DNA of 21,145 nucleotides, taken from NCBI GenBank assembly GCA_043732185.1, contig JAYTHY010000122.1, positions 1 through 21,145 of the forward strand, given 5' to 3'. Positions 1 through 21,145 of the stretch are shown piece by piece. Position 1 is the stretch's first letter, and each line of letters starts with the position of its first letter. The DNA comes from Fibrobacteria bacterium (GTDB taxonomy: Bacteria; Fibrobacterota; Fibrobacteria; UBA11236). The notes under the pieces were generated by a model that saw only the letters and a list, made by a program, of their open reading frames with translations, did no database searches and had not been told where the DNA came from. The translations under genes were made by a program, and so were the position numbers.

Positions 1-575
1 GCATTCAAGTAGTCGTAATAGGCTAGGAAGAATCCTCCCGTCCCGCAAGCCGGATCCGCCATGGTCTTGCCCGGCTTGGGTTGCAGGCATTCCACCATCA
101 CTCGGATCAGGGCGCGCGGTGTGAAATACTGCCCAGCCCCGCTCTTGGTATCCTCTGCGTTCTTCTCCAGCAGGCCTTCGTAAATATCGCCCTTTACATC
201 CGTTCCCAACATCACCCAGTTTTCCTGATTGATCAGGTCCACCAGCTTGTAAAGCTTGGCCGGATCCTGGATACGGTTTTGGGCCTTGAAAAAGATTTGC
301 CCTAGCATGCCTTTGGCTACACCTAACTTTTGGAGCACCTCAATATAATGTGCTTCCAACTCCGCGCCGGATTTCCCCTTCAGGCTGGGCCAAGCATACT
401 TCTTGGGGATTTCGGTATCTCGATTATAGGGCGGTTTGGAATATTCATCAGCCATTTTTAAAAACAGCAGATAGGTCAACTGCTCCACGTAATCGCCATA
501 GCTCACGCCATCATCCCGCAGGATATGACAAAAGTTCCAGACTTTAGCGACGATAGCGGCGGTAGATTCGGTCAT
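1..575 (-). CDS. hsdM: Type I restriction-modification methyltransferase subunit M, N-terminal part (runs off window start)
   Basis: Manual translation from ATG at 575: MTESTAAIVAKVWNFCHILRDDGVSYGDYVEQLTYLLFLKMADE...GDIYEGLLEKNAEDTKSGAGQYFTPRALI...DPACGTGGFF. Shows the HsdM N-terminal domain, the GQYFTP motif and SAM-binding motif I. Not in the ORF track because there is no stop in the window. Confidence 0.97.
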   Translation of the reverse strand, partial: MTESTAAIVAKVWNFCHILRDDGVSYGDYVEQLTYLLFLKMADEYSKPPYNRDTEIPKKYAWPSLKGKSGAELEAHYIEVLQKLGVAKGMLGQIFFKAQNRIQDPAKLYKLVDLINQENWVMLGTDVKGDIYEGLLEKNAEDTKSGAGQYFTPRALIRVMVECLQPKPGKTMADPACGTGGFFLAYYDYLN

Positions 576-577
576 GT

Positions 578-1594
578 TCAGTTTTTCCGGTTGATGAGAT
601 TGATGATGACTTTGACAATCAAGTCTTTTTCCTGCGCTTTGCTTTCGGCAACCATGAGGCATAGGGCGACCAAGGCATTGTCGGCAATCCGTTTGGTGCC
701 ATCGGCGCGATAAAGGGCGCGGTGGCGACTCAGGAACCACACGAATAAGAAGGCGGCGATGCGCTTATTGCCATCCACAAAGGAGTGGTTTTTGACTGTG
801 AAATACAAGAGGTTGGCAGCCTTTTCCTCGATGGACGGATACAGCTCATTGCCTCCGAAGGTCTGATAGATTGTGGCAATGGTGCTCTGGAAGGAAGCGT
901 CCTTTTCCCGGCCAAACAAGGCGCTGGATTGGTATTGAATCCCGAGTTCCGTGATCGCTTCCATCGCCTCTTTGTAGCTGATGGGTTTGGCCTTCCTACG
1001 GGTAGTGCCGGTTATTTCCAGGCTGGCATGGTCGTAGCCATCCAACACCTCTAAGGCATGGGCGAAATCATGGATGACGTCGATGACGCTGCCGACTTCT
1101 TCCGACGTAAGTGCGTTTGCATGGGTAGCCCGTTGCAAGAGTGCTACGGCGGATTTCAGCTCCTCGAATCGGTTTTGATTCTGCTCGATTACCTTTTTGT
1201 TCAGGGAAAATCCCTTCACCAAATGCTCTTTCAGGACTCCCGAAGCCCAGATACGGAACTGTGTTCCTTTCTTCGAATTTACCCGATATCCCACAGAAAT
1301 GATGGCGTCTAGGTTGTAGTATTCAATCTGCCGGTTGACGACCTTTGCCCCTTCTTTTTGAACTGTTGCAAAAAATGCAACAGTTTGATTTCTGGCCAAC
1401 TCCTTTGATTTGAATATATTTAGCAGGTGCCGACTCACAACGGACTTGTCTCGCTCAAATATTTCGGCAATCTGATTCAGAGAAAGCCAAAGCGTATCCC
1501 CATGCAGAGTTAACCTGACTTGGGGCGCTCCTTTGGTGGGTTGATAGATGACTGCATCCCCTCCGGGCAATGCCAAATTTTTCTTTGCTTTCAT
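578..1594 (-). CDS. RhuM-family DNA-binding domain fused to Fic/Doc domain
   Basis: RhuM signature (LWLSLNQIAEIF...YYNLDAIISVGYRVNSKKGTQFRIWA) plus C-terminal Fic/Doc motif HSFVDGNKRIA; stop lies 2 nt before the hsdM start. Confidence 0.92.
   Translation of the reverse strand: MKAKKNLALPGGDAVIYQPTKGAPQVRLTLHGDTLWLSLNQIAEIFERDKSVVSRHLLNIFKSKELARNQTVAFFATVQKEGAKVVNRQIEYYNLDAIISVGYRVNSKKGTQFRIWASGVLKEHLVKGFSLNKKVIEQNQNRFEELKSAVALLQRATHANALTSEEVGSVIDVIHDFAHALEVLDGYDHASLEITGTTRRKAKPISYKEAMEAITELGIQYQSSALFGREKDASFQSTIATIYQTFGGNELYPSIEEKAANLLYFTVKNHSFVDGNKRIAAFLFVWFLSRHRALYRADGTKRIADNALVALCLMVAESKAQEKDLIVKVIINLINRKN
1361..1385. repeat. Perfect inverted repeat (10-bp arms, 5-bp A spacer) inside the rhuM coding sequence
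   Basis: AACTGTTGCA-AAAAA-TGCAACAGTT; encodes TVAFFATV on the minus strand. Confidence 0.9.
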
Positions 1595-1623
1595 GCTCGG
1601 TCCAATTCCAATTCAGGTTAATT

Positions 1624-1650
1624 CAGTTGCGGCAAAAAATGCCGTAACTG
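1624..1650. repeat. Near-perfect inverted repeat (11-bp arms, 5-bp A spacer) upstream of rhuM; candidate operator or recombination site
   Basis: CAGTTGCGGCA-AAAAA-TGCCGTAACTG (one mismatch); shares the core GCAAAAAATGC with the repeat at 1361-1385. Confidence 0.8.
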
Positions 1651-1652
1651 GT

Positions 1653-1670
1653 GGGGGAAAGCTTTCCCCC
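1653..1670. repeat. Perfect 18-bp palindrome just downstream of the hsdS stop
   Basis: GGGGGAAAGCTTTCCCCC equals its own reverse complement; no U-tract follows on the minus strand. Confidence 0.8.
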
Positions 1671-1675
1671 TGGCC

Positions 1676-3328
1676 TCAGCCGCGCCTCTTGGCGGCGGTC
1701 ACTTTTCCCCCCTGCTGTCTTCCCCGGCGCGGCTTCGGCGCACCCCCTTCAACGGGGGTTCCAGGCCTTGCGGCAACGCTTCTCGTTTCCGAAGGGCTTC
1801 CACCCCCGTAACGCCCCCGCTCCTCTGTTGTCTGCCACTTCTTCGGGGCCTCGTCGCTGTCCGCGCGGTCCGCGCGGATCCGTTCCAGGAGTTTTTCGGC
1901 AGGCTCGTCGTTCGGGTCCTGGGGAACGAGTTTGCCTTCGAAGGCTTGCTTCAGGATGCTTTGGCGCAGGGATTCGGATTGGGCGAGGGCGGCGTCGAGG
2001 GTCTTGTCGAGGTTGTCGACTTCGGAAATAAAGTAATCGATTTCCTTAACGACTTCCATTTGTTCTTTTTCAGAGCAGATGGGAACAATAATATTCACCA
2101 TTCTTGTTAGGCCCAAATCTTGATTTCCTACACCATGGGTAAATTTTTGAGCTTGTAAGTAGCAGAGCTCCGAGTTCAGAGCATGTTGGAGATAAAATGG
2201 ATTTATCCCAATCACTGGTTTAAGGACCGCGACATGAACCCACACGCTAAATTCGACATCATAGGTATTTACTCGAGCTATCCCGGTTGTTCCACCCTTT
2301 GTGTATAGAACATCCCATTTTTCGGCATGGCATTTTTTCTTGAACTCCTCATGAAGTTCGCGGCTAACATATTTTGAGGAACTGAAGTCGATTCCGGCCG
2401 GTCGGATATTTCCTCCTGAAATAAAGGGAATTCCTTCGGCTGAATATTTAGGGCTAAAATGTGGCCCATCTTTTACCGACCAGACCATATCACCCAATGG
2501 CATTGATGCCCAGCCCATAGGAACTTTATGTGCCCTTGATAATTCACTTTCAATTCCTGATTGGGTAACCATTGGAACTTTTGGCGCCCTTTCACCTCGA
2601 CTCTTAGCTCTATTGGCCTCTTCGTCTAATTTCGATTGCCGACACGCTTGAATGTAGGACTTAAGTTCCGAAGAGGTCGGAATGGAATTATTTTCCCGCC
2701 ATTCTTTTGTAAGAACTCCTTCGAGACCCGCTTGAAATACGGATTTTCGATAGACCTTCAACTGCTCCTTGGCCTTTTTCAGCGAGGCGATACCGGCATC
2801 CAAATCGGAAAAAAGCTCTTCGATTTTGGCGACGATGCGGTGCTGTTCGGCAAGAGGGGGGAGGGGGAATGGGTAACCGTTTAGAGTCGATGGTTTTACC
2901 CTCATAAGAGACCCGCCAACCCCGGAAACATTTTGCGACAAAAAATCACGGAACTGCTTTTTCGAGAGAAAATACTGGAGAAATACTGGAACCATTTCAT
3001 TAGAAGGGAAAAATGGAATCCATTCGGTCGATGCAATTTTTGAATGAATGCTGTGGTTACCTACGACCCAGACCCTGTTGATATGGGGATTTATTTTACA
3101 AAGAAGAACTGTAGAGGGCTCGACTCGGAATTTATTTGAACCAATTTCCGCCCCATTTTTAATATCCGGTTGCAAAAACTCATGTGATGGGACACTGTAC
3201 AATTCAAATGTCTCATGCTCAAATTTCGAAGGGTCAATTCCTTGTTTTGAATCAAATCTAACGTGATCAAGCGTTGTCATAGCCCAGCCTAAAGGAGTCG
3301 TTTTAGCAGTAGGATTCTCCGGTTTCAT
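1676..3328 (-). CDS. hsdS: Type I restriction-modification specificity subunit S (two TRDs, extended basic C-terminal tail)
   Basis: Two TRDs, each beginning near a P-x-GW motif; conserved PLPPLAEQHRIVAKIEELFSDLDAG spacer helix; C-terminal LRQSILKQAFEGKLVPQDPNDEPAEKLLERI; located within the hsd locus. Confidence 0.95.
   Translation of the reverse strand: MKPENPTAKTTPLGWAMTTLDHVRFDSKQGIDPSKFEHETFELYSVPSHEFLQPDIKNGAEIGSNKFRVEPSTVLLCKINPHINRVWVVGNHSIHSKIASTEWIPFFPSNEMVPVFLQYFLSKKQFRDFLSQNVSGVGGSLMRVKPSTLNGYPFPLPPLAEQHRIVAKIEELFSDLDAGIASLKKAKEQLKVYRKSVFQAGLEGVLTKEWRENNSIPTSSELKSYIQACRQSKLDEEANRAKSRGERAPKVPMVTQSGIESELSRAHKVPMGWASMPLGDMVWSVKDGPHFSPKYSAEGIPFISGGNIRPAGIDFSSSKYVSRELHEEFKKKCHAEKWDVLYTKGGTTGIARVNTYDVEFSVWVHVAVLKPVIGINPFYLQHALNSELCYLQAQKFTHGVGNQDLGLTRMVNIIVPICSEKEQMEVVKEIDYFISEVDNLDKTLDAALAQSESLRQSILKQAFEGKLVPQDPNDEPAEKLLERIRADRADSDEAPKKWQTTEERGRYGGGSPSETRSVAARPGTPVEGGAPKPRRGRQQGGKVTAAKRRG
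1742..1809. repeat. GC-rich imperfect long hairpin (REP/MITE-like palindromic element) within the hsdS 3' tail
   Basis: ACGGGGGT (1752-1759) pairs with ACCCCCGT (1802-1809), enclosing GCCTTGCGG/CCGAAGGGC and AACG/CGTT stems; an alternative stem is ACCCCC (1742-1747) with GGGGGT (1754-1759). Confidence 0.5.
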
Positions 3329-4107
3329 TCGAGTTTCATTTCTGGCATTTCATCCCATGTTTTCCCATTGTACATTCTCCCCGACTTTTTCTTTCCAACT
3401 TTGACGCCATCTTCATTGAACGCGCCCCACTGCTTGAAAAAGAAGGCCACATCTGAATCCACACAGGCACGGTGAATGCTCTCGATCCACTCGGGTTTCA
3501 TGACTCTAGCGCGGTGCCCACTTTCTCCCCCTACGATGGCCCATGAGATGCCATTCAACTCGCCCCGTGCAAAATCGATCTCGCCGAGCAAGGGTTCAAA
3601 AGAAATGAACCTAATTGGAGCGGGAGTTTCTCGGAGTAGCGAAATTCGATTTTTATATATGGAAGATTCCACACTTACGCCCAACCAAATATGACTCGGA
3701 AACGTTGGTTTACTTTGGTCTCGGGAGTCCATAGAGGAGAATCGTTTGTTGACCCACTCCACCATTCTTTTTGGTCTTTTGGTAAGTACCTGATAAATGT
3801 GGTGGTCGGCCTGGATCATTGAGTCGAAAATCTTTTCAATAAATGAATCAGGAATTGTTTCCAGAAATAAATCGGACATGGAATTCACGAAAATAATCTT
3901 TGGCTTTTTCCATGAAGCCGGAATGCTCAGTTTTGCCGGCCATAGGGTCATGTCAAAGCCATTTTCAAAAGGATGGTCCTTGACGCCGCGGAATCGCTCC
4001 GCGAAAGTTTCTGCATAACAATTTTTACAGCCGGGGCTCACTTTTTTGCAGCCGGTAACCGGATTCCACGTGGCGTCAGTCCATTCGATTTTTGATCCTA
4101 GGCTCAT
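3325..4107 (-). CDS. DUF5131 / phage Gp37-Gp68 family protein (three-Cys, radical-SAM-like)
   Basis: SKIEWTDATWNPVTGCKKVSPGCKNCYA (Cx6Cx2C), IFVNSMSDLF, LTKRP, WLGVSVE, FISFEPLLG, IVGGESG and FFFKQWG are hallmark motifs; stop overlaps the hsdS start (ATGA). Confidence 0.93.
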   Translation of the reverse strand: MSLGSKIEWTDATWNPVTGCKKVSPGCKNCYAETFAERFRGVKDHPFENGFDMTLWPAKLSIPASWKKPKIIFVNSMSDLFLETIPDSFIEKIFDSMIQADHHIYQVLTKRPKRMVEWVNKRFSSMDSRDQSKPTFPSHIWLGVSVESSIYKNRISLLRETPAPIRFISFEPLLGEIDFARGELNGISWAIVGGESGHRARVMKPEWIESIHRACVDSDVAFFFKQWGAFNEDGVKVGKKKSGRMYNGKTWDEMPEMKLE

Positions 4108-4108
4108 T

Positions 4109-4966
4109 TTATAATCCCTCCAGAAAAGAGATTTGGGGGTTCGTGCCCTTCATGGCTTTTTTCCAAAAGTCGAGGCCGCGCGGGTGCTTTGTGAAGAACG
4201 CTAAATGGTAAAGCAGCTTCTGCGTACCAGTGACATGGACCGGCTTGAGGAACTGACGGCTATCCTGGTAACCGAGTTGCACCATACGATTGCAAAACTG
4301 TTCAACCACGAAGTCGGCGTTTTTGCGGCCCAACTTTTGGAATGTATCCCATTTTTGGCGCCAATCTGTGTCACCTAGGAACCGGTCCAGGGTTACATTG
4401 TCTTCATCTGAGTAGTAGGCGATATTCCTGCCGATATCCATGCCGGAAGGGATTAAAACCATAAAGTCCATTCGCTTAGTCCCCAGCTGTTCAATAATTT
4501 CGAACGAGAAGTTGCTGGTATTGAAGGGGTCGATGACGCAAAAGCAAAGGACCTTGAATCCGGGTTTGTGCTGAGGAATCGCCTGCAATATTTCATTGCA
4601 TGATGTCCGGGCATCTCCTTGGATGAAAATGGCATTAGCATTAGGAAACCGATTCGCAGCGCGAGTCTTTAAGGCTTCAAGCTTTTTAGGATTCAAATCG
4701 CAGAAAATATAGGATCCAAAGGGGGGATCGGTTTTTAGCGCCAACAATGCCGAAGTATCCACGCACTCTCCGGTTACCCGGATTTTTGCCCGTCCCGAAC
4801 CGGCGTACAAATCGACATAGGCCAAATGTTGCCAGAGGTTTTTCATACCCCCCGAAACAATCTTAGCGTAATAGGTAATTAGGGCATATTTTGTGGCCGA
4901 CCATGATCCGATCCATGGCGCGATGAGGCCATCGGAGTCCAGTGAATTTTCGTCTTTTCTCGGCAT
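4109..4966 (-). CDS. tcmP: Three-Cys-motif partner protein (TcmP-like, SAM-dependent methyltransferase fold)
   Basis: N-terminal GSWSATK, SAM-binding-like YVDLYAGSG, IDPF motif, C-terminal LYHLAFFTKHPRG; 1 nt upstream of the DUF5131 gene, its usual partner. Confidence 0.85.
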   Translation of the reverse strand: MPRKDENSLDSDGLIAPWIGSWSATKYALITYYAKIVSGGMKNLWQHLAYVDLYAGSGRAKIRVTGECVDTSALLALKTDPPFGSYIFCDLNPKKLEALKTRAANRFPNANAIFIQGDARTSCNEILQAIPQHKPGFKVLCFCVIDPFNTSNFSFEIIEQLGTKRMDFMVLIPSGMDIGRNIAYYSDEDNVTLDRFLGDTDWRQKWDTFQKLGRKNADFVVEQFCNRMVQLGYQDSRQFLKPVHVTGTQKLLYHLAFFTKHPRGLDFWKKAMKGTNPQISFLEGL

Positions 4967-5025
4967 GTTCGTGGTACTCTAAATTAATTCAACTGCTGGG
5001 TCAGAAAGTGTCCCCGAACACTTGT

Positions 5026-6183
5026 TCATTTCTTCCCGTCTTCAATCATTACGAACTCGTGGAAGTTTTCCGGTGTGATGACTTTGAATGCGCTGTCCGG
5101 GTAGGCGTCGAGGAACGGTTTAGGGTTTTTGGTCTTGGCTTTCGGGTTCCATTTGAATTCGTAAGCGTGCAGCCTGCCGTCGTATTCTTCGATGTAGTCG
5201 ATTTCTTTTTGGGTGTGCGTGCGCCAGAAGTACGGATTCACGTACTTTTCATGGTAGGCCAGTGTTTTCATGCGTTCCACGATGCAGAAATTCTCCCAAA
5301 GGCCGCCGGTATCGGCCCGTAGCGAGATGGGGATGAAATTCTGTATCAGGGAGTTGCGTATTCCCAGATCGTAGAAATAGATCTTGCGGCTGCGCTTGAT
5401 TTCGTTACGCATGTTACGGCTCAACGAGTGGAGTCGAAAAATCACAAACGCCTTCTCAAGCAGGTCGATGTAGCGTTCCACGGTTTCGGGATCGCTATTG
5501 ATGAGTTGCCCCACCTCGGGATAGGTGACTTCGTTACCCACCTGCAAGGCCAAGGCTCGCAAAAGCTTTTCGACCAATGCGGGTTTGCGAATCTGCTGAT
5601 AGGCCAAGATATCTTTGTACAGGGAGCCCTCGCACAGGTTGGCCAGCACCTTCTGCTCCATTCCTGGACCAGTGACCACTTGCGGGTAATAGCCATACTG
5701 CATGCGAATCGGCAGGAATTTCTTTTCCTCAAGGAATCCGGTATGCGCGACCATTTCTTCGAATGAGAGTGGATAGATGGATAGATTCCAGGCTCGGCCG
5801 GTCATGGATTCGTAGAGGCCGTGGGCCAGTTCCAGAGCGGAAGATCCGGTAACCAGGATTTGAATTTCCGGGTATTTGTCTACCAGCATTTTGACTACGA
5901 GACCGATGCTTTCGATCCTTTGCGCTTCATCGATGACGATCGTCGTTGCGCCGCCCAGCCCGTGCTTCAGGTTTTCCGGGTTGAGGATGGAAAGGAGTTC
6001 CCGGTCCGCGCCTATTTCGCCATTAATCCATTTGACATCGGGTCGAGTGGGGTTGAAAAGTTTTTGCATCAGGGTGGTTTTTCCCACCTGTCGTGGTCCC
6101 AAGACCACGATGGCCCGTCTTTTCTCGGGCGTAAATTCACCCAAATAGCCTTGAACCAGACTTTCTATTCGGCGGGGAATCAT
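5026..6183 (-). CDS. AAA+ ATPase (AAA_14) with DUF4143 domain and C-terminal PD-(D/E)XK-like region
   Basis: Walker A GPRQVGKT, Walker B IVIDEAQ, TGSS, KIYFYDLGIRN, GGLWEN, and FWRT..QKEIDYIEE...AYEFK. Confidence 0.92.
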   Translation of the reverse strand: MIPRRIESLVQGYLGEFTPEKRRAIVVLGPRQVGKTTLMQKLFNPTRPDVKWINGEIGADRELLSILNPENLKHGLGGATTIVIDEAQRIESIGLVVKMLVDKYPEIQILVTGSSALELAHGLYESMTGRAWNLSIYPLSFEEMVAHTGFLEEKKFLPIRMQYGYYPQVVTGPGMEQKVLANLCEGSLYKDILAYQQIRKPALVEKLLRALALQVGNEVTYPEVGQLINSDPETVERYIDLLEKAFVIFRLHSLSRNMRNEIKRSRKIYFYDLGIRNSLIQNFIPISLRADTGGLWENFCIVERMKTLAYHEKYVNPYFWRTHTQKEIDYIEEYDGRLHAYEFKWNPKAKTKNPKPFLDAYPDSAFKVITPENFHEFVMIEDGKK

Positions 6184-6283
6184 GGCCTAATTATAGTAAA
6201 AATCTATATTTATATCTTTTAAATATCATAAATTATAAAAATATAATCGTATAAATATCATTAAATATACGATTATGATGAAA
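6184..6283 (-). promoter_or_regulatory. AT-rich internal promoter region for the ATPase: TATAAT -10 box 6 nt from the ATG, with an 11-bp inverted repeat
   Basis: TATAAT on the minus strand at 6190-6195 with no SD before the ATG at 6183; perfect IR ATAATCGTATA (6243-6253) / TATACGATTAT (6266-6276); direct repeat TAAATATCAT at 6220 and 6252. Confidence 0.6.
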
Positions 6284-9046
6284 TTAGGCTAAAAGACGAT
6301 TATTTAGATCATCCAGCAGGGGGTCCAAATCCTCCAAAAAAAGCTGACAGGCCTTGCCCAACCCGCCCTTTTCCACAAAGGGGCTGAAATCAAAGTCGTC
6401 GCGGCCCATGTGCATGGAGGTGGCGATATGGTCCTTGATGAAGCGGAGCCATTCCATTTGTTCTTCCGTGAACTTAGGAGCGTTGCCTTTGTGCCGATCC
6501 ATCGTCCAGGCCATAAAATTGCGATTGACCATAGCGTCGAAGGGCGTCAAGGTGGCGTCGATATCAAGGACCCTACGTAAAAGGGAGACCAGGGCCACTA
6601 GCTCATTCTCCGGACGCTGTCCGGCCACTTGCTCCAGCCGTTCGTATGCCTGCCATACGGTGAAGGGCGCGAGGCGTGGTCGTTCCTGGCGGATGGTATC
6701 ACAGAGGTCACGGATCATTTGGTAGGTCAGTTCTCGGCGGCGGTGGGGTTCAGCGTAAAGGATGCCTAGGGCAGTGATCGTATCTCGATGAGCGGCGATA
6801 TAGGTTTTGAAGTCCTGGATCAGAGCCGTCGCCTGCTCCCGAGCCTTGGCATCAAACCCGGCGAACAATACAGTGTCGATATTGATCTTGTCGATCACTT
6901 GTTCGTGCGAGCGCCTGGCATTGTCGATAAATTGGCGTAGGTCGGCATTGTCGAAGACCTTGCAGGCTTCCTGGGACATTTCCGAGTGCGCGGCGATCAA
7001 CTGTTCGCCGGTGGGCAGTTGATTTTCCGTCAATTGAAAGCGTTTACGGGCTTCGTCCACCTGCCTGTCGGGGTTATGCGCGTCGAACAAGGCATGGATG
7101 ACGTCTGGCAAAGTTTTACCCGAGGTTTGTTTCTTGAACGCTGTCCGCTCCTTTTCATCCAGTTGCAGATTCAGTCGCGCTAGGCGATTGGCCAGAGAAG
7201 TCATGGTATCCTCGTCCCGGCTGCCCATCACCACGTTAAGCATCAAATCCTTGAGAGGTACATCGCGCTTGCGCTCCAATGGACGGCTGTCGGTCTTGAC
7301 CGATTTGCACACCCCAACAGCATCGACAATGACGAAGTGAGTCTTATCGGTAGTGGCGCTGGGCGAAACCTTACGCAAATTTTCCAAGTCCTGGATGCGA
7401 GTGCCACGGCCCTTCATCTGTTCAAAGTAATTGCGAGACTTCACGTCCCGCATGAATAGCAACACCTCCAGGGGCCGCACGTCGGTACCAGTCGCGATCA
7501 TGTCCACAGTCACGGCCACACGGGGATAGAACTCGTTCCGGAAGGATTGCAAAACCGTTTTGGGATCGTCTTCATTGCTTGGGTTGCAAGTGACTTTCTT
7601 GCAGAACTCGTTGCCCTCTCCGAATTCCTCGCGCACAATCTGGATAATGTCGTCGGCATGGCTGTCCGTCTTGGCGAAAATCAGAGTCTTGGGCACTTCC
7701 TTACGGTCCGGAAAGATTTCCTGCTGCAGGCGCTCCTTGAGGGTTCGGACGATGTTGCGGATCTGGCTGGGATTGACCACGTCCCGATCCAATTGGGTGC
7801 TGGTGTAGGCCATCTCCTCATCGAGTTGCGCCCAGCGGTTACGGCGTGTCTGACGGCTGCGGTGGTCGACAAACTCTTTGGCCGCAATGCGGCTGCCGCG
7901 CTGCGTGATTTCGGTTTCGATGGTGTACACATCGTATGGAACATTGACGCCATCAGCCACCGCGTCCTCGTGGGAATATTCCGAGACTACATTCTCGTTG
8001 AAGAAGCCGAAGGTACGGGCATCCGGCGTCGCGGTAAGTCCGATCAAGAAGGCGTCGAAATAGTCGAGTACTTGTTTCCAGAGGTTGTAAATGGAGCGGT
8101 GGCATTCATCCACGATCACGATATCGAAGTACTCGGGCGGGTACTTGGCGTTGTAGGCGACGTCACGGGGCTTATCTGATTGGACCTTGGTTTCAAAGAG
8201 GGATTCCTGCTCGGCGCTTTCATCTAGGGCTTCGCCTTTGAGAATCGAATACATGCGTTGGATGGTGCTGATACAAACTTGATTGGATCCACCGATGGTG
8301 CTGGAAGCCAAACGTTGCACGGAATACAGCTCCGTGAACTTGCGGTTGTCGTCGTTGGGTTTGAACATCTGGAACTCCTGTTCCGTCTGTTCACCAAGAT
8401 TTTTGGTGTCGACCAGGAACAGGATGCGTTTGGCCTTGGCGTGCTTGAGCAGGCGATAGACAGATGTGATGGCAGTGAAGGTCTTGCCGCTGCCGGTTGC
8501 CATTTGCACCAGGGCTTTTGGGCGATTGTGGGCCAAGGATTCTTCCAGGCGAGTGATGGCGTTGATCTGACAGGCCCGCAGTCCGACAGGGTCCAGGGCA
8601 GGCATGCCTTTGAGCCGCTTGCGGAAGGTGTCCGGAAGTTCTAGGCGAGACTTAAGCGTCTCGGGCCGGGGAAAAGAGAATATGCCCCGGGCGCGGGGCT
8701 TGGGGTCACGGTTATCCGTATAGCGAGTTTCCACACCGGTGCTTTCGAACACAAAAGGAAGAACGCCATTCTTGACCGTGTATTTCAAGGCGCTGGTTGC
8801 GTAGCGACCGGCTTGAGCCTCGACGGCGGAAAGGGCCACACCTTCTTTTTTGGCTTCAATGATACCAATGGGAACGCGGTCTAGAACCAGAGCGTAATCA
8901 GCGGGACCGGTGTCTGTAGGGTACTCCCGAATGGCAATGCCCGGGGAAGCACCAGGATTGAGGCCCTTCATATCCTGGATAACCCATCCGGCGGCTTCCA
9001 GCATGCGGTCGATGTTCTGGCGAGCCAGTTGTTCGGGAGTTGTCAT
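6284..9046 (-). CDS. hsdR: Type I restriction endonuclease subunit R (EcoEI-type C-terminal domain)
   Basis: Nuclease motif GPADY...IIEAK, helicase motifs QMATGSGKT, DECHR, GLTATP, VDMIATGTD and QMKGRGTR; C-terminal FTEEQMEWLRFIKDHIA...PFVEKGGLGK. Confidence 0.96.
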   Translation of the reverse strand: MTTPEQLARQNIDRMLEAAGWVIQDMKGLNPGASPGIAIREYPTDTGPADYALVLDRVPIGIIEAKKEGVALSAVEAQAGRYATSALKYTVKNGVLPFVFESTGVETRYTDNRDPKPRARGIFSFPRPETLKSRLELPDTFRKRLKGMPALDPVGLRACQINAITRLEESLAHNRPKALVQMATGSGKTFTAITSVYRLLKHAKAKRILFLVDTKNLGEQTEQEFQMFKPNDDNRKFTELYSVQRLASSTIGGSNQVCISTIQRMYSILKGEALDESAEQESLFETKVQSDKPRDVAYNAKYPPEYFDIVIVDECHRSIYNLWKQVLDYFDAFLIGLTATPDARTFGFFNENVVSEYSHEDAVADGVNVPYDVYTIETEITQRGSRIAAKEFVDHRSRQTRRNRWAQLDEEMAYTSTQLDRDVVNPSQIRNIVRTLKERLQQEIFPDRKEVPKTLIFAKTDSHADDIIQIVREEFGEGNEFCKKVTCNPSNEDDPKTVLQSFRNEFYPRVAVTVDMIATGTDVRPLEVLLFMRDVKSRNYFEQMKGRGTRIQDLENLRKVSPSATTDKTHFVIVDAVGVCKSVKTDSRPLERKRDVPLKDLMLNVVMGSRDEDTMTSLANRLARLNLQLDEKERTAFKKQTSGKTLPDVIHALFDAHNPDRQVDEARKRFQLTENQLPTGEQLIAAHSEMSQEACKVFDNADLRQFIDNARRSHEQVIDKINIDTVLFAGFDAKAREQATALIQDFKTYIAAHRDTITALGILYAEPHRRRELTYQMIRDLCDTIRQERPRLAPFTVWQAYERLEQVAGQRPENELVALVSLLRRVLDIDATLTPFDAMVNRNFMAWTMDRHKGNAPKFTEEQMEWLRFIKDHIATSMHMGRDDFDFSPFVEKGGLGKACQLFLEDLDPLLDDLNNRLLA

Positions 9047-9114
9047 TCAGATCTAAAATGTACATCCATCAACAAGGATTTTCCGAATGTCCTGGGATTA
9101 TTCTCTAACGGCCT

Positions 9115-9690
9115 TCAGACTCTTATGGACCCACGGAACGCGCGGGCCGCATAGTAAGATTCCGCGCCATTGTGATAGACGAAAACAGTATCGTAGCGGC
9201 GATCACAAAAAATAGAACCACCCAGTTTCCGGATACCGTCAGGTGTTTTCACCCAGCTAGACGTTTTCACATCGAACTCTCCGATTTTTTGCAACTCGCG
9301 ATATTCTTCTTCCGTCAATATCTCAACACCCATAGCTTCTGCCATATTGATGGCGCTGTCTTTCGGCTTGTTTTCCTTCCTCGCTTCCAGAGCTTGACGG
9401 TCGTAGCAAAGGCTTCTCCGGCCTTTGGGACTTTCTGCAGCGCAATCATAAAAAAGAAATTCTCCGGTTTTTTTGTCCTGGCCGACAACATCCGGCTCAC
9501 CCTCGGTTCTTTCCATTTCAAACAGGGACCACAGCTTTTCAGTTTTGGATTCCAGTCTTGATTGGACTTTGGACCAATCAAGGCCTTTATGGCGAGGCAT
9601 GTTTTTCTCAAATCGGGATTTCAAGGCCCGCAGAAGTTCTTGGCTTTGAACGGGTGACAATTTTTTGGGAGGACTCTTAATCGTGCTCAT
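9115..9690 (-). CDS. DUF4256 family protein
   Basis: RFEKNMPRH, LWSLFEMERTEGEPDVV, ESPKGRRSLCYD and HNGAESYYAARAFRG match the family pattern. Confidence 0.85.
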   Translation of the reverse strand: MSTIKSPPKKLSPVQSQELLRALKSRFEKNMPRHKGLDWSKVQSRLESKTEKLWSLFEMERTEGEPDVVGQDKKTGEFLFYDCAAESPKGRRSLCYDRQALEARKENKPKDSAINMAEAMGVEILTEEEYRELQKIGEFDVKTSSWVKTPDGIRKLGGSIFCDRRYDTVFVYHNGAESYYAARAFRGSIRV

Positions 9691-9817
9691 ATTTTTGTGT
9701 CTCTTTAAAAATGGTTTACCAACTGCGCATCGAAGATAAGTGCTAAAAGAAAAATAGAGAACTTATCGGTGTTCAGCAGGATAAACATTGTCTAATTTTT
9801 GAAAAGGGAGAATAAAA

Positions 9818-10264
9818 ATGGGAACAAATACCGTTCGATTGCATCGGGTTTTCACTGCGAAACCGGAAGGGATTTATAAGGCCTTCCTGGATGCCGATGC
9901 CAAGGTCAAGTGGCTTCCTCCCAATGGCTTCACCGGCAAAGTGCATCACCTGGAGGCCAAGGTTGGCGGCACGTATAAAATGTCCTTCACTAATTTCACC
10001 ACAGGCAAAAGCCATTCCTGGTCCGGTACTTACCTGGAGCTTACGCCGTACGAGCGCATCCGCTATACGGACGCGTTCGAGGATCCCAATCTTCCGGGAG
10101 AAATGCTGATAACCGTCAACCTAAAGAAGGTTTCTGTCGGGACCGAGATTCTGATCGTGCAAGAAGGCATTCCCGACGTCATTCCTACTGAGGCATGTTA
10201 CCTAGGCTGGCAAGAGTCACTCAACCTACTCAAACTGCTGGTGGAAGCCGAAATCCCGGATTAG
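9818..10264 (+). CDS. SRPBCC / AHSA1-like domain protein
   Basis: TVRLHRVF..KWLPPNGFTG..VGGTYKMSFTNF..CYLGWQESL; SD-like GGGAGA upstream. Confidence 0.9.
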   Translation: MGTNTVRLHRVFTAKPEGIYKAFLDADAKVKWLPPNGFTGKVHHLEAKVGGTYKMSFTNFTTGKSHSWSGTYLELTPYERIRYTDAFEDPNLPGEMLITVNLKKVSVGTEILIVQEGIPDVIPTEACYLGWQESLNLLKLLVEAEIPD

Positions 10265-10538
10265 GCTTTCGATTTAGACTCTGGCTTGCGCCCACCGCTT
10301 ACCTGGTTAAAGGGGCTTTACTGCAGATCCGCCGTAAGCGATGAACGCGCAGGATTTGTAGGACCCAAAGTAGGGAGTTCACGGAATGCCTCCTTACTCG
10401 GTGAAATTGGAAAAGTCGTCTGATAAATTAACATGGCTATCGATCCGAGATTCTTTTATCTTCACGGCAAGCTTTCTCCCCAACGGACACAAAAGCCAGC
10501 AATTTAAATCCAGCCGATGAAATCGGGAGGAAAACGAA

Positions 10539-11696
10539 ATGACTATTCCATGCCTTGTCGGCGATTTCCACATAGTGCGCCCTAAATACACCGCCGATCA
10601 CCAGTCTTCGGTAAAGTGGTTGGCTGCCGTCCACGCCAGTTCGGAAGCCAATGTACGCGGAGAAGGCTTCGACGAAGGCGCATTTCGGCGTTCCATGGAA
10701 AGGCATATTACACGTTTCGGTTGCGGGCCGGAAAGCTTGGCCTTCCGCGGTTTCGAACTGGAGGATTTTCTGCACCAGGATTGGGAAAGGATGCGCATCT
10801 TCAATACTGCTAAGCATCCACATGGAGCGGGTATGACCGAACGCATGGAAGTGTTCGCGGAAATCGCGGACAGTAAGCTGGAAGCTTTTTATCCCACGGA
10901 TTTGGTTTCGCCGCCGGAAGAAATTATTCATGTTTCATGCACCGGGTACGTGGCCCCTAGCGCCGTGCAGAAGTTGGTGGTCAAGCGAGGTTGGCAGCAG
11001 CACGTGGGTGTAATCCATGCCTATCATATGGGCTGCTATGCCTCTATGCCTGCCTTGCGTATGGCTTCGGCCTTCATCGCTTCGCCAAGGGTGACGGCTG
11101 CCTCTGGTCGACGCATCGATATTGTACACACGGAGCAATGCAGCCTGCACTTGGATCCCGGCCGACATGTTCCTGAGCAATTGGTTGTGCAAAGTCTTTT
11201 TTCGGACGGGCATATCCGGTACAGCGTTTCGCCGGATGAAGGAGGTAGCGGCCTGCGTCTCTTGGGCTTGAACGAAGAAATCATCCCTGATTCATCCGGC
11301 GCTATAGGTTGGGTATTGGGCGATCATGGCATGAGGATGATGTTGTCGCGCGATGTACCCGATCTTATTGCGGCGAACCTGAAGGATTTTCTCAAACGCC
11401 TTTTCGCCAATGTGGGCGTGGATGGGACAGAAGCCTTGTCCAAGGGACTGTTCGCCATCCATCCCGGTGGGCCGCGCATCATCGACAAGGTTGCACAGAT
11501 TTTGGATTTACAACCCTGGCAGGTTGCGGAAAGTCGTGCGGTCCTGAAAGCTTTTGGAAACATGTCTTCCGCTACGCTGCCACATGTTTGGGCCAATCTA
11601 CTGGCGGACCGTAAAGTGGAATCGGGTACTTTGATCCCGAGCTTGGCTTTTGGCCCAGGCCTCACCGTATTCGGTGCCGTGTTCAGAAAAATCTGA
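10539..11696 (+). CDS. Type III polyketide synthase (chalcone-synthase-like)
   Basis: Intact Cys-His-Asn triad (HMGCYA, AIHPGG, GNMSS), HVSCTG, SLFSDG and AFGPGLT; GGAGG RBS upstream. Confidence 0.93.
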   Translation: MTIPCLVGDFHIVRPKYTADHQSSVKWLAAVHASSEANVRGEGFDEGAFRRSMERHITRFGCGPESLAFRGFELEDFLHQDWERMRIFNTAKHPHGAGMTERMEVFAEIADSKLEAFYPTDLVSPPEEIIHVSCTGYVAPSAVQKLVVKRGWQQHVGVIHAYHMGCYASMPALRMASAFIASPRVTAASGRRIDIVHTEQCSLHLDPGRHVPEQLVVQSLFSDGHIRYSVSPDEGGSGLRLLGLNEEIIPDSSGAIGWVLGDHGMRMMLSRDVPDLIAANLKDFLKRLFANVGVDGTEALSKGLFAIHPGGPRIIDKVAQILDLQPWQVAESRAVLKAFGNMSSATLPHVWANLLADRKVESGTLIPSLAFGPGLTVFGAVFRKI

Positions 11697-11699
11697 TCG

Positions 11700-12176
11700 A
11701 TGTGGTGGTTAGCCCCCATTCCCTTTTTACTGCATGCGCTGGGGATGCTTGTGGACGAGGTTTGGTTCCATCGTCGTCGCGGCTTGCCGGCTTGGGAACG
11801 ATGGGGGCACCCCCTAGACACATGCACCGTGCTTGTCTGCTATGGCCTATTGGTAAGCCTTCCACCCACCCGCAACGTCCTCTGGGTTTACGTTATCGCC
11901 GCCATCTTTTCCAGTTTGTTCATCACCAAGGACGAGTGGATCCACGCCCGTTACTGCCAAGGCGGGGAGTTATGGCTGCACGCTGTGCTCTTCATCGCTC
12001 ATCCCGTCCTCCTGGGCATCGCCGGCATCTGGCGGTTCGTCCCCTTGGCGACTCCGGATCCCGGTCACGTTTTCTTCTCACTTTTTTTCCATGGCCAAAC
12101 TGTCCTCACCGCGGTCTTCTTATTTTATCAACTGTTATATTGGAACGGACCATGGAAACCGACCGAAAAAATTTGA
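11700..12176 (+). CDS. Small integral membrane protein with two D-E-x2-3-H-x7-8-E-x3-H motifs
   Basis: Several hydrophobic segments; DEVWFH..ERWGH and DEWIH..ELWLH; ATG 3 nt after the PKS stop and overlapping the next gene. Confidence 0.8.
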   Translation: MWWLAPIPFLLHALGMLVDEVWFHRRRGLPAWERWGHPLDTCTVLVCYGLLVSLPPTRNVLWVYVIAAIFSSLFITKDEWIHARYCQGGELWLHAVLFIAHPVLLGIAGIWRFVPLATPDPGHVFFSLFFHGQTVLTAVFLFYQLLYWNGPWKPTEKI

Positions 12177-12949
12177 ATCATTCACCAGCCACGGGCCTTA
12201 GCGATCGAGCCACCATCAACAATGGTTTTTACGACGAGTTGGGCGAGCGATGGTATTTAGCCGAGGATAATCCTGTAGCCCTATTGCGGGCAGAAGGCGA
12301 GCTTAAACATCCTTGGGTCATACAGCGTATTAATGAATCGCTAGAGGGGCGCACAGGCCGTATACTGGATATCGGTTGCGGTGCTGGCTTCTTGGTGAAC
12401 CAACTGGGCGTACAAGGCCATCAGTCCATCGGCGTGGATATGTCGCGTGGCAGTCTTAAGGTGGCTAGGGCTAGGGCTTGTGCTGGATCGGGACGTGCGG
12501 CGTATCAAATGGCTGATGCTTATCACCTTCCATTTCGGGAGGCTGTTTTTGATGCCGTGGTTGCCCTCGATTTTCTAGAGCATGTTACAACACCACAACG
12601 GGTGGTCGAGGAAGCGGCGCGTGTCCTCCGACCAGGTGGGCTGTTCTTCTTTCACACCTTTAACCGTAATCTCCTGGCCTGGCTTATCGTCATCAAGGGT
12701 CTGGAATGGTTTGTCATGAATACGCCCAAACACATGCACGTGCTGTCGCTTTTCATCAAGCCTGAAGAATTGCGCGAATATTGCCACAACAGCGGTATGC
12801 AAGTCCTGGAGATGACCGGCATACGCCCAGAAATTGGACGCAGTGCCTTTTGGAAAATGATCGCCACGCATCGAGTACCAGCAGATTTCAAATTCAGATT
12901 CACCCCTTCGCTGGCGATTTCCTACCTGGGATGCGCCCGCAAGGGTTAA
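12152..12949 (+). CDS. UbiG-like SAM-dependent O-methyltransferase
   Basis: ILDIGCGAGFL (motif I), FDAVVALDFLEHV, RVLRPGGLFFFHTFNRN and FIKPEEL resemble UbiG; likely start is the ATG at 12152 (METDRK), not the GTG at 11702. Confidence 0.87.
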   Translation: METDRKNLNHSPATGLSDRATINNGFYDELGERWYLAEDNPVALLRAEGELKHPWVIQRINESLEGRTGRILDIGCGAGFLVNQLGVQGHQSIGVDMSRGSLKVARARACAGSGRAAYQMADAYHLPFREAVFDAVVALDFLEHVTTPQRVVEEAARVLRPGGLFFFHTFNRNLLAWLIVIKGLEWFVMNTPKHMHVLSLFIKPEELREYCHNSGMQVLEMTGIRPEIGRSAFWKMIATHRVPADFKFRFTPSLAISYLGCARKG

Positions 12950-12976
12950 CTCCACCCACTTTAAACGTCTATCCTG

Positions 12977-13438
12977 TTACTTTTTCTTTTTCTTTACTGC
13001 TTTTTTCTTGCCGGCTTTAGATTTAGTCTTGGCCTTAGGCGGTTTTGAGTTCATGGGAATCGCTTGCATAAGACTGGCTCTATTTCCTTCCGTATCGGTA
13101 AAGGAAATGTATTTGCCCACGCCGGGAATATCCATGGGTTCACCCAGTAGTTATCCGCCCGCCTTTTTAACCTTCGCCATCGCTTTCTGGATATTGTCTA
13201 TCGCAATGACAAATGAGGGGTATTGGTGGGGCACATTTACATTTTTCGGATAAAAACCACCATTGATCATGCCGGGCTTTTTAGGCCCTTTCTTACCGGT
13301 TTCGCCTGTTGTGGCCACTACATAGTGCCCCATTTCTGCTCCAAATTTTTCCGTCTTCCAATCGAAAGCGGATTGATAAAATTTGGCCATTCTATCGCGG
13401 TCTTCGTACGGCATTTCAAAATGAACAACTGGATCCAT
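12977..13438 (-). pseudogene. VOC/glyoxalase family gene with in-frame TAA at 13151-13153
   Basis: MDPVVHFEMP...KVKKAGG*LLGEPMDIPGVGKYISFTDTEGNRASLMQ...KKKKK*; the conserved C-terminal VOC motif continues in frame after the stop; GGAG RBS 6 nt before the ATG at 13438. Confidence 0.85.
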
Positions 13439-13478
13439 AAGCATCTCCATGAAAAGTGTGGATAAGAAATAACAATTA

Positions 13479-14282
13479 TCAAGGACTTATGGAGGAGTCC
13501 ATCGGAATGAATTTCCCGCTCATGTCATAAAATGTCGGAGTCATCTGCTGGACTGCCTCTCCTTCCATGCGTGGGACCACCATCCGCAAGGAAGCGCTTC
13601 TATTGATCAGGAGTGATTTTTTGTTCGTGGAGGCGGAGGACATTCTTTCCGCAATCGCGACTATTGGGGTCGCACAAGCGGTGCTGGGGACTCCCGCCGT
13701 ATCCAGTTTGGTCCAATAACTGACAGGCGTGGAGCACGGACCGGAAAATGGATCCACTGGCGCACCGCTGTAATAATTTGTTTTGTTCACTTTGAGTCGA
13801 AGCTCAAAGTGCATGTGTGGTCCGCTGGAATTGCCTGACGTGCCCGATGCCCCGATGCGTGCGCCGCATTGGATGGTATCGCCTTTGGCTGGAATACCTG
13901 TTCCTGCCGTAAAATGACCATAAATGGTGTTGTAATCAGGATTGTGAAACAGAACCACATGATTTCCAAATCCATTGCCATCCAGACTGCCAAGAAAACC
14001 GTCACCGTATCCGTCGGCCCGGTCCTGCACCCAGCCTTTAGCCGCAGCGAAAACGTTGCTATTCCTGGGGACTCCGATATCGGTGCCTCGATGGCCGTCG
14101 TAAGTTCGGGTGCCGCATTTATAATCCGCCAACGTACCCACAGACGAGTTGTTGTCCATGCCGTAATTCACTCTGGTGATGGAATCCGAAACCGGCCAGC
14201 GCATCGACTGCGCTTGAGCGAAAAGCACTCCCGGAAAAATCGCTACCGCTCCACATGCAACTCTAAATAATACGGAGATCAT
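13479..14282 (-). CDS. Secreted M23-family metallopeptidase
   Basis: Zn motifs HRGTD (HxxxD) and PHMHF (HxH), GFGNHVVL, TIYGH; N-terminal signal peptide; start at 14282 supported by ATGA overlap with the upstream gene. Confidence 0.88.
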   Translation of the reverse strand: MISVLFRVACGAVAIFPGVLFAQAQSMRWPVSDSITRVNYGMDNNSSVGTLADYKCGTRTYDGHRGTDIGVPRNSNVFAAAKGWVQDRADGYGDGFLGSLDGNGFGNHVVLFHNPDYNTIYGHFTAGTGIPAKGDTIQCGARIGASGTSGNSSGPHMHFELRLKVNKTNYYSGAPVDPFSGPCSTPVSYWTKLDTAGVPSTACATPIVAIAERMSSASTNKKSLLINRSASLRMVVPRMEGEAVQQMTPTFYDMSGKFIPMDSSISP

Positions 14283-15220
14283 GGCAGCCTCTCGCAAGAA
14301 TAATCGACCATTCCGCCAGCCGTTACCGGATCCTCATCCAAGGCCATCACAGAACCCTTTTCGGTAAGCTGAGGCAGTCGGCCCGGTCCCAACCTTTTGG
14401 CTTTTCCGGAATCGATTTGTAAAAGCCACAAGGCATGCGTGCCATAGCTGGCAGTATAAACAATGGCGCGTCCGTCTTGTACCTAAACCAATTCCTGACC
14501 AAAAACGGGAACGAAGCTTGCATCCATTTTCGTTTTACCCACATTAGTGATTTGGCGATCCGGTTTCCCGGGTGAAGCGATCCAAATTGAGGCTAGGCCC
14601 GTTCGCGCCGAAAGGAAAAGCACATCGTCCGAGCCGGAACCGGAACCGGAACCGGGAACGGGAACGGGAAAAGGTGAGGATGCGGATGGATCTTCGGTAA
14701 CCGTTCGCCACTTGCCGTCCGAAATTTTCTGGCTGACAATTCTACCGACCTCTCCAGGCCTCAAGAATACGGTGCCGGTGGAAAACTGGGTAAAGACAAC
14801 TTGCGTGCCATCCTCCGAAACCCGAGGGTTAGCGGCAGACGAAGCAATGAGCGATTCCGATCCTGAGGTATCTCGGAGTAGCAACGAAAGATTCCGGGTG
14901 AGAAGCAGCATGCGGTCGGCTGGAAGCATTTGGGCAGCGATCAATCCGTTTCGGCGCAAGGGGTGAATTGCACCTTCCTTGTCTACTCGTGCGGCATCGC
15001 AATCAGGTAGGGCAGATGCAGCATCAGAAGGTATGGAAGTCCCATCGCAGACAAGGGCCAAGTCCCTATGCAGTGAAGCCAATCCTGCATGGTGCGCTAT
15101 TCTTTGTAAGGCTGCCGCCGTCCACCGGGGAACAAGAACAGGCTTTTCATTCCCATAGTTTAAAAAGTGAACGGCAAGAATAATCCTCCCTGCTGAAAAT
15201 CCGATTTTGATCATAGCCAT
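14279..15220 (-). pseudogene. TolB/PD40-like beta-propeller protein with in-frame TAG at 14483-14485
   Basis: Propeller-like repeats (NPRVSEDGTQVVF, VLFLSARTGLASIW, RQIT); after the TAG the frame continues VQDGRAIVYTASYGTHALWLL...CERLP to a TGA overlapping the M23 ATG. Start position is uncertain. Confidence 0.65.
14634..14670. repeat. Hexamer tandem repeats (CCGGAA)x3 + (CGGGAA)x3
   Basis: Directly visible; encodes PVPVPGSGSGSG in the TolB-like frame. Confidence 0.8.
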
Positions 15221-15379
15221 CCCGCTTTGAGGAACAGGTAAAATATACGCCGAAAGCTGATGTATGTTCGTCGAAAGTCCAAATATTCTCCACGGAAATA
15301 CGGGAAAAAATGGCCAGTATTTTCTCAATGCCAGGATTATTAATAGAATGTGTCCATCGATCATCCAAGAGTGCGTTCC

Positions 15380-16594
15380 ATGGCAAAAATTCTTTGGCTG
15401 GTTTTTTTAATGACGATGACGGTACCCCATCGGTGGTCAACCCGTATTCTTGTATTCTCCCCAAACGGCCGCCATTGTTGACCGCCACTTTCAATGGATG
15501 CAAACCTATGGACTTGACGGAGTACTACTCCAACGATTTCTGGCCGATATTCCTGGGAAAAAGTCCACCGGCGATACGGTCCTCAAAAATGTTAAGAACG
15601 GTGCCAATCATTATGGTCGGGGTTTTGCCATCGAGTACGATATTTCCGGTGCCGCGGCAGCTACTATTTTAACGCAAATTCAAACGGACTGGATGTACTT
15701 GGTCGATCAATTGAAGGTCACCACTCAACCTGGTTACTTTCACTACAAAGGATTGCCGGTAGTGGCTATTTGGGGTTTCGGCTTCAACGATGGAAATCAT
15801 CCAGCCACACCCGAAATCGCCCAAAGCATCCTGGACTGGTTTCATCGGGGAGCCGCACCTCAATACCGGGCTGCGTTCATTGGAGGCGTTCCGGGTGGAT
15901 GGCGCAGCCTAAGCAAAGATGCCACTACGGACTCAGCCTGGAATGCTGTTTACGACAGCATGGATATCGTGCAGCCCTGGACGGTGGGGCGCTATAACAG
16001 TATTGCTACCGCGGACAATTGGCTTACATCAACCCTGGGCCCGGATAATGCACGCACCCAGAAGACCGGCCATGCCTATCAACCCGTCATCTTTCCCGGA
16101 TTCTCGTGGCATAATTTAAAGACAACGGACCCACTGAATGCTATTCCCCGTCTCAGTGGCCGGTTCATATGGGAGCAGGCCATTAATGCCAAACGATCCG
16201 CCGCGTCCCGCCGCAAATACGCGCCGGATCAGGGAACATGGGTGACCTTTGACGTCGATGGAGATACGACTTTGCCTTCCGATTGGTATTTGCGAATGGG
16301 CGGGGTGATAACGCAAATGTTCCATGGAACGATTCCCATCACCGCTGCCATTCCTATCAAGCCCACGGATCCGGTCGTTGAGTTGGAGTTTTCTAGAAAG
16401 AGATGTTATGTGTCAGAATTACGATTAACCAGAATATTCGGAATCTAAAATCCAACTTCGTCGATGTGTTCTGGGACGGCAAGGATGCGAAAGGCACTCC
16501 ACTTTCCAAAGGCATTTATTTTGCGCAACTGGCTGGAAGGGCTCTAGATCGTCATTCAATGGGATCTATATGTTTTACTTGGATGGGTAAATAA
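15380..16594 (+). pseudogene. Degraded secreted GH71/GH99-like glycoside hydrolase with FlgD-Ig-like C-terminal domain
   Basis: Signal peptide MAKILWLVFLMTMTVP (ATG 15380) is out of frame with the core (IGGQPVFLYS..VDRHFQWMQTYGLDGV.LQRF, YDISG, WGFGF, PWTVGRY, PGFSWHNL, LPSDWYLR); tail FWDGKDAKGTPLSKGIYF is again in another frame. Confidence 0.8.
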
Positions 16595-16608
16595 AAACCA
16601 ATTGAGCT

Positions 16609-17847
16609 TTATCGGCCTGGATGGATTTTCACAAGTGGGACGTATATTTTTCCCCATATGAATAACGCAGATAAGGCAAAAGCCGCGGCGAGAGCCAGGT
16701 GCAAATAATGTCCACCGGTCCATATTTCGGTTGCAATACGCGTCAGCATGGAAATAAAGAGAAGTGCACCGTACACCCGAATCTTCCGACCATGCATAGA
16801 AAGAATATCCAGCCGCCCAGCATGTGCCGTCAATACACGAGACGCGATGGATAAGGTCAAATGCATAAATCCGGAAATGAAAATCATATGCTCCCAAGCG
16901 AGCATATATCTCGGCAGAAAAACGGGTAGCAACAGGGCAATCGCCATTACATAAAGCGCCATACGCGCAGCCCCTAAATATGGCTGCAATTTTCCAGTCA
17001 CTTTGTGAATACGGATTTCCATGAATAGGAACCAAGTCCAGACTGCTGCTCTAAGCATGTAAGCAAACTGTAGACTGACATTTCCATTCCCGTTGAATAT
17101 TCCGAATATCTCTACGCAGTAACTCGCCAAGAACAGGGCGCAAAGTCCAATGGGTACAGTAAAGCGTCGAGCAGAATTTAAGCGCAGGGACTGCGGTTCG
17201 ATGGGCCCATTGGCAAAAAGTTTAGGCAAGAGAAAACCACCTACACCCAGGATGAGCAGAAGCGGAAAGGCTTGGTATTGTAAAATGGAACCCGTTCTTA
17301 AAACGGGAGCCATAATAGAATCCGGTAGGTAGCGGGATAAAGCCATTAATTTTGCCAAAATCCCCAGCGTATCGACTAACATGGCGATGGCAATAAATAG
17401 AAATGCAGGCGGTGGATTTGATTTTCTACGGGGAAATCTTCTGGCGATATAGCCCAGGAAGTTGATGAGAATCAAAAGGTGAAAAATTTGAGCTATGAGC
17501 GGGGCATTGGCCAAGGATGCGGCAATAATGCCTATCAATAGGGTCGGAAAGGCTAAATAGGATAAGGGATCCAAGGGCTTGACGCCCAAAATCTTTGGGA
17601 GCATGGTTGTTAGGAATCCAAAAATAAAGCAAAGTAGGAAGGCCTGAATCTGGATGACCGCATGGCCTTGGCCAGGGTATGGAAAAGCTTGAGGCCAAAA
17701 ATAATACGGGATCCATATTCCCATTCCGATTGCTGCACTTGCGATTCCTAAGGGGAAAAGGAGGCGATACGGTTCGGCACAAATCTTATTCCATTCCCAG
17801 GGTTTGTTCGCGCTATTGATTTGGGCGGGATCGGTATTTGTTTGCAT
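16609..17847 (-). CDS. nnrS: NnrS-family integral membrane protein
   Basis: Polytopic membrane protein with N-terminal EPYRLLFPLG, GHAVIQ..FIFGFL.T.LP, and later WEHMIFISG and RVLTAHAG. Confidence 0.72.
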   Translation of the reverse strand: MQTNTDPAQINSANKPWEWNKICAEPYRLLFPLGIASAAIGMGIWIPYYFWPQAFPYPGQGHAVIQIQAFLLCFIFGFLTTMLPKILGVKPLDPLSYLAFPTLLIGIIAASLANAPLIAQIFHLLILINFLGYIARRFPRRKSNPPPAFLFIAIAMLVDTLGILAKLMALSRYLPDSIMAPVLRTGSILQYQAFPLLLILGVGGFLLPKLFANGPIEPQSLRLNSARRFTVPIGLCALFLASYCVEIFGIFNGNGNVSLQFAYMLRAAVWTWFLFMEIRIHKVTGKLQPYLGAARMALYVMAIALLLPVFLPRYMLAWEHMIFISGFMHLTLSIASRVLTAHAGRLDILSMHGRKIRVYGALLFISMLTRIATEIWTGGHYLHLALAAAFALSALFIWGKIYVPLVKIHPGR

Positions 17848-17859
17848 GGCCTAAAGTTA
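17848..17859 (-). promoter_or_regulatory. Candidate leaderless promoter (-10-like TAACTT 6 nt before the nnrS ATG)
   Basis: TAACTT-TAGGCC-ATG; same geometry and same 10-mer TTAGGCCATG as at the ATPase start (6181-6190). Confidence 0.4.
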
Positions 17860-17992
17860 TTACAAAAGCAGCCTGCTCGGCGACCAAAGGTTTCTGCCAA
17901 AATGCGGTTTCATTTTACCAACCCCTGCTTCTAGGAGAGCCAGTCTCCCAGTGTAATGTCCTGAATTGGACTATATTTTCTGCAAATGATTC

Positions 17993-19141
17993 TTGATTGC
18001 AGCTTTGAAATCTGATAAAACACTTCATTATTATTCGTACGATTCCACGCAAAACCCATGGTTGGCCGGCGGAGGTGCGTACCGTGATCTGGAAGTCCTG
18101 AGTCGGCTCCGCCGTAATTTTGTTGCCGTCCATCTTTATATAGGCAACTACCCTGGAGGACGGCGTCAATTCTTGCAAGGCGTCGAAATAATCCCCCTTG
18201 GTTTTGGAGGGAATGAAATTCTCTCTCGGTTGACATATGTGGTTTTGGCCAATTTGAGAATTCTCTTTCATAAAAGGGGCTACATCGGAATTGGCCTTTC
18301 ATTGTATTCTCCGTTACCGGCAGCCTGGTTACATAGAAAGTGTATTTATGGAGTCCTCCATCATATTATTGGAAACAATTGGACCCACAAGCTGGGGGTC
18401 ACAGGCAGGTTGTTCGATAGGCTTGAATCCCTGTATTACCGGATTCCCAATAAATTCGTTGTTCTCAATGATGCTGTGGCAGCAGAAATCTTGCGCTACA
18501 ATCCAAAGGCGCAGGTCTTGCGAACGGCAAATGGATTCCATCCAGCCTTGCTCCAGGTGAAGGATATTTCAGAATCTTCTCCGCCGTTTCTTGCCTTCAT
18601 CGGTCGTCTGGATATTTTCATGAAAGGACTCGATATCCTGATCGAAGCCTTCGCATTGGTCGCAGCCCAACACCCCAACCTCAAACTGGTTCTGGCCGGC
18701 CGAGGCGATCCAGATTCTGAAAAAAAACTTTTGACTCTGGCGAACCACCTAGGCCTGGAAAATAAAGTTTCCTTGCGTACAAATATCACGGATGCGGAAA
18801 AATCCATGCTGCTGTCCCAATGTCTCTTCTTCTGCAGCCCCTCGCGTTATGAAGGTTGGGGCATTGCCGCCCTGGAGGCGAATGCCGCCGGAAAGGTCGT
18901 GGTCGTTTCAGAAGCATCCGGTTTTAAAAACAGCATATCCGATGGCTTCTCCGGAATCCGCGTCGAAATTGGAAATGCTGTTGCCCTCTCTAATGCTATT
19001 CTGAAACTTTTAAGGGATCCGGATCGGATAAAAAGAATGGGATTGCAGGCTAGGGAGTGGGCGGAACAATTCAATTGGGATGCCATTGCTGATAAGGAAG
19101 CTGCGTGGCTGGAGGAGCATCTGGGTAGGGAGAATAGCTGA
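17993..19141 (+). CDS. Glycosyltransferase family 4
   Basis: FIGRLDIFMKGLDIL and PSRYEGWGIAALEANAAG (E-x7-E); N-terminal GGG loop; TTG start uncertain. Confidence 0.92.
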   Translation: MIAALKSDKTLHYYSYDSTQNPWLAGGGAYRDLEVLSRLRRNFVAVHLYIGNYPGGRRQFLQGVEIIPLGFGGNEILSRLTYVVLANLRILFHKRGYIGIGLSLYSPLPAAWLHRKCIYGVLHHIIGNNWTHKLGVTGRLFDRLESLYYRIPNKFVVLNDAVAAEILRYNPKAQVLRTANGFHPALLQVKDISESSPPFLAFIGRLDIFMKGLDILIEAFALVAAQHPNLKLVLAGRGDPDSEKKLLTLANHLGLENKVSLRTNITDAEKSMLLSQCLFFCSPSRYEGWGIAALEANAAGKVVVVSEASGFKNSISDGFSGIRVEIGNAVALSNAILKLLRDPDRIKRMGLQAREWAEQFNWDAIADKEAAWLEEHLGRENS

Positions 19142-19259
19142 ATGACAATCCTGGGGTTTTCTGGCGTAGGTAATAAAATAGAGCGAATGCTGAGTTTTCA
19201 GTCACAATAGACGGAACAGTTCGAAAGCAGATTTCAAAATTGTTAATCGTGAGGATCTT

Positions 19260-20267
19260 ATGGATTTAATATCGGTCGCCCCAAAAGTTTATGTCATCAT
19301 TTTGAACTATAGAGGTTGGGCGGATACCATTGAATGCTTAGAATCGGTTTATTCTTGCGATTATTCCAATTTTGAAGTGGTGGTCGTGGACAATGGTTCC
19401 CCAGATAATTCGCTGGAAAAAATCATGGCATGGATTAAAGGGGATTTCCGGCCAGACACACCGCATGCCTCCCCAATTCTGGCCACGGTGAAAAACCAGA
19501 CAGCCCCTATTTCATTTACCTACATCACTCAACAAGGCGAATTAATTGCTGAGGGTTTCGAAAATAATGCCGCACCTCATTTGACATTCATTAAATCTGA
19601 AATTGATTGGGGCTGCTTTGAAGGATTCAATGTTGGAATTCGATGGTGTCAAACAAAATCGGATTATAAATATTTATGGATACTCAATAACGACACGGCA
19701 GTAAAGCCGGATAGTCTTTCGCATTTAGTTAAGACATGCGAAGCGCAAGAGCTGGGAATTTGTGCCGCGAAAATAATGTATTACGATGAGCACGAAAGTG
19801 TGCAAGCCTTAGCTGGAAGGTTCCTTACCTATACGGGACGCAATTTAGAAATCAAAGATGAGTCGGAATTACACCTCATGGATTATGTGGTTGGTACGGC
19901 GATGTTGGTGTCCAAAAAATGTCTTGAACGCGGATTGCTTCCAGGGGAATATTTTCTCTACTTCGAAGATGTGGATTTTTCCTATGGAGCGAAAGCGGCG
20001 GGTGTAAAAATCGGTGTTGCCCCGCTAGCTGTCGTCTACCATAAAGACGGAAAAGGCTCGACGAAAATGGAAAAGGAATATTATATCGCACGAAATTTGC
20101 TTCACTTCATCTGGAAATACCGGCCTTGGATGATTGGCTTCTCATTGTGGTACGTTTTAGTGCACAGATTAAGCCTTCGTCTTTTTGCCAGAAAATATCA
20201 AAGCGTGAACGAATTGCTAGCCGGAGCGCGTGATTTTTTTAGAGGCCGGTTAGGCGAAAGAGTTTGA
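19260..20267 (+). CDS. Glycosyltransferase family 2
   Basis: IILNY, VVVVDNGS, WILNNDT and YFLYFEDVDFS motifs; GAGG RBS. Confidence 0.92.
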   Translation: MDLISVAPKVYVIILNYRGWADTIECLESVYSCDYSNFEVVVVDNGSPDNSLEKIMAWIKGDFRPDTPHASPILATVKNQTAPISFTYITQQGELIAEGFENNAAPHLTFIKSEIDWGCFEGFNVGIRWCQTKSDYKYLWILNNDTAVKPDSLSHLVKTCEAQELGICAAKIMYYDEHESVQALAGRFLTYTGRNLEIKDESELHLMDYVVGTAMLVSKKCLERGLLPGEYFLYFEDVDFSYGAKAAGVKIGVAPLAVVYHKDGKGSTKMEKEYYIARNLLHFIWKYRPWMIGFSLWYVLVHRLSLRLFARKYQSVNELLAGARDFFRGRLGERV

Positions 20268-20423
20268 AACACTTTTATCAAGTCGTGGCCAAATATGGTC
20301 AAAAACTTCAATAAATGCCATAAACCTTGGGAAGGAAAAATTACGGATGGAATACGAATACTCTGGCCTACTCCCATTGGGAGTCAGTTTGTATTATTAA
20401 CGCCCATTAAGGTCAGCACCCCA

Positions 20424-21145
20424 ATGAAAATTGTCATCCTAGCCGGAGGATTCGGCAGCCGTCTCAGTGAGGAAACACATCTCAAGCCAAAACCCATGGT
20501 TGAGGTGGGTGACCGTCCCATTCTGTGGCACATCATGAAAAGCTACGCAGCAGCCGGACACACCGACTTCATCATTTGCTGCGGGTACAAGGGCTATGTT
20601 ATCAAGGAATATTTCGCCAATTATTTCATGCACCGCTGTGACGTTACTTTCGATCTGGCCTCCGGCTCGATGAAAGTTCACCAAAGCAACGCAGAAGCTT
20701 GGAAAGTGACCGTGGTGGACACGGGCGAAAATACCATGACCGGCGGCCGCTTAAAGAGGGTGCGTCAACATTTGGATGATGGGACTTTTGGTTTTACCTA
20801 CGGAGACGGGGTTAGCGATGTGAATTTGAAGGCCTTGATCGCCTTTCACAAAGAGCATGGACGTAAGGCTACTTTAACAGCCGTGCAGCCACCGGGTCGT
20901 TTTGGCGCTATCGACCTTAAGGGTGATACCGTGACGTCCTTCCACGAGAAGCCCAGAGGTGAAGGTGCCTGGATCAATGGCGGCTTTTTTGTGCTTGAAC
21001 CTTCCGTACTCGATACCATTGCCGGGGATGAAACCATTTTCGAAAAACAGCCATTGGAGCAGCTGGCCTTAGAAGGACAACTTCAAGCCTTTCGGCATGA
21101 AGGCTTTTGGCAACCGATGGACACTTTGCGCGATAAGCATTTATT
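20424..21145 (+). CDS. rfbF: Glucose-1-phosphate cytidylyltransferase (partial, runs off window end)
   Basis: Manual translation: [39 protein letters not shown]...[11 protein letters not shown]...[16 protein letters not shown]...TYGDGVSD...[11 protein letters not shown]...[12 protein letters not shown]. Not in the ORF track. Confidence 0.96.

Follow-up and report, generated by a model that had tools for sequence, protein, structure and literature searches.

A TcmP-DUF5131 gene pair with a putative beta clamp-binding motif, carried within a type I restriction-modification operon of a Fibrobacteria bacterium

The window, by which we mean the whole stretch of 21,145 nucleotides that was analyzed (contig JAYTHY010000122.1 of assembly GCA_043732185.1), contains a type I restriction-modification (R-M) operon on the minus strand, with the gene order hsdR, AAA_14-DUF4143, tcmP, DUF5131, hsdS, RhuM-Fic and hsdM, the last of which runs to the contig end. 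The features are as follows:

9046-6284, minus strand: hsdR, EcoEI_R_C-type restriction subunit, 920 aa (profile match)
6183-5026, minus strand: AAA_14-DUF4143 ATPase, PADLOC PDC-S01, upstream of tcmP (profile match)
4966-4109, minus strand: tcmP, 285 aa (TIGR04474; PDC-M41A, E 8e-20; model pLDDT 92; Foldseek and VIA matches)
4112..4135, minus strand: putative beta-clamp-binding-like motif at the C-terminus of TcmP, Q278-I-S-F-L (homolog conservation, DnaN prediction)
4107-3325, minus strand: DUF5131 (Gp37/Gp68), 260 aa (PF07505; PDC-M41B/M30B, E 1e-96 or better; VIA)
3328-1676, minus strand: hsdS, type I specificity subunit (PF01420, two stretches)
1594-578, minus strand: RhuM-Fic, PADLOC PDC-S23, cargo with hsdS on one side and hsdM on the other (profile match)
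572-3, minus strand: hsdM, 5' part, truncated by the contig end (profile match)

An earlier note on this DNA had placed the tcmP/DUF5131 pair between hsdR and hsdS. Its position inside the operon stands, but hsdR is separated from tcmP by the AAA_14-DUF4143 gene. Both junctions described there agree with the coordinates: a single nucleotide (4108) separates the end of tcmP (4109) from the DUF5131 ATG (4107), and the DUF5131 TGA (3327-3325) overlaps the hsdS ATG (3328-3326) in the sequence ATGA at 3325-3328. Misassembly does not explain the tcmP/DUF5131 junction, because a contig of 298 bp obtained in a second study spans it and is identical to positions 3976-4273. No credible joint that would remove the pair was found. 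Contig C108 opens with a matching C-terminal part of hsdM, which has 51% identity to residues 196-494 of HsdM from G007, a genome of the same genus. A scan for sigma-70 sites returned 7 against 9.0 expected and therefore demonstrated no promoter, and no RNA record containing the sequence was listed.

The profile search that had been proposed as a check placed the products of the two adjacent genes above the curated cut-offs of their families, with TcmP scoring 137.7 bits against TIGR04474 (cut-off 53) and DUF5131 scoring 322.8 bits against PF07505 (cut-off 28.9). TcmP has motif I, DLYAGSG, at residues 52-58 and D146-P147 at the position of motif IV. It is a short form of the family: longer TcmPs add a wHTH (e.g., PF22560 in G014), whereas the 285-residue protein has no PF22560 match and belongs to a short clade with a clamp-type motif at the C-terminus. 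The structural model (pLDDT 92, falling below 50 in tail residues 279-285) is that of a class I SAM-methyltransferase fold resembling Trm1 and RlmJ. The best VIA matches were Trm1, which acts at tRNA G26 (Z 15.0, rmsd 4.0, 221 aligned), and then RlmJ, which forms 23S rRNA m6A2030 (Z 14.0, rmsd 4.1, 217 aligned), with many small-molecule methyltransferases falling within 2 Z of them. The nearest folds of TcmP act on RNA. A motif I-like DLYAG is common to these proteins at identities of 10-13%, and an ESM Atlas search yielded clusters of TcmP, its RlmJ match at 0.84 being no more than a lead. The likeness is one of fold, as TcmP gave no match to the RlmJ family PF04378 at E-values up to 0.1. RlmJ-type adenine methylases carry DPP[YF] as motif IV (DPPY in RlmJ), whereas TcmP has D146-P147-F148 (D-P-[FY] among homologs), and TcmP also differs from RlmJ and Trm1 in its radical-SAM partner and its clamp-type tail.

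DUF5131 contains three cysteines, C20-x6-C27-x2-C30, that are invariant across all 42 aligned homologs, in line with the earlier statement that DUF5131 proteins carry a Cx6Cx2C motif. This CX6CX2C variant has been described for Megacluster-5-2 of RadicalSAM.org, which corresponds to DUF5131 and shares a megacluster with spore photoproduct lyase (5-3; PMC9477430). In a VIA search with the DUF5131 model (pLDDT 78, poorly modeled at the N-terminus), spore photoproduct lyase was the top match (Z 10.3, rmsd 3.8, 196 aligned), tied with viperin (Z 10.1), and the 21 best rows are, judging from their titles, all radical-SAM enzymes, consistent with a partial TIM-barrel fold. DUF5131 is nevertheless distinct from spore photoproduct lyase and viperin in its CX6CX2C spacing, its smaller size and its 10-12% identity to them; no sequence match to spore photoproduct lyase was found in Pfam or the PDB, and its fold match is shared with viperin. 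Foldseek returned nothing significant with this model at E-values up to 0.001, PDB sequence searches gave no match, and the score against TIGR04471 (radical SAM mobile pair protein A) was 68 bits, below its cut-off of 355. From its cysteine motif and model, DUF5131 is a small radical-SAM-type enzyme predicted to bind a cluster and cleave SAM. The predicted folds (Foldseek and VIA for TcmP, VIA for DUF5131) agree with the earlier description of a SAM-methyltransferase beside a putative Fe-S radical enzyme.

Scans of genome and metagenome contigs with TcmP as a single protein retrieved zero relatives, and its alignment contained no stretch conserved enough for scanning, so the wide survey was built on DUF5131. 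A TcmP match was present in 64 of the 80 DUF5131 loci of this survey, and in two of the 80 the proteins were fused, leading us to consider it likely that TcmP and DUF5131 form a complex. DUF5131 has at least 8000 homologs, and the count in the DUF5131 scan of GTDB stretches was 592/603. Within the phylum its distribution is patchy, PF07505 being found in 49 of 296 genomes and in two of the 14 other genomes of the genus; at the 38 phylum loci, TcmP was confirmed in only nine, eight of them above the cut-off. DUF5131 may act alone, because it was detected in 180 phage records against two for the TcmP query, a comparison in which the TcmP query is the less sensitive. The papers found give no function for the pair and no functional study was located, in keeping with the earlier note. 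The family is of interest because it is very common and constitutes a radical-SAM cluster to which those papers assign no function.

The pair has already been cataloged as a candidate defence system. Adjacent matches to both components of PADLOC PDC-M41 were obtained (M41A, E 7.9e-20, residues 18-198; M41B, E 4.1e-97), with M41A covered in part and the match judged by E-values rather than by PADLOC's own score and coverage rules. The longer PDC-M30A model (368-381 positions) matched the 285-residue TcmP at E 5.7e-6 and 0.007, so that the short TcmP fits M41A better; with both genes adjacent and matched, nothing of substance sets the pair apart from PDC-M41 and perhaps PDC-M30. PDCs, a candidate class from Payne et al. 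(bioRxiv 10.1101/2024.01.29.577857), are described as untested anti-phage candidates and were defined by their location within loci of BREX, DISARM or type I R-M systems; the main text of the preprint does not contain the names M41 or M30. Since a type I R-M operon is one of the settings used to define the class, the idea of the pair as an embedded defence module is not new. The operon neighbors of the pair, PDC-S01 and PDC-S23, are themselves PDCs, and the locus is in this sense ordinary, another embedded copy of a cataloged candidate.

The suggested association with defence loci is upheld by the PADLOC match and by the proximity of nine of the 38 phylum loci to hsd genes. The further claim that the pair is functionally coupled to the R-M system was not supported by comparison with other genomes. 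In G007, hsdR is joined directly to hsdS through a GTGA overlap and the pair is absent from this related operon. In G041, HsdR is 69% identical, yet identity is 26% for TcmP (across 176 aligned columns) and 46% for DUF5131, and the DUF5131 stop codon shares 4 nt with a gene that is not of the hsd set; given the four-base overlaps in G007 and G041, the ATGA at the hsdS start is not particular to the pair. In G102 the pair lies within an operon of an unrelated HsdR family. In the neighborhood survey, two of the 38 phylum loci have the pair between hsd genes and a third has it immediately upstream of hsdM. None of the 80 wide-survey loci, only five of which had type I or ISP R-M matches, has it between detected hsd genes, and none of 13 closest-clade TcmP loci lies inside an hsd operon. 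The co-occurrence and co-divergence with hsdRMS expected of a type I subunit or obligate accessory were not found. The pair is very probably self-contained mobile cargo, independent of this hsd operon. The AAA_14-DUF4143 gene is a separate mobile cargo upstream of tcmP, with DNA copies (77-91%) in G002, G004 and G014; this genome itself contains another, partial copy.

The more useful lead is the conserved tail of TcmP, which resembles a replication-clamp docking peptide. By hand count, as for all motif counts here, the beta-clamp-type pattern Q-x-x-hydrophobic-(x)-hydrophobic ends 36 of 38 close TcmP homologs; it also ends all 12 further TcmPs of the same clade at loci chosen via DUF5131, against two of 80 DUF5131 C-termini. 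In TcmPs that lack the tail, [LM][FL] occurs in an inserted internal loop in 17 of 20, with the Q kept in only five of the 20. Known clients of the beta clamp carry a short clamp-binding motif (CBM) of the same pattern at a terminus or in a loop, and the window motif lies likewise in an exposed, flexible segment. The CBM consensus is QLDLF, with Qx[D/E][L/M]F in the Mor/MuC family (bioRxiv 10.1101/2025.01.04.631326). A TcmP homolog in G107 ends in QLNLFE; the predicted motif in the window, QISFL, is off-consensus. A complex predicted for TcmP and the host DnaN scored 0.54 against 0.00 for the best control, which lends weak support. Of 157 solved complexes 116 attained the mark, as did two of 215 mismatched pairs, but it was attained with a score of 0.60 or below by only 18 of the 157 and by both of those mismatched pairs. 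The runs agreed in at least 80% of contacts, with a partner pLDDT of 49-50, but the score may reflect solved clamp-peptide complexes already known to the predictor. Taken with its conservation, we think it fairly probable that the tail binds the beta clamp. Our literature searches found no report of a clamp motif in TcmP, and such a motif would direct the search for a substrate to replicating or damaged DNA.

We see an even chance that the locus holds a mobile two-gene module that occupies a cargo slot of the R-M operon, stands outside HsdRMS and acts on DNA while tethered to the clamp, its chemistry being a guess. TcmP and DUF5131 would act as one complex on DNA, with TcmP docking on the beta sliding clamp via its QxxFL tail and so being placed on DNA under replication or repair. 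TcmP would bind SAM and a base, and either methylate an exocyclic amine or present the base, while DUF5131 would hold a 4Fe-4S cluster with CX6CX2C, cleave SAM and alter that base by radical chemistry, yielding a mark or lesion in DNA that would serve in conflicts with phages and mobile elements. DNA is, in our estimation, a somewhat probable substrate, and a defence role could as readily be wrong as right. A nucleic acid substrate is favored by the Trm1 and RlmJ fold matches, by the wHTH of longer TcmPs and by recA-type operators at the pair in G014 and G024. That TcmP's nearest folds are RNA enzymes, that its motif IV reads D-P-[FY], that small-molecule methyltransferases score nearly as well, that viperin, a nucleotide enzyme, ties as a DUF5131 fold match and that the copy in the window has no recA-type operator speak against the DNA model. 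The boldest form, a widespread replisome-riding DNA-modifying pair whose clamp motif has moved between tail and loop in different clades and in which TcmP passes bases of freshly replicated or damaged DNA to DUF5131 for a new anti-phage base modification by radical-SAM chemistry, is speculative; if true, post-replicative, clamp-tethered radical modification of DNA would be a novelty in R-M biology as well as in the chemistry of radical-SAM enzymes.

The pair might instead serve this type I system, a reading close to that of the earlier note, hypermodifying the HsdM mark or guarding HsdRMS against phage inhibitors, as its shared strand, its translational coupling to hsdS and the three phylum loci between or beside hsd genes would suit; however, the related operon without the pair, the different lineage in G041, its absence between hsd genes in the wide-survey and closest-clade loci and the four-base overlaps at junctions without it make this very unlikely. 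SOS-type repair or tolerance is a less remote but still unlikely reading, in which DUF5131 would reverse or process a lesion by radical chemistry, TcmP would be a clamp-bound lesion finder and the R-M operon merely an insertion hotspot. Repair proteins typically carry clamp motifs, and the top DUF5131 fold, tied though it is with viperin, is spore photoproduct lyase, from the same megacluster. A recA-type box (TGCAC-N4-GNGCA, which we take to be the LexA box) is present at the host recA, and in G014 and G024 such an operator lies where the pair begins. No box occupies that position in the other 36 of the 38 phylum loci, however, the window has no match even with one mismatch allowed, and the patchy spread and proximity to hsd genes suit conflict genes better. 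We rate as improbable that DUF5131 converts a nucleotide or cofactor in a viperin-like manner, with TcmP methylating to give an antiviral or signaling product, or that TcmP methylates RNA; the viperin match and the RNA methyltransferase folds nearest TcmP fit such roles, which would leave the conserved clamp-type motif, the long-form wHTH and the recA-type operators unexplained.

Three further sites were set aside. In G107, a recA-type box occurs 356 bp ahead of tcmP but within the gene upstream, and it was left uncounted; the pattern TGCAC-N5-TGACA was uninformative. The sequence GAAC-N4-GTTC at 5016-5027, 50 bp before tcmP, resembles a Gram-positive LexA box and was rejected as a host operator because none of its 45 genome sites is at lexA or recA; two sites in the window were also reached in seven of 100 shuffles. 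Its first half belongs to the stop region of the AAA gene, which G014 shares, homology of the AAA_14-DUF4143 copies ends at about 5020-5025, and the site could be a relic of the donor.

Within the type I R-M operon, the tcmP and DUF5131 genes are arranged with their neighbors as follows.

9046-6284, minus strand: hsdR
6183-5026, minus strand: AAA_14-DUF4143 gene, between hsdR and tcmP
4966-4109, minus strand: tcmP (TIGR04474)
4107-3325, minus strand: DUF5131 gene (PF07505)
3328-1676, minus strand: hsdS
1594-578, minus strand: RhuM-Fic gene, between hsdS and hsdM
572 to contig end, minus strand: hsdM, cut

As the earlier note had described, tcmP and the DUF5131 gene are separated by 1 nt and the latter overlaps hsdS by ATGA, and both family assignments held in profile searches (TcmP, 137.7 bits against a cut-off of 53; DUF5131, 322.8 against 28.9). 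Each gene is present as one copy in the host genome, and their junction is covered, with 0 differences, by a contig from a second study. Because another host contig, C108, opens with a C-terminal portion of HsdM, complementing the cut gene of the window, the R-M system is probably complete in the host genome. The gene order R-S-cargo-M, with hsdM last (window 1-9046), is common to G007, a genome of the same genus, in which the cargo before hsdM is YhcG/DUF1016 rather than RhuM-Fic. HsdS ends in a C-terminal extension of ~50 aa that is low-complexity and GC-rich (window 1676-1830), and a basic tail of similar length is found on the G007 HsdS.

Functional coupling of the pair to the R-M operon had been proposed from the window; comparison with the operons of G007 and two other genomes, G041 and G102, instead indicates that the pair is cargo. 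The G007 operon (hsdR-hsdS-YhcG-hsdM) has no pair, and since its hsdR overlaps hsdS by GTGA, the 4-nt overlap is an ordinary junction ahead of hsdS. In G041, downstream of the gene for an HsdR 69% identical to that of the window come tcmP and DUF5131, then an unknown gene, then a short hsdS, with the TcmP, of another clade, only 26% identical to the window's (176 aligned columns) and the DUF5131 46% identical. In G102 the pair lies between hsdS and the gene for an HsdR of another family. PF07505 is present in 49 of 296 phylum genomes and, within the genus, in 2 of 14 others. The G041 hsdS (L169:50-736) encodes just 228 aa, with a single recognition domain; a small reading frame of HTH-like type (L169:3130-3374), read by eye, starts at the hsdR stop and precedes tcmP.

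Among the 38 strongest of 64 other matches in the phylum, at least nine loci have an hsd match within ~9.5 kb (at least two embedded, at least one directly upstream of hsdM), compared with a background of 3-4%, a rough hand estimate taken at six HsdM-like sites of the host genome; this suggests enrichment, with related loci being non-independent. In the best 80 of 592 confirmed GTDB DUF5131 loci, many with short flanks, the HsdM, HsdS, and HsdR profiles matched five (L033, L050, L058, L072, and L075) and none had the pair between detected hsd genes, nor was there an hsd match in any of 13 loci (12 from GTDB and G107) whose TcmP belongs to the closest clade. These counts are lower bounds because the 1041-aa G102 HsdR escaped the HsdR profile. 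R-M hotspots are preferred by the pair, not required.

A TcmP profile from one clade matched 64 of the 80 loci, two of them single-frame DUF5131-TcmP proteins (L044:9971-11575, 534 aa, Caldilineales MAG; L080:1161-3065, 634 aa, Latescibacterota MAG) that may be genuine fusions or the result of lost stops. In G052 (L173:2764-6168), a 1134-aa protein combines DUF5131 (597-844) with DUF488-N3a (1010-1063) and has no other Pfam match, and a DUF488 gene also precedes tcmP in locus L162. G123 (L147:13873-19500) has, 3 kb away from a tcmP-DUF5131 pair, a type I operon in which a 508-aa reverse transcriptase, possibly of a retron or other defense type, separates hsdM from hsdR. In Synechococcus phage Ssp-JY39 (L182:2680-4298), the end of a TcmP homolog is overlapped by a convergent 248-aa gene, possibly DUF5131.

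The products of the pair match the PADLOC phage-defense candidates (PDCs) PDC-M41A/B and PDC-M30A/B, and those of the flanking cargo genes PDC-S01 and PDC-S23. The 145 PDCs of Payne et al., all untested candidates, come from genes that sit inside BREX, DISARM, or type I R-M systems, and such embedded genes are reported to have the orientation of the host system in 96.7% of cases (bioRxiv 10.1101/2024.01.29.577857); M41 and M30 are not named in the main text of that preprint, whose supplementary tables bear on exact definitions. RadicalSAM.org lists DUF5131 as Megacluster-5-2 with the motif CX6CX2C (PMC9477430), and TcmP is mentioned in passing beside the Hna defense gene and in Sinorhizobium prophages (PMC12445080, PMC12429752). 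Our literature searches on TcmP and DUF5131 found no functional study, and the locus is a new copy of an already catalogued, uncharacterized kind of gene pair.

The TcmP C-terminus (Q278-I-S-F-L) resembles a docking peptide for the beta sliding clamp, DnaN. Q278 is nearly invariant in 38 aligned homologs (of 41 matches, three partial ones being excluded), and by hand count 36 of these ends fit Q-x-x-[LFM]-[LFM] (22) or Q-x-x-[LF]-x-[LFW] (14), in agreement with the beta-clamp-binding motif in its pentamer and hexamer forms. The QLDLF consensus of that motif and the Mor/MuC family pattern Qx[D/E][L/M]F are given in bioRxiv 10.1101/2025.01.04.631326, and the pocket is described in PMC11253446. 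The motif also ends all 12 further same-clade TcmPs (11 full-length GTDB matches with E < 1e-45, and G107), one with I in last place, compared with 2 of 80 control DUF5131 C-termini (hand count, last 12 residues). The other short TcmP clade has no tail, and in 17 of 20 TcmPs compared from it an inserted loop, absent from the window's clade, contains [LM][FL], with the Q kept in only five of the 20; one of the three without the loop ends with Q-x-x-M-x-L. Such a change of place between clades would be the behavior expected of a docking peptide. The tail is unstructured in the monomer model (pLDDT <50). Prediction of TcmP 251-285 with host DnaN scored 0.54 (best control 0.00; contact agreement at least 80%; partner pLDDT 49-50). 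Among 157 solved complexes, 116 reached the pass mark, only 18 of the 157 doing so at 0.60 or below; of 215 mismatched pairs, two reached it, both at 0.60 or below. This hints weakly that the tail may bind DnaN, and already solved structures of clamps with peptides may account for the pass.

TcmP was modeled with confidence (pLDDT 92), its top Foldseek matches being the RlmJ homolog LPL1258, Trm1, and RlmJ; in VIA, Trm1 scored highest (Z 15.0, rmsd 4.0, 221 aligned), then RlmJ (Z 14.0, rmsd 4.1, 217 aligned), ahead of many other methyltransferases at Z 12-13.6. K26, G56/G58, and D146-P147 are invariant across clades. Because TcmP has D-P-[FY], without the second proline that DPPY carries, methyl transfer is likely rather than certain. 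For DUF5131 the model is of moderate confidence (pLDDT 78) and gave no significant Foldseek match; spore photoproduct lyase (Z 10.3, rmsd 3.8, 196 aligned) and viperin (Z 10.1, rmsd 3.4, 184 aligned) tie for first place in VIA, ahead of other radical-SAM enzymes.

We consider the chances about even that TcmP and DUF5131 would combine as one DNA-acting enzyme tethered to the beta clamp, which would methylate or present a base and then alter it by radical chemistry, the product serving conflict with mobile DNA. Against this we count that the methyltransferases nearest in fold act on RNA and that DUF5131 occurs in 180 phage records vs. 2 for the less sensitive TcmP query. Damage repair, to be set beside the spore photoproduct lyase match and its tie with viperin, is in our view unlikely, and production of a nucleotide or RNA product, a reading in keeping with those RNA-acting folds, is a little less probable again. 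That the pair is a true Hsd accessory accords with the embedded loci and sits poorly with the operon comparisons, and we regard it as improbable. The interest of the locus rests on the testable lead to a clamp-tethered enzyme, not on embedding in the R-M operon.

Upstream of the host recA is TGCAC-N4-GAGCA, which we take to be the site of Fibrobacter LexA; the pattern has 14 matches in the host genome vs. five for a reversed control, and host lexA has half-sites only. This recA box, together with a Fib_succ_major gene in a genome of the same class, points to Fibrobacterota as the probable phylum of the host. The pattern occurs in 2 of the 38 phylum loci, both from the host's family: in G014 it lies 37 bp upstream of tcmP, and in G024 it overlaps the start of DUF5131. 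The window holds no match, even allowing one mismatch, and transcription of the pair there probably comes by read-through, with the hsdR operon or the AT-rich spacer ahead of the AAA gene as its source. Fibrobacter LexA has been characterized (PMC3091678).

The AAA-DUF4143 gene (window 5020-6300; loci L023, L026, L178, and L179) accompanies an hsdR 3' remnant, without the rest of the R-M operon, in G002, G004, and G014, and DNA likeness around it ends at ~5020-5025, just ahead of tcmP. A second, partial copy (90% identical) lies on host contig C101, its downstream DNA nearly identical to that of G002. The AT-rich gap between hsdR and this gene holds an inverted repeat of two perfect 10-bp arms separated by 14 bp (6243-6276), a possible autoregulatory operator. 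Its pattern was drawn from the same sequence, so the shuffle test gives no independent check; the G002 ortholog is preceded by a degenerate copy. A GAAC-N4-GTTC site at 5016-5027, overlapping the AAA stop 50 bp upstream of tcmP, is probably chance or a donor relic. Elsewhere, window 10539-12949 encodes consecutively a type III polyketide synthase-like protein, a small membrane protein and a UbiG-like methyltransferase.
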